The notes beneath the pieces are model-generated. The model worked only from the letters and a program-made list of their open reading frames with translations, was not told the DNA's origin and ran no database searches. Below are positions 1-64,000 of a stretch of DNA of 64,000 bases, one piece after another. The number at the start of each line of letters is the position of its first letter. Positions within the stretch are counted from its first letter, which is position 1. The DNA is from an uncultured Gemmatimonadales bacterium (GTDB taxonomy: Bacteria > Gemmatimonadota > Gemmatimonadetes > Gemmatimonadales > GWC2-71-9). The DNA lies in contig CAVZZO010000003.1 of NCBI GenBank assembly GCA_963779755.1, forward strand, positions 512,001 through 576,000, in the 5' to 3' direction. Both the position numbers and the translations under genes were made by a program.

Positions 1-433
1 CGGCGAGATGGCCCTGATCGACGACAGCCCCCGCTCCGCGCATGTCATCGCCATGGAAGATTCCGTCCTGCTCACCCTGCGGCGGGAAGATTTCCAGCAG
101 CGGCTGCGCTCCTCCCCCGAGGTGGCCATCAGTCTTCTCCGCGAGTTGTCCCGCCGGCTCCGCCGCGCCGACGAGAAGATCGGCAGCCTGGTCCTGCTCG
201 ACGTCAACGGCCGGGTGGCCGATCTGCTGCTGCGCGCCGCCAGCGAGGAAGGGGGAGAGTGCATCAAGAGAAAACTCACGCACCACACCATTGCGCAGAT
301 GATCGGCTCCAGCCGCGAGACCGTTTCCCGGACCATGCGCGATTTCGTGGAGCGCGGCTTTATCCAGGTGACCCGCAAGGACATAACCATCACCGACCGC
401 CCCGCCCTGATGGAAGCCGCCGGCTGGTCGTGA
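1..433 (+). CDS. Crp/Fnr family transcriptional regulator (5' truncated)
   Basis: cNMP-binding segment GEMALIDDSPRSA and HTH THHTIAQMIGSSRETVSR; frame open to the window edge. Confidence 0.92.
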   Translation, partial: GEMALIDDSPRSAHVIAMEDSVLLTLRREDFQQRLRSSPEVAISLLRELSRRLRRADEKIGSLVLLDVNGRVADLLLRAASEEGGECIKRKLTHHTIAQMIGSSRETVSRTMRDFVERGFIQVTRKDITITDRPALMEAAGWS

Positions 434-517
434 TGCGTATCACCCCCGGCCGGTGACGGCCGCCACGCCGGGGGCGGCCCCCGCCGCCCGGCACGCTTCT
501 CGCTTTGCCAGACGCTC

Positions 518-1387
518 GTGACGTACACCGCAACCTTCCACGGCACCCGGGGCTCCATTGCCTCGCCCGGCCCGCAGACCACGCGCTACGGCGGCAACAC
601 CGCCTGTGTGGCGGTGAGCCTGGGAGGCGATGACCTCGTCATCCTCGATGCCGGAACCGGCATCCGTCCGCTGGGACTCACCATGGCGCAGGGCGGTCGG
701 AACGATCTGAAGGTCGATATCCTGCTGTCGCACACCCACTGGGATCACATCCAGGGCCTGCCCTTCTTCCAGCCGCTGTACACCGCGGGGAACCGGGTGC
801 GCATCTTCGGCGCGGCCCAGAACGATGTGCCGCTGGAAGCGGTGCTCGACCGGCTAATGGATCCGGTGGCCTTCCCGGTTCCCCTGCGCTCGCTGGCGGC
901 CGAGCTCATCGTACGGGAAATCCTCCCCGAGGACACCATACAGCTCGATGGGTTCCGCATCAGCAGTTTTCAGTTGCGCCACCCCGGGACCACGCTGGGC
1001 TACCGCCTCGAGCCGGCGGCAGGTGGCACGGCCCTGGCCTACCTGACCGACAACGAGCTGGGTCCCGGCGGGTCCTACAATGTCGGGGCGGCCTGGCGCC
1101 GGCGGCTGGCCGGCTTCCTCAAGGGAACCGGCACCCTGATCCACGACGCGACCTACCATGATACCGCCATCGCCGCCCGGGCCGGCTGGGGACACTCCAG
1201 CCCCCGGCAGGCCATAGACCTTGCCGCGGAGGCCGGAATCGCACATCTCGTGCTGTTCCACCACGATCCGGAGCACAGTGACACCTTCCTTGATCGCATG
1301 GTCGAGGAGGCCCGTAACTACGCGCAGGAAGTGGCCCCGGGCTTGCGGGTGGATGGGGCGTGTGAAGGGGACCGACTCACCCTCTAG
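518..1387 (+). CDS. MBL-fold metallo-hydrolase (RNase Z/phosphodiesterase-like)
   Basis: HTHWDH motif, GTRGS..YGGNT N-terminus, WGHS and FHHDP motifs. Confidence 0.9.
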   Translation: MTYTATFHGTRGSIASPGPQTTRYGGNTACVAVSLGGDDLVILDAGTGIRPLGLTMAQGGRNDLKVDILLSHTHWDHIQGLPFFQPLYTAGNRVRIFGAAQNDVPLEAVLDRLMDPVAFPVPLRSLAAELIVREILPEDTIQLDGFRISSFQLRHPGTTLGYRLEPAAGGTALAYLTDNELGPGGSYNVGAAWRRRLAGFLKGTGTLIHDATYHDTAIAARAGWGHSSPRQAIDLAAEAGIAHLVLFHHDPEHSDTFLDRMVEEARNYAQEVAPGLRVDGACEGDRLTL

Positions 1388-1400
1388 CGAGGAACGGGTT

Positions 1401-2093
1401 ATGCGCAGGTTTATCCTGTTGCTGTGCCTCACTTTGGCTTTCATCACCGTCCCGGCAGCCGCCCAGCAGGACGGGCGGCCCGGCATCGCGGTGTTGCCCT
1501 TCGAGAACGGCGGGTCCTACGGACAGGACAAGGAGGACTTCACCGCCCTGGAACAGGGAATTCCGGCCCTGCTGATCACCAGCCTGCAGCAGAATCCGGC
1601 CGCGCGGGTGGTGGATCGTAGTGATATTCACCAGCTGCTGACTGAGCAGAACATGGCCGCCGAGGGCCGGGTGGATGCCGCCACGGCCGCCCGGATCGGC
1701 AAGCTGATCGGCGCCCGCTATATGATCATGGGCACCTTCGTGGATTACTACGGCAAGTTCCGCATCGATGCCCGCATCGTGGACGTCGAGACGGGCGAGA
1801 TCCTCAAGGTGGTCTCCGTGGGGCCCCAGGATCGGGAAAAGCTCTACCAGATGCTGCAGCAGACGGCAGACAAGATCATGGCCGGCACCAACCTGCCGCC
1901 GCTGCCGGCTGAGGTGTCCCAGGCGCGGGCGAGGAACATCCCGGCCGAGGCGCTGACGCTCTACAGCCGCGGGTTGCTTTACCAGGACCGCGGCGACCGC
2001 GACAAGGCGATCGAGTATTACCGGAAGGCACTCGCCGTCTATCCCGACTTCACCGAGCCCGGCGAGGCGCTGAAGCAGATTCAGAGTTCCTGA
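1401..2093 (+). CDS. Secreted CsgG/HfaB (TolB_N-like) domain protein with C-terminal TPR
   Basis: Signal peptide MRRFILLLCL..AAAQ; IAVLPFEN, ARIGKLIGARY, DARIVDVETG; terminal TPR YYRKALAVYPDF. Confidence 0.8.
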   Translation: MRRFILLLCLTLAFITVPAAAQQDGRPGIAVLPFENGGSYGQDKEDFTALEQGIPALLITSLQQNPAARVVDRSDIHQLLTEQNMAAEGRVDAATAARIGKLIGARYMIMGTFVDYYGKFRIDARIVDVETGEILKVVSVGPQDREKLYQMLQQTADKIMAGTNLPPLPAEVSQARARNIPAEALTLYSRGLLYQDRGDRDKAIEYYRKALAVYPDFTEPGEALKQIQSS

Positions 2094-2137
2094 CCCTTGC
2101 GAGCGCCGCACTCGACGGTCGAGTCCACAAGACCGCG

Positions 2138-2675
2138 CTAGTGGATTCGACCGATCTCTATGCCTGCCATAAGGTCCACCGTACTGCCGGCCCAGGGTCG
2201 GACCGAGCGTGCCAGCGCCGTCAGGGTGAGCGCCGTATGACCCGCCACCTGCAACCCGGCGCCGATCGTTACGTGGATCGTCGGGCCGCTGGCCTGTGAT
2301 CCCTTGAGCCTCAGTGCCCAGCCAGCCCCGAGCCCGACCACCGGCTGGAGCCGACCTACCAACGGTCTGAGCCCCAACGTCAGTTCCGGCAGCAGGAGCA
2401 CGGTGGGATCGGAGACCTGGAATCCACCGACGTGAACGGTGCGCTGTGCATCGAAGACTGGAAGCGATGCAGCCAGGAACACCCTGCGGTGTACAGCCCA
2501 CGAGCGGTACGCGCTCACAACCGGTGCGGTGCCGGTCCCAACCAGGTCGTAGTGGCTGACTCCGGCACGAAACCCCAGAATCTGGGCGCTAGCCTCGTGC
2601 GAGCACAGCAAGGCGCTGATGACAACTCCGAGAATGAACTGGAGCCGCAGATGGACCCGGCCACGACAACCGCAT
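2138..2675 (-). CDS. Putative outer-membrane beta-barrel protein (start uncertain, possibly frameshifted)
   Basis: Signal-like FILGVVISALLCSHEASAQ followed by alternating amphipathic strands; the RBS-preceded ATG at 2675 is out of frame with the body. Confidence 0.5.
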
Positions 2676-2712
2676 GCGTTAGTGCTCCGGCCAGACGGGC
2701 GTGAAAAGCCGC

Positions 2713-4012
2713 TCAAGGTCGCGTTACCGTCCATATTGTCCCTGCAGTCCCGTGTAGGCCGGTAAGCGTCCAAGGTGAAACTCCAGACGAGCCTGTCGGT
2801 ACTGAGAATGCACCAATCATATCGTCGTCGTTAGTGCTCCGCCAATCGAGTATTGCATCGACGACCCAGCCGGCGACAATAACTGGCAGCGGTAGGCAGT
2901 TCTCTGTGCACCTGATCCACGAGACAGATACATACACGCTCACCGTTCCAAGATATCCATAGAGCCTCTGAGTTGAGGCATCACTTGTCTCGAATGAGCA
3001 CTTCGATCCATGGTCATCCTCCCAGACAATCCCGCCAACCTTGCCGCCGCCAAGGATCGCATTCGCGATGTCAAAATTGGCCCCGATCTGGACGATGCCG
3101 GTCCACAAATCATGGTCCTGGTTGAAGTAATAAGGGGTGTACAGGTCCTCGTTTGCGCATCCCAAAGTGATCGTGTGCCCCACCGAATCCGCAGCGAATA
3201 CCATGATCGCAACTTCGGGCGATCCCCGCAGCCAGCCCTCATACTGCGACACGTTGGCAATGTTCATCTTACACGCCAGCAGCTTGGCCCCGGTTGGTGT
3301 CGGCGGGCAGGGATCCTCCGGAGGCGGGTCCCCACCGCCTCCCCCACCTCCACCGCCTCCCCCGGTGCAGTCGTCTAGGTCAGGGGGACACGCATCTTGC
3401 GACTGGGGCCTGATCAGGGACTCACGTGCCGCGGCGAAGTCGACCTCTGATGGGAGGACCGCAATGACTGGCGTGATCGGAGGAGATCTCGGATCCAGTA
3501 CGTAGCGATGGCCTTTCGTATCGAACGCCACGGGCGCCATTCCATCGCGAACTGCCGTCGCCACGAGTACATTGTCATCACCGGCCCATTGTGCGCGATG
3601 CGCTGGGATCGGGAGGTAGACCTCGCGTGAGCTGTCCAGCGTCACCGCTGCAGAGAACTGTTCCGGTGTGGAATTGTCCGCTGCGGCGACCGCCTTGAGC
3701 GCAAGAGCGGAGGCAGACTCCAGTAACGGCTTCAACTCGACCTTGCCCTCTCGTAATGGAGATTCTCGGAGTCGGGCATGAACCACCGATCGCACATCGG
3801 GATTAGCAAGAGCCGAAGCAAGCGCTTTAGCGAGACGCTCGAGCTTGGCTTCTTCAACTGTTTCGGTGGGTGTTAGTGTGCGAGGAACTGCCGGTGCGCG
3901 ACTAACTGTCTCAGGTGTCGGCCCCGTTGATTGCTGATGTTCGGCCTCGCAACCTGCCGATATAATCGAGGCGGTGAGCCCCCCCCCAAGCTACCAAGCT
4001 TCGCAGGCGCAT
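2713..4012 (-). pseudogene. Secreted lipoprotein, DUF3103-like, frameshifted in a G9 tract
   Basis: AGGAAAAC-ATG at 4012. Deleting one G of the G9 run (C9 at 3979-3987 on +) gives MRLRSLVAWGGLTASIISAG-C fused to the 2713..3795 ORF. YEGWLRGSPEV resembles DUF3103; Gly11 linker. Confidence 0.65.
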
Positions 4013-4517
4013 GTTTTCCTTCTCGCTATGGAAAGGCGTAAACAGCTGGACGTATCTTGGCAGACAATGTTCTTAATCGAAGGTGAAAGGAGCCTGAAGG
4101 TCTGATGAGAGTATCGGGCTGTACGCCACATACGACCGAGCCTAGAGCTAGACTTCACACTCCAGATGCGTGGCACGCGGTTTCACGAATGTCGCACTAT
4201 TGTTGATATCATCTCGATATGTGACGTGTGGACCTAGAGAATGTCGCCTACGCCCGTCACATCCATCCCTAAGCGGCATGCCGAACCATGGGTGTGAGTG
4301 TCCCAGAAGCGGCGCGGGAGCCGGTTGCTCTCGGCCTCGCCCGGAGCTTGATTGTCGCCGGATACGCCGCTTGGGCTGAGCCGTGGCCCCTTCACGCAAA
4401 CCCGTTCGCAGTGGCGGATGGCTCATTTCAGAGCGCGCCGCAATACCCTGCCGGTGGTTCTGCCGGAAGCCGACCGAGAGTGCAGCTACTCGAAGGAGTG
4501 TGGACGCGCGCGGCTTC

Positions 4518-5765
4518 CTAGCTCACCGGGAGCTGGCGGCGCCAGACCCAGAGGCCGGCCACCAGCCCCAGATGCACCGGCAGCGCCAGCGCGAGCAGCT
4601 CGCCGTCGTGCTGGATGAACCCCGGCAGCAGCTTCACCACCAGGCCCAGCACTCCCAGCCCGAACACCGCCGTGGCCACCAAGAGGGCGCGCCGCAGCGC
4701 CGCGCGTGGGGCCGCCGTCCAGCCCAGCCGCGGCAGCAGCACCACCAGCGGCAGGGCCAGCAGGTTCCAGGCGAAGAGATTCTCGTTGCGCGCCGCCACG
4801 GCATGATCCGTCAGCGACCAGAGCCCGGTCATCAGCAGCCCTGCCACCCCGGCCAGCAGCGCCCAGAGGGTTCCCACCCCGATGAATCCGGCGCGCGCGC
4901 CGGCGCTCCGCGCCGCCCGCCAGCCCAGCAGCCCCAGGACGGCGCCGGTGATGCCCCCAACCAGCAGGAACACGCCGGTCCACCGCGGGGGGCGGGGTGG
5001 CGGGGGCAGCAGGCTGCTCGCGAACACCCGCTCTTCGCTCCGGACCAGGGGGATGCGCCCGCCTTCCGGCCCGGGCACCGTCACTTTGTCGAGATGGTCG
5101 CGCAGCGACATGGGAATGAACATGCCCTCCCAGACCGAGAGCGGCCGGTCCACCGGCTGGCCCAGGAGCAGCATGAGGCCGCTGTAGATCAGCGGGTCGC
5201 GCGCGGTGAGGCGCGCCGTCTCGGACCGGTAGGTGGTTTCCGCCGGCAGCTGCCGGGTCTGGCGCCGGATTTCACCCCCCAGCGCCCGGTCCAGGGCATC
5301 GCGCAGCCGGGTGGCGCAGTTGTCCCGGTAATAGTCGTAGCGGTAGAACTTGTTGTCGCCCTGGATATTCCAGGTGAGGAAATTCTGCAGCCGCCGCGCT
5401 TCGGCCTGGGTGAAGTTCAGCTCCTGCACCCAGATCGACCGGTCCATCCGGGTATAGAACGTCATCAGCCCGATGGCATCCTGGCTTCCCATCCAGTAGC
5501 GCATCCGCCCCTGCAGGAAATGGAGCAGGAACCCGGACTGGGCAAAATCGAACCGGCCGTAGTCGTAGGCGATGTCGGTGCCCCGGGCCGGATCGTGGAT
5601 CCAGATGGCGTCGTGGCCGAACAGCTCCCACACCGCCCGGCCCTGGCCGAAGGTGATGAGCGAAATCGTGAGGCCCCGGCCGGAATCGGCCTGCGCCACC
5701 AGCGCCCCCGGCCGGTGAAGAACAGCCAGAAGAACCACCAGGAGGCGCAGCCGGCACAGTCTCAT
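4518..5765 (-). CDS. DUF4105 / Lnb-like membrane protein (putative lipoprotein N-acyltransferase)
   Basis: ELFGHDAIWI, YDYGRFDF, YRYDYYRDNCATR motifs plus C-terminal TM helices. Confidence 0.85.
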   Translation of the reverse strand: MRLCRLRLLVVLLAVLHRPGALVAQADSGRGLTISLITFGQGRAVWELFGHDAIWIHDPARGTDIAYDYGRFDFAQSGFLLHFLQGRMRYWMGSQDAIGLMTFYTRMDRSIWVQELNFTQAEARRLQNFLTWNIQGDNKFYRYDYYRDNCATRLRDALDRALGGEIRRQTRQLPAETTYRSETARLTARDPLIYSGLMLLLGQPVDRPLSVWEGMFIPMSLRDHLDKVTVPGPEGGRIPLVRSEERVFASSLLPPPPRPPRWTGVFLLVGGITGAVLGLLGWRAARSAGARAGFIGVGTLWALLAGVAGLLMTGLWSLTDHAVAARNENLFAWNLLALPLVVLLPRLGWTAAPRAALRRALLVATAVFGLGVLGLVVKLLPGFIQHDGELLALALPVHLGLVAGLWVWRRQLPVS

Positions 5766-5789
5766 GCAATCCCTGTTCTGTGGTTGGAC

Positions 5790-5925
5790 CACGACACGGA
5801 GGCACGGAGCCACGGAGATTTCACGGAGAGCACCGATTGGACGACATCACAATCGGCTGCCCTCCGCCGCTCTCCGTGTTTCCGTGCCTCCGTGTCGCCG
5901 GTGCAGTCCTGGAGACACTCCGTGC
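5790..5925. repeat. Palindromic intergenic repeat built from CACGGAG units
   Basis: ACACGGAGGCACGGAGCCACGGAG...CTCCGTGTTTCCGTGCCTCCGTGT; arms are mutually inverted. Confidence 0.8.
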
Positions 5926-5952
5926 CCTGGCCTTGACACCACACCGGCAGCT

Positions 5953-6960
5953 TCACAGTGCCACGTCGCGTCCCTCGTCCGCCGAGCGGTAGATGGCGTC
6001 GATGATCGTGTGCAGGGTCAACTGCTCCTGCAGATCGATCGGCTTGGCCTCCCCGCTGATTGCGGCCAGGAAGTGGGCCCACTCCGCCCGGAAACTGGCG
6101 AAGAAGGCATTCTCGCGGCTGACCGAACCGGTGGGAGCGACGTCGGTCGGGACGCCGTGCAGCTCCTTCCAGACATGCAGCGGGTTGATGCCGGCCGACC
6201 CCTTGGTGCCGCGGAGCCCCACGCCGAATCGCTCCCCGCTGCCCACGTGGTGCCAGGTAACATCCACGAACAGAGTGGTCCCGTTCTGGCAAACCACGAA
6301 CGCGCTGCCCGACTGCTCCACCCCTCCCCCGCGCGGCGGCTGCAGGCCGGCACTCACCCTTACCGGCTGCGGCGTGCCGGTGAGCCACAGGCTCAGGTCG
6401 AGCACCGACAGCCCGAGATCGAGCATGGCGCCGCCGCCCGACTGCTCGCGCCGCTGGCGCCAGCCGAGCTGCGCCCGGCTGGGCCGGAACACGTGCCAGC
6501 TGCCCCGGACGCTCTCGATGTTCCCCAGCTCGCCGCTCTGGACGAAGCTGCGGACGATCTGGGAATCGGGACGGTAGCGGTGGTTCATCCCGGGCATGAG
6601 GACCAGCTGCCGCTTCTCGACCGCCTTGAGAATGCGCTGAACGCTGGAGGTGGTGAGGGCCAGCGGCTTCTCCACCAGGACGTGCAGCCCGGCCGAGAGG
6701 GCGGCCATGATATGGGATTCGTGCAGATGGTTGGGCGTGCAGACCAGCACCGCCTCGAGCGGCTCGTAGCGCAACAGGTCGTCGATGTCGTCGAAGGCGT
6801 CGGGGACCTTGAACCGGTCGGCCAGGGCGCGGGCCTTGAGCCGGTCGTTATCGCAGATCGCGAGCACCTGGACGGCCTTCATCTTCTTCAGCACGGGCAG
6901 GTGCCCCACCTGGGTGATGGCCCCCGCCCCGATGATCCCGACCTTCAGCGGATCGCTCAC
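5953..6960 (-). CDS. Gfo/Idh/MocA family oxidoreductase
   Basis: GIIGAGAI Rossmann motif, HVLVEKP, GGGAMLDLG. Confidence 0.93.
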   Translation of the reverse strand: MSDPLKVGIIGAGAITQVGHLPVLKKMKAVQVLAICDNDRLKARALADRFKVPDAFDDIDDLLRYEPLEAVLVCTPNHLHESHIMAALSAGLHVLVEKPLALTTSSVQRILKAVEKRQLVLMPGMNHRYRPDSQIVRSFVQSGELGNIESVRGSWHVFRPSRAQLGWRQRREQSGGGAMLDLGLSVLDLSLWLTGTPQPVRVSAGLQPPRGGGVEQSGSAFVVCQNGTTLFVDVTWHHVGSGERFGVGLRGTKGSAGINPLHVWKELHGVPTDVAPTGSVSRENAFFASFRAEWAHFLAAISGEAKPIDLQEQLTLHTIIDAIYRSADEGRDVAL

Positions 6961-7610
6961 CGGCGCACTCCCGGAATGTGGTAGCCGACTCCCACGCTGA
7001 ACGCGACGGTCTTGAGGTCGCTCGCCAGGACGCCCCGGCCGCCCAGATTGAGCACCAGCGAGCGGGTCAGCAGCACCTCCACCCCGGCGGTCAGGTTCAG
7101 CCCCGCGCCGGCCATGTCCAGGGCATCTTCCACAAAGGTACCGTTGATCGCCTGCCCCGAGCCATTGCGGATGTGAATCCCCGCCCCCAGCCCCAGGTAG
7201 GGGCGATACTTCGCCTGCCGGGCGAACATGTACTGCAGATCGGCGTCGAACGCCAGGTCGGACCAGTGCACCGCCCCGAGATTGATGCTGAAGTCGTTGG
7301 TCGGGTCCACCACCACCTGCGAAAGCTGGTTCTCGAATTTGCGGATTTCGCTGCTCTTGAAATCGCTGCGGAAATAGGAGCCGCCCACCAGCAGCCGGAG
7401 GCCCGGCGCAAACTGCCCCAGGTCCACCCGGACGCCCACCTGGGCCGTCCCCTTGAGCTTGTCCGACGTGAGGATGCCCAACTCGGCCTGGATGCCGGTA
7501 AAGCGGATGTTGTCGTAGGAAAAGCGGTCCAGCGGCTGCTGGGCTCGCGCGGCCGCCGGCGCCAGCAACATCAGGCCAGCCAGGGCCGCAGGGCAGAGAG
7601 AAAGGCGCAT
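6957..7610 (-). CDS. Outer-membrane beta-barrel protein
   Basis: Signal peptide MRLSLCPAALAGL..ARAQ; RPYLGLGAGIH; terminal FSVGVGYHI. Confidence 0.75.
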   Translation of the reverse strand: MRLSLCPAALAGLMLLAPAAARAQQPLDRFSYDNIRFTGIQAELGILTSDKLKGTAQVGVRVDLGQFAPGLRLLVGGSYFRSDFKSSEIRKFENQLSQVVVDPTNDFSINLGAVHWSDLAFDADLQYMFARQAKYRPYLGLGAGIHIRNGSGQAINGTFVEDALDMAGAGLNLTAGVEVLLTRSLVLNLGGRGVLASDLKTVAFSVGVGYHIPGVRR

Positions 7611-7612
7611 GA

Positions 7613-8941
7613 TCAGTAGAGTCGTTGGAGGTCGGTATTGGGAAAATAGGCGCGCAGGATGTCGCGGTAACCGAAGCCGGCGCGGGCCCGCCCCACGGCG
7701 CCCCACTGGCAGAACCCCACGCCGTGGCCGGCGCCGTGGCCGTCGGCCACCAGGCGGACGACCTGCCCCCGGGCCCGCGTCTGCTCCAGGCTGAATGCGG
7801 CGCTGCGCAAGGGCTCGTTCGCGTCGGCCCGCAGCACCTGGCGGATGGCCGGTCCCTGCACCGAAACCTCGCCCCGTCCCAGATCCAGGGCCAGCCGGGC
7901 CACCCGGTAGGAGGCCGTCCGGCCGGCGACCCGCACCGAGCGGATCACCGCGCCCGCGGCCAGGGGATGGCCGGTCACCGGCGGCAGGGTCTGGCGCAGG
8001 ATCTGGCGCAGCCGCTCGCCGGTCCATGCCACAGTCCAATGATAGCGGGGCGAGATCCGGCAGTAGGCCTCGCCGTCCGGATCGGTATCGGCGACGGAGC
8101 GGAGATACGGCCGGTCGGCACCGGCGAAGACTTCGGTGCCGTCCGCGGTCCGCCCGCCGCAGGTGGAAAAGAAGAAGGCATCGATCGGGGCGCCGTCCCA
8201 GGTCAGGATCTGCCCCGCGGTGCCGCTCACCGCCAGCCAGCTCTCCTGCGTCTCGGCGCCCACGCCTCCATAGACCTGATCCACCACCGTGCCGTAGAAG
8301 TCGAACCCCAGCGCGCGCCACTTGCCCCGGTTGCGCAGGGCAAAGGTCCGGGACACCACCGCCTGCGCCTTCAGCGCTTCCTCCTCCTCGGGAGCGCGCT
8401 TGCCCATCTCGCTGGAGACCACGCCCGCCAGATAGTTCTCAAGCGCCACCCGGTTCACTACCGTGAGGCCGGCGGGATCGCGCAGCACCACCACCTCGCC
8501 CCGGTAGTCGCGGCCGTCCACCCGGATGAACCCCTGGGGGGATCCGGCCCGGATCAGCAGCGAATCGGCCGGCCCGCCGCCCGCCACGCTCGCGCCGCCC
8601 GGCACCGGCCGCAGTGATACGGTGGCACCCGCGGGGACCTCGGCGAGCAGGCTGCTGTCGGGCGCGGTGACGGTGAGGGCCGCGCCGCCGCCCAGCGACA
8701 CCGTGGCCAGCCGGGTGCCCAGCGCCACCCGGATCCGGGGCTCGCCCGGTGCCGGAACGACGGCGGCGGGAATCCCGGCTTCCGGCACGGGCGCCGCGGG
8801 AGGCGCCTCGGCCGGCGGAAGCCCCGGAGCCGGCGCCGGCGGCAGGGGCGCCGGTTCCGGCTGGCTGCATGCGAGATAGAGAACACTCAGGACCCCGGCC
8901 AGCCACCGGGCCGGTCGGGGCATCCGGCGGGCGAGCCTCAC
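7613..8941 (-). CDS. SpoIID/LytB domain lytic transglycosylase (lipoprotein)
   Basis: Lipobox LYLAC; VNRVALENYLAGVV, EALKAQAVVSRT, GHGVGFCQWGA. Confidence 0.92.
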   Translation of the reverse strand: MRLARRMPRPARWLAGVLSVLYLACSQPEPAPLPPAPAPGLPPAEAPPAAPVPEAGIPAAVVPAPGEPRIRVALGTRLATVSLGGGAALTVTAPDSSLLAEVPAGATVSLRPVPGGASVAGGGPADSLLIRAGSPQGFIRVDGRDYRGEVVVLRDPAGLTVVNRVALENYLAGVVSSEMGKRAPEEEEALKAQAVVSRTFALRNRGKWRALGFDFYGTVVDQVYGGVGAETQESWLAVSGTAGQILTWDGAPIDAFFFSTCGGRTADGTEVFAGADRPYLRSVADTDPDGEAYCRISPRYHWTVAWTGERLRQILRQTLPPVTGHPLAAGAVIRSVRVAGRTASYRVARLALDLGRGEVSVQGPAIRQVLRADANEPLRSAAFSLEQTRARGQVVRLVADGHGAGHGVGFCQWGAVGRARAGFGYRDILRAYFPNTDLQRLY

Positions 8942-9438
8942 CCGCGGTAGTTCCCGAACTGGAGCTCGGGGCCGAAGTCTTCGGCGCGGAGGAAGGCGAT
9001 GACGGCCTGCAGCTCGTCGCGCGAGGGAGCGGAGACGCGGATCTCCTCGCCCTGGATGGAGGTCTGTACCTTCTTGAAGCCCTGATCGCGGATGGCGCGG
9101 CTGATCTTCTTTGAGGTTTCCTGATCGAGCCCCTGGGTCAGGCCGATCACCTGGCGCATGGTGCCGCCCGCGGCGGCCTCGGGATCGCCGGTCTTCAGGT
9201 TCTTCACCGGTACTCCGCGCTTCACCAGCTTGCCGCGCAGGATTTCCAGCAGGGCGCGGAGTTTGTAATCGTCCTCCGCCTGGAGCACCAGCTCCGCCTT
9301 GCCGCGGTCGAAATCGATGGTGGCACGGCTGCCTTTGAAGTCGAACCGCTGGGCGACTTCCTTCAGCGCCTGATTGACGGCGTTATCGACCTCCTGCAGG
9401 TCGGCGCCGGTGGAGATATCGAAAGAGGGATTGGCCAT
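8938..9438 (-). CDS. yajQ: YajQ family c-di-GMP-binding protein
   Basis: PSFDI..DLQEVDNAVNQA..RFDFKG; QFGNYR C-terminus. Confidence 0.95.
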   Translation of the reverse strand: MANPSFDISTGADLQEVDNAVNQALKEVAQRFDFKGSRATIDFDRGKAELVLQAEDDYKLRALLEILRGKLVKRGVPVKNLKTGDPEAAAGGTMRQVIGLTQGLDQETSKKISRAIRDQGFKKVQTSIQGEEIRVSAPSRDELQAVIAFLRAEDFGPELQFGNYRG

Positions 9439-9447
9439 AATCGGGAG

Positions 9448-9487
9448 GGCAAGACGGCAAGACGGCAGGACGGCCGGACGGCCGTCC
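9448..9487. repeat. 8-mer tandem repeat (GACGGCAR)
   Basis: GGCAAGACGGCAAGACGGCAGGACGGCCGGACGGCCGTCC; same unit at 32252-32329 and 55011-55037. Confidence 0.7.
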
Positions 9488-10356
9488 TAGGTCAGAAAGC
9501 TCTCCAGCGCCTTGGCCCGGCTCACGTGCCGCAGCCGGGTGAGCGCCTTTTCCTTGATCTGACGGACGCGCTCCCGGGTGATGCCGAGCAGGCTGCCGAT
9601 TTCCTCCAGCGTCATCGGTTCCGGGCCGTCGAGCCCGAAATAGAGCCGGAGAATTTTCGCTTCCCGCTCTTTCAGCGTGGAGAGCACCTCTTCGATGGAC
9701 TCGCTGAGCGCGTGCTCGAAGGTCTCGGAATCGGGCCCCGGGTTCTGGTTATCGGGGAGATAGTCCAGCAGCTTGTTGTCTTCCCCCGGGGTGAGGGGAG
9801 CGTCGAGCGAGAGATGGTTCTGCGAGATGGAGAGGGTCTTCTGGACCTCTTCCATGGAGATGTCCATGCCCTCGGCAATTTCCGAGGGCGTGGGCTCCCG
9901 CCCCAGCTCCTGCAGCAACGCGCTGGAACGCTTGCCGATCCGGTGCAGGGTCCCGGCGCGGTTGAGCGGCACCCGCACGATGCGGCTCTGCTCCGCCAGG
10001 GCCTGCAGAATGGCCTGGCGGATCCACCATACGGCGTAGGAGATGAACTTGATGCCCTTGGTTTCGTCGAACTTGTGGGCGGCGCGGATCAGCCCGAGGT
10101 TGCCCTCGTTGATCAGGTCGGCCAGGGAGACGCCCTGGTTCTGGTACTTCTTGGCCACCGACACCACGAACCGCAGGTTGCTGCGCACCAGTTTGTCGAG
10201 CGCTTCCTCTTCGCCGGTGCGGATGCGCTGGGCCAGCGACACTTCGTCGTCCTGCGAGATCAGCGGGTACTTGCTGATCTCCCGCAGGTACTGGTCCAGC
10301 GACCCTTCGTCCGACGTGGGGCCGCGCCGGCCGCGGCCGATCTGCATGGGGCGCAT
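9487..10356 (-). CDS. RNA polymerase sigma factor, RpoD/SigA family lacking region 1.1
   Basis: NLRFVVSVAKKY, DLINEGNLGL, KFISYAVWWIRQ, TLEEIG..TRERVRQI. Confidence 0.95.
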   Translation of the reverse strand: MRPMQIGRGRRGPTSDEGSLDQYLREISKYPLISQDDEVSLAQRIRTGEEEALDKLVRSNLRFVVSVAKKYQNQGVSLADLINEGNLGLIRAAHKFDETKGIKFISYAVWWIRQAILQALAEQSRIVRVPLNRAGTLHRIGKRSSALLQELGREPTPSEIAEGMDISMEEVQKTLSISQNHLSLDAPLTPGEDNKLLDYLPDNQNPGPDSETFEHALSESIEEVLSTLKEREAKILRLYFGLDGPEPMTLEEIGSLLGITRERVRQIKEKALTRLRHVSRAKALESFLT

Positions 10357-10554
10357 AAACTCAGGACCTCGACGGAGTGAACGACGGCATTGCTAACAGA
10401 CCGCAGGCGCGCGTGCCTCGCCCGCGCTGATCCGGCGAAGAACTCCGCAATGCAGGAAACACATGATCATGGTGATGCATGACACACTGGACGTAGCGGC
10501 CCTCCCAAGAACCTTACCCTGCCCTCCGGCGGGGCGCAACGGGGGGCGCGCCCC

Positions 10555-12048
10555 TCAGACGTCATAGGTATCGATCTGTGCCCGCTGCAACGTGCCGGAG
10601 TAGTCGACGTAGCAGACCTTCGTCTCGGAATAGAACTCGTAGACTTCCCAGCCGCCCTCCCGGTGCCCGTTGCCGGTCTGCTTCACTCCGCCGAACGGCA
10701 GGTGCGCTTCCGCGCCGATGGTCGGCGCGTTGATGTAGGTAATGCCGTTATCCAGCCGCTGCATCGCCCGGAACGCCGCGTCCACGTTCCGCGTGTAGAG
10801 CGAGCTCGACAGGCCGTAGCGCACATCGTTGTTCACCGTGATGGCCTCCTCCAGGGAGCTCACCCGGATGACGCTCAGCACCGGGCCGAAGATCTCTTCC
10901 TGCTCCAGCCGCGAGCCCGGCTTTACGCCGGCGAAGATCGTCGGCTGGTAGAACCAGCCCTGCCCCAGCCGTGCGCCCCGGGGCCGCTTGCCGCCGATCA
11001 CCAGCTCCGACCCCTCCTCCTGGCCGATCTCCACGTACTCCTCCACCTTGCGCCGCGCCGCCTCGTGGATCAGCGGCCCCACATCGGTCCTGGCCGCGCG
11101 GCCGTCCCCCAGCCGCAGCTTGCCGACCGCCTCCGCCAGCCGGGCGATGAACTTGTCGTGGATCCGGCGGTGGAGAATCAGCCGGCTGGTGGCCGTACAG
11201 CGCTGCCCCGTGGTGCCGAAGGCGCCCCAGAGCACCCCGTCCAGCGCCAGGTCCAGGTTGGCGTCGTCCATGACGATCTGCGCGTTCTTGCCGCCCATCT
11301 CCAGCGAGAAGCGCTTGTGCATCCGCCCGCAGCTCTCGCCGATGATCGACCCCGTGCCGGTCGAGCCGGTGAAGGAAATGACCGGTACGTCGGGATGCTC
11401 CACCAGGGCCTTCCCCACCTTGCGGCCGCTGCCGTGCACCAGCTGGATCACGCCCGGCGGAAAGCCGGCCTCGTCGGCCAGCTGCACCAGCAGATGGCCG
11501 GTGTGCGGCACGTCGCCCGAGGGCTTGAAGATCACCGTGTTTCCGCAGAGCAGCGCGGGGAACATCTTCCAGGTGGGAATGGCCATGGGAAAATTGAAGG
11601 GGGTGATGAGCCCCGCCACGCCGATGGGGCGCCGGTAGCTCATGGCCCACTTCTCCCGCAGCTCGGAGGGCACGGTATGCCCGAAGAGCCGCCGCCCTTC
11701 CGAGGCGGCGTAGTAGGCGGTGTCGATCCCCTCCTGCACGTCGCCCCGGGTCTCGGTCAGGACCTTGCCCATCTCCCGCGTCATGGCATCGGCGATCTCT
11801 TCCTTGTGATCGGCCAGCAGGTCGCCCAGCGCGCGCAGCAGGTCGCCCCGCGCCGGCGCCGGCGTGCTCGACCAGGCGGCAAAGGCTCCCCGGGCCGCGC
11901 GCACCGCCGCGCTCACGTCCACCGGATCGGAATCGGGGAACCGCCCGATCAGATCGCCGGTATCGGCCGGATTCCGGTTTTCGAAATACTCCCCGCTATG
12001 AGGAGCGACCCACTTGCCGCCGATGAAATTCTTGAAAGTCTTTGCCAT
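10555..12048 (-). CDS. Aldehyde dehydrogenase family protein
   Basis: ITPFNFP, FTGSTGTG, LEMGGKN, GQRCTA, EEIFGPV. Confidence 0.95.
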   Translation of the reverse strand: MAKTFKNFIGGKWVAPHSGEYFENRNPADTGDLIGRFPDSDPVDVSAAVRAARGAFAAWSSTPAPARGDLLRALGDLLADHKEEIADAMTREMGKVLTETRGDVQEGIDTAYYAASEGRRLFGHTVPSELREKWAMSYRRPIGVAGLITPFNFPMAIPTWKMFPALLCGNTVIFKPSGDVPHTGHLLVQLADEAGFPPGVIQLVHGSGRKVGKALVEHPDVPVISFTGSTGTGSIIGESCGRMHKRFSLEMGGKNAQIVMDDANLDLALDGVLWGAFGTTGQRCTATSRLILHRRIHDKFIARLAEAVGKLRLGDGRAARTDVGPLIHEAARRKVEEYVEIGQEEGSELVIGGKRPRGARLGQGWFYQPTIFAGVKPGSRLEQEEIFGPVLSVIRVSSLEEAITVNNDVRYGLSSSLYTRNVDAAFRAMQRLDNGITYINAPTIGAEAHLPFGGVKQTGNGHREGGWEVYEFYSETKVCYVDYSGTLQRAQIDTYDV

Positions 12049-12105
12049 TGCTCCGCTACGATTAAAGTGAAGTCCTGCCTCGGCCTCCTCGACCGTTCGA
12101 CCCGC

Positions 12106-12569
12106 TCAGCCCTGGCACATCCACGTCGCGGCGGCCCGCGCATAGCCAATGCGCGGGAGCATCACCGAAGCCCCGATGGCCAGCCCCCAGGCCACCACCA
12201 GCAGCGCCATGACATGGGCGGCCGGCAGCCGCCGGCGCCAGGTGGAAACGGCGCCCCAGATCCCTACCAGCACCACCAGCACCGTCGCCCCAAGATAGAG
12301 GAAGAGCGGCAACCCGCAGGGGTGCGCGTAAGGCCACTGGCTCAGCCCCACCGCCAGGGCCACCCCCAGCAGCACCCGGATCCAGCTGCCCAGCACCGCG
12401 CCCCGCGGATTGGCGGGCGTCTCGGGCCGGGCGGCCTTCCCGGGCTTCGCCGGAGGAACCCCGCCCGCCTCGGGACGCGCCGGCGGCCCCGCCGCCGGGG
12501 TACCCGACTTCGCCATCAGGCGGTCGATCTCCGCCAGTTCCTTGTCCCAGTCGCGCGGTTGGTCGGGGC

Positions 12570-12573
<4 letters not shown>
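12106..12573 (-). CDS. Hypothetical membrane protein (3 TM)
   Basis: RDWDKELAEIDRLM N-terminus, three hydrophobic helices; overlaps the upstream stop codon. Confidence 0.7.
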
Positions 12574-13987
<1,414 letters not shown>

Positions 13988-13991
<4 letters not shown>

Positions 13992-14632
13992 GGCGCCGGC
14001 GCGCCTCCGTAGAGAGTCACCCCCGAAGGGCGGATCCGGAGTCCGCTGATCCCCGCCGGGATGGTGAAAGGAATCGCGGCAGAACCGTTTCCGCCAATCG
14101 CCCGCTGCACCAGCCGGGGGACCATGTCACGCGGGAACGGGAAGCTCCCGATGGTGAGCTGATCCACCTTCCACTCCGCCCGACCGGCGCGCACCAGGAA
14201 GATGGGGCCGCCGGCCTCGAAGCGTTCGCGCGGGTGGATCATGCCGGCCAGCGGCCCCAGCAGGTTCCGGGGAATCCGCCGCGTGTCCAGCACTCCGCCC
14301 ACGCCCACCCGGCCGTCTCCCAGCACGACCTGCAGCGAGTCGATCTCCGAGCGCACCGCCGGATCGAGTCCGGCGCCCACCAGCGAGGCCATCTCATTCG
14401 CGCTCAGCACCACGGAGTCGGTCCGGGCGCGTCGCAGCGAATCCACCCGCGCCTCGGCCGTCCGCAGAGCCCGGGTGCCGGGATGACCCACCGCCGGGTC
14501 CTCCGCTCCCGGCCGGTGCATGGCGTGGCGAACCGCGGCGCCGATCCGGTCGCGGTAGAGCCAGGCGCCCAGAAGCAGCACCAGCACCAGTACGGCGGCC
14601 AGCAGCTTGAACGGCCAGGTAAGGCAACCCAT
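13988..14632 (-). CDS. Hypothetical membrane-anchored protein
   Basis: MGCL start plus one TM helix; translationally coupled to the downstream gene. Confidence 0.7.
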
Positions 14633-14640
14633 GAGACCGG

Positions 14641-14718
14641 CTCGACCTTCTCAGCCCTCTCGACCTCCTCGACCCGGTCGAGAAGGTCGAGGGGGTCGAG
14701 AGGGTCGAGAGAGTCGGG
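14641..14718. repeat. Palindromic array of 9-mer CTCGACCYY units
   Basis: About 4 direct units then about 5 inverted units around 14675; relatives at 20820-20896 and 58590-58677. Confidence 0.85.
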
Positions 14719-14721
14719 TCC

Positions 14722-15273
14722 TCATGAAGCCAGCGGCGTGGTATAACGCACTGTATACATTGCACCCCCCGGAGCGGTGCGGCTCTCGTAGAGCACCAGA
14801 CGGTCGGCGGCGAACGCGATCTCCGGCGCCGCCGGGACCGCCGACCAGGCATCGCGGGGTAACCGCCCGTCCCGCCTCACCCGGCCCAGAGTAATGTGCG
14901 GATGAAAGGGACGGCCCTCGCCTTCGAACCCCAGCGCCGACAGCTCCTGTTCCACCCGGTGGACCAGCAGCTCCAGCTCGCCCGCGGGCTCCAGACCGAA
15001 CCACAGGACCCGGGCGCGCTGCGGATCGGGAAAGGCCCCGAACTCGGCGCCGGCCAGCGGAATGGGAGCCTGCCCCTGCCCAGCCCGGTCCATGGCCTGC
15101 CCCAGCGATTCGGTAATCTCCGGCGGCACCTCGCCGAAGAAATGAACCGTGATGTGCAACCCGTCCGGCTGCACCCACTTCACCGGCCAGTCGCGCCGGC
15201 GCAGGTCGGCCAGGAAACGTCCCAGCTCGTCGCGGGCGGGCGCGGGTACGGGAATGCCGGCAAAGGCGCGCAT
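14722..15273 (-). CDS. thpR: RNA 2',3'-cyclic phosphodiesterase
   Basis: MRAFAGI, two HxT motifs (LHITV, PHITLGR), LVLYESR. Confidence 0.92.
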   Translation of the reverse strand: MRAFAGIPVPAPARDELGRFLADLRRRDWPVKWVQPDGLHITVHFFGEVPPEITESLGQAMDRAGQGQAPIPLAGAEFGAFPDPQRARVLWFGLEPAGELELLVHRVEQELSALGFEGEGRPFHPHITLGRVRRDGRLPRDAWSAVPAAPEIAFAADRLVLYESRTAPGGAMYTVRYTTPLAS

Positions 15274-16070
15274 CAGCTCCGGACCGGTAGCAGGCTCCCG
15301 CGCCGATAGCCGCGGGGATCCAGCTCCACTCCGGCAAAACCCAGCCCGAGCAGCGTGGGCTCGATCTGCGCCCAGGCGGATCGCGCCGTGGCAAAGTGGG
15401 CGGGCAGCATCTCCACCCGCGCGCGGTCTCCCAGATGCCGCACCCGCAGGTCGCCGTCGATGCCGAGCGACCGAAGAAACTCCTCGGCCGCTTCCACCTG
15501 CCGCAACCGCTCCGGCGTCACCGGCACCCCGTACCGCAGCCGGCTGGCCAGGCAGGGAGCCGCCGGCGCGTCCCAGACGGGAAGGCCCAGCTCCCGCGCC
15601 GCGCCGCGCACATCGTCCTTGCGCCAGCCCAGCTCCGCCAGCGGCGACTGGATCTTCCACTCCCGGCCGGCGGCCCAGCCGGGACGGTGCTCGCCCAGGT
15701 CGTCGGCATTGGTGCCATCAAGCACGGCGTCAAAGCCCCACTCCTCCGCCACCATGCGCAGCCGTTGCCACAGCTCGGTCTTGCAGAAATAGCAGCGGTT
15801 CACCGGATTGGCGGCGTAACGCTCGTCCTCCAGCTCGTAGGTATCCACCTCGTGCAGCGGCAGATCGAACCGGGCGGCGATCTCGCCCGCGATCCGGTGC
15901 TGCTCCGCGGGAAAGGACGCGCTGCGGCCGATTACGGCGAGCATGCGCGCGCGCCCCAGCGCGCGCCGCGCGGCAACCGCCAGCACGGCGGAATCCACGC
16001 CCCCGGAGTACCCCACCAGGACGGAGCCCAGGGAATGGAGATGCGCTTCCAGCGCCTGCAGCTGCGACAT
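15273..16070 (-). CDS. larE: ATP-dependent sacrificial sulfur transferase LarE family
   Basis: PP-loop SGGVDS, RCYFCK, DGTNADD..HRPG, PCLASR. Confidence 0.92.
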   Translation of the reverse strand: MSQLQALEAHLHSLGSVLVGYSGGVDSAVLAVAARRALGRARMLAVIGRSASFPAEQHRIAGEIAARFDLPLHEVDTYELEDERYAANPVNRCYFCKTELWQRLRMVAEEWGFDAVLDGTNADDLGEHRPGWAAGREWKIQSPLAELGWRKDDVRGAARELGLPVWDAPAAPCLASRLRYGVPVTPERLRQVEAAEEFLRSLGIDGDLRVRHLGDRARVEMLPAHFATARSAWAQIEPTLLGLGFAGVELDPRGYRRGSLLPVRS

Positions 16071-16206
16071 GCGGGAAACGTAATCCCGCCCCGGGGGAGA
16101 GGGAAACATGCAGGAACCGCGACGCCGAGCCGGGAAGCCCGGAGGATTCCGTCATGCCTCCGGATCGCGGTTAGAGTCTTTCGCGCCTTCGCGGTAAATT
16201 GCCCGC

Positions 16207-16638
16207 ATGGATGCGTCCCCTCTGGTGATCAGCACCGAGCTGGAGATTCCACCGGGCGAGCTCGAGTACCGCGCATCCCGCTCGGGCGGGCCGGGCGGGC
16301 AGCACGTGAACACCTCGTCCACCCGCATCGAACTGCGCTGGAACGTGCGGGAAAGTCCCAGCCTGAACGACGAACAGCGCGGGCTGCTGCTGCAGCGGCT
16401 CGCGTCGCGCCTCGACCGCAACGGGACCCTCCGGCTGGTCTCGGGAGCGCGCCGCAGCCAGCTGCAGAACCGGGAAACCGTGACGGAACGGCTGCAGAAG
16501 CTTGTGGCCGGCGCCCTGGTCCCCCGGCGCCCCCGCCGCAAGACCCGGCCCCCCCGGGCTGCGGTGGAACGACGGCTGGAATCCAAACGACGCCGGAGCC
16601 GGACGAAGCAGGAACGCCGGCGGCCACCGGATGAGTAA
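16207..16638 (+). CDS. arfB: Alternative ribosome rescue peptidyl-tRNA hydrolase
   Basis: SGGPGGQHVN, RSQLQNR, basic C-terminal tail. Confidence 0.95.
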   Translation: MDASPLVISTELEIPPGELEYRASRSGGPGGQHVNTSSTRIELRWNVRESPSLNDEQRGLLLQRLASRLDRNGTLRLVSGARRSQLQNRETVTERLQKLVAGALVPRRPRRKTRPPRAAVERRLESKRRRSRTKQERRRPPDE

Positions 16639-17164
16639 CCCGCCCGCGGGGCGAAACGTCACCGTCACCCGCACCTGGCTCGAGCTGCGGGAACAGGACC
16701 GCCTCACGGGGGCCGAGCTGCCGGCCGGCGCCACCGTACAGGTGCTGCAGCCCTGCCCCGCCGCGACCTATCGCCGGCTGTATCGTACCACCGGCAGCGC
16801 CTACCACTGGCGAGACCGCTGGGACTGGAGCGATGAAACCATCCACGCCCATCTTGCACGCGCCGGCATCACACTCCACGTGATGGAGATAGACGGTGAG
16901 ATCGCCGGCTGGTACGAGTTGGCCGGCGGCGAGGCGGGAGAGACGGAGTTGGCCTACTTCGGCCTCCTCCCCGGCTATGCCGGCCGGGGGCTGGGCAAGG
17001 CACTGCTGACCGACGCGGTGCGCCGCGCCCGGGCCGGGGGCGCCCGCCGAGTCTGGCTGCATACCTGCACCCTGGACGATCCCGCCGCCCTGCCCAACTA
17101 TCTCCGCCGCGGATTCGTTCCCTTCAGGGAAGAGCAGTATCAGGTGGACCTGACGGACGATTGA
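16631..17164 (+). CDS. GNAT family N-acetyltransferase
   Basis: YFGLLPGYAGRGLG, WLHTCTLD..ALPNY..RGF. Confidence 0.9.
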   Translation: MSNPPAGRNVTVTRTWLELREQDRLTGAELPAGATVQVLQPCPAATYRRLYRTTGSAYHWRDRWDWSDETIHAHLARAGITLHVMEIDGEIAGWYELAGGEAGETELAYFGLLPGYAGRGLGKALLTDAVRRARAGGARRVWLHTCTLDDPAALPNYLRRGFVPFREEQYQVDLTDD

Positions 17165-17200
17165 CGCCGGCCTGCCGGCGGCATTGCTTCAATCCAGCCC

Positions 17201-18028
17201 ATGGCCTCCAGCAAATCAGACTTCCCCAGCCGGCATCCCTCCCGGAGCACCGCCCTGGTGACCGGCGCCTCCAGCGGCATAGGCCGGGAGCTCGCGCGGG
17301 TGCTGGCGGCGCAGGGTCATGACCTGATCCTCACCGCCCGGCACGACGGGCCCCTGCGCGAGCTTGCCGCCGAAGTGCAGTCCCGCCACGGAATCACCGC
17401 CCGGGTGCTGCCGGAGGACCTCGCGACTACCGGTGGACCCGGACGGCTGCATGCCCGGCTGGCCGACGACGGGCTCGCGGTCGACGTGCTGGTCAACAAT
17501 GCCGGCTTCGGCGAGTACGGCCCCTTTGCCGCAAGCGACCCGGAACGCGACGCGGCCATGCTGCAGCTCAATGTCCAGGCTCTCACCCTGCTGACCCGCC
17601 TGCTTCTGCCCGGCATGCTGGCCCGCGGGCAGGGGCGCATCCTGAATGTCGCCTCCACCGCCGCGTTCTTTCCCGGCCCGCTGATGGCCGTGTACTATGC
17701 CTCCAAGGCGTACGTGCTGTCCCTGTCCGAAGCCCTGGCGGCCGAGGTGTCGGGCACCGGCGTGACGGTGACCTGTCTCTGCCCCGGACCGACACGTACC
17801 GGGTTCCAGGAGGAAGCGCATATGGAAGGAGTCCGGCTCGTCCGCCGGCCCCTCATGGATGCCGCCCGGGTGGCGCGCGCCGGCTACGCGGGCATGCGCC
17901 GGGGCCGCACCATCGTCGTTCCCGGAATGCTCAACCGCCTGATGATCCTGGCGCCCCGGTTCCTGCCGCGCCGCATGGCCGCGGCGCTGGTGCGCTGGGC
18001 CCAGGCGCCCGCCGGGGCCGGCGCATGA
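17201..18028 (+). CDS. Short-chain dehydrogenase/reductase
   Basis: TGASSGIG, NNAG, YYASK. Confidence 0.94.
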   Translation: MASSKSDFPSRHPSRSTALVTGASSGIGRELARVLAAQGHDLILTARHDGPLRELAAEVQSRHGITARVLPEDLATTGGPGRLHARLADDGLAVDVLVNNAGFGEYGPFAASDPERDAAMLQLNVQALTLLTRLLLPGMLARGQGRILNVASTAAFFPGPLMAVYYASKAYVLSLSEALAAEVSGTGVTVTCLCPGPTRTGFQEEAHMEGVRLVRRPLMDAARVARAGYAGMRRGRTIVVPGMLNRLMILAPRFLPRRMAAALVRWAQAPAGAGA

Positions 18029-19488
18029 CCGGGCCCCGCCCCGCAACGGCGGCACCGGCCCCGGACGACGCAGAGGAGACCGCCCTGGCACGGCGCATCT
18101 TCGAAGCGCAGCAGGCGCATCGGCCGGTCATGGCCGCCACCAGCGCGGGCCAGCGAATCGAGCGCCTGCAGCGGCTCAAGCGCCTGCTGCTCGAGCGCCG
18201 GGAGCAGGCCTGCTCGGCGCTGCACCGCGACTTCCGCAAGCATCCGGCGGAAACGGAATTGACGGAGATCCAGCCAGTGCTGGCCGAGCTGAACCACTCC
18301 ATCCGCCACCTGCGTCGCTGGATGGCGCCGCGACCGGTGTCCGGGTCCATTCTGCTGCTGGGCACCCGAAGCCGCATCGAATACGAGCCCAGGGGCGTGG
18401 TGCTCATCCTGGCTCCGTGGAATTACCCGCTGGCGCTGATCCTGATCCCGCTCATCGCCGCCGTCGCCGCCGGGAACTGCGTGATCCTCCGCCCCAGCGA
18501 GAAAGTCCCGGCGACCGCCGCGTTCCTGCGCGAGCTGCTGCGGGCAGCCTTCCCCCCTGAAGAGGCGGCGGTGGTGCTGGGCGGCATTGCCACGGCCGAT
18601 GCCCTGCTGGAGTTGCCGTTCGATCACTTCTTTTTCACCGGCAGCACGCCCGTCGGCCGCAAGGTGATGGCAGCGGCGGCCCGGAAGCTCGCGTCAGTAA
18701 CGCTGGAGCTGGGCGGGAAGTCGCCGGCCATCGTCGAGGCCTCCGCCGACCTGGCGCTCTCGGCGGACCGGATCGTCTGGGGCAAGTTCCTCAATGCCGG
18801 CCAGACCTGTATCGCGCCCGATCACGTGCTGGTGGAAGCCTCGGTCGCCGAGCGGTTCGTGGCGGAAGCCGGCGCCGCCATCCACCGGCTCTACGGCGCG
18901 ACGCCCGAGGCGCGCCAGGCCAATTCCAGCTTCTGCCGCATGGTGGATGCGGCGGCGTTCACCCGGGTCGAGGGGTTGCTGCGGGAAGCGACGCATCAGG
19001 GCGCCACGGTCGTGACGGGTGGAGAGACGGCGCCCGCCGACCGGTACATTGCCCCGACCCTGCTCACCGGGGTCCACCCGGAGATGAGCCTCATGCGGGA
19101 GGAGATCTTCGGGCCCCTGCTGCCGGTGCTCACCTGGCGGTCGCCCGATGAGCTCTGGCAGCTGGCCAAGCGCGGCGGCAGCCCGCTCGCGCTCTACGTC
19201 TTCAGCCGCAGGCGCGGATTCGTGGCTGAGGTAAAAAGGAACATCCAGGCGGGGGGCATGGGCGTGAACACCACGATGCTGCACTATGCCAATCCGTCGC
19301 TCCCCTTCGGCGGGATCGGCGAAAGTGGTCTCGGGGCCTACCATGGCGAATACGGCTTCCAGGCCCTCTCTCATTCCCGCGCACTGCTGGAGCAGGGGCG
19401 GTTCTCGCTGGCCGGGCTCTTCTATCCTCCCTACACCAAGAGCGTCCGGAAGCTGGTGGAGATGGTGACGGGCTGGGTGCTTCGGTAG
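18025..19488 (+). CDS. Aldehyde dehydrogenase (class 3-like)
   Basis: PWNYP, FTGS, LELGGKSP, NAGQTCIAPD, EEIFGP. Confidence 0.94.
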   Translation: MTGPRPATAAPAPDDAEETALARRIFEAQQAHRPVMAATSAGQRIERLQRLKRLLLERREQACSALHRDFRKHPAETELTEIQPVLAELNHSIRHLRRWMAPRPVSGSILLLGTRSRIEYEPRGVVLILAPWNYPLALILIPLIAAVAAGNCVILRPSEKVPATAAFLRELLRAAFPPEEAAVVLGGIATADALLELPFDHFFFTGSTPVGRKVMAAAARKLASVTLELGGKSPAIVEASADLALSADRIVWGKFLNAGQTCIAPDHVLVEASVAERFVAEAGAAIHRLYGATPEARQANSSFCRMVDAAAFTRVEGLLREATHQGATVVTGGETAPADRYIAPTLLTGVHPEMSLMREEIFGPLLPVLTWRSPDELWQLAKRGGSPLALYVFSRRRGFVAEVKRNIQAGGMGVNTTMLHYANPSLPFGGIGESGLGAYHGEYGFQALSHSRALLEQGRFSLAGLFYPPYTKSVRKLVEMVTGWVLR

Positions 19489-19623
19489 AGGAATAAGGAA
19501 CCAGGGACAAGGGACCAGGGAAGCGTGTACCAGGAGGTTGGTCCCTGGTCCCTGATCCCTGATCCCTGATCCCTGATCCCTGATCCCTGATTCCTGATTC
19601 CTGATCCCTGATTCCTGGTCCCT
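19489..19623. repeat. Heptamer GATYCCT tandem array with inverted arm
   Basis: 12 copies of G(A/G)TYCCT at 19540-19623; inverted AGG(A/G)ACC-like units at 19489-19523; lies between convergent genes. Confidence 0.9.
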
Positions 19624-20809
19624 ATCCCCCCCCTTCCTGCCTCTGGTACCGCCGTATCGCGCTGATCCCCATCGCCGGGCCCAGCGCCAGCACCGGAAAG
19701 GCCCATCGCCACCCCGCCGACTCGGCGAGATGCGGCACCAGCTCGATCGTCACCGTGGTGAGCAGAAATCCCAGGGAGGTCTGCAGGGTCAGCGCGGTCC
19801 CGACGGCGTGGGGCGGGGCCACTTCGGTCACCATGGCACTGAACTGGGCGGAATCGGCCACCACAAAGAAGCCCCAGATTACCGTGACCAGCCCCACCAG
19901 CCAGAGGGGCGCGCCGAACAGAAACCCGACCAGAAGAGAGATGAATCCGCTCACCGCCATCGCCAGGTTCACCGTGCGCCCATATCCCCACCGGCCAGCG
20001 ACCCAACCACCCCAGACACAGCCCGCACCGCCGGCGGCAATGGTGAGAAAGGCCAGCACGCTCACCGGTCCCGCCGCCCGGCCTGCGGGTACGCCCGCGG
20101 CGGCCGCGCTGGCGGCCAGAAACACGGGCGCCCAGGTCCACATGGCATACAGCTCCCACATGTGCCCCAGGTAGCCGCCGATGGCCAGCCGGGTCTCCCG
20201 GTGCCGCAGCACCAGGCCAACCAGCCCCCAGTGGAAGGGACGGCGTGGAAAGGGAGCCGGGCCATCCCGATACCCGGCGAGAACGAGCAGACCCCCGATG
20301 GCAGCGGCCGTGCTGGCCGCCAGCAGCACCCCGTTGGCAGAGGCGTGGGGCAGAGCCTTGATCAGATAAGGGGTCGCCTTCCCCACCGTCAGGGCGCCGA
20401 CGATAGTACCGATCGCTAGGCCTCTGCCGTTCCGGAACCAGGTTGAGATCATCTTCATGGCCGGCGGATAGACCCCAGCCAGGAAGAAGCCGGTCAGAAA
20501 CCGGCCCGCCAGCCCTCCGGCCGGGCCCATCGCGAGCGCCACCCCGGCGTTGGCCAGGGCCGCGCCGAGGGCACTGGCGCCGAAATACAGCCGGGCGGGA
20601 ACGAGATCGGCCAGGTTGAGCACCGCCGCCAGCGCGGTCCCCGCGACGAATCCCAGCTGCACCACCCCGGTCACCCAGGCGGTATCGGTGGCGCTCATCC
20701 CCCAGCGGCTGCCCAGGGCGCCGGCCACCGCGCTCCCCGCAAACCAGAGCGACATGCCGAGCAGCTCGGCAAGGGAAAGGAGGGCGAGGGCGGTGGACTT
20801 CCGTCGCAT
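19622..20809 (-). CDS. MFS transporter
   Basis: About 12 TM helices; LGMSLWF, VQLGFVAGT, GVYPPAMK, GHMWELYAMW, ADSAQFSA. Confidence 0.92.
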   Translation of the reverse strand: MRRKSTALALLSLAELLGMSLWFAGSAVAGALGSRWGMSATDTAWVTGVVQLGFVAGTALAAVLNLADLVPARLYFGASALGAALANAGVALAMGPAGGLAGRFLTGFFLAGVYPPAMKMISTWFRNGRGLAIGTIVGALTVGKATPYLIKALPHASANGVLLAASTAAAIGGLLVLAGYRDGPAPFPRRPFHWGLVGLVLRHRETRLAIGGYLGHMWELYAMWTWAPVFLAASAAAAGVPAGRAAGPVSVLAFLTIAAGGAGCVWGGWVAGRWGYGRTVNLAMAVSGFISLLVGFLFGAPLWLVGLVTVIWGFFVVADSAQFSAMVTEVAPPHAVGTALTLQTSLGFLLTTVTIELVPHLAESAGWRWAFPVLALGPAMGISAIRRYQRQEGGG

Positions 20810-20819
20810 CACGATCCGC

Positions 20820-20896
20820 TTGACCCTCTCGACCCGCTCGACCCGCTCGAACGCCCAGGCAGGTGGAGCGGGCTGAGGGAGTCGAGGAAGTCGGGG
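20820..20896. repeat. CTCGACC 9-mer palindromic repeat
   Basis: TGACCCTCTCGACCCGCTCGACCCGCTCGA...GAGTCGAGGAAGTCGGG. Confidence 0.65.
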
Positions 20897-20965
20897 TTGG
20901 GTTCCATGTGCAAGTCTCCCTTCCAGACGCATCTCCCGCCCGTCCAACAACCGGGGAGATATCCC

Positions 20966-23203
20966 ATGTGGCGCGCTGCCTGTTTCACGGCCGCCCTGGC
21001 GCTGGCGGCGGGAAGCCTGTCCGCCCAGGGCAGGATTGACGAGGTCCGGCGTCCGATCGCGGTAGCCCTGCCGCGGCCGGCCATTGTGCGCACCGCCTCG
21101 ACCGTGCGGGTCACGGTGGACGGGAGAATCGCGAAGGTGCGCGTCGAAGAGCAGTTCCGCAATGTAGGAGGCAGGATGGCGGAAGGCACCTACCTCTACC
21201 CGCTCCCGGGGGAGGCGGTGTTTTCCAATTTCTCGCTCCGCATCGGCGATCAGGACATTCGCGGCGAGATGATGCGGGCGGACGAAGCCCGGGCGGTCTA
21301 CGAGGACATCGTCCGCCGCATGCGCGACCCGGCCCTGCTGACGCTCGAAGGTCACGGCCTCATTCGCGCGCGGGTGTTCCCCATTCCGCCGGGCGAGACC
21401 CGCCAGGTGGTGCTGGAGTACACCCAGCTGCTGGCCCGTGAGGGCGACGCCCTCCGGTTCCGCTATGCCATCGGCGATCGCGGCGTCCGGCAGGCCCGGG
21501 GCGATCGGGTCGTGGATGCCGGCGGCAGCTTCGCGTTACAGGTGTTCCTGCCCGACTCGCTCGGCATCGAGACCCCCTACTCGCCGACCCACACCATCCG
21601 CACCCGACATGAGCACGGCCGGACGGTCGTCACGCTGGATCCCGAAGCCTCGGGGGATGTGGAGCTGTTTCTCCCGCTCAGCAAGGGACTGGTCGGCACC
21701 AGTCTGGTCACCCACGCCGATGCCGGCGAGCGCGGCTATTTCATGCTGCTCATTGCGCCGCCCGCCGCTGCCGCCGGCCGGCAGGTGGCCCGGGACCTGA
21801 CCCTGGTGGTGGACGTCTCCGGATCCATGTCCGGCACCAAACTGGAGCAAGCCCGCACCGCACTTCTGCAGGCGCTGGGGACACTGCGCCAGGGCGATCG
21901 CTTCCAGCTCATCGCCTTCTCCGGCGACGTGCGCCGGTTCCGCGCCGGCTATACCGCCGCCACGCCGGAGGCGCTGGCCGCGGCCCGCGAGTTCGTCACC
22001 GCGCTCGAGGCGGGCGGCGGCACCAACATCGCCGGTGCGCTCGATGCCGCCCTCGCGGCCACTCCCGACCCGGACCATCTGCCGCTGGTGGTGTTTCTCA
22101 CCGACGGGCTCCCCAGTGTCGGCGAGCGCGCGCCGGACCGGATTGCCGATGCGGCCGGCGCCAGAATCGGCGCGCAGCGGATCTTCACCGTGGGGGTGGG
22201 CCAGGACGTGAACACCTATCTGCTCGATCGCCTGGCCCGCGAAGGCCGCGGCTCGGCGGAGTACATACCGCCGGGAGGCGATGTGGAGGTGGCCGTCGGC
22301 AGCCTGATGGGCAAGATCCAGCATCCGGCGCTGGTGAATCTCCACATCGTGCGAAGCCCGGTCCGGTTCACGCAGCCCTACCCCGCCACGCTGCCCGATC
22401 TCTTCTATGGCGAGGAGCTGGTGGTGTTCGGGCGGTATCATGGCAGCGGGTCGGGGGACGTGGTGGTGGAGGGCGAGCGGAACGGCCGGACCGAGCGCTT
22501 CCGGGTGAGCGCGAAATTCCCCGAAACGGAAACCGGCAGCGAGTTCATCCCCCGGCTCTGGGCCAGCCGGCGGATCGGCGATCTTACCCGGCAGGCGCGG
22601 CTGGAAGGCGCCTCGCCCGCGATCGTCTCGGAGATCCGCGAGCTGGGGCTGCGCTACGGCATCATGACCGAATACACCAGCTACCTGGTGCTGGAGCCGG
22701 GCGCGCGGCGGGATGAGGCGGCGACCTTCATCGACGGCATCCCGGCGACCCCAGGTACCCGCAGCAACGCGTTCGCGGCGGCACCCGCGGCCCAGACCGG
22801 CGCCGTGGCATTCGAGCGAGCCCAGGCCAGTTCCAGGCTGGTCGCCACCAAGAGCCTGGACCAGGCGGATGAGGCCGCCAGGGATCGCATGCATGTCCTC
22901 ACGATCCGCGACGGCAATGCCCAGCCGGTACGCCGCGTCGGTGGCCGGATCTTTGCGCTGCGAGACAGCGTCTGGACGGATCTGGCGCACCAGGATAGCG
23001 TGCGGATAGTCGAGATCTCCCCTTTCAGCGATGCCTACTTCAGGGCGGTGCGCGCCATGCCCGAGCTGACCCCCTTCCTGGCGGCAGGCGACCGGGTCCT
23101 GATTGCCGGCCGGCGGGTGAGTATCCGGATTACACCGGGGGCGAAAGACTCATTCTCCGCCGGGGAGCTGCAGAACCTGGTGCGCGACTTCCGGGGGCAA
23201 TGA
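20966..23203 (+). CDS. Secreted VIT and vWA domain protein
   Basis: Signal peptide; VIT (EEQFRN..EGTYLYPLP); MIDAS DVSGSM, GGTNI, FLTDG; LWASRRI..YTSYLVLE. Confidence 0.92.
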   Translation: MWRAACFTAALALAAGSLSAQGRIDEVRRPIAVALPRPAIVRTASTVRVTVDGRIAKVRVEEQFRNVGGRMAEGTYLYPLPGEAVFSNFSLRIGDQDIRGEMMRADEARAVYEDIVRRMRDPALLTLEGHGLIRARVFPIPPGETRQVVLEYTQLLAREGDALRFRYAIGDRGVRQARGDRVVDAGGSFALQVFLPDSLGIETPYSPTHTIRTRHEHGRTVVTLDPEASGDVELFLPLSKGLVGTSLVTHADAGERGYFMLLIAPPAAAAGRQVARDLTLVVDVSGSMSGTKLEQARTALLQALGTLRQGDRFQLIAFSGDVRRFRAGYTAATPEALAAAREFVTALEAGGGTNIAGALDAALAATPDPDHLPLVVFLTDGLPSVGERAPDRIADAAGARIGAQRIFTVGVGQDVNTYLLDRLAREGRGSAEYIPPGGDVEVAVGSLMGKIQHPALVNLHIVRSPVRFTQPYPATLPDLFYGEELVVFGRYHGSGSGDVVVEGERNGRTERFRVSAKFPETETGSEFIPRLWASRRIGDLTRQARLEGASPAIVSEIRELGLRYGIMTEYTSYLVLEPGARRDEAATFIDGIPATPGTRSNAFAAAPAAQTGAVAFERAQASSRLVATKSLDQADEAARDRMHVLTIRDGNAQPVRRVGGRIFALRDSVWTDLAHQDSVRIVEISPFSDAYFRAVRAMPELTPFLAAGDRVLIAGRRVSIRITPGAKDSFSAGELQNLVRDFRGQ

Positions 23204-23697
23204 CCACATCGCTGGATACCTTGTATCGCGAATATCACGCGTCGCTCGTCCGCATGATCTACCGCCGGACGGGCGATGCGGATCGCGCAGAGGACCTGGC
23301 GCAGGAGGTGTTTGCCCGCGCCGCCGCCGCCCCGCCGCACAACCCGCGCCCCTGGCTCTTTGCGGTGGCGCTCAACCTGGTGCGGGAAGACGGCCGACGT
23401 TCGGTGCGGCAGGGCCGCCGGCTGCAGCTGCTCAAGGCGGAGCTGCCGCAGTCCACCCCGGCGCCGGATCAGGAATTCGATCGCAACGAAAAGACCGCCG
23501 CGGTGCGCGCGGCCCTGGCCCAGCTGACGGAGCGGGATCGCGAGGCGTTGCTGCTCAAGGCCGAAGGATTCAACTACGACGAAATCGCCGCCACACTGGG
23601 GCTGGCGAAAGGTGCGGTGGGCACCACCCTGGCGCGGGCGCGCCGGCGGCTGGTGGAAGCCTTCCGCGCGGGAGCGAAGGACCATGCAGCATCTTGA
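23200..23697 (+). CDS. ECF sigma-70 factor
   Basis: AEDLAQEVF, WLFAVALN, YDEIAATLGL..VGTTLARARRRL. Confidence 0.93.
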   Translation: MTTSLDTLYREYHASLVRMIYRRTGDADRAEDLAQEVFARAAAAPPHNPRPWLFAVALNLVREDGRRSVRQGRRLQLLKAELPQSTPAPDQEFDRNEKTAAVRAALAQLTERDREALLLKAEGFNYDEIAATLGLAKGAVGTTLARARRRLVEAFRAGAKDHAAS

Positions 23698-24829
23698 CGA
23701 CGGCGTGCTCAACGCCCTGCTCGACGGCGAGCTGACCGGCGCGGAACGCGCCGAAGCCGACCGGCACCTCGAATCCTGCCAGGAATGCCGCGACCGACTG
23801 GCGGAAGCGCGGGCGTTCATGGCGGAGGCCGATGGGCTGGTGGAGGCGCTGGAAGCGCCTCCAGCCAGGGAGAAACGGGAAACGGGAATGGGGAAGGATC
23901 GAGACCCCGGAATTCGTCCCAGGCGGATGGACTACCGTGCTCTGGCCTGGGCAGCCACCGTGGTGCTGGCCCTGGGGCTCGGCTATGTGGGCGGCGCGCG
24001 TCTGCACCTGCCCGTCTCCCCGGAAGAACAGCAGGCCCTGGAGCAGCCCCGGCGGCAGGCGGCCGATCGCGCCGTCACTCCGGAGCACCGCGAGGCAGTT
24101 CCGCCCGCGGCGCCCCAGCCGACGACCGAAAAGGGAGCAAAACAGTCGGCCGTCGAGGTCCCCTCACCCACGCCCACGGCGGAAGTACCCGCGACCGCGG
24201 AGCCGGGGCAGCCCACTCAAGGGAAAACCGCGGAAGGTGCTCCGCGGGGAGACCTCGCGGTCAGCCCCGAGTCTCCCGCCGAGACCATCCTCAGTATCGA
24301 GAAAGGCCGCCGCGACGAGTCGGCCGCCTACATCGATGGCGTTCCCACCAGCGCGGAATACCGGGGCAACGCCTTCGCTCCCGCGCCGTCCGCGGCCGCA
24401 CGGGTACTGGCGCCCCGGGACCAGCTGGCCGGTGCCGCCCCCAGCGACGGAGGGCAGTTCCGGCGCATCACCTGGGATACCGCGATCACCGTGCTGGGCG
24501 GTGCGGTTCGGCTGATCGATGGCCTGACGCCGAACGAACTGGGCATGGCGGACGGCGGTGCCGTGGGGGGGTTTGAAACCGGCCGCCCGGTGGTGCGTAT
24601 CAGGTACCTGTTCGGGGGGCGGGATACCCTCGATCTGCTCGAACAGCGGCTTTCCGCAGTGCGGCAAGAACGCAAGACAGCCATGGATTCTGCGATGGTG
24701 CTGGCCGAGAGGGCCCTCCCGGGCGGGGGCTCGGAAGTCCGCTGGCGGGCACCGGGGGGCTTCCTACTCGTGCTACGGTCTGCACTTACGGCCGAAAGGC
24801 TGGCGGAGCTGGCCGCCCGGGTCAGGTAA
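23684..24829 (+). CDS. Zinc-finger (ZAS) anti-sigma factor with TM helix and periplasmic domain
   Basis: HLESCQEC (HxxxCxxC); TM LAWAATVVLALGLGY; overlaps the sigma factor stop. Confidence 0.88.
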   Translation: MQHLDDGVLNALLDGELTGAERAEADRHLESCQECRDRLAEARAFMAEADGLVEALEAPPAREKRETGMGKDRDPGIRPRRMDYRALAWAATVVLALGLGYVGGARLHLPVSPEEQQALEQPRRQAADRAVTPEHREAVPPAAPQPTTEKGAKQSAVEVPSPTPTAEVPATAEPGQPTQGKTAEGAPRGDLAVSPESPAETILSIEKGRRDESAAYIDGVPTSAEYRGNAFAPAPSAAARVLAPRDQLAGAAPSDGGQFRRITWDTAITVLGGAVRLIDGLTPNELGMADGGAVGGFETGRPVVRIRYLFGGRDTLDLLEQRLSAVRQERKTAMDSAMVLAERALPGGGSEVRWRAPGGFLLVLRSALTAERLAELAARVR

Positions 24830-24838
24830 GTCACGCTG

Positions 24839-24854
24839 TGGCGCGGTTTTCGCA
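24839..24854 (+). promoter_or_regulatory. Possible sigma-54 promoter
   Basis: TGGCGCG-GTTT-TCGCA (GG-N10-GC); near-match TGGCACG-TCGA-TTGGA at 24906. Confidence 0.35.
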
Positions 24855-25124
24855 GAGCAGGATTCACGTCGGATTTATCGAATTCTCATGCAGTCCACGT
24901 TACATTGGCACGTCGATTGGAGTAGTGAAAGGGCTGGAGCGATGGGCACCGTTGCAATGCGCAAGAAACGAATTTCTCCCTCGTTTTTTCGCGGGCCGGT
25001 GATATATTGTCCCTCGCTTTCTGGCAGGCCGTGTTTCTGACGCGGCCTTCTTTGTAGGGGTTGCAGGGGCCCCCGCGTGGGGGCGGGCAGTTCAAACACC
25101 ACCTTGACGCTGGAGGCAGTTGGT

Positions 25125-25703
25125 ATGAAGCGCATCATGACGGCGGTTGCTGCTCTGGCCCTCGTCTCACTGGCTGGCGCCGGCGCGCTTAACGCGCAGA
25201 CCCGGGCGAGCTTTTTCGTGAGCGGCGGCCTCACCAATCCTCTCGGGACCTTCAACGACATCGCGAAGCTCGGGTGGAACGGCCAGGCAGGCGTGCAGTT
25301 CGCCATGCCGAGCTGGCCGGTCGCCATTCGGGTGGACGGCATGTACGGCCAGAACACCACGGACAGCGCCGTACTTCCGGCCGGCGTGACCGGCAAAACC
25401 AAGATTTTCGCTGGCACGGGCAACTTGGTCTACCAGTTCAAGACCGCCAGCAACATCAAGCCCTACATCCTGGGCGGCGGCGGCGTGGCCAATGTGAAGG
25501 GTGAGGCGACCAGCGGCGGAACCACCTCCTCGGCCTCCGAGACCAAGGCGCTGATCAACGGCGGCCTCGGCATCAAGAGCGCCATGAGCGCGGTGGATAT
25601 CGGCGTCGAGGGTCGCATCTTCGACGTCTTCACCAGTGGCAACAGCACCACCTTCATCACCGTGAACCTGGTGGTCGGGTTCGGCGGCAAGGGCGGGATG
25701 TAA
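25125..25703 (+). CDS. Outer-membrane beta-barrel protein (OmpA/OmpW-like small barrel)
   Basis: GGAGG RBS, signal peptide, IRVDGMY, KPYILGGGG. Confidence 0.85.
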   Translation: MKRIMTAVAALALVSLAGAGALNAQTRASFFVSGGLTNPLGTFNDIAKLGWNGQAGVQFAMPSWPVAIRVDGMYGQNTTDSAVLPAGVTGKTKIFAGTGNLVYQFKTASNIKPYILGGGGVANVKGEATSGGTTSSASETKALINGGLGIKSAMSAVDIGVEGRIFDVFTSGNSTTFITVNLVVGFGGKGGM

Positions 25704-25719
25704 GTTCCGCTCCTCCGGG

Positions 25720-25760
25720 AACAGAACAGCCCCGCTTTCGCGGGGCTGTTCTGTTTTTTT
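25720..25760 (+). terminator. Rho-independent terminator
   Basis: AACAGAACAGCCCCGC-TTTC-GCGGGGCTGTTCTGTT followed by a T run. Confidence 0.92.
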
Positions 25761-25777
25761 AGCTGCCGGCGATGCCC

Positions 25778-26374
25778 TCAGAACCGGGCGCCCGGCCCCG
25801 AGGGCGGCGGGATATCACGGGTCGGCTCCGGCGGCTCGATGATGATGGGTACCGACGGCAGGGGCGGCAGCGTAGACTGGCCCGGCCGGCACACCGGGCG
25901 CTGCTCCACCACCAGCACCGAGTCGTTCCGGCGGGCCATACGCCCCTTCTGGCTCAGATGAACCGTCCGGGTGCCGATGGGAGTATAAATCACGGCCTGT
26001 CCGGAGAGGACATAGGGCAGATGGGGCGGCTCGGAGTCGGGCAGGCTCCGCAGGGTCGCCATGCGGAGCGCGAGCCGGGTGGAATCGCGCATGCCGAGGG
26101 TGAACTGGTCCTTGAAGACGCCGCTGGCCACCGAATCGCCCGCCAGCACCAGGGCGATGGTCAGATCGCTCCCCTGGATGCTGAAGTCGTTCCGGTTGCA
26201 ACTGGTGATGATGAGCCCCAGGGTGGGATGCTCCCCATTCCAGTCGGGGAGGGCCACCTCCGAGAGCAGAAACGTGGGATCGTCATAGAGCCAGCCCCCG
26301 AGCGGGGTACACCCCGGCAGGAAGAGCAGTAACAGGAGGCCCACATCCGCGGCCCGGCGCCTGGTAGCGGTCAC
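25778..26374 (-). CDS. LEA type 2 family lipoprotein
   Basis: Lipobox LPGC; CNRNDFSI (NPN-like) motif; YTPIG. Confidence 0.65.
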   Translation of the reverse strand: MTATRRRAADVGLLLLLFLPGCTPLGGWLYDDPTFLLSEVALPDWNGEHPTLGLIITSCNRNDFSIQGSDLTIALVLAGDSVASGVFKDQFTLGMRDSTRLALRMATLRSLPDSEPPHLPYVLSGQAVIYTPIGTRTVHLSQKGRMARRNDSVLVVEQRPVCRPGQSTLPPLPSVPIIIEPPEPTRDIPPPSGPGARF

Positions 26375-26627
26375 CCGGAGACTTTCGCAATGAGATCAGG
26401 GTTCGTGTCGCGGCGGCCTGTCGCAGCACGATCGAGGGCCAGACCATGGGGAGACGAGCCAAGGTTCGCCTACCGCACAGCCCACCGGCAGCGCAATGTA
26501 GCGCAGGACAGCCATTTACGGCATGGCCGAGGCGGGCGGGCGCGGGCGGGCGGGTGTCGCAATTCTGGTACACAATGTCGTAAAGGGGGACTTCAGCCGG
26601 GAGAGGAAAACGCCGAGTATAAGAGGG

Positions 26628-27977
26628 TCAGTCCAGTCCCGCCCCATACTCGGAGGTGTCCTCATGCTGCGCGCTCGCCCGCTGGTTGCTCTGCTCCTGG
26701 TCCTGTTGGCACTCGGGTCCTCGGCCTGCGCCGATGCGACCGGTCCCCGGCCCGACAATCAGCCCTGCACCGAAGGACAGGGAACCGCGGGCAGAACCTG
26801 CCAGTAGCACCTGGACATCGAGATCCACCGCGCACGCCCGCTCGTCTTCTGGCGCGGGCGGCGCGGGCGGTCCATTCGCTATTTCCTGCTCGAGCCGGAT
26901 GATCCAGGCGCCGAGCTCATGGGCTTCAGCAATCTGTATGGCGATGTTCCATTCAGCCTTCGCCTTCTCGTGGTCTCCGAATCGCCAGCACGCCAGCCCC
27001 AAACGATAGTGATAATCGGCGGCCATCGCGGGAGGCATCCGGTCCTCCCGGCCTTCGAGATTTCTGACCGCTCGATAGTATCCCAGGATATCTCCAGTGG
27101 TACTGCAGACGTCGAGCAACTCGATGGCTGCGTTGGTCTGGTCTCCCCAATCCGAGGACTCGCGCTGTACTCGGCGCAAAGCCACTGAAGCGCCACCCGT
27201 GCACCCCAGAGCACGAAGCATTCCGGCAAGGTTCCCCAGGGACCTCAACTCCTCGTCTTCGTTGGGGGCCAGACGGACGGCCTCCCAGTAGCTGATGGCC
27301 GCGTCAACCGGCCGGCCCCGGTTCTCGAGAATAGTGCCAAGATCGTTCACAGCTGCAGCCTGCAGGTCCGTAAAGGAATGTTCCCTGGCCTCGACGAGCC
27401 CCTCCTGCGCCAGTCGCATGGCCTCTGGGAGGTTGCCCCGGTACCGCAGCAGCATCACTCGCCCCAGCTTGGCCCTGATGGCTATCCACGGATCCGCACT
27501 GACCCGCGCCAGCTCCTCCACCTCCGCCCAGGCGGCGGCGGCTTCGGACCAGCGCGCTGCCTTGCGGTAGAGGCGGGCGCGCAGCAGATGGATCTGCACC
27601 AGCGCCCTGGCCGGAAGGCTCGAGCCGGCCCACCGCAATGCCGTGGCCGCCACGAGAAGCGCCGACGCTTCCTCGCCCCAGTGCTCCAGGGCGACGGCAT
27701 AGGCGGTGAGAGCGCGGGCGCTCTCGCAGGCATCGTCCTGGCGGGCGGCAACCGTCAGGGCGTGCAAATAGGGAATGTCGGGGTCGGACTCGGGAGCCGC
27801 GGCCAGCTCCTGGGCCAGCTCCTCGAGGGCGGCGAGGTCCCCCGGCGGGTTCCAGAGGAGCCGAAGCGCCAGGCAGGAAAGCGTCGCCCCCTGGGTCGGG
27901 GTTCGCTGCAGGCGCTCGAGCAGGGGAGCAATATCCTGCAGCGTCGGCCGCTCCGTCGCGGCGTGGCCGCCGGTCAT
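26628..27977 (-). CDS. Tetratricopeptide-repeat (all-helical) protein
   Basis: Repeated TPR-like units (LARLYRKAARWSEA, GNLPEA, NDLGTILENRGRPVDA, GNLAGMLRALG, YRLGLACWRFGDHEKA); no signal peptide. Confidence 0.8.
   Translation of the reverse strand: MTGGHAATERPTLQDIAPLLERLQRTPTQGATLSCLALRLLWNPPGDLAALEELAQELAAAPESDPDIPYLHALTVAARQDDACESARALTAYAVALEHWGEEASALLVAATALRWAGSSLPARALVQIHLLRARLYRKAARWSEAAAAWAEVEELARVSADPWIAIRAKLGRVMLLRYRGNLPEAMRLAQEGLVEAREHSFTDLQAAAVNDLGTILENRGRPVDAAISYWEAVRLAPNEDEELRSLGNLAGMLRALGCTGGASVALRRVQRESSDWGDQTNAAIELLDVCSTTGDILGYYRAVRNLEGREDRMPPAMAADYHYRLGLACWRFGDHEKAKAEWNIAIQIAEAHELGAWIIRLEQEIANGPPAPPAPEDERACAVDLDVQVLLAGSARGSLSFGAGLIVGPGTGRIGAGRGPECQQDQEQSNQRASAQHEDTSEYGAGLD
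26664..26807 (+). CDS. 47-aa lipo-prepeptide with C-terminal Cys pair
   Basis: GGAGGT RBS at 26652; MLRARPLVALLLVLLALGSSA-CADATGPRPDNQPCTEGQGTAGRTCQ. Confidence 0.75.
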   Translation: MLRARPLVALLLVLLALGSSACADATGPRPDNQPCTEGQGTAGRTCQ

Positions 27978-28243
27978 GCAGGCCGGCTGCCGCGTATGAA
28001 GACTGGGGCCGGCGGAGGGACCATGGCGCAATCTCCCGAATCAGGAAGCGCGTACCCAGGCAAGGCGGGCACGGCAGTCGCCTATGGAGTTAACCTCTGA
28101 ATTGGGGACGCGCCAGACCCTCCCCCCAAACGATGCACCCGCACGATTCCCGATCGCAAGCCGTCCGGGAGATCCTCCGGCCCTTCGCCGTTTGGGCGAC
28201 GAGAACGAAGATCTCCCGGACGCCCGCTACGCCTGCCGGCGGC

Positions 28244-28834
28244 TCAACTCCCCACTCGGACAGTGAAGTTCCCGTGGTCCAGCGGCAGGGGCTGCAGGTC
28301 TGCCCCGGAAGGGATGGTCCCCTGTTCACAGAAGTCCCGCCCCACCTGCGGATCTGCGTTCCGGAAGGCCAGCAGCTGGGTCGAAACGTCAGGGTCGGCG
28401 CTTGCCCCCGGACCGTTGTCGAACAACTCCATGGCAAAGGCCGTGTTTTCCATGAACGAAGAGCCGGCAGGTTTCACCTCCGAGACGAGCCCGGAGATCC
28501 TGGCCGAGTGGCCATCGGTTTCGATCGTGAGGCAATCAATCGGCCCGTGCAGGATGGTCGCGCCCACCACGATCTGCCATTGGCCGCTCACGCTGCCATC
28601 GGCCTGCTTGACGGCGGAGAAGCCAAAGGTACGCAACCCGAGACCGGGCGGAACGGGCGGCGGGAAGTATGTAATGTGCGCGCTGCCCGTCGCCGAGCCC
28701 GCCACCCCGGCGGCCCCCAGCGAGTTCACCGGCCGGCCGCCCAGGGCCGCATCCGGTGAGGCAGGGCCGAGCCGGTCGGATTGGCAGGCGGCAATCAGGA
28801 TCAGCAGCAATCCGGCGATTCCGATGTGCTTCAT
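28244..28834 (-). CDS. Hypothetical lipoprotein
   Basis: Lipobox LIAAC; beta-rich body; divergent from the AraC gene. Confidence 0.75.
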   Translation of the reverse strand: MKHIGIAGLLLILIAACQSDRLGPASPDAALGGRPVNSLGAAGVAGSATGSAHITYFPPPVPPGLGLRTFGFSAVKQADGSVSGQWQIVVGATILHGPIDCLTIETDGHSARISGLVSEVKPAGSSFMENTAFAMELFDNGPGASADPDVSTQLLAFRNADPQVGRDFCEQGTIPSGADLQPLPLDHGNFTVRVGS

Positions 28835-28966
28835 GGCGCTCGCTCCCGCGTCTGGTAGGAAGGCCGGGCCGGCAGCGGCCCGTCATGCTTCCTGCCACGG
28901 TACCTGGCTGACGGCGGGGCTCGCTACCAGAATCTTGCTCTGCCCGGGAAAGGTGGAGGCCGGACC

Positions 28967-29887
28967 ATGAAGCCGCTGGACTGCTATCCCACACCGCTCG
29001 ACCGGGTCCTCCTGGCCACGGACCTGGTGCGTATCGGCGCGTTCCGCGCGCCGGTGGACCACCCGCTGTTCCCCGACTCCGGCCCGATCTCCGATCCCGT
29101 CTTCGTGTTTCCCCGCACCAGTGTGGAGATCCGGCATGAAGGGGAGCGCTGGTTCACGGCCGACCCCTGCACCGTCACCTACTACAATCCGGGCCAGCGG
29201 TATACCAGGCGGGCCCTGGATCCCAGGGGCGATGCCTGTGACTGGTTCGGTCTCCGGCCGGATGCACTCATGGAGGCGCTGGCCTGCGCCGATCCCGCGG
29301 TGGCAGAGCGGCCCGACCGGCCGTTCACCTTCAGCCACAGCCCCTCCGATTCTCAGACGTATGCCCTGCAGCGGCTCATCGTACGGCACCTGCGTGAGGC
29401 GCCGGTTCCCGACCCTCTGGTAGTGGAGGAAGCGACCTTGCACGTGCTCGCCAGGCTGCTGGAATTGTTACCGCTGGTCTGGCGGGTCAGCGGCCAGGCG
29501 CCAGCGAGGCGAGGGGAAGGTTCTCTGGCGCGCGGCGTCCGGACGCATCTGTTGCGGCACCTGGGGGAGACCATGTCGCTGGAGGAGATTGCGGGGGCGG
29601 TGGGATGTTCGGTGTTTCACCTCTGCCGCGTCTTCCGCCGGGAGACGGGAACCACCGTCCACCGGTATCGCCAGCAGCTGCGGCTGCGCCGCTCGCTCGA
29701 GCTGGTAGCGCAGGGGCGGGCGGACCTGAGCCGGGTGGCATTCGAGCTGGGGTTCTCCAGCCATAGCCACTTCTCTTCGGCCTTCGCCGGGACCTTCTCC
29801 ATGACGCCGTCGGAGTTCAGGCGGCAGGCCAGCTCCCGCCGTATTCGGGAGCTGGCTTCGCAACTGGAATTGCCGGTGGCGGGCTAG
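28967..29887 (+). CDS. AraC family transcriptional regulator
   Basis: SLEEIAGAVGCSVFHLCRVF; VAFELGFSSHSHFSSAF..TPSEFR. Confidence 0.94.
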   Translation: MKPLDCYPTPLDRVLLATDLVRIGAFRAPVDHPLFPDSGPISDPVFVFPRTSVEIRHEGERWFTADPCTVTYYNPGQRYTRRALDPRGDACDWFGLRPDALMEALACADPAVAERPDRPFTFSHSPSDSQTYALQRLIVRHLREAPVPDPLVVEEATLHVLARLLELLPLVWRVSGQAPARRGEGSLARGVRTHLLRHLGETMSLEEIAGAVGCSVFHLCRVFRRETGTTVHRYRQQLRLRRSLELVAQGRADLSRVAFELGFSSHSHFSSAFAGTFSMTPSEFRRQASSRRIRELASQLELPVAG

Positions 29888-29930
29888 AGCCGGAGGCGCA
29901 GAATGGAAGAGCCGGTCTGACAGACCGGAC

Positions 29931-30185
29931 TCAGGCGCGGGAGGATCCCCAGCCGGGTTCCTGCTGGGGCAGCAAGCGCCAGATGAAGCGTTCGCGGAGA
30001 TCTTCCGGGGTATCCGTAGGCTTGCCCAGCCCGGGGAGCACCCACTGCCGCCCCTCGCCCGTCACCACCCATTGCAGCTCAAATCGAGTGGCCAGCCCGC
30101 GCCAGGACCCGGCCCGCCACAATTCGGCGCGATAGGAACGTCCCGCGAGCTGGAAGGTCATGGCTGCGAGAACGGCGTCGTGCAC
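29931..30185 (-). CDS. Small hypothetical protein
   Basis: AGAGGT upstream of a GTG start; globular-looking 84-aa product filling the gap. Confidence 0.5.
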   Translation of the reverse strand: MHDAVLAAMTFQLAGRSYRAELWRAGSWRGLATRFELQWVVTGEGRQWVLPGLGKPTDTPEDLRERFIWRLLPQQEPGWGSSRA

Positions 30186-30253
30186 CTTCGTAACCTCTAT
30201 GAAAAACGATTGCGGAATTTGCGGCCCCCGCCGGCCCGGGGAGGTGATCCAGA

Positions 30254-31798
30254 TCACAAAGCCGCCCCCGCCATTCGCCGGTCCAGGCTGCGGTACTGGA
30301 TGGCCTCGCTCACATGCGCGGGCGTCAGGGCCTCCTCCCCGGCCAGGTCCGCGATGGTCCGGCCGATCTTGAGCACCCGGTGGTAGGCCCGGGCCGAAAG
30401 CCCGAGCCGGGTGATGGCCGACCGGAGCAGGGCCTCGACCGCATCCGAAATGCGGCAGTACTGCCGGACATCGCGCGCCGCCATATGGGCGTTGGCATAG
30501 ACCCCAGGCTGGCCCCGGAAGCGCTCCCGCTGCAGCTGCCGGGCCGCCTCCACCCGGCTCCGGATGGCGGCGCTGGGCTCCTCGGCGCTGGTGGCGGCCA
30601 GGTCGCGGTAGGCCACGGCCGGCACGGAGAGGTGAATGTCGATCCGGTCCAGCAGCGGGCCGGACACCCGGGCGCGATACCGCTCCACCATCTGCGGGCC
30701 GCACCGGCAGCCATGGACGCCGTCGCCGAAGTAGCCGCAGGGACAGGGATTCATGGCGGCCGCCAGCATGAACCGGGCGGGGTAGGTCAGGCTCACCGCC
30801 GCCCGGCTCAGGGTCACCAGGCCGTCTTCCATGGGCTGGCGCATGACCTCCAGGACGTTCTTCCGGAACTCGGGCAGCTCGTCGAGAAACAGCACACCCC
30901 CATGCGCCAGGCTCACCTCGCCCGGGCGCGGGTTGGAGCCGCCCCCGATGAGACCGGCGTCGCTGATGGTATGGTGGGGCGCGCGGAAGGGACGGATGGC
31001 GCAGAGCGCCTGGCCCGGCGCCAGCAGCCCCGCCACGCTGTGGATCTTGGTGGTCTCCAGGGCCTCGTCCAGGCTCATGCCCGGCAGAATGGTCGGGAGC
31101 CGGCGGGCCAGCATGGTCTTCCCCGCTCCGGGCGGGCCGATCAGCAGGATGTTATGCGCACCGGCGGCCGCCACCTCCAGCGCCCGCTTGGCCGCGGCCT
31201 GGCTCCGAACGTCGCTGAAGTCCACCACGTCCAGCGACCGCTCGGCCATGATGGCGGAGAGATCCACCCGGACCGGCGGGAGGGGGTCCTCGCCGGTGAG
31301 GTGACGGCAGACCTCCTGGAGGGTGCGGGCGCCCCGGACCTCGATGCCGTCCACCACCGCCGCTTCGGTGACGTTGGCCTCGGGCAGCAGGATACCGGCG
31401 GCTCCGGAGTCCCGCGCCGCCAGGGTCATGGAAAGCGCCCCCCGGACCGGCCGGAGGTCGCCCTCCAGGCCGACTTCACCCAGCAGGAAATGCTGGCGCA
31501 ATGGCTCCTGGGGCAGCTGCCCGCTGGCGGCCAGCAGGCCAATGGCGATAGGCAGGTCGAAGGCGGAGCCGTCCTTGCGGACGTCGGCCGGGGCGAGGTT
31601 GACGGTGATGCGCTTGAGCGGGAACCCGAAGCCGGCGTTCTGGAGGGCGGCATTGACCCGCTCCCTTCCCTCCTTCACCGCGCCCTGGGGGAGCCCCACG
31701 GTGGAGAAAGACGGGAGGCCATTGGTGATATCCACCTCGACCTCGACGGGATAGGCGTCGATCCCCAGGACGGCAGCCGAGCGCACGCGGGCAAGCAT
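30254..31798 (-). CDS. comM: YifB/ComM family Mg-chelatase-like AAA ATPase
   Basis: ITVNLAPAD, GPPGAGKT, PFRAPHHT, GVLFLDELPEF, MNPCPCG, LLDRID. Confidence 0.95.
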   Translation of the reverse strand: MLARVRSAAVLGIDAYPVEVEVDITNGLPSFSTVGLPQGAVKEGRERVNAALQNAGFGFPLKRITVNLAPADVRKDGSAFDLPIAIGLLAASGQLPQEPLRQHFLLGEVGLEGDLRPVRGALSMTLAARDSGAAGILLPEANVTEAAVVDGIEVRGARTLQEVCRHLTGEDPLPPVRVDLSAIMAERSLDVVDFSDVRSQAAAKRALEVAAAGAHNILLIGPPGAGKTMLARRLPTILPGMSLDEALETTKIHSVAGLLAPGQALCAIRPFRAPHHTISDAGLIGGGSNPRPGEVSLAHGGVLFLDELPEFRKNVLEVMRQPMEDGLVTLSRAAVSLTYPARFMLAAAMNPCPCGYFGDGVHGCRCGPQMVERYRARVSGPLLDRIDIHLSVPAVAYRDLAATSAEEPSAAIRSRVEAARQLQRERFRGQPGVYANAHMAARDVRQYCRISDAVEALLRSAITRLGLSARAYHRVLKIGRTIADLAGEEALTPAHVSEAIQYRSLDRRMAGAAL

Positions 31799-31980
31799 GG
31801 AGGCCAAGGTGACGCCGACCGGGCCTGCGGCGGGTACCCGGCGGATGCGCGGGGGAGCAAATATGTGCGGGCGGCAAGGCGCGGGGAGGCTGATATTCGG
31901 CGGCTGCGCAAGATGCCCGGCCGGGTGCGCAATTCTCGGGCGAATTTCTGCACTCCGACCTGTTTTCGGGCGGAAATAGC

Positions 31981-31996
31981 GGGCATGAAATCTGCT
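31981..31996 (+). promoter_or_regulatory. Possible sigma-54 promoter
   Basis: GGGCATG-AAAT-CTGCT (GG-N10-GC) about 60 nt upstream of ATG 32055; TGCGCAA repeats further upstream. Confidence 0.4.
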
Positions 31997-32054
31997 TCTT
32001 CCAACAGCACAGGCTGTTCACACCCCGCTCAACCGCAAGTCACTGCACAAGAAC

Positions 32055-32252
32055 ATGGCGCCCGAAAGCCAGATCCCTATCGCTCCCAGCAGCCCCCACG
32101 CCCATGCCGCGTGGCCCCTTGCCGTGATGGCGACTTTCCTGATCCTGATTACCGCCCTGACGGCGCAGTTCGTCCGAGTCACCTGGTTCGCCAACCAGAC
32201 CCCTCCGGCGCAGACCACGGCTGCTACGGTGCAACGGACGGCGTTGAAGTAG
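32055..32252 (+). CDS. Small single-TM protein
   Basis: 65 aa with hydrophobic WPLAVMATFLILITALTAQFV; isolated in an intergenic gap. Confidence 0.55.
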   Translation: MAPESQIPIAPSSPHAHAAWPLAVMATFLILITALTAQFVRVTWFANQTPPAQTTAATVQRTALK

Positions 32253-32342
32253 GACGGCAGGACGGCCCTGAAGGACTTCCTCGCGGCTTTCGATTGTAGG
32301 CCGCTCGGTCGCAGGACGGCAGGACGGGAAGAGAGTCAGTCC

Positions 32343-32996
32343 TCAGTCCCTCTCTCTTTCCGCTCTTTTCGCGCCTTTGAGTCCGGCCAGGATGAATTCG
32401 GTGATCTCTTCCCGGCAGGTCTCCGGGTCGAGCTCCACGCCGCCGCACCCACCCAGCACCAGCCGGATCGATCCCAGCAGCGCCGAGTGCGCACCGAAGA
32501 GCAGGCGTTCGGGAGGCTTATCGGGAAAGAGCCCCTGCGCAATCCCTTCCTGTAACAGCTGGTGCAGCAACTGGCTCAACCCGGTGTCCATCCGGTGGAA
32601 CTCCTGCCGCATGGCGTCCGGCATGCCCCGCCGAAAGTCCTCCCGCTCGCAGAACTGCACCAGACGCTGGTAGGGAGTCTGGTCCAGGTGCAGGTCCCAG
32701 AGAATCCGGATGGTCTCCCGCAGGCGGGCCTCGACCGGGAGGGAGGCCTGTACTCCACGCAGCCGCCGGAGGATGGCCTGCTGGAATTCGAGCGCCAGGC
32801 GGGCGTAGATCTCGTCCTTGCCTGCGAAGTGCTTGTAAACCGTCCCCTTGCCGATGTCGGCCGACTCGGCGATCTGCTCGATGGTGACGGTCTGCCAGTC
32901 GTCCCGGTTGAAGAGCGCCAGCGCCGCATCGAGAATGGCGCGCTCGCGCTGCCGGAACTCCCGGCTGCGGGCTTCGCGCATACCGGCCGGCATCAT
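32343..32996 (-). CDS. TetR/AcrR family regulator
   Basis: ILDAALALF..VTIEQIAESADIGKGTVYKHF..KDEI. Confidence 0.93.
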   Translation of the reverse strand: MMPAGMREARSREFRQRERAILDAALALFNRDDWQTVTIEQIAESADIGKGTVYKHFAGKDEIYARLALEFQQAILRRLRGVQASLPVEARLRETIRILWDLHLDQTPYQRLVQFCEREDFRRGMPDAMRQEFHRMDTGLSQLLHQLLQEGIAQGLFPDKPPERLLFGAHSALLGSIRLVLGGCGGVELDPETCREEITEFILAGLKGAKRAERERD

Positions 32997-35900
32997 GGCC
33001 CGGTCGGGCCGGGGTCGGCCGGGGCGTGGGAGGGCGCCGGCGCCTTCTTCCTGTCCGAGCCCAGCACCTTCCCGATGCGTGCCCGGATGGCGTCGCGCCA
33101 GCCGGCCAGGATCTCGTAGATGGTCGGGATGACAACCAGTGTCAGCAGCGTACTGGTAATGACCCCGCCGATCACGGCCCGGCCCAGCGGCGCCCGGAAA
33201 TCGGCGCCCTCGCCGTGGCCGATCGCGACCGGCACCATGCCGGCGATCAGGGCCAGGGTGGTCATGATGATGGGACGGAGCCGGATGCGGCCGGCCTCGA
33301 TCAGGGCCTCCCGGAGCGGCTGCCCCCGTTCCTCCGCCCACTTGGCGAAGTCGATAAGCAGGATGGCGTTCTTCGCCACGATGCCCATCAGCAGGATCAC
33401 CCCGATCAGGCTCATGATGTTCAGGGTATCGCCGGTGATCCGGAGCGCCAGCACCACGCCGATCAACGACAGCGGCAGCGAGATGAGAATCGCCAGCGGG
33501 TCGAGGAACGACCCGAACTGCACCACCAGGATGAGATACATCAGCAGCACGGCCACACCCAGCGCCGTGAAGATCCGGGTGAACACCTCGTTCTGGTCCC
33601 GGGCCTGCCCGCCCTGGGCGATGGTATAGCCCGGCGGCAGGTTCAGCTTGTCGAGCCGGGCCATGATGCCTTGCACCACCTCGTTGAGCGGCCGGTCCTG
33701 CACGTTGGCCTCGACATTGACCACCTTCTCGCGGTCCACATGATCGATCTGCGCCGGCCCCTCGCCCTGGCGGATGTCGGCCACCTGCCCCAGGGGCAGC
33801 GTCGCGGGGCCGCCCTGGGCGTTGCGGACCACCAGGGGCAGCTGCCGCAGATCGGATTCGCTGACCCGCGCCTCGGGCGCCAGGCGCACGGTGACGTCCC
33901 GGGTTTCCCCGGAGGGATCCACCCAGTCGCCCGCGTCGATGCCGGCGAACGCCGCCCGCAGCGACTGGGCGATCTCGCCCACGGTGATGCCCAGCGTGCC
34001 GGCCAGCCCGCGATTCACGTTCACCTCCAGCTCCGGCTTCTGGCCCCGGTTGCTGAGCCCGATATCCACCGCGCCCGGCACCTTCCGCACTTCCTGCTCC
34101 GCCCGGAGGGCGAGCCGGGTCAGGATGACGGCGTCGGGGCCTTTCATCTGGATCTGGATCTGCTTGAAGGCGCCGCCGAACCCGCTGGTAAAGACGGAGG
34201 CCTGCGCGCCGCCCACCCGCAGCAGCTCGTTCCGCAGCACCCGCCCGAACTCGTCCTGGCTGATGCTGCGGTCGGCCCGGGGCACCATGCGGATGTAGAT
34301 CAGCGCCTGGTCTACCGACGGCGTGTGCATGGGAATGGCGGTGCCCACCTGGGTGAAGGTGTACGCCACTTCCTTGTGCTGCCGGGCGATGCGGGCCATC
34401 TCCTCGGTCTTGCGGATGGTGTAGTCGAGATTCGAGCCCGGCGGCGCCTCGATGATGACGTTGACCTCGCTGCGGTCGCTCACCGGGACGAACCCGGCGC
34501 CGAGTGGTGCGACCACCGGCACCAGCCCGATGCTCACGAAGGCCAGCGCCAGCACACCGACCACTCCCAGCAGACGGAAAGCCCAGTGCCAGGGCCGCCC
34601 CAGGACCAGGACGATGATCGCGACGGCGAGCACCAGCACTCCTGCCGCCAGGATCCCCCGCGCTGGAATCATGATCGCGGCAAAGAAGGCACCGGCGGCG
34701 ATCGCCACCATGGCGGCCCGGTGGTCCAGCGCCCAGGCGATGAGCAGCTTGTAGCGGTCGGCCTGGCGGTCGAACCAGTTGTTGAAGCGCTCCAGCGTGC
34801 GGGCGACGGGGTTCCGCCGCTGGTGCTTCTCCACCTGGGGATCGGGCCAGTAGGCCGAGAGCATGGGGTCGAGCGAAAAGCTGACGAAGAGCGAGACCAG
34901 CACCGCGCAGGCGATGGTGAGCGCGAAGGGCTTGAACCACTGCCCCGCCACGCCGTACATGAACGCCACCGGCACGAAGACCGCCACAATGGAGAAGGTG
35001 GTGGCGGCCACCGCCAGGCCGATCTCGTCCGTCGCGGTGCGGCTGGCTTCGTAGTGGTCTTCGCCCAGCTCGATGTGGCGGACGATATTCTCCCGCACCA
35101 CGATGGCATCGTCGATCAGGATGCCGATGGCGAGCGAGAGACCCAGCAACGACATCGTGTTGAGCGTGAAGCCGAAGGCCCAGACGGCGATGAACGCCGC
35201 CAGCACCGACACCGGCAACGCCAGGCCGGTGATGACGGTCGAGCGCCAGGAGTTGAGGAACATGAAAACCACCAGCACCGTGAGCAGGGCGCCCTCGATC
35301 AGCGCCTCCTCCACGTTCCGCACCGCATGGCTCACCCGCACCCCGGCGTTCTGGACGATTTCGAACTTCACGCCGGCCGGCAGCGTCCGCTGGATGTCCG
35401 CCACCCGCTTTTCGATCTGGCCCGTCACCAGGGTGGTGGAGTAGCCCTTGGCCTTCTTCACTTCGATACCGACGGCCTGCTTGCCGCTGAAATAGGCGGC
35501 GGTCCGCTGCTCCTCGGTGCCGTCCACCACCGTGGCGACCTGCCCCAGCCGGATGAGCTGGTCGCCGCGCTGCGCCACCACCAGCTGCTGGAACTGCTCG
35601 GGCGAATCGAGCCGGCCCTTCAGCCGGATGGACTTCTCCTCCAGGTTCCCGGTGATGTTTCCGACCGGGGCGGCCAGGTTCTGCTGCTGCAGCGCCTGCA
35701 CTACCTGGCTCACGCTCACGCCCGCGGCCTGGAGGTCGGCCGGCCGGAGATCCACGCTCAGCTCCCGCTGGATGTCGCCCACCAGGTTGGCCTCCGCCAC
35801 CCCCTGGACGCTGCGCAGCTCGCGCAGGATGCCGGGATCGGCCAGGCGCGTCAGCGCGGTAGCCGGCAGGGTGTTGGAGGTGAGGGCAATGGAAATCACC

Positions 35901-36316
35901 GCCAACTCCCCCGGGTCGATCCGGCTCAGGATCGGCTCCTTCATTTCCGTGGGCAGGTCGGCGCGCTTGGTGCTGATGGCATCGCGGATGTCCTGCGAGG
36001 CCTGCTGGATGTTCTTCTCGTAATCGAAGAACACCACGAAGGTGGCGAGGCCGTCGGTGGCGTGGGCTTCGGTCTTGGACCAGTCCACCCCGCTGATGGA
36101 GGAGAACGCCTCTTCCAGCGGATCGATGATCTCCCGCTCCACCACTTCGGGCGAGGCGCCCGGATAGGGAATGGTGACGGCGACGACCGGCTGCTGGATG
36201 TCGGGGAATTCGTCCGTCTGCAGGTTGAGCAGGGCCGCAATGCCGAACGCCACCAGCGCGAGCATGGCGGTGACGGTGACGATGGGCCGCTTGATGGCGA
36301 AATCCGAAATGAACAC
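32993..36316 (-). CDS. RND efflux permease (AcrB family)
   Basis: MFISDFAIKRP, GILIDDAIVVRENI, GIVAKNAILL, RLRPIIMTT. Confidence 0.96.
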   Translation of the reverse strand: MFISDFAIKRPIVTVTAMLALVAFGIAALLNLQTDEFPDIQQPVVAVTIPYPGASPEVVEREIIDPLEEAFSSISGVDWSKTEAHATDGLATFVVFFDYEKNIQQASQDIRDAISTKRADLPTEMKEPILSRIDPGELAVISIALTSNTLPATALTRLADPGILRELRSVQGVAEANLVGDIQRELSVDLRPADLQAAGVSVSQVVQALQQQNLAAPVGNITGNLEEKSIRLKGRLDSPEQFQQLVVAQRGDQLIRLGQVATVVDGTEEQRTAAYFSGKQAVGIEVKKAKGYSTTLVTGQIEKRVADIQRTLPAGVKFEIVQNAGVRVSHAVRNVEEALIEGALLTVLVVFMFLNSWRSTVITGLALPVSVLAAFIAVWAFGFTLNTMSLLGLSLAIGILIDDAIVVRENIVRHIELGEDHYEASRTATDEIGLAVAATTFSIVAVFVPVAFMYGVAGQWFKPFALTIACAVLVSLFVSFSLDPMLSAYWPDPQVEKHQRRNPVARTLERFNNWFDRQADRYKLLIAWALDHRAAMVAIAAGAFFAAIMIPARGILAAGVLVLAVAIIVLVLGRPWHWAFRLLGVVGVLALAFVSIGLVPVVAPLGAGFVPVSDRSEVNVIIEAPPGSNLDYTIRKTEEMARIARQHKEVAYTFTQVGTAIPMHTPSVDQALIYIRMVPRADRSISQDEFGRVLRNELLRVGGAQASVFTSGFGGAFKQIQIQMKGPDAVILTRLALRAEQEVRKVPGAVDIGLSNRGQKPELEVNVNRGLAGTLGITVGEIAQSLRAAFAGIDAGDWVDPSGETRDVTVRLAPEARVSESDLRQLPLVVRNAQGGPATLPLGQVADIRQGEGPAQIDHVDREKVVNVEANVQDRPLNEVVQGIMARLDKLNLPPGYTIAQGGQARDQNEVFTRIFTALGVAVLLMYLILVVQFGSFLDPLAILISLPLSLIGVVLALRITGDTLNIMSLIGVILLMGIVAKNAILLIDFAKWAEERGQPLREALIEAGRIRLRPIIMTTLALIAGMVPVAIGHGEGADFRAPLGRAVIGGVITSTLLTLVVIPTIYEILAGWRDAIRARIGKVLGSDRKKAPAPSHAPADPGPTGP

Positions 36317-36346
36317 GTTACCCCCGGACCAGGGCCCGAGCGCCGC

Positions 36347-37522
36347 TCAATGCCCGACCGCCGCGGCGGCGGAATCGGCCGGTGGGGGCGCAGCGGGAGC
36401 TTCCACCTCGATCCGCGCGCCCGACGGAATGCCCTGCGCGGTCCCCGCCAGCACGGTGTCGCCCGCGCGCAGGCCCTGGGTCACTTCAATCATGTCGGCC
36501 AGATCGTCCTGCAGCCCGGTCTGCACCGGCACCCGTTCGACCGTCCCTCCCCGCACCCGCAGCACCGAGGGCGGGCCCGCGCGGGTATCCAGCGCCCGCT
36601 GGGGAACGGCGATGGTCTTGCGCGATTGCAGCGCAACGCGACCCTCGGCGAACAGGCCGGCCGCCAGCTGCCGGTCCGCGTTGGGAATGCGGACGTAGAT
36701 GCGGGCCTGCCGGGTGGCCGGATCGACCACGGGGTTCACCCGCTCCACCGTCCCGCTGAAGCTGCGGTCGCCGAAGCCGGACACGGTAAAGTCCACCGGC
36801 GCCCCGACCCGGAGCCGCGCCAGCGCCGCCGCGGGGACCGAAGCCTCGAGCCGGAGGCTGGACGGATCGACGACGGTTACCAGCGCGGTCCCCGGCTGGA
36901 CCACGTCGCCCTGGTTCACCGGCCGGTCGCTGACCACACCACCGAAGGGGCTCCGCGGCTCGGTATTGGCCAGATTCTTCTCCGCCGTAGCGAGCCGCGA
37001 CTTCGTCTCCGCCAGCGCCGCCTGCGCGTTCTCCGCATTCGCCCTGGCCGTCTCGACATCGCGCTCGGCCACGGCGCCCGCCTGCTGCAGGGCCTGCGAG
37101 CGCTCCAGGTTGCGCTGGGCCAGGGTCGCGGCCGCCTGCGCACTCTGCACCGCCGATCGGGCCGACTGGGCCGCATCGCGAATGGCCGCGGCGTCGATGG
37201 AGAGGAGCGGCGCTCCCCGCGCCACCTTCTGCCCTTCCTCGGCATAGGTGCGCTCCACCGTTCCGCTGACCTGGGAGCGGATGGTGGCGCTGTTCTCGGC
37301 CATGAGCTGCCCCGAGAAGGAGGGCCCGCTCACCACCGTGGTCGAGTCGACCGGCACGACATTCTCCGGGCCCACCACCACCGGGGCCTGCTCCTGCTGA
37401 TCGGCGGCCGGCGCGTGGCCGCCACAGGACCAGATCCCCGGCAGCAGAAGGAAAACGACCGGAAGCGTCCGGCGTGCCAGGGCTGTGACAGTTCGGGTCA
37501 TCGTTCCGCCGATCGTGTTCAT
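36347..37522 (-). CDS. RND efflux periplasmic adaptor
   Basis: Lipobox-like IWSC, lipoyl/hairpin layout, SPFGGVV, NPVVDPATR. Confidence 0.93.
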   Translation of the reverse strand: MNTIGGTMTRTVTALARRTLPVVFLLLPGIWSCGGHAPAADQQEQAPVVVGPENVVPVDSTTVVSGPSFSGQLMAENSATIRSQVSGTVERTYAEEGQKVARGAPLLSIDAAAIRDAAQSARSAVQSAQAAATLAQRNLERSQALQQAGAVAERDVETARANAENAQAALAETKSRLATAEKNLANTEPRSPFGGVVSDRPVNQGDVVQPGTALVTVVDPSSLRLEASVPAAALARLRVGAPVDFTVSGFGDRSFSGTVERVNPVVDPATRQARIYVRIPNADRQLAAGLFAEGRVALQSRKTIAVPQRALDTRAGPPSVLRVRGGTVERVPVQTGLQDDLADMIEVTQGLRAGDTVLAGTAQGIPSGARIEVEAPAAPPPADSAAAAVGH

Positions 37523-39102
37523 GGCCCGGTCTGGCCGGCGCCGGTCTGCGGTGTCACAGCAGGAGCGGTCGTGGCACCCGCCGCGCCGCTGGTGGGCGTG
37601 GTTCCCACCGCTGCCGGAAGATCGGGCAGCAGCGCCAGGCGCACCCGGGCGACCAGGAGATCGCGCGCCGCCAGGGCCCGATTGGCCTCCGCCTGCCGCA
37701 GGGCCAGCCGCGCGTCGGCCAGCTCCGTCTGGGTCGAGATGCCCTCGCGGAACCGGATCTCGGCGATGTCATAGGCGCGGCGTGCCTGCTCCGCGGTGCC
37801 CGCGCTCGCCTCCCACGAGGCTTGCGCCGCTTCCAGCGACAGAACGGCATCCCGGGTGTCGAGCGCCGCCTGCTTCTCCGCCAGCGACAGCCGCAGCCGC
37901 GCCTCCTCCAGATTGGCCTGCGCCACCATCCGCTGCCCATGCAGGCGGCCGCCCTGGAAGATCGGGACGGAGAGCCGGGCGGTGATGGTCCAGTCGGTGA
38001 GATAGCTGCTGTTGAAGGGCAGACCGGACGCGGGAAAGGTGATCTTGGCGTACTGGGAAGACACCGCCAGCGTGGGGAGCCGGGCCCCGGTGGCGGCCTG
38101 CAGCAGCCCCTCCTGGGCGCGCACGCCGGCTTCGGCCTGCCGCACCAGCACCCGGGAAGAGAGGGCGGTATCCGGCTGCGCGGGAAGCTCCAGAGGCAGG
38201 TCCGGGAGCCCCGCCTGGGTCGAATCGCCCAGCGTCGTCGCCAGGACCAGCGGCTGAGCCAGAGAAAGATTGAGCAACTGTTTGAGCCGGTCGAGCGCCA
38301 GCTCATGCTGCGAGCGGCGCTGGATCACCAGCGGCCGCTGGTTATCCCGGTTCACTCGCGCCCGCAGCAGCTCGAACTCCGGCTGGGTTCCGACTTCGTA
38401 GCCTTTCCTCGCATCCTGGTAAGTGCGTTCCGCCTGCGCCAGCGTCTCTTCGGCGATGGCAAGGAGCCGGCCGGCCAGCACGGCGTCGAAATAGGCGCCC
38501 GCCACCGTGAGCTCCAGCTGGGCGCGCTGCGAGCGCAGGACCAGCTCGGCGGCATCGCGGCCGGCGCCCGCCGCTTTCGTCTGGCCAAGGAGCGCGTAAT
38601 CGAAGACCGTCTGACTCAGCGCCAGGCCGAAGTTGTAGGAGTTGGGCTGGCCGAAGGGCAGATTCTGAAAGCTGCCGAACGGATTGACGGTGGAGAGGCA
38701 ATTCACCGCCTGCTCCAGGGAATCCACCCGTTCGGTGATCGGGTTGCCGGTCTGGGGGGTGAAGGTGGGGCAACTCGCCGGCCCCGTGGCAGTGCTGTCG
38801 CTCGAGCCGCTGCGCAAGCCGGAGAACTGGCTCTTCAGGGTGCGGGTGTAGGTGGCGCTGCCGGAGAGTTGCGGCAGCCAGCCGCTCCGCGCCTGCACCT
38901 GGTTGCCTTTCGCCCGGAGTACCCCGGCCTGGGCGATGCCGACGGCTTCATTCCGGCTGCGGGCCAGCTCCAGGGCCTGGGGCAGTGTCAGCCGGGCGGT
39001 ATCGGCCGGCTGCTGGGCGGCCACCCCGCCGGGTACGGTCCACAGCGCCAGCATCACACTGGTGGTCTCCAGCAGTTGCCGCCCCGCGCTCCGGACACTC
39101 AT
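37519..39102 (-). CDS. TolC family outer-membrane protein
   Basis: LTLPQALELA, WLPQLS, SVPIFQGG, RFREGISTQTEL. Confidence 0.92.
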   Translation of the reverse strand: MSVRSAGRQLLETTSVMLALWTVPGGVAAQQPADTARLTLPQALELARSRNEAVGIAQAGVLRAKGNQVQARSGWLPQLSGSATYTRTLKSQFSGLRSGSSDSTATGPASCPTFTPQTGNPITERVDSLEQAVNCLSTVNPFGSFQNLPFGQPNSYNFGLALSQTVFDYALLGQTKAAGAGRDAAELVLRSQRAQLELTVAGAYFDAVLAGRLLAIAEETLAQAERTYQDARKGYEVGTQPEFELLRARVNRDNQRPLVIQRRSQHELALDRLKQLLNLSLAQPLVLATTLGDSTQAGLPDLPLELPAQPDTALSSRVLVRQAEAGVRAQEGLLQAATGARLPTLAVSSQYAKITFPASGLPFNSSYLTDWTITARLSVPIFQGGRLHGQRMVAQANLEEARLRLSLAEKQAALDTRDAVLSLEAAQASWEASAGTAEQARRAYDIAEIRFREGISTQTELADARLALRQAEANRALAARDLLVARVRLALLPDLPAAVGTTPTSGAAGATTAPAVTPQTGAGQTGP

Positions 39103-39159
39103 GCTCGGTTTGACCCCTCGGCCCCGGGATTGATCCCTGGTTCACCTCTGTTACCGGCC

Positions 39160-39176
39160 CGTGACCGCCGGTCACG
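39160..39176. promoter_or_regulatory. Putative TetR operator
   Basis: Perfect 8-1-8 palindrome CGTGACCG-C-CGGTCACG about 60 nt upstream of the tolC-MFP-RND-tetR operon. Confidence 0.6.
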
Positions 39177-39316
39177 CCACCGGGAAAAAAAAGACCGGTC
39201 CTGACATCGGCAGCCTGTACCAGCCGGGAGCCTCCCCCGTCGGCCCAGGAGCGGGGAAGATGGAGGGGGGCAGCCGAGGGGTCAAGGCGGAATAAGGAGG
39301 GACCGGGGACGAGAAA

Positions 39317-40102
39317 TCAGAACGCCAGGGTGAGCACCGAATCCCCCGCCCTCACCACGCCCTGCCCCTCGTGCACCAGGTTCTGCCCGAAGAGGACATT
39401 GCCGTCCGCGCGGCGGTAGGTAGCGAGAGTGGCGAGCGGTTCCTTCCCCTGCTCCGCGGTATCCTGGTTCACCGTCGTCGTCACACAGCGTTCGCAGGCC
39501 TTGGCCCGCCGGAACGACAGCTCGCCGATGCGGATCGCGCCCCAGTCGTCTTCGGCGTAGGGTGCGGCGCCCGTCACCACGAAGTTGGGCCGGAACCGGT
39601 TCATGGGAAGGGGAACGGCGAGGCGGCGGTTCAGGTCGTCGAGGCTGGCCTGTCCGATGAGCAGCAGGGGGAAGGCATCGACGAAGCTGATTCGGTGATT
39701 GCCATACTGGGGATCGAGCGGCCGGACGCTTTGGGCCGGGAGATGTACCAGGCGGGTGGGACGGCCCAGCAATCGGGTAAGCCAGAGTGACGCCTCCGGG
39801 CCGCAATCGGTCACGGAGACCGCATCATTCCACACCCGTACCGTACACGCGGGCCCCGCGCACTCACGCGGAACTTCCAGCGACGGAAGCGCAGGGGCCG
39901 AGAGGTCCAGCGTTTCGCGGCCCAGGCGGGGACGGATCAGCGCCAGCCTGGGCTCGGACCGCTGGGTCAGGAAATCGCCGGCCTCATCCACCACCATCCA
40001 GCGCCGGTCATCGGCAATGCCGAACTCATCCAGGCGGGCTTCCGTGAGGGAGAGGCCGCCGGCGGACTTGATGGGGTAAACGAAGATTTCGGAGAGTTGC
40101 AT
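39317..40102 (-). CDS. MOSC domain protein (YcbX-like)
   Basis: YPIKS, DRRWMVVD, RFRPNFVV, KACERCVTT. Confidence 0.93.
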   Translation of the reverse strand: MQLSEIFVYPIKSAGGLSLTEARLDEFGIADDRRWMVVDEAGDFLTQRSEPRLALIRPRLGRETLDLSAPALPSLEVPRECAGPACTVRVWNDAVSVTDCGPEASLWLTRLLGRPTRLVHLPAQSVRPLDPQYGNHRISFVDAFPLLLIGQASLDDLNRRLAVPLPMNRFRPNFVVTGAAPYAEDDWGAIRIGELSFRRAKACERCVTTTVNQDTAEQGKEPLATLATYRRADGNVLFGQNLVHEGQGVVRAGDSVLTLAF

Positions 40103-40141
40103 CCGGTCTCCAGGTGCGGGCGGCATTCTCAAGTAAGAGAA

Positions 40142-41187
40142 ACCGCAGATGACGCAGATGACGCAGATTGCTTCCGCCGCGGGCGGCGCTCAGACACCAA
40201 CCCAGTCACCCACAAAACAAGAAAGAAGGTTGTTCTTTGTGGCGAGACGGCAACGCTTCGCGGAGGACAGCCGGCCTCGGAGCGAATCTGCGTAATCTGT
40301 ATAGATCTGCGTAATCTGCGGATCACCTAAACGGAACCAACCCCACGATACCAGGGCCGCCGGCAGGGTCCACCGCCAGACCTTTGTCCTCGGTGAGCCG
40401 GGCAGATCCGAGGTATTGATCCACAGATTACACCGATTAACCCCGATGGCCTCCCGCGACGGGGCACTGCTCCGAGTCCAACCCAGTCACCCCCAAAACA
40501 AGAAAGAAGAGTTGTCCTTTGTGGCGGCCCGGCAACGCCCCGCGGAGGACAGCCGGCCTCGGAGCGAATCCGCGTAATCTGTATCGATCGATCTGCGTAA
40601 TCTGAGGTATTGATCCACAGATTACACCGATTAACCCAGATGGCCTCCCGCGACCGGGCACTGCTCCGAGTCCAACCCAGTCACCCCCAAAACAAGAAAG
40701 AAGAGTTGTCCTTTGTGGCGGCACGGCAACGCTTCGCGGAGGACAGCCGGCCTCGGAGCGAATCCGCGTAATCTGTATCGATCGATCTGCGTAATCTGAG
40801 GTATTGATCCACAGATTACACCGATTAACCCAGATGGCCTCCCGCGACGGGGCACTGCTCCGAGTCCAACCCAGTCACCCCCAAAACAAGAAAGAAGAGT
40901 TGTCCTTTGTGGCGGCCCGGCAACGCTTCGCGGAGGACAGCCGGCCTCGGAGCGAATCTGCGTAATCTGTGTAGATCTGCGTAATCTGAGGTATTGATCC
41001 ACAGATTACACCGACTAACCCCGATGGCCTCCCGCGACGGGGCACTGCTCCGAGTCCAACCCAGTCACCCCCAAAACAAGAAAGAAGAGTTGTCCTTTGT
41101 GGCGGCCCGGCAACGCCCCGCGGAGGACAGCCGGCCTCGGAGCGAATCTGCGTAATCTGTGTAGATCTGCGTAATCTGTGGATCAAT
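40142..41187. repeat. Tandem array of 190-194 bp units with terminal inverted repeats (MITE/REP-like)
   Basis: Units start at 40410, 40604, 40798 and 40988, plus a diverged copy at 40142-40322; ATTGATCCACAGATTAC (40415) is inverted at 41171-41187. Confidence 0.92.
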
Positions 41188-41214
41188 CTCTCCCAACCCG
41201 CCCGGCGCGAGGGG

Positions 41215-44200
41215 TCAGGGCAATGCCCCGAACCGGATCGTGACCGTTGTCCCCCGCTCCGGCTCACTCTCGACGTCGACTTCCCCGCCCCAGCTCTCCA
41301 CCAGCCGGCGGACAATCGGCAAACCCAGTCCAGCGCCGCTGGTGGTGGTGGAGAAGCGCGGCTCGAACAGCCGCTCCAGCTGATCCACCGGGATGCCCTG
41401 GCCGTCGTCCTGCACTTCGATGCGATCCGGCAGCACCCGCACCCTGATCTGCCGGGCGCCGGCGTTCCGGGCGTTCTCCAGCAGATTGACCAGCACCTCT
41501 TTGACTTCGTCGCGCCGGGCGACCCCGGGCACCGCCGCCGGCGCCTCCAGCGTGACCGTGGTGCCTTCCCCCGCCAGCTGGTAGAGCTGCACCACTTCGC
41601 GGGTGACGGCGGCCAGGTCGAGCCGTTCCAGCGGTCCCGCGGCCTCGGCCGGCGCGCCGAAGCGGCTGAACACCCGCGCGATGGTATCCAGCCGGTCGAT
41701 CTCCGCCAGGATCCGTCCCGAGGTCTCTTCCAGCGCCTGATCGAACTGGGGTCGGCGGTCGCGATACACCCGGCGCAGGTGCTGCATGCCCAGGCGGAGC
41801 GGCGTGAGCGGGTTCTTGATCTCGTGCGCCACCTGGCGCGCCATCTCGCCCCAGGCCAGCACCCGCTCCGCCCGGGAGACTTCGGTAAGATCATTGAGCG
41901 CGATCACTACGCCGCTCAGCTCCGGCTCCAGCCGTGCCAGCTCCACGCCGATCCGGCGCCCCTGCACATCCAGCTCCGCGGTGCGGCCCGTCTGCCCCTC
42001 CGGCCAGGGACTGGCCACCACCTCGAGCAAGGTCCGCCATTCCGGGCCCAGCTGCAGGTCCAGCCGGTCGCCGGGAGCCAGCGCCCGTCCCAGCATCTCG
42101 CCCGCCCGCGGATTGGCCAGGAGCACCCGACGCCCGCCGTCGAGCGCCACCACGCCGGTGGCCACTGTGGCCAGCACGGCGGCAGTGCGGCGGCGCGCCT
42201 CCTCCAGCGCCACCCGGCTGGCCTGGACGTCCGACGCCATCCGGTAGAATGCCCGGAAAACGTCTTCAAATTCCACCGGGTAGCCCTGGGCCGGCGGCTC
42301 GACCACTTCACCCCGTCCCAGGGCGGTGGCGCTCCGCCGCAACTCGGCGACCGGCCGCGACAGCGCCCGCGCCGCGGCCTGGGCGCCGCCGACCGCCGCA
42401 CCCAGTCCCAGCAGGGTGGCAAGCAGGAGGACCAGCCCGAGGTCGAGCTCCTGCTGGCCCAGTGCGGGGTCCACCGCGGGCTGGGGCGTCGCCAGGACAC
42501 CGATCGCCGCCGGCTGGCCCGGCAGCACTACCCGGTACCCCACCCGCAGCGGCGGCGCATCCAGCGGCCCCTCGCGGGTGACCGACTGCTCATCCTGCAG
42601 CGCCAGCATTTCGTACGCGGCGGGATTCATCAGCGGCGAGAGCAGGCCGAGGTCGCGCAGCAACGGATCGCTGACGGAAGCCATGACGCCGCCCTGATAC
42701 AGGGCCAGCTCGGCGTCGATATTCTGGCTCAGTTGCGCCAGGCCGTCCCGCAGGCGGGTGGGCGGACCCTGCAGCAGCCCGCCGGCGGCGAGCACCGCGT
42801 CGCGCAGCGTCTGGGTAATGAGCAGATCGCGGCCCCGCTGCGCTTCATTCCGCAGGCGCACGAATCCCCAGGCGGCAAAACCGATCGCGGGCAGCACGAA
42901 GAACAGGCTCAGCACCACGGTGAGCCGGCCCTGATAGCTGCGTAGAAAGCGGCGCCAGGACCAGCGCGGCGCCCGTTCGCCGTCCAGCAGCTCGGACGCG
43001 AACCACAACAGCGCCAGAAAGGCGACATCCAGCAGCACCACCAGCGTGCCGCGCACCAGGATGGGGGCGGGGCCGCGCAGATCTACCTGCGCGTGCACAT
43101 GGCGCACGCCGCCGGGCAGGTCGAGCAGGCGCTCGCCGCGAACCGTCCAGTCCGGTGCCCGGCGCCACCGGATCCGCTCGCCCGCGTCATGATCGTCGGG
43201 CCGGGGCAGCAGCAGCGAAAGGGTATAGAGCGGATGCGGCGGCCCGGTCTCCCGCAGCAGGCGGCCGAGCCGGTCGGGCACCAGCAGCCGGCTGGCTGGG
43301 CCCACGCCGGTCGTAAGCACCAGGTCGGGGGTGAGCCGCTCGATCAGCAGCAGGTGGATTCCGGGAACCCGTGGCAGGGCCACCACCTCCTGGCTGTCGC
43401 CGGGCGCCAGGTTGCGGATCAGGGTGGAGACCAGGGGCGCGGGAAGATCGAGCGAATCCAGCCGCAGCTCGAGCAGCGGCTGCCCGCCGCTGGTCCAGAG
43501 GCCCAGCCGGGCGGGATAGTCCTCGGCCCCCAGCCGGGAGGAGCGCCACCGCACGTACAGCTCCGTCTCGGAGCCGGGCGGAGGCTCGGTCCGCATCCGT
43601 TCGCCAAACCGTTGCAGGGCAGCCATGGCCAGGGGATCGGGCTCGGTGCCCAGCATGGCAACGTCGCGCCGCGCCACCTGCAGCCGGCCCTCGATGACCG
43701 CGCCCCAGGTAATGAGCGCCGCCGCGCAGCCGGCCACCACCGCGATCCCGGCGATCACCGACCGGTGGCGGGCCGGGAGCGTCACCAGGAAAAGGGCCGG
43801 GGTCCAGAGGAAGGTGTACCATGGCGGCCAGCCGAATCGCGGCTCCCATACCACCAGCCCTGCAACCGATGCCCCGATGGCGATGGCCACCCCGGCATAG
43901 ACCGTCCAGGGCGTGCCCGAGGCCGCCGGCCGCCGGTCGCCGCGGAAGAAGGCCGCCGCCAGCACGATGAGCGCGGCGCTGGGAAGCAGCAGCGTCAGCT
44001 GCCAGCCGATCCACAGGCCCATGGAGACGCCGATGGAGGGCGGCGTGATGCCGCGGCCCAGTTCGCGCATCAGGTAGGGCGCCAGCAACAGCAGCGCTAC
44101 CCCCAGGGCCACCGTGTACCAGCGGCGGCGCAGCCGCAGCCGCCAGAGCCAGACGCCGGCAATCACGGCCAGCGCGCCGGTCAGCGCCAGCGCGCCGGCG

Positions 44201-45216
44201 GAGGACGAGAAGGGACCGAGAACCGGCCGGAAGAAGGTCGCCTTGGAGAAGAAGAGTCCGGCCCCGTGCAGGCCCGGCGGAGTTCGCACCACCAGCCAGA
44301 GAGTGAGCAGGAGCAGCACCCAGCGTTCGAGCGGGGAGCGGGAGGCGCGCACGAACGCGGCGAGCAGCACCGCGGCGAGCATGAGCTCCACCGCCAGCGT
44401 GGTGCGGCGCAGCGCCTGCTCCTTGGCGGTCCCCTGTTCCGGCGGCCGGGGCTGGACGCTGAAGATGATGGGCGCGGCGGCCGTGGTGTCGGCCTTGTAG
44501 TCGAAGACATCGGGGCCCTGGCAGCTCCGTGCCGGCGGGCAGAACACCAGATCCACCCCGGAGCGCTGCCGGAAGCTCTCCGCCAGCGACCCGCTCCGGT
44601 CGGGCACGGCCGGATGGGCCCAGAGCAGGACGCTGGCGACCACCGTATCGCCGCCCGCGGCGGGCCGCCGCACCTCGAGCATGGCGTAGTAGCGGGTCCA
44701 GTGCAGCGACACCGGCGCGCCCGACGGTTGCGGCAACAGCCGCTGGGAGCCGGCCCAGGCCCAGGGATCGCCCAGAGAATCGAAGACCGCCAGGCCGATT
44801 TCCAGCGGGCCCGCAGGGATGGCCCCGGCCAGATCCTCGAAGGCATCGGCCTGATCCGCCCCGGCGGCGTGCACCCCTGCCTCGGCCGCGTTATCGGCCA
44901 GTTCCTGGACCCGGCCCAGCTCGCTGGAGAGCAGCTGGAAGGCGCGGGAGACGCGCGATTCCCGGACCGCAGGCCAGTCGTTATCTATGGCATGAAGCGA
45001 CCGCTCCCCCAGACCGGCGACCGCGCCGAGCAGCAGCAGCAGCGCCAGCAGGAGCCAGTCCGCCGGACGGCGGGGGTGGCGCAAAGCGAGCAGAGTGAGG
45101 AGAATACCGGCGGCGGCGAGCCCGATCCACAGGAACCCGGGACGCCGCAGCCACTCGGCGGCCGCCGCCGCGGCGAGGGCCAGCAGAACAACCCATGCAT
45201 GCGAGCGATGGATCAC
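41215..45216 (-). CDS. Large multi-TM sensor histidine kinase (NtrY-like; HAMP-PAS-HisKA-HATPase)
   Basis: ARQVAHEIKNPLTP, NLLENA, DDGQGI, FEPRFST, GLGLPIV; start uncertain. Confidence 0.9.
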   Translation of the reverse strand: MIHRSHAWVVLLALAAAAAAEWLRRPGFLWIGLAAAGILLTLLALRHPRRPADWLLLALLLLLGAVAGLGERSLHAIDNDWPAVRESRVSRAFQLLSSELGRVQELADNAAEAGVHAAGADQADAFEDLAGAIPAGPLEIGLAVFDSLGDPWAWAGSQRLLPQPSGAPVSLHWTRYYAMLEVRRPAAGGDTVVASVLLWAHPAVPDRSGSLAESFRQRSGVDLVFCPPARSCQGPDVFDYKADTTAAAPIIFSVQPRPPEQGTAKEQALRRTTLAVELMLAAVLLAAFVRASRSPLERWVLLLLTLWLVVRTPPGLHGAGLFFSKATFFRPVLGPFSSSAGALALTGALAVIAGVWLWRLRLRRRWYTVALGVALLLLAPYLMRELGRGITPPSIGVSMGLWIGWQLTLLLPSAALIVLAAAFFRGDRRPAASGTPWTVYAGVAIAIGASVAGLVVWEPRFGWPPWYTFLWTPALFLVTLPARHRSVIAGIAVVAGCAAALITWGAVIEGRLQVARRDVAMLGTEPDPLAMAALQRFGERMRTEPPPGSETELYVRWRSSRLGAEDYPARLGLWTSGGQPLLELRLDSLDLPAPLVSTLIRNLAPGDSQEVVALPRVPGIHLLLIERLTPDLVLTTGVGPASRLLVPDRLGRLLRETGPPHPLYTLSLLLPRPDDHDAGERIRWRRAPDWTVRGERLLDLPGGVRHVHAQVDLRGPAPILVRGTLVVLLDVAFLALLWFASELLDGERAPRWSWRRFLRSYQGRLTVVLSLFFVLPAIGFAAWGFVRLRNEAQRGRDLLITQTLRDAVLAAGGLLQGPPTRLRDGLAQLSQNIDAELALYQGGVMASVSDPLLRDLGLLSPLMNPAAYEMLALQDEQSVTREGPLDAPPLRVGYRVVLPGQPAAIGVLATPQPAVDPALGQQELDLGLVLLLATLLGLGAAVGGAQAAARALSRPVAELRRSATALGRGEVVEPPAQGYPVEFEDVFRAFYRMASDVQASRVALEEARRRTAAVLATVATGVVALDGGRRVLLANPRAGEMLGRALAPGDRLDLQLGPEWRTLLEVVASPWPEGQTGRTAELDVQGRRIGVELARLEPELSGVVIALNDLTEVSRAERVLAWGEMARQVAHEIKNPLTPLRLGMQHLRRVYRDRRPQFDQALEETSGRILAEIDRLDTIARVFSRFGAPAEAAGPLERLDLAAVTREVVQLYQLAGEGTTVTLEAPAAVPGVARRDEVKEVLVNLLENARNAGARQIRVRVLPDRIEVQDDGQGIPVDQLERLFEPRFSTTTSGAGLGLPIVRRLVESWGGEVDVESEPERGTTVTIRFGALP

Positions 45217-45963
45217 GAACCGCGTCCCTGGCGCCTGGAAGAAATGACTCCCGCGGATGTTCGCGACCGGCTGGTGGGCCGCCCCTGGCTCATTATCCCG
45301 GTCGGAACGACGGAACAGCACGGCCCCCATCTGCCGCTGGGAGTGGACATCCTGATCATCGAACGGCTGGCGGACGACCTCTCCGCCCGCTTCGGCGTCC
45401 CCCGCGCCCCCACCCTGCCCTACGGCGTGAATACCTCAACCCGCTGGGTATTCACCGCCGGGGCGACGCTCAAGCGGAAGACGCTGCACCTGGTGCTGAA
45501 CGAGCTGGTCGAATCGTGGGAGACGCTGGCCTGTGTGCGCGAATTCGTCATCCTCACCGCCCAGGGCGGCGAGGCGCACCTGGAGGCGCTGAGCACCATC
45601 CGCACCGCCTCCGCCGGCGTGCACGTGGTCGATATCTTCGCCCTGGACTTCGGCCATCTGCTGGAGCGGCCCGGCGGCCCCATCCACGGCGGAGAGCTCG
45701 ACACCTCGCTCTTATTATACATCGCGCCCAAGCTGGTCCGCATGGAAGCCGCGCAGGATTTCGTCATTACCCCCCGGGAGGCGGCGCGTTACCGGCGAGG
45801 GGCGAGCCGCCCGATCCCGGTCGAATCGGAGGGGTCCGTGGGGTATCCCACCATGGCCTCGGCGGAGAAGGGCGAGCGGCTCTATCACTTCATTCTCGAA
45901 CGCGTGGCCGAGCGATGTTTCTCTTTCGTGCATCCCAGCGACCCCTCCGAGTCGTCCTCCTGA
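45208..45963 (+). CDS. Creatininase family protein (divergent active site)
   Basis: PVGTTEQHGPHLPLGVD, HGGELDTS, ASAEKGE. Confidence 0.88.
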   Translation: MDHEPRPWRLEEMTPADVRDRLVGRPWLIIPVGTTEQHGPHLPLGVDILIIERLADDLSARFGVPRAPTLPYGVNTSTRWVFTAGATLKRKTLHLVLNELVESWETLACVREFVILTAQGGEAHLEALSTIRTASAGVHVVDIFALDFGHLLERPGGPIHGGELDTSLLLYIAPKLVRMEAAQDFVITPREAARYRRGASRPIPVESEGSVGYPTMASAEKGERLYHFILERVAERCFSFVHPSDPSESSS

Positions 45964-46595
45964 GCCTGGCGTTCGCCGCCACGCTGCCCGGGCGGGGAGC
46001 GGCCCAGGCCGATTCCGGCGCCCTGGTCATCCGCCAGGCCGGCCAGGACATCGGCCGGGAGGACTTTGTGCTGCGGGACGATCGCGGCGCGGGCGTCAGC
46101 GGTTCCACCATTCTCTCCACCGCCCGCTACCCCGTGCTGGCGCCCCGGGTGTTGCTGCGCGGCCGGCTGGAGCGGGGCAGCGACGGCGGGTTCCTCTCGC
46201 TCCGGCTGGAGACGCAGGCGGGCCGGCAGTCCAGCCAGATCCTGGCCGAAGGCGGATCGCGGATCGTCACGGTCCGGGGCCGGCTACCCACGGGCGAGAT
46301 CGCGCGGGAATTCCCCGGCGGCCCCACCACCATCATGCTGGACGATAGCCTGTTCGCCTGGTACGCGGCCGCGGCCGATCTGGCCACCGACGGCGGCCGG
46401 CGGCTCCAGGCGATCTATCCCCGCACCGGCCGCCGCGGGACGCTGGCGGCCAGGGTCGAAGCCGACGGGACCGGTGGGCGGCGGATTCTCCTCACCGGCG
46501 ATGTGACCGGTACCATCTGGCTGGACGCCACCGGCCGGCTCCAGCGGCTGCAGTTTCCCGGGCGCGACCTGGATATCGTCCGCCTCCCGAAATAG
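45915..46595 (+). CDS. Hypothetical secreted beta-rich protein
   Basis: Signal peptide ..GAAQA; IGREDF; IWLDATGRLQR. Confidence 0.7.
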   Translation: MFLFRASQRPLRVVLLSLAFAATLPGRGAAQADSGALVIRQAGQDIGREDFVLRDDRGAGVSGSTILSTARYPVLAPRVLLRGRLERGSDGGFLSLRLETQAGRQSSQILAEGGSRIVTVRGRLPTGEIAREFPGGPTTIMLDDSLFAWYAAAADLATDGGRRLQAIYPRTGRRGTLAARVEADGTGGRRILLTGDVTGTIWLDATGRLQRLQFPGRDLDIVRLPK

Positions 46596-46732
46596 TCCCG
46601 GCCGTCTGCCGACGCTCCCGGGCTTCCGCGCATCACTTCAAGCAGTCGAGGTGGTTCATTGCGTCTGGACCTGACATCCAGCCGCATCTCAAGTGTATAC
46701 TTGGTAGCTACTTGCGATATCGTGTCGCAGGC

Positions 46733-46758
46733 TGAAACCTTTGGTGAACCACCCCGTA
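46733..46758 (+). promoter_or_regulatory. ECF (sigmaW-type) promoter
   Basis: TGAAAC-N16-CGTA about 40 nt upstream of ATG 46800. Confidence 0.6.
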
Positions 46759-46799
46759 TGGTGTGCGGTCGCCAACACTTACTCGCACCCCAGAGGAAC

Positions 46800-48329
46800 A
46801 TGCCAATGGGCCGCTGGCTCTTGATCGCCGGATTTGTGTTCGCTGCCCCCGCCGCGGCGGCGGCGCAGGACTCGACTCAAGCGGTGCCTCCACCTCCCCT
46901 GGCAACCCTGACCCTGCAGGACGCGCTGACGCGGGCTCAGGCCAACAGTCCGGCCTATCTGCAGACCACCAACGACGCCGGCCCGGCACGCTGGGGGGTG
47001 CGGAACGCCTATGCCAGTTTCCTGCCCACGTTCGATGTGTCGGGCGGGCTGGGCTATACCGGCAGCGGCCAGAGCAACTTCGGCAACGGCTTCGTGCGGG
47101 CCACCTCGCCGCTGGTGTCTTCCAGCTACAGCCTGGGGCTGCAGTGGACCATGAGCGGGCGGGTTCTGAGCGGGCCGGGCCAGCAGAAGGCCAACCAGCG
47201 GGCCACGGAAGAGAACATCTCCGCGGCCGGCAGCACCCTGCGCTACAACATCACCACCCAGTACCTGACGGCGCTCCAGGCATCGGCGGAGGTGGTGGCT
47301 GCCCGGCAGCAGGTCGAGCGTACCGACCTCGCGCTCCGGCTGGCCCGGGCCAAGTACAATGTGGGCCAGGCCACCCTGATCGACGTGCGCCAGGCGGAAG
47401 TGCAGAAGGGGCAGGCCGAGGTCACGCTGCTGCGCGATGTCCAGGCGGAGAACGACGCCAAGCTGGAGCTGTTCCGCCAGATCGGCGTGCAGCCGCCGGT
47501 GCCGGTAACCCGGCTGGCGCTGACCGATTCCTTCTCGGTGACCCCGCCGGCCTTTGATGAGGACGCGCTGATCACCCAGGCGGAGCAGGAGAACCCCGGC
47601 CTGCGGGCGCTGCGGGCCCAGCAGGATGCGGCGGGCTGGAACGTCAGGGCGGCGAAATCCGAATATCTGCCGACGTTGTTCGCCCAGGCGGGATGGTCCG
47701 GGTTCACCCAGCAGTACACCAACGAATCGCTGCTGATCAACCAGGCCTACACCGGCGCGCTGGGCGCTGCCCAGGACTGCGACCTGCAGAACCAGATCCG
47801 CGCCGGCCTGACCACGCCGTTGCCGCCGCTCGACTGCAATACGGCCTTCGCGACGTCGGCCCGGCAGCAGCTGGCCCCGTCGCTGGTGTCGGACATCCGG
47901 AGCAGCAACAGCGCGTTCCCCTTCAGTTTCGAGAGCCAGCCGTTCCGGGCCTCGGTGAGCGTGTCGTTGCCCATCTTCACCGGCTTCGGCCGGAACCTGC
48001 GGGTCTCGCAGGCGCAGGCCCAGCGGGACGATGCCGCCCAGGCGGTTCGCGCCCAGGAGCTGCAGGTGCGCACCAGCGTGGAATCGCGCTACCTGGCGCT
48101 GCAGACCTCGTATCAGGCGATCGGGGTGCAGGCGGCCAACCGCGATGCGGCCCGCGACCAGCTGCGGCTGGCGCAGGACCGCTACCGGCTGGGCAGCGGC
48201 ACGTCGCTGGAGCTGACCGACGCCCAGACCGCCGTCCAGCGGGCCGAGACCGATTACATCAGTGCCGTGTACGACTACCACAAGGCCGTCGCCGCGCTGG
48301 AAGCGGCGGTGGGCCGTCCCCTTCGCTAG
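46800..48329 (+). CDS. TolC family outer-membrane protein
   Basis: LTLQDALTRA, YLPTL, SLPIFTGF, RYRLGSGTSLEL. Confidence 0.92.
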   Translation: MPMGRWLLIAGFVFAAPAAAAAQDSTQAVPPPPLATLTLQDALTRAQANSPAYLQTTNDAGPARWGVRNAYASFLPTFDVSGGLGYTGSGQSNFGNGFVRATSPLVSSSYSLGLQWTMSGRVLSGPGQQKANQRATEENISAAGSTLRYNITTQYLTALQASAEVVAARQQVERTDLALRLARAKYNVGQATLIDVRQAEVQKGQAEVTLLRDVQAENDAKLELFRQIGVQPPVPVTRLALTDSFSVTPPAFDEDALITQAEQENPGLRALRAQQDAAGWNVRAAKSEYLPTLFAQAGWSGFTQQYTNESLLINQAYTGALGAAQDCDLQNQIRAGLTTPLPPLDCNTAFATSARQQLAPSLVSDIRSSNSAFPFSFESQPFRASVSVSLPIFTGFGRNLRVSQAQAQRDDAAQAVRAQELQVRTSVESRYLALQTSYQAIGVQAANRDAARDQLRLAQDRYRLGSGTSLELTDAQTAVQRAETDYISAVYDYHKAVAALEAAVGRPLR

Positions 48330-48342
48330 CCGAGGATAGCAC

Positions 48343-49629
48343 ATGTCGCGCCCCATGAAGTTCGGAGTCTTCGCCACCGTGGTCGTGGTCGTCGCCGGCG
48401 GCCTCTTCTTCCTGACCGCGGCCAAGCGGAACAACAAGGCGGTCGAGGTGCGGCTCGAGCAGGTCAAGCGGCGGGACCTGACCGCCACGGTGACTGCCAG
48501 CGGCCAGATCGACGCCAAGACCTCGGTCGACATCAGCGCCGACATCACCGGCCGCATTACCAAGCTCGGGGTCCGCGAGGGCGATCTGGTGCAGAAGGGC
48601 CAGTTCCTGCTGCAGATCGACCCTACGGTCTACCAGGCGGCGGTATCGCGCTCGGAGGCCCTGGTGGCGAGCAGCGAGGCCAACATGGTCCAGGCGCGGG
48701 CCACCATGGACCAGGCGAAGCGCGCCCTGGACCGCGCGCAGGAAATGCAGAAGGCGGGACAGTCGCTGATCTCGCCCGAGGCGGTGGAGCAGGCGGAGAC
48801 CTCCTACCACGTGGCGGAGGCCAACTACAATGCCGCCAGGGCGCAGGTGGAGCAGTCCCGCGCCAGCCTCCAGGAGGCACGCGACAACCTCTCCAAGACC
48901 CGCCTGGTGGCGCCGATGTCGGGGCGGGTAGTCCGGCTGGCGGTGGAGGAGGGCGAGGTGGCGGTCCCCGGCACCTTCAGCCGCGAGACCGGCCTGCTCA
49001 TGACCATCGCCGATCTGTCGGTGATCCTGGCCAAGGTGCAGGTGGACGAGACGGACATCGTCCGGCTGAAGCTGGGCGACTCGGTCCGGGTGACGATCGA
49101 TGCCTTCCCCGACACCAGCTTCGTGGGCGAGGTCACCAAGATCAGCAACAGCGCCCGGCTCACGTCGACCCAGACGTCGAGCGGCACCAGCGGCCAGGCG
49201 GTGGACTTCGACGTCGAGATCACCTTGCGGAATCCACCGGAGGACATCCGGCCGGACCTGAGCTGCACAGCGAAGATCGTGACCGACACGCGGAAGGACG
49301 CGCTGAGCATTCCGATCATCGCCCTCACGGTACGCGACCATGCCGCGGTGCCCAACGAATCGGCCCCGGGTCGGGACACCAGCGCCAGCGCCAGACAGAC
49401 CAAGGAGACCGAGGGCGTCTTCGTGGTGCGCAACAACACGGCCTTCTTCCAGCCGGTGCAGGTGGGCATCACCGGCGAGGAGCACTTCGAGGTGCTGGGC
49501 GGCCTGAAGGACGGCGAGACCATCGTGGCCGGCTCCTACCAGGCCATCCGTGACCTGAAGGACAGTACCCGGGTGCGGACGATGCCGGGTGCGAACGATA
49601 CGACGAAGGCGGGAGGCAAGCAGCCGTGA
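48343..49629 (+). CDS. MacA/YknX-like periplasmic adaptor
   Basis: N-terminal [22 protein letters not shown]. Confidence 0.93.
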
Positions 49630-50330
49630 GCGACATCGTCATCCGGGTGGAAGGGCTGCAGCGCGAATACGTGATGGAAGGCGAGCGAGTTCACGCGCTG
49701 CGCGGCGTGGACCTGAAGATCCGGCGGAACGAGTACGTGGCCATCATGGGCCCGTCGGGCTCCGGCAAGTCGACGCTGATGAACCTGCTGGGCTGCCTGG
49801 ACACGCCCACTGGCGGGCAGTACTGGCTCAGCGGGCAGGAGGTGTCGCGGCTCTCCGACAACGCCCTGGCGCAGGTTCGGAACCGGGAGATCGGGTTCGT
49901 GTTCCAGACGTTCAACCTGCTGGCGCGCGCCACCGCGCTGCACAATGTCGAGCTGCCGCTGGTCTACGGCGGCGTCTCCGGCACGGAGCGGCGGCGGCGA
50001 GCGGAGAGCGCGCTGACCCGGGTGGGCCTGGCCGGCCGCATGCACCATCGCCCCAACGAGCTGTCGGGCGGCCAGCGGCAGCGGGTGGCCATCGCGCGCG
50101 CGCTGGTGAACGAGCCGGCGCTGCTGCTGGCCGACGAGCCGACGGGCAACCTCGACAGCGCCACCAGCGAGGACATCATGCGGGTCTTCGGCGGGCTGCA
50201 CGCCCAGGGGCAGACCGTCCTGCTGGTGACTCATGAAGCGTCGATCGCGGCCTACGCGCACCGCATCGTGGTGATCCGCGACGGCCTGATCGAGAGCGAT
50301 ACGCCCAACCCGTCCGTGGCGGCGGCCTGA
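49626..50330 (+). CDS. ABC transporter ATP-binding protein (MacB/LolD-like)
   Basis: [27 protein letters not shown]. Confidence 0.96.
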
Positions 50331-50331
50331 C

Positions 50332-51569
<1,238 letters not shown>

Positions 51570-51573
<4 letters not shown>

Positions 51574-52832
51574 CCCGGCGTTACGGATTGTCGCTCGCCC
51601 GCCTGATGGAAGGCGTCGGCATCGCGCTGAGCTCGCTCAACGCCAACAAGGTACGCGCCGCCCTGACCATCCTGGGCGTCGCCATCGGGGTCATGGTGGT
51701 GATCGCCATGGCGTCGATGATCACCGGCATCAACAAGAGCGTCAGCAAGATGCTGGAGGATGCCGGGCCCAAGACTTTCTACGTCTTCCGCTACTGGTCG
51801 GGCGGCGTCAATATCTCCGACGGCTCCGACGAGCTGTCGCCCTGGCGGCGAAACCCCTGGCTCAAGGTGGAGGAAGCGGACATGATCCGCCGCCTGCCGG
51901 ACATCCGGGATGTCGCGGTGCAGGAGAACACCCAGGGGCCGGTGAGCTACGAGGGCACCAAGCTGGCCAGCGTGGATATCGCCGGGTTCAGCCCCAGCTG
52001 GGTCCTGGTGACCGGCGGACAGATCCAGGCGGGGCGGAATTTCACGGCGGTGGAGTACGCCTCCGGCGCGCACGTGGCGGTCATCAACGACAAGGTGGCG
52101 GAGAGCCTCTTCCCCAACCTCGATCCCATCGGCAAGGTCATCAAGATCTTCGGCCAGCCCTTTACCGTGGTGGGCCTGCACGTGGCGGCCGCGTCCCTGT
52201 TCGGGAACGAGACGACGCCGCGGCTGGCCATCCCCCATACCACCTTCCAGAAGGTGGCGGACTACTGGAAGGGCTGGATGATGTTCGTCGTCATTCCGAC
52301 CGACGCGGCCAGCGTGGCGGACGCCCAGGACCAGGTCACCACCGCCCTGCGGGTGAGCCGGGGGCTCAAGCCGGCGCAACCCAACAACTTCACGGTGGTA
52401 ACCCAGGACAAGTTCCTGGAGTCCTGGAACTCGATGACCGTCGGTTTCTTCGCCGTGATGTTCGCGCTCAGCAGCGTGGGACTCATGGTGGGCGGCGTCG
52501 GCGTGATCGCCATCATGATGATCTCGGTGACCGAGCGCACCCGGGAGATCGGCGTGCGCAAGGCGCTGGGCGCCACCCGGCGCGAGATCATGTTCCAGTT
52601 CCTGGTGGAGGCGGCGACCCTCACGCTGGTGGGCTGCCTGGTGGGGCTCATCCTGGGCGCGCTCATTGCCTGGGGCATCCGCAGCTTCCTGCCGGTGCTC
52701 CCCGCCACCGTGCCGCTCTGGTCGGTGGGCGTGGCCTTCGTGGCCGCGGTACTGACCGGTGTGCTCTTCGGCCTCTACCCCGCCAACAAGGCGAGCCAGA
52801 TGGATCCGGTCGAGGCGCTCAGATACGAATAG
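51570..52832 (+). CDS. ABC transporter permease (MacB/FtsX-like)
   Basis: VGGVGVIAIM..ERTREIGVRKALGA; MDPVEALRYE. Confidence 0.95.
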
Positions 52833-52935
52833 AAAGGAGAAAAGAGGAAGGGACTGAGAGAAAGGTGAAGGAATGATCGATTATTATAGACTGTTCCTTC
52901 GCTTTTCTCTCAGTCCCTTGACCTTTTCTCTCTCC
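52830..52935. repeat. Purine/pyrimidine inverted repeat (possible terminator or REP-like element)
   Basis: AAGGGACTGAGAGAAAG...CTTTTCTCTCAGTCCCTT; CTCAGTCCCT also at 32342. Confidence 0.7.
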
Positions 52936-52943
52936 TGGTCTCC

Positions 52944-53660
52944 ATGCCCGTAGATCTCCTGGCGATCGCCGCCCACCGGGACGACATCGAGCTCACCTGT
53001 GGCGGGACCCTGATCCGCGCCGCCGGCCAGGGCCACCGGACGGCCATCCTCGATCTCACCGCGGGTGAGACGGGGACCCGAGGCAGTGCCGCGCTGCGGC
53101 AGGAAGAGGCGGAGCGGGCCGCCGCGGTCCTGGGGGTGGCCGAGCGGCGGAATGCCGGCCTGCCCGACGCCCACCTCCACAACAGCGAGGAGACCCGCCG
53201 GATCGTGGTGGAGCAGATCCGCCATTTCGCGCCCCGGGTGGTGATTCTGCCCTTTCCCGTGGGCCGGCACCCCGATCATCGGATCGCCTCGGAACTGGCG
53301 CGCGACGCCTGCTACCTGGCGGGCCTGGCGCGCTACGAGGCCGCCGGAGAGCCTCACCGCCCCTTCAAGCTCCTGTACGCGCTGGCTTACCGGGAGGATC
53401 CGGTCAAGCCCACCCTCGTGGTGGACATCTCCGACCACTTCGCCCGGAAGATGGAGGCCATTCGCTGCTACGCCAGCCAGTTCGACGGCGCCCGGGCGGC
53501 CGGCGAGATCTTCCCCACCGGCCAGGACCTCTACGCCCTGATCGAGACGCAGAACGCTCACTACGGCTCGCTCATCCGCTGCCGCTATGGCGAGCCGTTC
53601 TTTACGCATGAGACAGTGCTGGTAGACGATGTGGTGGCGCTGGGGGTGCAGAGCATGTGA
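52944..53660 (+). CDS. bshB1: Bacillithiol biosynthesis deacetylase (PIG-L family)
   Basis: AHRDDIE..GGT, DLTAGETGTRG, RHPDH, YASQF, YGEPF. Confidence 0.88.
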   Translation: MPVDLLAIAAHRDDIELTCGGTLIRAAGQGHRTAILDLTAGETGTRGSAALRQEEAERAAAVLGVAERRNAGLPDAHLHNSEETRRIVVEQIRHFAPRVVILPFPVGRHPDHRIASELARDACYLAGLARYEAAGEPHRPFKLLYALAYREDPVKPTLVVDISDHFARKMEAIRCYASQFDGARAAGEIFPTGQDLYALIETQNAHYGSLIRCRYGEPFFTHETVLVDDVVALGVQSM

Positions 53661-53664
53661 TCTG

Positions 53665-53813
53665 CAGGAACCAGGAATCGGGAATCAGGGCCCTAACCGA
53701 GGATCCCTCGATCCTGATTCCTGATTCCTGATTCCTGATTCCTGATTCCTGATTCCTGATTCCTGATTCCTGATTCCTGATTCCTGATTCCTGATTCCTG
53801 ATTCCTGATTCCT
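53665..53813. repeat. (GATTCCT)14 microsatellite with short inverted arm
   Basis: 14 perfect copies at 53716-53813; AGGAACC-AGGAATC-GGGAATC-AGGG upstream. Confidence 0.95.
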
Positions 53814-53831
53814 CCCATAGTATCTTTCGGC

Positions 53832-55010
53832 ATGCCCGCAACACCCATCTATCTCGATCATGCCGCCACGACCCCGGTCCGCCCCGAGGTCCTGGAGGCC
53901 ATGCTGCCCTACCTCTCGGAAACCGCTTTCGGCAACCCCTCGAGCGCCCACCGCTTCGGCCGGGCGGCGCGGGCGGGCATGGAGGAGGCCAAGCGGAAGG
54001 TGGCCGCGGCGGTAGGCGCCGAGCCCAGCCAGGTGATCTTTACCTCCGGCGGCACCGAGGCCGACAACCTGGCCATCATCGGCAGCGCCCTGGCCTCGCG
54101 CGACCGGGGCGGCCCCATGCGGGTGGCCGTGAGCGCCACCGAGCACAAGGCGGTACTCGCGGCGGCCCATGCCGTGCGCCATCTCGGCGGTGAAGAGGAC
54201 ATCCTGCCGGTAGACGCCGGCGGCAGGATCGATCCGGCGGGGCTGGATCGTGCCCTGGAGCACCGGCCCGCGCTGGTCTCGGTCATGTGGGTCAACAACG
54301 AGACCGGTACCATCCAGGACATCCCTGCCCTCGCGACGCGCTGCCAGGAGGCCGAGGTCTGCTTCCACAGCGACGCGGTGCAGGCCTTCGGGAAGATCCC
54401 GGTCTCGTTGCGCGATCTGCCCTGCCGGCTGCTGACCATCTCGGGCCACAAGATCGGCGCGCCCAAGGGGATCGGGGCCCTCATCGTGCGCGACCGCAAG
54501 GCGGTCGAGGCGATCATCCATGGCGGGGGGCAGCAGTTCGGCCTGCGGCCCGGCACCGAAAACGTGGCGGGCGCCGTCGCGCTGGGCCGCGCGGCCGAGC
54601 TGGCGGTGGAGGAGCTGGAGCACGAATCCGCCCGGCTGCGCGGGTTGCGCGACGACCTGGAGCGCCGCCTGCTGGAGGCGGTGCCCGATCTGCGGGTGAA
54701 CGGGAGCGCGGACCACCGCGCGCCCCATGTCCTCAATGTGGCCGTACCGGGCGCCGACAGCGAGGCGCTGCTCATGCACTTCGACCTGGCGGGGATCGCC
54801 GTGTCGGCGGGGTCGGCCTGCAGCACCGGCGCGGTAGAGCCCTCGCATGTGCTCACCGCCATGGGCGTTCCCCGGGAGCTGGCCCTGGGTGCCATCCGGT
54901 TCAGCCTGGGGCACACCACCACGGACAGCGACATCGACCGGACCGCCGCGGTCTTCCCCGGGGTGGTCGAGAAGGTGCGCAAGCTGGCGGGGGTACTGGG
55001 ACGTGGATAA
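53832..55010 (+). CDS. iscS: Cysteine desulfurase (IscS/NifS family)
   Basis: [32 protein letters not shown]. Confidence 0.93.
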
Positions 55011-56148
55011 CAGACGGCAGGACGGTAAGACGGCAAGGGGCAGGGTGCTGGTGGCCATGTCGGGCGGCGTGGACAGCTCGGTGGCCGCCGCGCTGCTGGT
55101 GGACCAGGGCTATGACGTCATCGGCGCCACCATGAAGCTTTTCTGCTACGGCGACGAGGTGCCCGACCGCCCCTGCTGCTCCCTCGACAGCATCAACGAC
55201 GCACGCGACGTGGCGCACCGGCTGGGCATCCCCCACTACGTGCTCAACCTGGAAGACCGCTTCGGCGCCTACGTCATCGACAACTTCGTGGCGGAGTATG
55301 CCGCGGGGCGCACGCCCATTCCCTGCGTCCGCTGCAACTCGTTCACCAAGTTCCGAGACCTGCTGGCCCACGCCGACGCGATGGGATGCGACTTCATCGC
55401 CACCGGGCACTACGCCCGGGCCCGGGCGGGCGCGCTCTATCGCGGGCGCGACCGCCAGAAGGACCAGTCCTATTTCCTCTGGGGCATTCAGCGCGAGGTG
55501 GTGGGACGGATGCTGACGCCGGTGGGCGATCTCACCAAGCAGGAAACTCGCGTCACCGCCCGGCAGCTCGGCCTCTCCACCGCGGAGAAGCCCGAGTCGG
55601 TGGAGATCTGCTTCGTGCCCGACGGCGACTATGCCGCGGTGCTGGAGCGGCGGCTGCCGCCGGAGGCACCGGCGCTCCAGCCCGGGCCCTTCGTGACGCC
55701 GGCGGGCCAGATCCTCGGCGAGCACCGCGGCTTTGCGCGCTACACCATCGGCCAGCGGCGCGGCCTGCCGGGCGGCGCATCGGCGCCGCGGTATGTGGTG
55801 GCGATCCGCCCCGACGACCGCGCCGTGGTGGTCGGCGGGCTGGAGGATCTGGCCGCCTCGGCCGTCGCGCTGGACGAAGTCAACTGGCTGGCGGAGCCGC
55901 TTGCGCCGGGGGCGCGCTGCCAGATCCAGATCCGCTATCGCTCCGCCCCCCTGCCCGCGGTGGTGGTATCGGCCGGACCGGATACGCTGTGCCTGGCCCT
56001 GGAGCGGCCGGGCCGCGCGGTCACCCCGGGACAGTCGGGGGCGCTGTACGCCGACGACGGCCGGCTGCTGGGCGGCGGTGTCATCGGCCGGGTGCCCGCC
56101 GGCCGCGCCGGCCGTACCCTGCCGGTCGTGGCGCTCGCCGCCGGCTGA
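55003..56148 (+). CDS. mnmA: tRNA 2-thiouridine(34) synthase
   Basis: [43 protein letters not shown]. Confidence 0.96.
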
Positions 56149-56149
56149 G

Positions 56150-58180
56150 ATGCGGCGGATGTTCCGGTGCCTCCGCGCCGGCGCGGCGGTCCTGCTGACG
56201 CTGCCGCCCATGCTGGCGGCGCAGCAGCAGCGGGTTCCCCTCTCGGTGGACGAGTTTCTCTCCCTGGCCACGCTGAGCGATCCCCGCCCCTCGCCCGAGG
56301 GCCTGCTGGTGGCGTTTACCGTCTCGACCCCCTCGCTCGCCAACGACCGCAACAGCTCGCACGTCTGGGTGGTGGACGTCGCCAACGGCCAGGTGCGCCA
56401 GGCGACCACCGGCGCCAGCCACGAGCGCTCGCCCCGCTGGTCGCCCGACGCGAAGACCCTGGCGTATATCTCCGACCGCGGCGGGTCGCCCCAGATCTGG
56501 CGGCTGCCGATCGCCGGCGGCGAGCCCCGGCAGGTGACGGACTTTGCCGCCGGCGTCACCGATTTTTTCTGGTCCCCGAGGGGGAAGGCGCTCTTTTTCA
56601 CCAGCGACATCCCCTGGCCGCCGGGCGAGCAGGCGCGCCGGGACGGCGACTATCCCACCAGCGCGCGGATCTGGACCAGCCTGTTCTACCGGCACTGGAA
56701 CGAGTGGCGCACGGGGCGGCGTTCGCACCTCTTCCGGGTGGAGGTGGAAAGCGGGGAGATCACCGATCTCACGCCCATCGACCGGGACATTCCCACCCTG
56801 GCGCTGGGCGGGCGCGACCTGGCCATCTCCGGGCCGGGCACCGAGCTCGCGGTGGTGATGAACCCCGATTCCTCCCTCGCGACCAGCACCAACAACGACA
56901 TCTACGTGATGGGCCCGGACGGCAGCGGCCGGCAGCCCGTCACCACCAATCCGGCGAACGACCACAGCCCGGCCTACTCGCCCGACAGCCGCTACATCGC
57001 CTACCTGGCGACCGAGACCCCCGGTTTCGAATCGGACCGCCAGCAACTCATTCTCTACGAGCGCGCCACCGGGCGCCGCCTGCCGCTGACGCCCGACTGG
57101 GATCTGAGCGTGTCCGCCTTCACCTGGACGCCCGACGCCCGCGCCATCCTGGCCCAGGTGGTGGAGGGGGGCCAGGAGGTGATCTACCGGATCGAGGTTC
57201 CCAGCGGCCGGCGCACCCGGATCGTGGGCGGCGGCGTGAATACCGAGATCCGGGCGGCGGAACGGGGCGACCTGGTCACCTTCCTGCACCAGACGGCCTC
57301 GCATCCGCCCGAGGTGTGGGTGATGAACGCGCAGGGCGGCGGCCAGCGCCAGCTGACCGATTTCAACGGCCGGGCCCTGGAACGGCTGGCCCTGTCGCCG
57401 GTGGAGCGGTTCGGCTTTCTGGGCACCCAGGGCGACTCGGTCTACGGCTGGCTCATGAAGCCGCCGGGGTTCGATCCCTCGCGCCGCTACCCCCTGGTAT
57501 ATCTGATCCACGGCGGCCCGCAGGGTTCCTGGCTGGATGAGTGGCACCCCCGCTGGAACTACGCGCCCTTCGCCGCGCGCGGCTACGTGGTGGCCGCGGT
57601 CGATTTCCACGGCTCCACCGGCTACGGGCAGCGGTTCACCAACAGCGTCTCACGCCACTGGGGCGACTATCCCTACGACGATCTGATGCGGGGCCTGGAT
57701 TACCTTGCCGCCCTGCCCTACGTGGATCGCGACCGCATGGGGGCGGCCGGGGCCTCGTACGGCGGTTACATGATCTACTGGATGGAGGGGCACACCAACC
57801 GCTTCAAGGTGATGGTAGCGCACGACGGGATCTTCAACCCGCTGAGCTTTGCCGGCACCACCGAGGAACTGTGGTTCCCCGCCTGGGAGTTCGGCGGCAC
57901 CCAGCTCTCTCCCGCCGCCCGGTCGCTGATGGAAAAGTGGTCGCCTGCCAACTTCCTGAACCAGTGGTCCACGCCGCTGCTCGTCATCCACAGCCAGGAG
58001 GATTACCGGGTGGACCTCTCCGAAGGGCTGCAGGCTTTCACCGCGCTGCGGCTGCGGGGGATTCCGGGCAAGTTTCTCTATTTCCCCGACGAGGGCCATT
58101 TCGTCACCTCGCCGCGAGACCGGCGTCTGTGGTGGAACACGGTGCTGGACTGGCTCGACCGCTGGCTCAAGCCCGCCTAG
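56150..58180 (+). CDS. S9 family peptidase with PD40 beta-propeller
   Basis: WSPD repeats, IHGGPQ, GASYGG, DYRV, DEGH. Confidence 0.95.
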   Translation: MRRMFRCLRAGAAVLLTLPPMLAAQQQRVPLSVDEFLSLATLSDPRPSPEGLLVAFTVSTPSLANDRNSSHVWVVDVANGQVRQATTGASHERSPRWSPDAKTLAYISDRGGSPQIWRLPIAGGEPRQVTDFAAGVTDFFWSPRGKALFFTSDIPWPPGEQARRDGDYPTSARIWTSLFYRHWNEWRTGRRSHLFRVEVESGEITDLTPIDRDIPTLALGGRDLAISGPGTELAVVMNPDSSLATSTNNDIYVMGPDGSGRQPVTTNPANDHSPAYSPDSRYIAYLATETPGFESDRQQLILYERATGRRLPLTPDWDLSVSAFTWTPDARAILAQVVEGGQEVIYRIEVPSGRRTRIVGGGVNTEIRAAERGDLVTFLHQTASHPPEVWVMNAQGGGQRQLTDFNGRALERLALSPVERFGFLGTQGDSVYGWLMKPPGFDPSRRYPLVYLIHGGPQGSWLDEWHPRWNYAPFAARGYVVAAVDFHGSTGYGQRFTNSVSRHWGDYPYDDLMRGLDYLAALPYVDRDRMGAAGASYGGYMIYWMEGHTNRFKVMVAHDGIFNPLSFAGTTEELWFPAWEFGGTQLSPAARSLMEKWSPANFLNQWSTPLLVIHSQEDYRVDLSEGLQAFTALRLRGIPGKFLYFPDEGHFVTSPRDRRLWWNTVLDWLDRWLKPA

Positions 58181-58181
58181 G

Positions 58182-58571
58182 ATGCGCTCGCTCTTTGTCC
58201 GCTGGCTGATCAACAGCCTGGCCCTCTACGCGGCAGTCGAGCTGCTGCCCGGCATCCATTTCACCCGGGGTCCGGTGGCGCTGCTGCTGGTGGCCGCCAT
58301 CTTCGGCATCGTCAACAGCGCCCTGCGGCCCATGCTGACGATCCTGACCTGCCCCCTGCTCATCCTCACTCTCGGGCTGTTCACCTTCGTCATCAATGCG
58401 GTGCTGCTGCAGTTCACCGCCTGGCTGTCGGGCCAGTTCAACCTGGGGCTGGAGGTGGACGGGTTCGGCGCCGCCTTCTGGGGCGGGCTGGTGATCGGAA
58501 TCATCAGCGTGGTGTTGTCGCTCTTTGTCGGGGAGACCAAGGTCAAGGTGGTGCGGCCGGAGGGCCATTGA
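58182..58571 (+). CDS. 4-TM 'phage holin family' (YvlD-like) membrane protein
   Basis: VNSALRP..LTLGLFTFVINA..GFGAAFWG. Confidence 0.88.
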   Translation: MRSLFVRWLINSLALYAAVELLPGIHFTRGPVALLLVAAIFGIVNSALRPMLTILTCPLLILTLGLFTFVINAVLLQFTAWLSGQFNLGLEVDGFGAAFWGGLVIGIISVVLSLFVGETKVKVVRPEGH

Positions 58572-58589
58572 GCCAGCATCGCGCCGGAC

Positions 58590-58677
58590 CTCGACCTTCT
58601 CGACCCCCTCGACTCTCTCGACCGCTCTGAGGGGTCGAGGGGGTCGAGGGGGTCAAGGGGATCGAGAGGTTCGAGGG
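58590..58677. repeat. CTCGACC 9-mer palindromic array
   Basis: CTCGACCTT-CTCGACCCC-CTCGACTCT-CTCGACC followed by inverted GGTCGAG units. Confidence 0.85.
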
Positions 58678-58680
58678 CGC

Positions 58681-58911
58681 ATGCGACAGCCGATCACCGG
58701 ATATCACCGCGACGAGGAGGGCCACTGGGTGGCCGAGCTGGCCTGCGGCCATGGACAGCACGTGCGCCATGACCCGCCCTGGCAGGTCCGCCCCTGGGTC
58801 ACCACCCCCGAGGGCCGCGCCGGCCGCATGGGGCTGCTGCTGAACTGCCTCCGGTGCGATGCCGGAGAGCCTCCCGGCACTCCCGTGTCGCCGGCGCCGG
58901 GGGCGGGCTAG
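58681..58911 (+). CDS. DUF3565 domain protein
   Basis: ITGYHRDEEGHWVAELACGHGQHVRHDPPW..CLRC. Confidence 0.9.
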   Translation: MRQPITGYHRDEEGHWVAELACGHGQHVRHDPPWQVRPWVTTPEGRAGRMGLLLNCLRCDAGEPPGTPVSPAPGAG

Positions 58912-58920
58912 ATTGAGGGC

Positions 58921-61038
58921 ATGACCGATGTCCGGATTTCCCCGTCCATCCAGGGCGCCACGCCGGTGGCCGACCTGCGGCAGCCGGGGCTCTATATCAA
59001 CCGGGAGCTGTCCTGGCTGGAGTTCAACCGCCGGGTGCTGGCGGAGGCACAGGATCCGCGCAATCCGGCGCTGGAGCGGCTCAAGTTCCTGAGCATCTTC
59101 TCCTCCAATCTGGACGAATTCTTCCAGGTCCGGGTGGCGGGGCTGAAGCAGCAGCTGGCGGTGGGCTACGCGGAACGGACGGCCGACGGGATGACGCCGG
59201 AGGACCAGCTCCGGGCCATTTCGGCGGTGGTGCGTGAGCTGCAGCGCGATCACGGCGCGACGCTGGTGAACGAGGTCATCCCGGCGCTCGCGGCGCACGG
59301 CATCGGTCTCCTCAGCCTGGACGACGCATCGCCGGAAGACCGGGAGTACATCGCCCGCTATTTCCGCGAGAATGTGTTTCCGGTGCTGACGCCGCTGGCG
59401 GTAGATCCGGCGCACCCCTTTCCCTACATCTCGAATCTGAGCCTGTCGATCGCGGTGATGCTGCGCGACAGCGACGGCGAGGAGCATTTCGCCCGGGTCA
59501 AGGTGCCCAAGATCCTGCCGCGCTGGGTGCCGATGCCCGGGACCATGCGTTACATCCCGCTGGAACAGGTGATCGGCGCCAACCTGGAGTCCCTCTTCCC
59601 GGGCGTGGAGATCCTCGGCTGGTACATGTTCCGCATCACCCGGAACACCGATATCCAGATCGACCAGGATGAAGCCGAAGACCTGCTGAGCCTGATCCAG
59701 GAGGAGATCCGCAACCGGCGCTTCGGCGAGGTCACCCGGCTGGAGATCCAGCCCGACATGCCCCGCCCCATGCGGCAGCTGCTGATCGGCGAGTTTGCGG
59801 AGGAGCAGGAGTCCGATCTCGCCTGGCTTACCGACGACGACGTCTACGAGGTAGCGGGCCCGCTGGATGCCGCCGATCTCATGTCGCTCGCCACCCTCGA
59901 CGTGCCGGAGCTGCGCGATCCGCCGCTCCACGCCGTCACCCCGCCGCGCCTGGCCGGGGGCCGTAACCCGTTCGAGGTCATCCGCGAAGGCGATATCCTG
60001 CTGCACCACCCCTACGACAGCTTCCACAGCACGGTGGAGCGGGTGATCCAGGCCGCGGTGGATGACCCCGATGTGCTGGCGATCAAGATCACGCTCTACC
60101 GCACCGGGGGCGATTCCAGCATCGCCCGGCTCCTGGCCCAGGCCGCCGAGCGGGGCAAACAGGTGGCGGTGCTGATCGAGCTGCAGGCCCGCTTCGACGA
60201 AGAGAGCAATATCATCTGGGCCCAGCGGCTGGAGGACGTAGGCGTGCACGTGAGCTACGGCGTGGCCGGGCTCAAGACCCACGCCAAGGTGATGCTGATC
60301 GTCCGGCGCGAGGGCGACGCCATCACGCGCTACGTGCATATCGGCACCGGCAACTACAATCCCAAGACGGCGCGGCTCTATACCGATTTCGGTATCTTCA
60401 GCGCCGACCCGGCCCTCGGCTCCGACCTGACCGACCTGTTCAACGTGCTCACCGGGTTCGCGGTCCGGACCGATTATCGCAAGCTCATCCTGGCCCCCAG
60501 CGGCATGCGCGACCGTTTTCTCTGGCTCATCCGCCGGGAAGCCGCCCTGGCCCGCAACGGGCGCCCCGCCCGCATCCTGGCCAAGATGAACGCGCTGGTC
60601 GATCCGGAGATCATCGCCACCCTGTACGAGGCCTCGCAGGCGGGCGTGCGGGTGCAGCTGATCGTGCGCGGCATCTGCTGCCTGCGCCCCGGCCTGCCGG
60701 GAGTGAGCGAGAACATCGAGGTCCTGAGCATCGTGGGCCGTTTTCTGGAGCATTCCCGCGCCTTCTGGTTCCAGAACGACGGACACGCCGAGGTCTTCAT
60801 CGGCTCGGGCGACTGGATGCCGCGCAATCTCGACCGCCGGATCGAGGTGACGGTGCCGGTGGAGACCACCGCCCACTGCGCCGCTCTCCGCGACTTGCTG
60901 GAGCTGATGTGGCAGGATCACCGGCAGGCCTGGGAACTGCGTGCCGACGGGACCTACACCCGGCGCACACCGCGCCCGGGCGAGGACGCCCGGGGGACGC
61001 ATCAGTTGTTGATGGAGTTGTACCGGCAGGGGCGGTAA
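58921..61038 (+). CDS. ppk1: Polyphosphate kinase 1
   Basis: NRELSWLEFNRRVL, SNLDEFF, HHPYDSF, KTHAK, GTGNYN, RFLEHSR, DWMPRNLDRRIE. Confidence 0.97.
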   Translation: MTDVRISPSIQGATPVADLRQPGLYINRELSWLEFNRRVLAEAQDPRNPALERLKFLSIFSSNLDEFFQVRVAGLKQQLAVGYAERTADGMTPEDQLRAISAVVRELQRDHGATLVNEVIPALAAHGIGLLSLDDASPEDREYIARYFRENVFPVLTPLAVDPAHPFPYISNLSLSIAVMLRDSDGEEHFARVKVPKILPRWVPMPGTMRYIPLEQVIGANLESLFPGVEILGWYMFRITRNTDIQIDQDEAEDLLSLIQEEIRNRRFGEVTRLEIQPDMPRPMRQLLIGEFAEEQESDLAWLTDDDVYEVAGPLDAADLMSLATLDVPELRDPPLHAVTPPRLAGGRNPFEVIREGDILLHHPYDSFHSTVERVIQAAVDDPDVLAIKITLYRTGGDSSIARLLAQAAERGKQVAVLIELQARFDEESNIIWAQRLEDVGVHVSYGVAGLKTHAKVMLIVRREGDAITRYVHIGTGNYNPKTARLYTDFGIFSADPALGSDLTDLFNVLTGFAVRTDYRKLILAPSGMRDRFLWLIRREAALARNGRPARILAKMNALVDPEIIATLYEASQAGVRVQLIVRGICCLRPGLPGVSENIEVLSIVGRFLEHSRAFWFQNDGHAEVFIGSGDWMPRNLDRRIEVTVPVETTAHCAALRDLLELMWQDHRQAWELRADGTYTRRTPRPGEDARGTHQLLMELYRQGR

Positions 61039-61122
61039 GGGCAGGGACCAGGAATCAGGGACCAGGAAACGAGCTAGTCCGGGCGGGAGGGGTAGGTCCC
61101 TGATCCCCGACTCCTGATCCCT
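61038..61122. repeat. GATYCCT heptamer palindromic element
   Basis: AGGGACCAGGAATCAGGGACCAGGAA...GGTCCCTGATCCCCGACTCCTGATCCCT between convergent ppk1 and dnaJ. Confidence 0.8.
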
Positions 61123-61127
61123 GCAGT

Positions 61128-62222
61128 TCAGTGAGGCATGCCCGCCAGCTCGGCGAACTTCTTCAGCTCTTCCTTCTGCTCGTCGTTCAGGTCTTCGGGA
61201 ATCTGGACCCGGATCTTCACCAGCTGGTCGCCCTTGCGGCCGGCCTTTTCCAGCCCCATCCCCTTGATGCGGAACTTGCGGCCCGGCTGCGTGCCGGCGG
61301 GCACCCGCAGCACCACCTTGCGGCCGTCGATGGTGCGCACCCGGATCCGGGTCCCCAGAGCGGCCTGCGCCAGGTTGAGCGGCACCTCGCTGATGAGATC
61401 GAGCCCGTCGCGCTCGAAGAAGCGGTCCGGCTCCACCTGGAAGGTCACCAGCAGATCGCCCGCCGGGGTACCCCCCGGCCCCGGCTCGCCCTGACCCCGG
61501 AGCCGCACCTTCTGGCCCGATTCCGTGGCGGACGGCACCGTGATCATCACCCGGCGGTCGGTCCGGACCTCACCCATGCCGCCGCAGGTGGGGCACTTCT
61601 CGGTGGGGATCTTCCCCCGGCCGCGGCACTGGGGGCAGGGCCGGCTCACCGCAAACCCGCCCTGGCCGAAGGTCACCGTGCCCCGCCCGTTGCACTCGGG
61701 GCAGACCAGCACCTGGGCGCCGGGCGCCGCACCACTGCCCTTGCAGGTGGGACAGGGTTCGTTGACCGGCAGCGTGACCGGCACCTTCCCGCCCAGCGCC
61801 GCGACCCGGAAGGGCACCTCGACGACGGCCTCGACGTCGTGGCCGGCGCGCTGCTCCTCCCGGCGCCCGCGACCGAAAATGGACGAGAACAGATCGCCCA
61901 GTCCGCCGATACCTCCCAGGTCGCCGAAATCGAATTGCTGCCCTTCCGGGCCGGGACCCGGCTGCCCCCGGGGCCTCCCGCCTCCCCGCATGCCCTCGAA
62001 GGCGCCGAGCTTGCGCATCTGATCGTACTGGCGCCGCTTCTCCGGATCGGAGAGGACGCTGTGGGCTTCGGAAATGGACTTGAAGCGTTCAGCCGCGGAG
62101 GGGTTGTTCGGATTCGCGTCGGGATGGTACTGCTTGGCCAGACGGCGGTAGGCTTTCTTGATCTCCTCCGCCGAGGCGCCCTCGGAGACGCCCAGTGTCT
62201 GGTAGTAGTCGTTTCCTGCCAC
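61128..62222 (-). CDS. dnaJ: Molecular chaperone DnaJ
   Basis: J domain with HPD, G/F region, four CxxCxGxG repeats. Confidence 0.96.
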
Positions 62223-62224
62223 GC

Positions 62225-62848
62225 TCAGGCCTGGCCCTGGTCGGAATACACCTGGACCCGGGCCGGCCGGATGAGCTGGCCCTTGAACCGGTAGCCGGTC
62301 TGGAAGGTGGCGCTCACCGTATGGTCCTGCGCCGGTTCCGGCGGCGGGACGGCGGAGACCGCTTCGTGCTCCGCGGGGTTGAACGGCTGCCCCGCCGGAT
62401 CGAGACGCTCCAGGCCGGCAGCCTGCAGTTCCTTGCGGAGCTTGCGGTCGATCAACACGACGGCATCCTTGATGACTTGGTCGGAGACCTCGGTACCCTG
62501 ATCGCTCACCACGCGGTCGAGATCATCCAGCACATCGAGCATCCGCATGACGAATGCGGCCTGCGCCCGGTCGCCCAGCTCGATCCGCTCGCGTGCGATG
62601 CGCTTGCGGAAGTTGTCGAACTCCGCAGCCAGCCGGAGGTGGCGCTCCTGGCACGCATCCAGCTCGCCCTGCAGTCGATCGGCACGCTGCTGGGCATTCT
62701 CCATGGGGAGCCCGGCAGTGGGATGCGCCGGCTCCGCCGCGGTATCGTCCGGCTCGATGGCGGGAGCCTCGGCGGGGGCCTGGGCACGCTCGCTGTCCGG
62801 CTGGTCGGTATCTGTAACTCTGCGTTTATCAGGCACTTCGCTGCTCAC
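62225..62848 (-). CDS. grpE: Nucleotide exchange factor GrpE (start approximate)
   Basis: [35 protein letters not shown]. Confidence 0.95.
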
Positions 62849-62894
62849 AGACGGTGAAGGAGGGAAAGATAATACCGCCGCGGAGGCGTAACAG

Positions 62895-62959
62895 CGGGAA
62901 CCGGGAAAGGGGAAACGGGAACCGGCAACCCTTCCCTCTTCCCCTTTCCCGTTTCCCGC
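62895..62959. repeat. GGGAAAC-type heptamer palindromic element
   Basis: CGGGAACCGGGAAAGGGGAAACGGGAACC...TTCCCTCTTCCCCTTTCCCGTTTCCCG. Confidence 0.8.
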
Positions 62960-62968
62960 TGTTCTCAA

Positions 62969-64000
62969 TCACACGGTGCCCCGCATGGCCTTCAGCACCT
63001 GCAGTAGCGCAAACTGGCCGGCCCGGGCCCGCACTTCGTGCCGGTCGCCGCTCAGGGTGTAGTGGGCGACGGTGGTATGGCCGCGGCAGGCGGTCGCGAA
63101 GCAGACCAGCCCGACCGGTTTCTCGGCCGTTCCCCCGCCGGGGCCCGCCACCCCGGTGACCGCCACCGCGGCATCGGTCCCCAGCCGGTTCGCGGCACCC
63201 TCGGCCATGGCGGCGGCGGTCTCCTCGCTGACTGCCCCGTGCGCCGCCAGCAGCCCGGCAGGAACCCCCAGCAGCGAAGTCTTCACCGCATTGTCATAGG
63301 CAATGACGCCACCCCTGAAAACCTCCGAGCTTCCCGGGACGGCGGTGAGGCGCATGCCGAGCATGCCGCCGGTACAACTCTCGGCGACGGCCAGGGTCAT
63401 TCCACGGGTGCGGGCTTCCTCCAGCACCAGGGCGGCCAGATCCTGGTCGTCCTCGCCGTAGACCCAGCGGCCAGCCTTCTCCCGCAGCAGCCGGAGCGCC
63501 TCCTCCAGGCGCTGCGCCGCTTCGGCGGGAGCGAGCTGCCAGGCAGTCACACGCAGGTCGACGCCTTCCAGCCCCGGCAGGTAGGCGAGAGTCAGGGGGG
63601 CAAGTTCCGCTTCCACACTGCCCAGGCGGTCGGCCAGCGTGGACTCGGCGACGCCGGTGGTCCGCAAGGTTCGTGATCGGATGACGGCGTGTTCGGCGGG
63701 TAGGCGGCTGCCCAGCCGGGGCAGGACCTCGTGTTCCAGCAGCCGGCGCATTTCGCCGGGGACCCCAGGCAGAAGAATAGCCAGGCCGAGCCCGCCCTCC
63801 AGCCACAACCCCGGCGCGGTGCCCCAGCGGTTGCGCAGCACGGTGGCGCCGCGCGGGACCATGGCCTGGGTGCGGTTGGCGGCCGCGGGGTTGCGGCCCA
63901 TGCGGGCGAAACGGGCCAGCAGGTCCTGCCAGACCGAGTCGTCGAACTCGAGTGGCATCTCGAAGATGCCGGCGACCGCTTCCCTGGTGATATCGTCGCG
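62969..64000 (-). CDS. cinA: CinA family competence/damage-inducible protein with PncC domain (5' truncated)
   Basis: N..GTAPG, LPGVPGEM, AVAESCTGG, HGAVSEE, TGVAGPGG. Confidence 0.94.
   Translation of the reverse strand, partial: RDDITREAVAGIFEMPLEFDDSVWQDLLARFARMGRNPAAANRTQAMVPRGATVLRNRWGTAPGLWLEGGLGLAILLPGVPGEMRRLLEHEVLPRLGSRLPAEHAVIRSRTLRTTGVAESTLADRLGSVEAELAPLTLAYLPGLEGVDLRVTAWQLAPAEAAQRLEEALRLLREKAGRWVYGEDDQDLAALVLEEARTRGMTLAVAESCTGGMLGMRLTAVPGSSEVFRGGVIAYDNAVKTSLLGVPAGLLAAHGAVSEETAAAMAEGAANRLGTDAAVAVTGVAGPGGGTAEKPVGLVCFATACRGHTTVAHYTLSGDRHEVRARAGQFALLQVLKAMRGTV

Follow-up and report, generated by a model that had tools for sequence, protein, structure and literature searches.

The envelope-stress switches RseA-RseB-DegS and MucA-MucB, on the one hand, and the cell-surface signalling system FecA-FecR-FecI, which connects a TonB-dependent receptor (TBDR), an anti-sigma factor and an ECF sigma factor, on the other hand, are the classical systems with which the locus described here can be compared. 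In the Bacteroidetes, the anti-sigma factor and vWA partner of group ECF255 of the ECF 2.0 classification carry whole TonB_C, carboxypeptidase-regulatory-like and DUF3520 domains, with a -35 element TATGGAT, as stated in the accessible part of the source (PMC7826278). As for VIT-vWA proteins, the available portion of the work on ITIH4 describes a protease-susceptible bait region at residues 633-713, the cleavage of which gives a MIDAS-dependent protease complex (PMC7793589).

The window, i.e., the whole stretch of 64,000 nucleotides analysed from an uncultured Gemmatimonadales bacterium, contains on its forward strand an operon preceded by a predicted ECF promoter at 20907..20933 (-35 TGTGCAA, 16 nt, -10 CATC); this site is the top matrix match of the genome, and TGTGCA lies upstream in 69 of 81 orthologs, a looser pattern in 81/81. 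The first gene (20966..23203) encodes a protein of 745 aa with a signal-peptide-like N-terminus and the Pfam domains VIT and VWA, the MIDAS residues D283, S285, S287, T353 and D380 being invariant among 120 homologs. With VIT, vWA and an intact MIDAS, it belongs to the ITIH-like class, and it matches ITIH1 (Foldseek E 4e-35) and ITIH4 (profile E 2e-62). Its stop is overlapped by the start of an ECF sigma factor of 165 aa (23200..23697; Pfam Sigma70_r2 and r4_2, TIGR02937 above cut-off), followed by an anti-sigma factor of 381 aa (23684..24829) composed, from Pfam and a structure model, of (i) a zf-HC2 domain, in which H28, C32 and C35 are invariant (107 homologs), (ii) a hydrophobic helix at 84-107, (iii) a disordered linker, and (iv) a folded C-terminal domain. 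Judged on sequence and model features, namely zf-HC2, one membrane helix and a gene at +1 of the ECF gene, the two would form a ZAS pair. In the model, the C-terminal domain may resemble part of MucB/RseB, only a partial domain aligning with 6jau_A (VIA-align Z 10.2, rmsd 2.8, 98 aligned) and 2v42_A (Z 8.7, rmsd 3.3, 94 aligned; next unrelated row Z 7.1).

Both the VIT-vWA protein and the anti-sigma factor carry, in a linker, a peptide that the initial annotation had recognised as a shared, TBDR-plug-like pair, and this pair withstood scrutiny. The two 29-mers, at 22706..22792 (residues 581-609 of VIT-vWA, in its hypervariable linker) and within 24290..24394 (residues 203-237 of the anti-sigma factor, where the TBDR match starts 6 residues ahead of the 29-mer at 209-237), are both in frame and identical at 17/29 residues and 56/87 nucleotides, while 150 local shuffles gave ungapped 29-mer matches of at best 9-13 residues. 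The final ~6 residues of the VIT-vWA peptide look like the native end of the linker. Disorder is predicted at both copies (pLDDT ~52 in VIT-vWA and 43-50 in the anti-sigma factor), and in neither monomer model is the peptide packed on a domain. Selection at the protein level, as proposed earlier, also gains support: 12 of the 17 identical residues differ in codon between the copies, which thus have 5/17 codons in common against a saturation expectation of 8.6, and neutral simulations reached this pattern in at most 1/300 runs per setting. Codon usage of the two copies thereby suggests purifying selection on the peptide.

The resemblance to TBDR plugs could be sharpened into likely donor genes. 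Searching with a profile made solely from the two copies brings up the two TBDRs of the same genome (E 2e-12 and 3e-9; next match 0.9), and the six best non-paralog matches among 3473 predicted genes all fall on these two receptors. With the TBDR at G000:C1:1154424, the VIT-vWA copy has 71% nucleotide identity over 77 nt and the anti-sigma copy 80% over 74 nt (E 8e-13), the latter with 11/16 codons in common; the copies are 20-35% diverged from the donors and from one another. Rather than at the conserved end of the plug, where the initial annotation had placed the motif, the segment of ~27 residues sits mid-plug, at approximately positions 140-175 of a 228-position TBDR N-terminal profile, and the similarity continues past IDGVP, the generic plug motif, into a tail of YRGNAF type that the two own-genome TBDRs have and that is absent from most relatives' receptors. 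While the donor TBDRs match Plug (PF07715, ~107 positions) above cut-off, neither VIT-vWA nor the anti-sigma factor matches it at E<=0.1, and no solved structure matching the donor plug by sequence was found. From these sequence comparisons, both peptides are likely derived from the plug segment of their own genome's TBDRs. An all-against-all short-segment search of the 3473 predicted genes returned mostly ordinary family motifs besides the TBDR/anti-sigma pair; as the VIT copy escaped it, this search is not sensitive.

The peptide turns over fast. The full motif occurs in 1/211 VIT-vWA linkers, i.e., the one at 22706..22792, and in 2/207 anti-sigma proteins; the closest VIT-vWA relative has kept the tail and lost IDG[VI]P, and of the sister anti-sigma factors one has a degraded motif and the other none. 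Co-conservation in orthologous operons, a check proposed at the outset, was not borne out. A TBDR-like motif is lacking from both proteins in 39/63 operons; it is found in both in 15/63 (L085, for instance, has RLEEVVVTG in VIT-vWA and anti-sigma factor alike) and in only one in 9/63. A raw cognate-pair test (z ~8) was discarded as evidence of sharing because kin have motifs in common, and sharing within operons was not significant after nearest-kin swaps (19:10, p 0.14) or with independent pairs (p 0.25). Beyond the orthologs, when proteins were searched for the anti-sigma motif region, the query itself was the sole hit among 76 candidates (209-667 aa), scanning metagenomes for the anti-sigma factor confirmed 0/599 candidates, and the exact degenerate pattern across GTDB hit 6 loci, all TBDRs. 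A 214-aa "small carrier" in G017 proved to be a frameshifted TBDR.

Similar captures nonetheless recur in other lineages. The anti-sigma factor of G130 holds the same plug segment, matching G130's own TBDR (80% over 90 nt), the same segment is present in the VIT-vWA protein of a close relative, and a DUF4139-like protein of G302 contains two pieces matching its own TBDR (69% over 71 nt and 86% over 35 nt). In three cases, namely the source genome, the G130 anti-sigma factor and the G302 DUF4139-like protein, the copy thus tracks the receptor of its own genome. Other plug pieces and TonB-box-like strands occur in the linkers of some relatives, and every non-TBDR carrier found is a VIT-vWA, anti-sigma or DUF4139-like protein. 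Canonical DUF4139-like linkers contain a piece in 0/17. Between L077 and G130, the VIT core DNA is 92% identical, yet each has the segment in only one of the two proteins, and in different genes, G141 having none. The initial annotation had named absence from orthologs, or a one-off local duplication, as grounds against its proposal: the former largely holds, since hardly any ortholog has the full motif and even the nearest ones show it decayed or not at all, whereas the latter does not, because of these recurrences. Linker-against-own-genome DNA searches missed the G130 positive control and are thus uninformative on other donors.

As for reading frame, profile matches of at least 7 bits in 163 linker DNAs numbered 6 and 7, all in the native frame, against 0 in the other five frames, in which donor DNA is mostly stop-free; reversed controls gave 0/418 at E<0.05 compared with 10 and 6 forward. 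Acidic residues are present in every captured piece, and three copies have Arg at a position where it occurs in 0/20 TBDR records.

Our tentatively favoured explanation, with a probability of about 40%, is that the plug segment of a cell's own TBDR was copied into the hypervariable linkers of VIT-vWA and anti-sigma factor, where it would act as a replaceable, disordered bait mimicking unfolded receptor. Periplasmic proteases or chaperones handling exposed TBDR plugs would also engage the linkers; once the anti-sigma linker is cut, the ECF sigma factor would be released and would direct transcription of its own operon at the conserved promoter, and VIT-vWA may act like ITIH4, combining bait and MIDAS-dependent trap and thereby damping the response. 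Because most operons are without such a peptide, its role would be one of tuning, not of necessity. In its favour were counted the own-genome donors, the native frame only, the reversed controls, the three carrier classes, the codon pattern, the ITIH4-like linker position and the Arg change, and against it the 39/63 motif-free operons, the decay in sisters, the non-significant sharing, the 0/17 DUF4139-like linkers and the poor donor promoter sites. The use of differing, non-overlapping TBDR pieces, which a specific recogniser would not need, also counts against a specific bait. A wider formulation, somewhat unlikely as it stands, is that, in an envelope-stress ECF regulon, the sensors are kept up to date by repeated copying of segments from the genome's own TBDR N-terminus into linkers that serve as bait in several unrelated proteins of the regulon (anti-sigma, ITIH-like VIT-vWA and DUF4139-like), the baits reporting unfolded receptors or TonB-pulled plugs and giving VIT-vWA an ITIH4-like function. 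The promoter was found before 6 of 14 DUF4139-like genes checked. The donor TBDRs themselves were rejected as conserved targets of the ECF sigma factor: promoter-like sites before the two score 7.9 and -3.4, the relatives' TBDR upstream regions have such a site in 1/12 and 0/2, and the pattern (12/3473 genes) had been loosened after the sites were seen.

Almost as likely, and ranking just below the bait, is a near-neutral tolerated capture, whereby permissive linkers would take up pieces of receptor DNA, a frequent recombination donor, which then decay without any specific role; only in-frame pieces would survive because the other frames give unsuitable Arg/Pro-rich peptides. The absence of the motif from most orthologs with its decay in sisters, the gain and loss among L077, G130 and G141 and the lack of significant sharing all agree with such a passenger, and the closeness of the anti-sigma copy to its donor is compatible with recent capture and drift. 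Left unexplained are (i) donors detected solely among TBDR N-termini out of 3473 predicted genes, (ii) the recurrence of the same segment, (iii) three host classes linked to the promoter, and (iv) the small number of codons that the two copies have in common.

Less probable is the docking or motif exchange first proposed, in which the vWA MIDAS or the MucB/RseB-like domain would bind the peptide in cis or in trans until unfolded TBDR plugs compete it off, releasing the ECF sigma factor. The invariant MIDAS, the putative MucB/RseB-like fold, the acidic residues of all captured pieces and the occurrence in both proteins, at the source locus, in L085 and in 15/63 operons against 9 with one only, would suit it, but the putative binding domains are conserved where the peptide is, in most operons, absent or of another type, G130 and L077 have it in one protein only, and it packs on no domain in either monomer model. 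With the full motif so rare and kin-corrected sharing not significant, a conserved shared docking peptide is not supported.

Very improbable is descent from an ancestor to which an entire TBDR N-terminal module had been fused, as in ECF255-type systems, and then eroded to differing remnants by lineage: the anti-sigma ortholog of L060 does hold a whole CarboxypepD_reg-like domain, as do the ECF255 anti-sigma and vWA proteins in the accessible part of the source (PMC7826278), and AU tests do not reject that the VIT captures arose once (p 0.078 and 0.226), but the copies follow genome-specific receptor sequence in three lineages, and the tree requires 3 changes, of which at least 2 fall on branches with good support. 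An assembly artefact or chance similarity can practically be set aside, for although both proteins are database singletons and the sole public run found (share 0.06) does not cover the motif, no RNA data set being listed, the frames are intact, the copies have diverged from the donors and each other, remnants are present in independently assembled sisters, and shuffles stay at or below 13/29.

Bacterial VIT-vWA proteins with their ECF modules are widespread, and the recurrent in-frame capture of own-genome receptor segments at fixed linker sites suggests that their signal is TBDR folding or TonB activity; should the capture prove near-neutral, it would still show with unusual clarity how short segments pass repeatedly between unrelated genes. 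A literature search found nothing on TBDR peptides in such linkers in the sources as available, parts of the ECF supplement possibly covering the group.

With RseA-RseB and MucA-MucB, the locus has in common a membrane anti-sigma factor with a disordered periplasmic part and, from the model, a C-terminal domain that may resemble part of MucB/RseB, and a link to unfolded outer-membrane proteins is plausible; unlike in RseA-RseB-DegS, anti-sigma factor and RseB-like part form one fused protein, and the regulator itself contains the outer-membrane-protein peptide, which comes from inside the plug instead of being a C-terminal signal. Unlike FecA-FecR-FecI, the source locus has neither a FecR domain nor an adjacent TBDR, the link being a copied peptide and not a signalling domain. 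As in ECF255, so far as the accessible part of its description goes, the ECF gene is flanked by genes for a one-helix anti-sigma factor (+1) and for a secreted vWA protein (-1), each of which has borrowed TBDR/TonB-type parts, and the -10 element GCATCT is common to ECF255 and the promoter at 20907..20933 (PMC7826278). The source locus proteins match none of the ECF255 Pfam families (TonB_C, carboxypeptidase-regulatory, DUF3520), and differ, on the same partial description, by the VIT-vWA partner, the zf-HC2 anti-sigma factor without TonB_C, the -35 TGTGCAA and a borrowed part that is a short, optional, fast-turning peptide. Like ITIH4 and ITIH1 (PDB 9c4f_I, 6fpy), as portrayed in the available portion of the source, the bacterial protein has a MIDAS-containing VIT-vWA core, directly after which comes a stretch that is variable and unstructured (PMC7793589), its linker beginning where the ITIH4-aligned core ends (~ITIH4 residue 613), shortly ahead of the protease-susceptible residues 633-713 of ITIH4; by analogy, a bait role would be assigned by position, in a bacterial linker that is much shorter (median 26 aa), precedes another C-terminal domain and probably draws its content from another gene.

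The operon comprises the VIT-vWA gene (window 20966-23203; 745 aa protein), the ECF sigma gene (23200-23697), which overlaps both of its neighbours, and the zf-HC2 anti-sigma gene (23684-24829; 381 aa protein). As reported in the initial annotation, a 29-aa peptide resembling the plug of TonB-dependent receptors (TBDRs) is present in frame in both the VIT-vWA protein (residues 581-609) and the anti-sigma factor (residues 209-237), and the match is genuine, i.e., 17/29 residues and 56/87 nt are identical, where 150 local shuffles of these regions gave at most 13 residue identities. In AlphaFold2 models, both peptides are low-confidence coil. Homologs bearing a name belong to the Gemmatimonadota, several of them to the Gemmatimonadales. 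In the surroundings, a gene for a small outer-membrane beta-barrel (OMP_b-brl), with a weak promoter-like site, directly follows the anti-sigma gene (window 25077-25703), and a short tandem repeat, visible only as the repeating translation of a spurious ORF, lies between two genes at window ~19500-19620.

The proposed resemblance to TBDR plugs was borne out within the source genome (G000), where a profile built from the two copies alone and run on 36,462 six-frame ORFs matched two TBDRs (E 2e-12 and 3e-9), with every other ORF at E 0.9 or above. Both of these likely donors are CarboxypepD_reg-plug proteins of ~1,116 aa, and the match extends into a YRGNAF-type tail, which is missing in the receptors of six relatives compared and which an exact-pattern search of GTDB returned at six loci, all TBDRs. 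In nucleotide comparisons with the TBDR at C1:1154424, identity reaches 80% across 74 nt for the anti-sigma copy and 71% across 77 nt for the VIT copy, as against 66% across 80 nt between the two copies themselves. They may result either from one capture with local copying or from two captures; copying from VIT-vWA to anti-sigma would fit, since the Ala/Pro tail common to both copies is similar to the native end of the VIT linker. The two donor loci (G000:C1:1101571-1110178 and C1:1154424-1169014) are apparently a duplicated cluster, in which each TBDR is accompanied by a secreted protein of ~1,320 aa and by a 367-aa gene having the same start. A TBDR ortholog in a relative (L064, G017:C5:279000-286000) is disrupted by several frameshifts, probably sequencing errors, and the small contigs C2 and C4 of G000 have near-identical genes in common, possibly through redundant assembly.

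While the three-gene operon is conserved, the motif is not. VIT-vWA matches were obtained in 38/41 genomes, with an adjoining ECF gene at 28/30 loci and an anti-sigma gene at 26/30, and the motif was found neither in the VIT linkers of 28 relatives (one locus truncated) nor in the relatives' anti-sigma loci examined. Of all pooled sequences, 1/211 distinct VIT linkers and 2/207 anti-sigma periplasmic parts carry the motif in full, which speaks against a conserved form of the docking peptide first suggested. The closest VIT relative (P0006, 77% identical) has kept the tail and lost the IDG[VI]P core, and of the two closest anti-sigma relatives, judged by eye, P0193 has the copy in degraded form and P0213 has none at that place; the capture is therefore older than these splits and was followed by decay in sister lineages. 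The peptide is also lacking in two sets of paralogs, an ECF/anti-sigma pair preceded by the same type of promoter (G000:C1:1779393-1780920) and an anti-sigma factor whose predicted neighbours include no ECF (G000:C3:1277716-1278771).

The observation is real, yet it is one case of recurrent capture and not a conserved docking motif. A one-off local duplication, considered at the outset, agrees with the absence of the motif from nearly all orthologs but not with the capture of plug pieces elsewhere. Profiles of 14 TBDR and 13 SusC-like N-termini, run on 418 linkers at E<0.05, matched 10 and 6 linkers, respectively, with one protein in both sets, and reversed linkers gave 0 matches with either. 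The same plug segment occurs in an anti-sigma factor (P0260, E 5e-13) and, in part, in a VIT-vWA protein (L077), another plug piece in the VIT-vWA protein P0111 (E 3e-7) and, more weakly, in the anti-sigma factors L092 and P0144. Segment searches covered 121 whole genomes of the family (12 odd matches extracted) and 261 of the order (7 regions extracted), matches in long or fully matched frames being counted as TBDRs uninspected. In the family search, the anti-sigma factor of genome G130 proved to carry the segment, 80% identical over 90 nt to G130's own TBDRs and with their tail; L077, with VIT core DNA 92% identical to that of G130, has it in VIT-vWA, not in anti-sigma, and G141, of the same genus as G130, in neither. 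Across the close relatives L236/L251 (G130:C93), L077 and L252, the segment is in the anti-sigma factor, in VIT-vWA or in neither. In G302, reached by the order search, a DUF4139-like protein, a label resting on a weak, below-cut-off Pfam match of the G000 homolog, has a variable linker with two pieces of that genome's own TBDR plug (tandem paralog at L265:3-1010, G302:C4, minus strand). A linker strand pattern that we take to be TonB-box-like, composed after the data were seen, occurs in 27/211 VIT and 9/207 anti-sigma sequences, many of them kin, vs 3/3473 G000 proteins, and in 0 and 1 of the reversed sequences. One orthologous anti-sigma factor (L060:94-1833) has a whole CarboxypepD_reg-like domain followed by such a strand. 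On the VIT tree, plug captures need three changes, at least two on well-supported branches, and AU tests did not reject a single origin.

What these linkers show is a recurrent, short-lived segment that matches receptors of the same genome, lies in frame and is predicted to be disordered. We favour, at a probability of about 0.4, the reading that the peptides are baits imitating unfolded TBDR N-termini, which would tune an envelope-stress ECF switch. In 163 linker DNAs, profile matches of at least 7 bits are all in the native frame, as are 41 sequences with motif patterns vs 1 in other frames; most of the other frames of donor DNA contain no stops, and this excess also fits the purging of unsuitable out-of-frame peptides. 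The different codons at shared residues, initially taken to suggest selection on the protein, were confirmed: 5/17 are common to the two copies, where 8.6 are expected at saturation, and in simulations under a simple model assuming a common origin, at least 15 identities combined with no more than 40% of codons in common were the outcome of at most 0.3% of runs when dN/dS was 1, of 2% when it was 0.5 and of up to 51% when it was 0.1. A required role is disfavoured because 39/63 operons have a TBDR-like motif in neither protein (both, 15; one, 9) and because within-operon sharing was not significant (nearest-kin swaps 19:10, p 0.14; independent pairs, p 0.25). It is nearly as probable as the bait reading that captured pieces are tolerated as passengers, kept with no specific role. 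Putative docking or exchange, with the peptide binding within the VIT-vWA/anti-sigma system, is less likely than either.

Regarding the switch that such baits would tune, a predicted ECF-type promoter (TGTGCAA-N16-C[AG]TC; window 20907-20933) precedes the operon and is conserved. In four relatives, the pattern also stands before paralogous ECF, PD40 lipoprotein, DUF4349, DUF4139-like and M6 peptidase genes, its total matches being only 1.5-3x the control count; 6/14 DUF4139-like genes checked have it. Promoter-like sites upstream of both donor TBDRs are weak and not conserved in relatives.

Within the VIT linkers, RR[DE] is enriched (29/211 vs 4.2 in shuffled sequences). Arg stands in three of the captured copies at a position that is Arg in 0/20 TBDR records. 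The C-terminal domain of the anti-sigma factor resembles part of the envelope-stress regulators MucB/RseB (Z 10.2 and 8.7), of which RseB protects RseA against cleavage. A limited literature search returned nothing on short peptides of TBDR origin in linkers of this kind. In the ECF255 group, whole TonB/TBDR-type domains are borrowed by both the anti-sigma factor and a vWA neighbour (PMC7826278), and the present operon differs from ECF255, as delimited there, in domains and -35 element. The core of the VIT-vWA protein resembles that of ITIH proteins, and the residues of its vWA metal site (MIDAS) are invariant; in the human protease-trap protein ITIH4, the protease-susceptible region 633-713 is described as the bait (PMC7793589), and the alignment of the VIT-vWA core stops near ITIH4 residue 613, just ahead of this region.

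Follow-up and report, generated by a model that had tools for sequence, protein, structure and literature searches.

Does a 47-codon reading frame that lies antisense within the 3' end of a TPR gene encode a genuine exported peptide, and if it does, what might the two genes do together? We analysed this locus in a 64-kb window (the whole stretch of DNA under study, 64,000 nucleotides, GC = 68.6%) from a member of the diderm phylum Gemmatimonadota. A sequence-only reading had described a small ORF with a GGAGGT, a TATAAG, a Cys at position 22 and a terminal Cys loop, placed inside the 3' end of the TPR gene. All of these elements are present, and the plus-strand ORF (26664-26807) is wholly contained in the minus-strand TPR ORF (26628-27977). 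The elements of the peptide gene are:

26618-26623, plus strand: TATAAG, a -10-like hexamer; relatives have GTTGG at the aligned place
26652-26657, plus strand: Shine-Dalgarno GGAGGT, 6 nt 5' of the peptide ATG; GGAGG is found at the same place in 7 of 7 aligned upstream regions
26664-26807, plus strand: peptide gene, predicted 47-aa exported Cys-loop pre-peptide (ATG 26664, TAG 26805-26807)
26664-26726, plus strand: predicted signal peptide
26727-26729, plus strand: codon of the invariant Cys22
26730-26747, plus strand: conserved ADATGP
26748-26765, plus strand: linker
26766-26801, plus strand: C35-x10-C46 loop
26802-26807, plus strand: Q47 and TAG

The 47-aa translation is MLRARPLVALLLVLLALGSSACADATGPRPDNQPCTEGQGTAGRTCQ. 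Cys22 stands directly after S-S-A, and the C35-x10-C46 loop is followed by the single residue Q47. Codon by codon, the peptide frame is the reverse complement of the TPR ORF, and because such a codon-for-codon antisense frame often yields 'shadow' ORFs at high GC, the peptide ORF alone does not stand above chance. Homology and synteny make it more than chance, since its motif recurs at the same position in 6 of 7 distant loci and it belongs to a family of 436 members.

A large family of short Cys-loop peptides

A profile built from 7 peptides matches 436 database proteins at E<=0.01 (979 candidates), which are mostly 41-46 aa long and without exception labelled 'hypothetical'. Most of the 120 listed members have 41-47 aa, and the family has one layout: signal peptide, A-C-A-D-A-[ST]-G-P, variable linker, Cys loop and one residue more. 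Exactly three Cys and a C-x7-C loop occur in 120/120 listed members, as does Ala at -1, and within the loop D1 is kept in 119/120 and N4 in 102/120. The terminal Cys loop of the earlier reading is thus present in the window, but its C-x10-C is a divergent variant of the family's C-x7-C. Cys22 is invariant in 106 aligned family sequences, and six signal-peptide columns (L10, V13, F15, A16, L17 and A19) are nearly invariant at the level of at least 90%. Peptide dN/dS ranges from 0.19 to 0.96 and is below 1 in 21/21 pairs, the Cys codons vary synonymously between TGC and TGT, and third-position differences outnumber second-position differences in 20 of the 21 pairs.

A search for longer proteins with the peptide module returned five matches, four of them upstream-extended ORF calls and one a read-through; judged from the database sequences, no larger protein carries the module. 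Pfam and NCBIfam searches of the peptide found no family, including no small-lipoprotein family. The few named records come from Gemmatimonadales MAGs, and literature searches on small lipoproteins, TPR proteins, quorum sensing and small ORFs in Gemmatimonadota brought up nothing on these peptides. The family is large and unnamed in Pfam and NCBIfam, and in the genome of the window it escapes gene callers because a longer ORF covers it. A role of the loop through N-glycosylation sequons was considered and dropped.

The TPR protein is a cytoplasmic solenoid

The minus-strand gene was described earlier as TPR-like and as encoding no DNA-binding domain, and both points hold: Pfam gives TPR-type families only and no HTH, and the AF2 model is a solenoid. 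Its two main features are:

26628-27977, minus strand: TPR ORF, 449 aa from ATG (467 aa from TTG 28031)
26793-27977, minus strand: TPR core, residues 1-395, predicted all-alpha solenoid of ~20 helices, no signal peptide, no HTH

TPR_2 is found in the window's protein at 28.8 bits (cut-off 27) and TPR_12 in 86 of 101 family members, none of which has an HTH; the wider family has 357 representatives at E<=1e-30. NCBIfam gave far-sub-threshold TPR matches only (MamA, PorW, AfsR). The AF2 model has a pTM of 0.84 and a mean pLDDT of 90.4, with pLDDT >90 for residues 5-395. Its N-terminal ~100 residues, where RRNPP receptors carry either an HTH or the three-helix bundle of Rap, are helical.

A Foldseek search of the PDB returned 58 matches at E<=1e-3, led by LGN/Pins and also including Rap proteins and MalT domain III. 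LGN/Pins (GPSM2) holds ranks 1-13 except rank 7, with a best E-value of 6e-6, and among the best 60 of 72 matches of the PDB profile search no natural protein with a full TPR array matches better by sequence profile. LGN/Pins likewise forms a TPR superhelix of similar length that binds peptides, but it is a eukaryotic polarity protein, and the resemblance is that of a generic TPR_12-type solenoid (TM by query 0.32-0.45). The same 60 matches comprise generic TPR proteins only and no RRNPP protein. The highest TM-scores belong to the Rap-pheromone complexes 8rst, 4gyo and 6t46 (0.48-0.49 by query, 0.58-0.59 by target; whole chain against Rap, 0.49/0.59). The modelled fold fits a peptide-binding protein. 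A TM of ~0.5 with an rmsd of ~10 A is, however, the usual score between any two long TPR solenoids, which counts against the Rap-Phr-like reading given below. A complex prediction of TPR residues 1-395 with the 47-aa pre-peptide, run without controls, scored 0.02 (mark 0.32) and speaks neither for nor against binding.

The two genes stay together in distant loci

We compared the window with 7 distant TPR homolog loci from Gemmatimonadota MAGs, whose TPR proteins are 28-31% identical to that of the window. Scanning their flanks, as the sequence-only reading had proposed, revealed, in 6 of the 7, an unannotated ORF beside the TPR gene that has a signal peptide and closes with C-x(n)-C. In these six the peptide gene follows the TPR gene convergently across a gap of 1-144 nt (<=22 nt in 5 of the 6 canonical peptide-bearing loci); in the remaining locus, L006, the TPR gene is present and the peptide gene absent. 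The motif [AGS]C[AS]D[ATS][ATS]GP occurs once per locus in 6/7 distant loci, always at the peptide position, and once in the 64-kb window, at the peptide gene. Together with the family, this establishes 26664-26807, on comparative grounds, as a genuine gene with a predicted Sec-type signal peptide, an invariant Cys, ADATGP, a variable linker and a C-terminal Cys loop.

Five of the 6 peptide-bearing loci have several neighbour genes in common. An AraC-family HTH_18 protein with a receiver-like N-terminal part adjoins the pair in 6/7 distant loci, a CheY-like gene lies next to the AraC-type gene, and genes for regulators and for the envelope (GspH-like pseudopilin, LemA, M48 peptidase, YceI) abound in the canonical loci. 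The window shares no neighbour gene with the distant loci other than the pair, which stays together. By tblastn the AraC-type protein of the loci has no homolog in the window, and the window's own AraC gene gave no BLASTP match. The peptide gene is thus tied tail-to-tail, as far as gene order and predicted products tell, to the gene of a cytoplasmic TPR-only solenoid protein. The divergent TPR protein of the window accompanies a divergent loop (C-x10-C), and the co-divergence of peptide and TPR protein (r = 0.82, 21 non-independent pairs) is no proof of pairing because shared descent alone would give the same.

A conserved direct repeat lies upstream of the peptide gene

Two further features flank the peptide gene:

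26555-26583, plus strand: operator-like direct repeat of two 21-nt units (TGYCGYAA-N13-TGYCGYAA), whose end lies 81 nt 5' of the peptide ATG
26828-26866, plus strand: GC-rich hairpin, a weak candidate terminator of the peptide transcript, 21 nt 3' of the peptide stop and within the TPR coding region

Even when 1 mismatch is allowed, the 64-kb window has no second copy of the repeat (expected 0.01), and 5/7 distant loci have an exact match, once each. In the distant loci, strongly conserved ATGCCGCAAAAnCGCCCTAnn tandem units 5' of the peptide gene line up with the repeat in register, and the public upstream-extended ORF calls translate it as CRKxALRCRKNAL. Reading the repeat as a sigma-54 or ECF promoter was dropped, as the spacing misfits by eye.

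The upstream TATAAG of the earlier reading is there but unconserved, with GTTGG in relatives, and a scan of 26200-28300 found 0 sigma-70-type consensus sites. Terminator-like sites in that scan numbered 1, with 1.0 expected. Folding 26800-26900 gives z = -1.87, which 8/200 shuffles equal, and the hairpin lacks a clean U-tract; the corresponding hairpin stretch has z = -4.33 in locus L004 and 0.0 in locus L001. An Rfam search over 24000-30000 at E<=1 gave sub-threshold matches near 25700 and 29900 only, and none at the pair.

Export and lipidation of the peptide

The N-terminus of the peptide combines a basic n-region with a hydrophobic core, and A-x-A stands in front of the Cys. In a classic lipobox the signal peptide ends in [LVI][ASTVI][GAS]C. 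By this pattern 1 of 111 short members has a classic lipobox; the window's peptide does not match, and position -3 is A, S or T. A permissive PROSITE-type lipoprotein rule is passed by 111/111 short members, the window's included. In the lipobox-like SSA-C22 proposed earlier, Cys22 is invariant across the family, but the site is non-canonical (-3 is small, not L/V/I) and A-x-A fits signal peptidase I as well as lipoprotein processing. From its sequence, a lipid anchor of the peptide is uncertain.

Beyond the family's own unnamed clusters, the protein-language-model neighbours of the peptide are YhfL/DUF4223 (0.80), colicin lysis protein (0.79) and LPAM_1 (0.78), which serve as leads only. Colicin lysis proteins, YhfL/DUF4223 and entericidins are likewise made as ~40-50-aa precursors with a mature part of ~25 residues starting with Cys. 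The present family differs from them in its non-canonical lipobox, in its family-specific ADATGP and C-x7-C loop and in having no Pfam or NCBIfam match.

A possible Rap-Phr-like pair

The earlier reading had likened the two genes to an RRNPP system. As set out in PMC10075063, the operational signature of such systems is a small propeptide, a secretion signal, a receptor of 250-500 aa, TPRs, and adjacency; propeptides are 10-100 aa long (validated ones 21-50 aa) and reference gene gaps run from -50 to 191 bp. In the window the propeptide is 47 aa, the TPR receptor is 449 aa and the genes are neighbours (nested here, 1-144 nt apart in the 6 loci); the pair fits the signature as given there in propeptide size, receptor size, TPRs and adjacency, and the predicted signal peptide would supply the secretion signal. 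In PMC10075063 and PMC9765709, pairs of a TPR receptor and a secreted pro-peptide are described for Gram-positive Firmicutes and mobile elements. The likeness proposed earlier is upheld in adjacency, in sizes, in the TPRs and in the top TM-scores to Rap, but not in sequence relation, HTH, permease or gene orientation.

Rap-Phr is among the closest known systems. In both, a ~40-50-aa pre-peptide with a secretion signal (a predicted one here) is encoded beside a ~380-450-aa all-helical TPR protein without a DNA-binding domain. Rap proteins, which have no HTH, target receiver domains, and the canonical loci here are flanked by receiver-type genes. Our best, though tentative, reading of the two genes is a Rap-Phr-like regulatory pair, an interpretation that is possible rather than probable. 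The peptide would be exported and processed, perhaps first sitting at the membrane through a lipidated Cys22 with the C35-C46 disulfide closed, and the TPR protein would read its abundance or its processing state. Since the TPR protein has no DNA-binding domain of its own, it would act through a receiver-type regulator: in the canonical loci the adjacent receiver-like AraC-HTH protein, the CheY-like protein or both, and in the window one encoded elsewhere. This regulator would bind the direct repeat and drive the peptide gene, which would close a feedback loop. Antisense interference may add to it, as the transcripts must overlap given convergent genes that lie <=22 nt apart in 5/6 canonical loci and overlap in the window.

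Several observations speak against the Rap-Phr-like reading. The TPR protein has no signal peptide, and the ADATGP and the Cys loop would lie outside the cytoplasm. Known RRNPP signals are short, linear and unmodified, and none is known to bear a lipobox or to be able to form a disulfide. Those of Rap-Phr in particular are linear penta- or hexapeptides, whereas the present peptide has a lipobox-like Cys and a Cys loop. In RRNPP systems the mature peptide returns to the cytoplasm through Opp and binds in the TPR groove. No oligopeptide permease of the Opp kind was found here in 40 of the 50 candidate ORFs of the window or in a set of 7 scanned proteins, nor among the 21 neighbour proteins (7 + 14) scanned in the loci, ~4 kb around the pair. 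Pfam, NCBIfam and PDB profile searches gave no sequence-level relation of the TPR protein to RRNPP receptors (Rap, Rgg, NprR, PlcR, PrgX, AimR). The genes here are convergent, whereas Rap-Phr genes are co-transcribed, and Rap-Phr is found in Bacillus, its phages and its plasmids, whereas the host here is a diderm member of Gemmatimonadota and not of Firmicutes. L006 has no peptide gene, and the window does not have the AraC-type neighbour of the loci.

The Rap-Phr-like reading can be taken further. Gemmatimonadota might have an independently arisen Rap-Phr-like system, in which a lipobox-bearing, disulfide-looped ~45-aa pre-peptide is sensed by a Rap-like TPR-only receptor controlling a pseudo-receiver AraC-type regulator; we consider this extended form unlikely. 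If true, RRNPP-type logic would for the first time be known beyond Gram-positive bacteria, in a diderm phylum. In a bolder variant, the conserved signal peptide itself, released in the membrane after cleavage, would be the cytoplasm-facing ligand, by analogy with the enterococcal lipoprotein-derived pheromones. The RRNPP-like genetic signature is in any case found here as a deeply conserved pair in Gemmatimonadota, with a conserved candidate operator and, in most loci, its own regulator set. Should the pair signal, peptide communication would become open to study in a soil phylum that is common but little investigated; should it not, the peptides would still make up a new family of micro-proteins whose Cys loop is sharply conserved.

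Other explanations of the pair

The main rival to the Rap-Phr-like pair is an envelope micro-lipoprotein whose only tie to the TPR gene is shared regulation. The peptide would then be the output, with a disulfide-closed and possibly cation-binding loop (D-x-N-x-[SP]-x-T), and the TPR protein a cytoplasmic adaptor of the same regulon that never touches it, the linkage reflecting only co-regulation or control by convergent transcription. The invariant Cys directly after the signal peptide suits this account, as do the exactly three Cys, of which two are left for one disulfide, the 111/111 short members that pass the permissive lipoprotein rule, the small lipoproteins among the language-model neighbours (0.78-0.80, leads only) and the wealth of regulator and envelope genes in the canonical loci. 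It needs no import step and so fits the absence of a permease from the proteins scanned. However, it leaves unexplained why the TPR gene alone stays with the peptide gene as the context changes, a classic lipobox is found in 1/111 members, A-x-A suits signal peptidase I too, and Pfam and NCBIfam give no small-lipoprotein match. We regard this account as plausible enough to weigh and, on balance, doubtful.

A secretion-coupled partner switch resembling IpgC-MxiE or SicA-InvF would have the TPR protein hold the pre-peptide until export drains it, whereupon the free TPR protein would co-activate or release the repeat-binding AraC-type regulator. The paradigm of a TPR chaperone with an AraC-family activator is described in PMC3299695 and PMC10701871. 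As in those systems, the genes of an AraC-family (HTH_18) regulator and a TPR protein adjoin that of a small exported protein in 6/7 distant loci; moreover, the signal peptide is unusually well conserved and no re-import is needed. Yet class II type III secretion chaperones are small, with ~3.5 TPRs according to PMC10701871, against a solenoid of 395 residues here, ~2.5x larger than a chaperone of ~150-170 aa. No type III secretion genes were seen in the window ORFs and locus neighbours scanned, the window has no AraC-type partner, and the strongest conservation includes the extracytoplasmic ADATGP and loop, which a pure cargo would not need. A switch of this kind is distinctly improbable.

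The earlier reading had also raised a toxin/immunity module. A bacteriocin or toxin peptide exported through Sec, for which the TPR protein would provide immunity or maturation, would agree with a small secreted peptide that has a disulfide-capable loop, but this alternative found no support and is very improbable. Bacteriocins are fast-evolving and patchily distributed, whereas here the chromosomal context (5/6 peptide-bearing loci) and the loop (D1 119/120, N4 102/120) are conserved; no transporter, protease or membrane immunity gene is adjacent among the locus neighbours scanned, and a cytoplasmic TPR protein would be an unusual immunity protein.

The nesting follows from a lost stop codon

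The end of the TPR ORF that overlaps the peptide gene is a single feature:

26628-26792, minus strand: TPR read-through tail, residues 396-449 and stop, antisense of the peptide gene and its 5' leader

In alignments, distant TPR homologs stop where the window's protein has residue ~394. Neither the relatives P0004-P0006 nor the 7 distant loci have the tail, whereas the closest relatives, P0002, P0003 and P0182, do; in the AF2 model it has a pLDDT of 42-67. In three pairs, the amino-acid differences explained by TPR codon position 1 versus position 2 number 7:0, 12:1 and 10:2 in the tail; the body counts are 46:51, 43:48 and 55:39, which gives Fisher p = 0.007, 0.002 and 0.085. Position 1 of a TPR codon, where the tail changes, is position 3 of a peptide codon, and it is the peptide frame that is under constraint.

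The opposite view, that the 47-aa ORF is a chance 'shadow' ORF antisense to a genuine TPR C-terminal extension, could point to the codon-for-codon antisense frame, in which high-GC genes often leave long open frames, and to base composition by codon position, which does not tell the two frames apart over 26660-26840, but it is scarcely credible and, as far as sequence evidence goes, refuted by a peptide gene that stands free of any TPR ORF in 6 loci and hundreds of database entries, by an ancestral TPR protein that ends before the tail, by the position bias of the tail changes and by the low pLDDT of the tail.

The TPR ORF runs through the antisense of the peptide gene because the TPR stop codon was lost in the clade of the window. 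Alignment and substitution pattern thus make the nesting a clade-specific by-product of this loss, the tail evolving as the shadow of the peptide. The antisense placement inside the TPR gene, which the earlier reading had noted, is therefore not the design of the system; in the distant loci the convergent genes are free-standing and the TPR gene ends before the tail. The locus provides a clean natural example of how the loss of a stop codon makes a gene over-print its convergent neighbour. The tails of P0002, P0003 and P0182 are compatible with an antisense C-A-D-[AST]-[ST]-G-P, their putative peptides being inferred from the protein tails alone. Across 96 family proteins with 40,676 residues in all, such compatibility occurs at 6 places, 4 of which are these tails.

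A micro-protein gene nested in the window

The peptide gene is enclosed entirely by the TPR ORF, and its codons are exact reverse complements of TPR codons. The 47-aa ORF, which the sequence-only reading placed inside the TPR gene, its GGAGGT ribosome binding site and the upstream TATAAG are all present.

Features of the nested pair
26664 (ATG) to 26805-26807 (TAG), plus strand: peptide gene, 47 aa, MLRARPLVALLLVLLALGSSACADATGPRPDNQPCTEGQGTAGRTCQ
26652-26657, plus strand: Shine-Dalgarno GGAGGT, 6 nt 5' of the peptide ATG
26618-26623, plus strand: TATAAG hexamer, located in the sequence
27977 (ATG; or 28031, TTG) to 26628-26630 (stop), minus strand: TPR ORF, 449 aa
26828-26866, plus strand: GC-rich hairpin 3' of the peptide stop (z = -1.87; 8 of 200 shuffles fold as well)
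26555-26583, plus strand: direct repeat core TGTCGCAA-N13-TGTCGTAA, spacing kept as in distant loci

In high-GC genomes the codon-for-codon antisense frame is often open by chance. The window has a GC content of 68.6% and codon-position base composition fails to separate the peptide frame from the TPR frame across 26660-26840, so that a shadow-ORF origin is possible from the window alone. Comparative evidence shows the small ORF to be a genuine gene that is conserved. The 449-aa form of the TPR protein has an exact match in the public protein set (P0001). Its close relatives are P0002 (63%) and P0003 (60%), with weaker ones at 33-36%. A genome scan with the TPR alignment yielded seven distant loci (L001-L007) in Gemmatimonadota or Gemmatimonadales MAGs, one titled only 'uncultured bacterium', whose TPR proteins have 28-31% identity to that of the window over the full alignment. 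Inspection of the flanks of these homologs for a lipobox-like ORF ending in C-x(n)-C, as had been suggested, recovered one in six of the seven loci, convergent on the TPR gene and 1, 5, 6, 8, 22 or 144 nt from its stop. These ORFs share the layout of the window peptide: the start is basic, a hydrophobic stretch leads to A-C-A-D-[AT]-[ATS]-G-P, and a short linker joins this to C-x7/8-C, with 0-1 residue after it. The motif [AGS]C[AS]D[ATS][ATS]GP has a single occurrence in each of the six loci and in the 64-kb window, in every case at the peptide gene, and is not found in L006, the locus with no peptide gene.

Across the seven peptide-gene DNA sequences, dN/dS was 0.19-0.96 in all 21 pairs, third-position differences exceeded second-position differences in 20 of 21, and the codons of the invariant Cys, Asp, Gly and Pro vary synonymously. 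A seven-peptide profile matched 436 proteins at E<=0.01 among 979 candidates. Among the 120 matches listed of these 436, most are 41-46 aa long and, where named, labelled 'hypothetical'; the two NCBI records that carry a name come from Gemmatimonadales MAGs. From the lipobox-like Cys onward, each of the 120 contains three Cys and no more, and the loop is seven residues long, with Asp at position 1 (119), Asn at position 4 (102) and Thr/Val at position 7 (120), and 105/120 end in a single basic residue (H, K or R). Among longer proteins the family search returned five matches, four of them ORF calls extended upstream via the leader and one a read-through, which argues that the module is a stand-alone micro-protein. 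No Pfam or NCBIfam model matches the peptide, and no description of the family was found in the literature searched. The peptide belongs to a new family of micro-proteins that, in Gemmatimonadota, is conserved in a gene pair with a Rap/LGN-like TPR protein.

P0280, one of the family, runs 38 residues beyond the position where the others stop (84 aa in total), which may be due to a sequencing error or to a changed stop codon. Asp, Asn, Ser/Pro and Thr occupy every other position of the family loop, C-D-x-[NS]-N-[PS]-[NV]-T-C, an alternation in which we see a resemblance, and no more, to cation-binding loops. The window loop TEGQGTAGRT (within 26766-26801) lacks this alternation.

Origin of the nesting

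All distant TPR homologs terminate in ...EVSASLAxL plus 1-6 residues, which aligns with window residues ...AVDLDVQVLLAG (~394) and corresponds to the 3' end of the peptide gene on the opposite strand. Only the window's clade (P0001, P0002, P0003 and P0182) has an extra 35-55 C-terminal residues, as a tail that reads the peptide gene in antisense. In pairwise comparisons of the three closest TPR proteins, we counted amino-acid differences explainable by one change at codon position 1 or 2. Position 1 to position 2 differences are balanced in the TPR body (46:51, 43:48, 55:39) and run 7:0, 12:1 and 10:2 in the tail (Fisher one-sided p = 0.007, 0.002 and 0.085). Since TPR position 1 is peptide position 3, the constraint lies on the peptide frame and the tail drifts as its shadow. 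Judged on the protein tails, all four clade members are compatible with antisense C-A-D-[AST]-[ST]-G-P, a compatibility seen at 6 places in 40,676 residues (96 family proteins), 4 of which are the clade tails. In an AlphaFold2 model from a 101-sequence alignment, pLDDT exceeds 90 over residues 5-395 and is 42-67 in the tail.

The nesting is thus a derived by-product of a lost TPR stop codon, a clade-specific accident and not an ancestral design; past the lost stop the TPR frame stays open because it is antisense to a gene that has no TTA, CTA or TCA codons. An antisense position inside the TPR gene is not part of the system's design, as distant homologs end before the tail and the tail is a low-confidence shadow. 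What is ancestral is a very tight convergence of the two genes. The gap is <=8 nt in 4/6 peptide-bearing loci, leaving no space for terminators, so that the two transcripts must, we infer, overlap. The hairpin after the peptide gene is stronger in L004 (z = -4.33) and absent in L001 (z = 0.0).

Upstream repeat and gene neighbourhood

In an alignment of the 200 nt 5' of the seven peptide genes, GGAGG precedes the ATG in 7/7, and ~65-90 nt above it lie tandem 21-nt units, ATGCCGCAAAAnCGCCCTAnn, two per locus or, in some, three. TGYCGYAA-N13-TGYCGYAA is single in the window even at one mismatch (0.01 expected), occurs exactly, once each, in 5/7 loci and with one mismatch in L005, and is absent from L006. 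P0097 and P0276-P0279, public-database members of the peptide family, are annotation artefacts: 81-120-aa calls from a far-upstream start whose N-terminal part is the translated repeat, CRKxALRCRKNAL. These entries indicate that the repeat is widespread. Target sites of AraC-type and response-regulator-type proteins are direct repeats spaced by one or two turns of the helix.

The peptide gene of the six loci that have one (L001-L005 and L007) is divergent from an operon encoding an HTH_18 protein of AraC type whose N-terminal half is receiver-like. By ORF listing, this operon also encodes a single-domain response regulator (CheY-like) and a MerR-like protein in 4/6, and LemA and an M48 peptidase are next in several. 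A GspH-like pseudopilin (divergent, lone), YceI, an epimerase and an HD-GYP response regulator lie 5' of the TPR gene, though not all in each locus. Most of the six have neighbours in common for ~4 kb either side of the TPR gene, stretches in which no histidine kinase was seen. None of these neighbours adjoins the pair in the window, which is flanked on one side by an LEA_2 lipoprotein, a beta-barrel OMP and a zf-HC2 anti-sigma factor and on the other by a lipoprotein of no matched family and an unrelated AraC gene; the remainder of the 64 kb is ordinary chromosome. Retention of the pair while all other neighbours change is the strongest argument for mutual dependence of the two genes. The counter-example is L006, where QueF and QueC, and no peptide gene, come after the TPR gene (3224-4489); this homolog may be a paralog that left the module.

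The TPR protein and its relation to RRNPP systems

TPR repeats are the sole domain content of the TPR ORF (Pfam, NCBIfam). As the sequence-only reading had it, there is no enzyme or DNA-binding domain: Pfam found only TPR-type families, and no HTH, in 101 members of a family that counts 357 representatives at E<=1e-30 and 2,924 at E<=1e-10. The AlphaFold2 model is an all-helical solenoid of 21 helices, including one in the tail (mean pLDDT 90.4, pTM 0.84). A fold search against the PDB returned 58 chains at E<=1e-3, including MalT domain III. The best E-values belong to the LGN/Pins TPR domain (6e-6) and the top TM-scores to Rap-pheromone complexes 8rst, 8rsv, 4gyo and 6t46 (0.48-0.49 by query, 0.58-0.59 by target). 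In size and shape the protein matches a peptide-binding TPR receptor, Rap especially, although homology is not demonstrable.

The pair fits the five-point operational signature that PMC10075063 gives for RRNPP_detector: a small propeptide, a secretion signal (here a putative one), and, encoded next to it, a receptor that is 250-500 aa long and has TPRs. PMC10075063 and PMC9765709 place RRNPP-type systems in Gram-positive Firmicutes and the mobile elements of these bacteria. Homologous membership in the RRNPP family was not found by Pfam in the 101 members or in the best 60 of 72 matches of a sequence-profile search of the PDB, which are generic TPR proteins only (OGT, LGN, kinesin light chain, designed TPRs). 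The RRNPP-like layout claimed earlier therefore stands for signature and fold but not for sequence-level homology, and we describe the pair as one that perhaps works like an RRNPP system, not as one of them. The observation behind the claim was confirmed; its interpretation is partly supported. Peptide and TPR divergence correlate (r = 0.82, 21 non-independent pairs), as expected from shared descent and not as evidence of co-evolution.

Possible roles of the pair

The evidence establishes a micro-protein gene of exported type, its conserved pairing with a cytoplasmic TPR-only protein, and a conserved repeat upstream. How the pair works is inferred, and the reading that we favour, tentatively, is Rap-Phr-like logic. 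The TPR protein, having no DNA-binding domain, would act on a receiver-type regulator, which would bind the upstream repeat; some form of the peptide would modulate the TPR protein and so complete a feedback or signalling loop, and convergent overlapping transcription could add a second layer of control. Several points count against this reading: the conserved ADATGP and loop would face outside the cytoplasm, no permease was seen among the window ORFs and locus neighbours scanned, the genes are convergent, and known RRNPP signals are short, linear peptides.

In the main rival reading, in our view nearly as likely, the peptide would be an envelope micro-lipoprotein, a mere output of the regulon. 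Outside its own family, the peptide has small lipoproteins as language-model neighbours (0.78-0.80, leads only). The lipobox-like SSA-C22 noted earlier agrees with a permissive lipoprotein rule (111/111 short members) but not with the classic lipobox (1/111), and A-x-A also suits signal peptidase I. That the +1 Cys is invariant and the Cys count odd leads us to favour Cys22 as a putative lipidation site. A secretion-coupled partner switch of the IpgC-MxiE kind would suit the triad of AraC, TPR and small exported protein, but the TPR protein size and window context do not fit, and we regard it as improbable. That the peptide is a bacteriocin is very unlikely, and that it is a shadow-ORF artefact is more unlikely still.

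Other features of the window

Features flanking the pair
28244-28834, minus strand: 196-aa ORF with a classic lipoprotein start (LILIAAC), directly 5' of the TPR gene on the same strand
25778-26374: LEA_2 lipoprotein gene, convergent with the OMP gene
25077-25703: OMP beta-barrel gene, convergent with the LEA_2 gene
25680-25807, both strands: sub-threshold Rfam pile-up (RsmY, rimP leader, others; 20-25 bits) between convergent genes

The 196-aa ORF has no Pfam or NCBIfam match and lies outside the conserved module of the other loci. GC3 in the TPR gene falls from 0.82-0.93 in the 5' half (27380-27980) to 0.65-0.72 in most of the 3' half (26900-27380), which could reflect relaxed selection or past recombination. 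The Rfam pile-up is most likely a bidirectional terminator hairpin.
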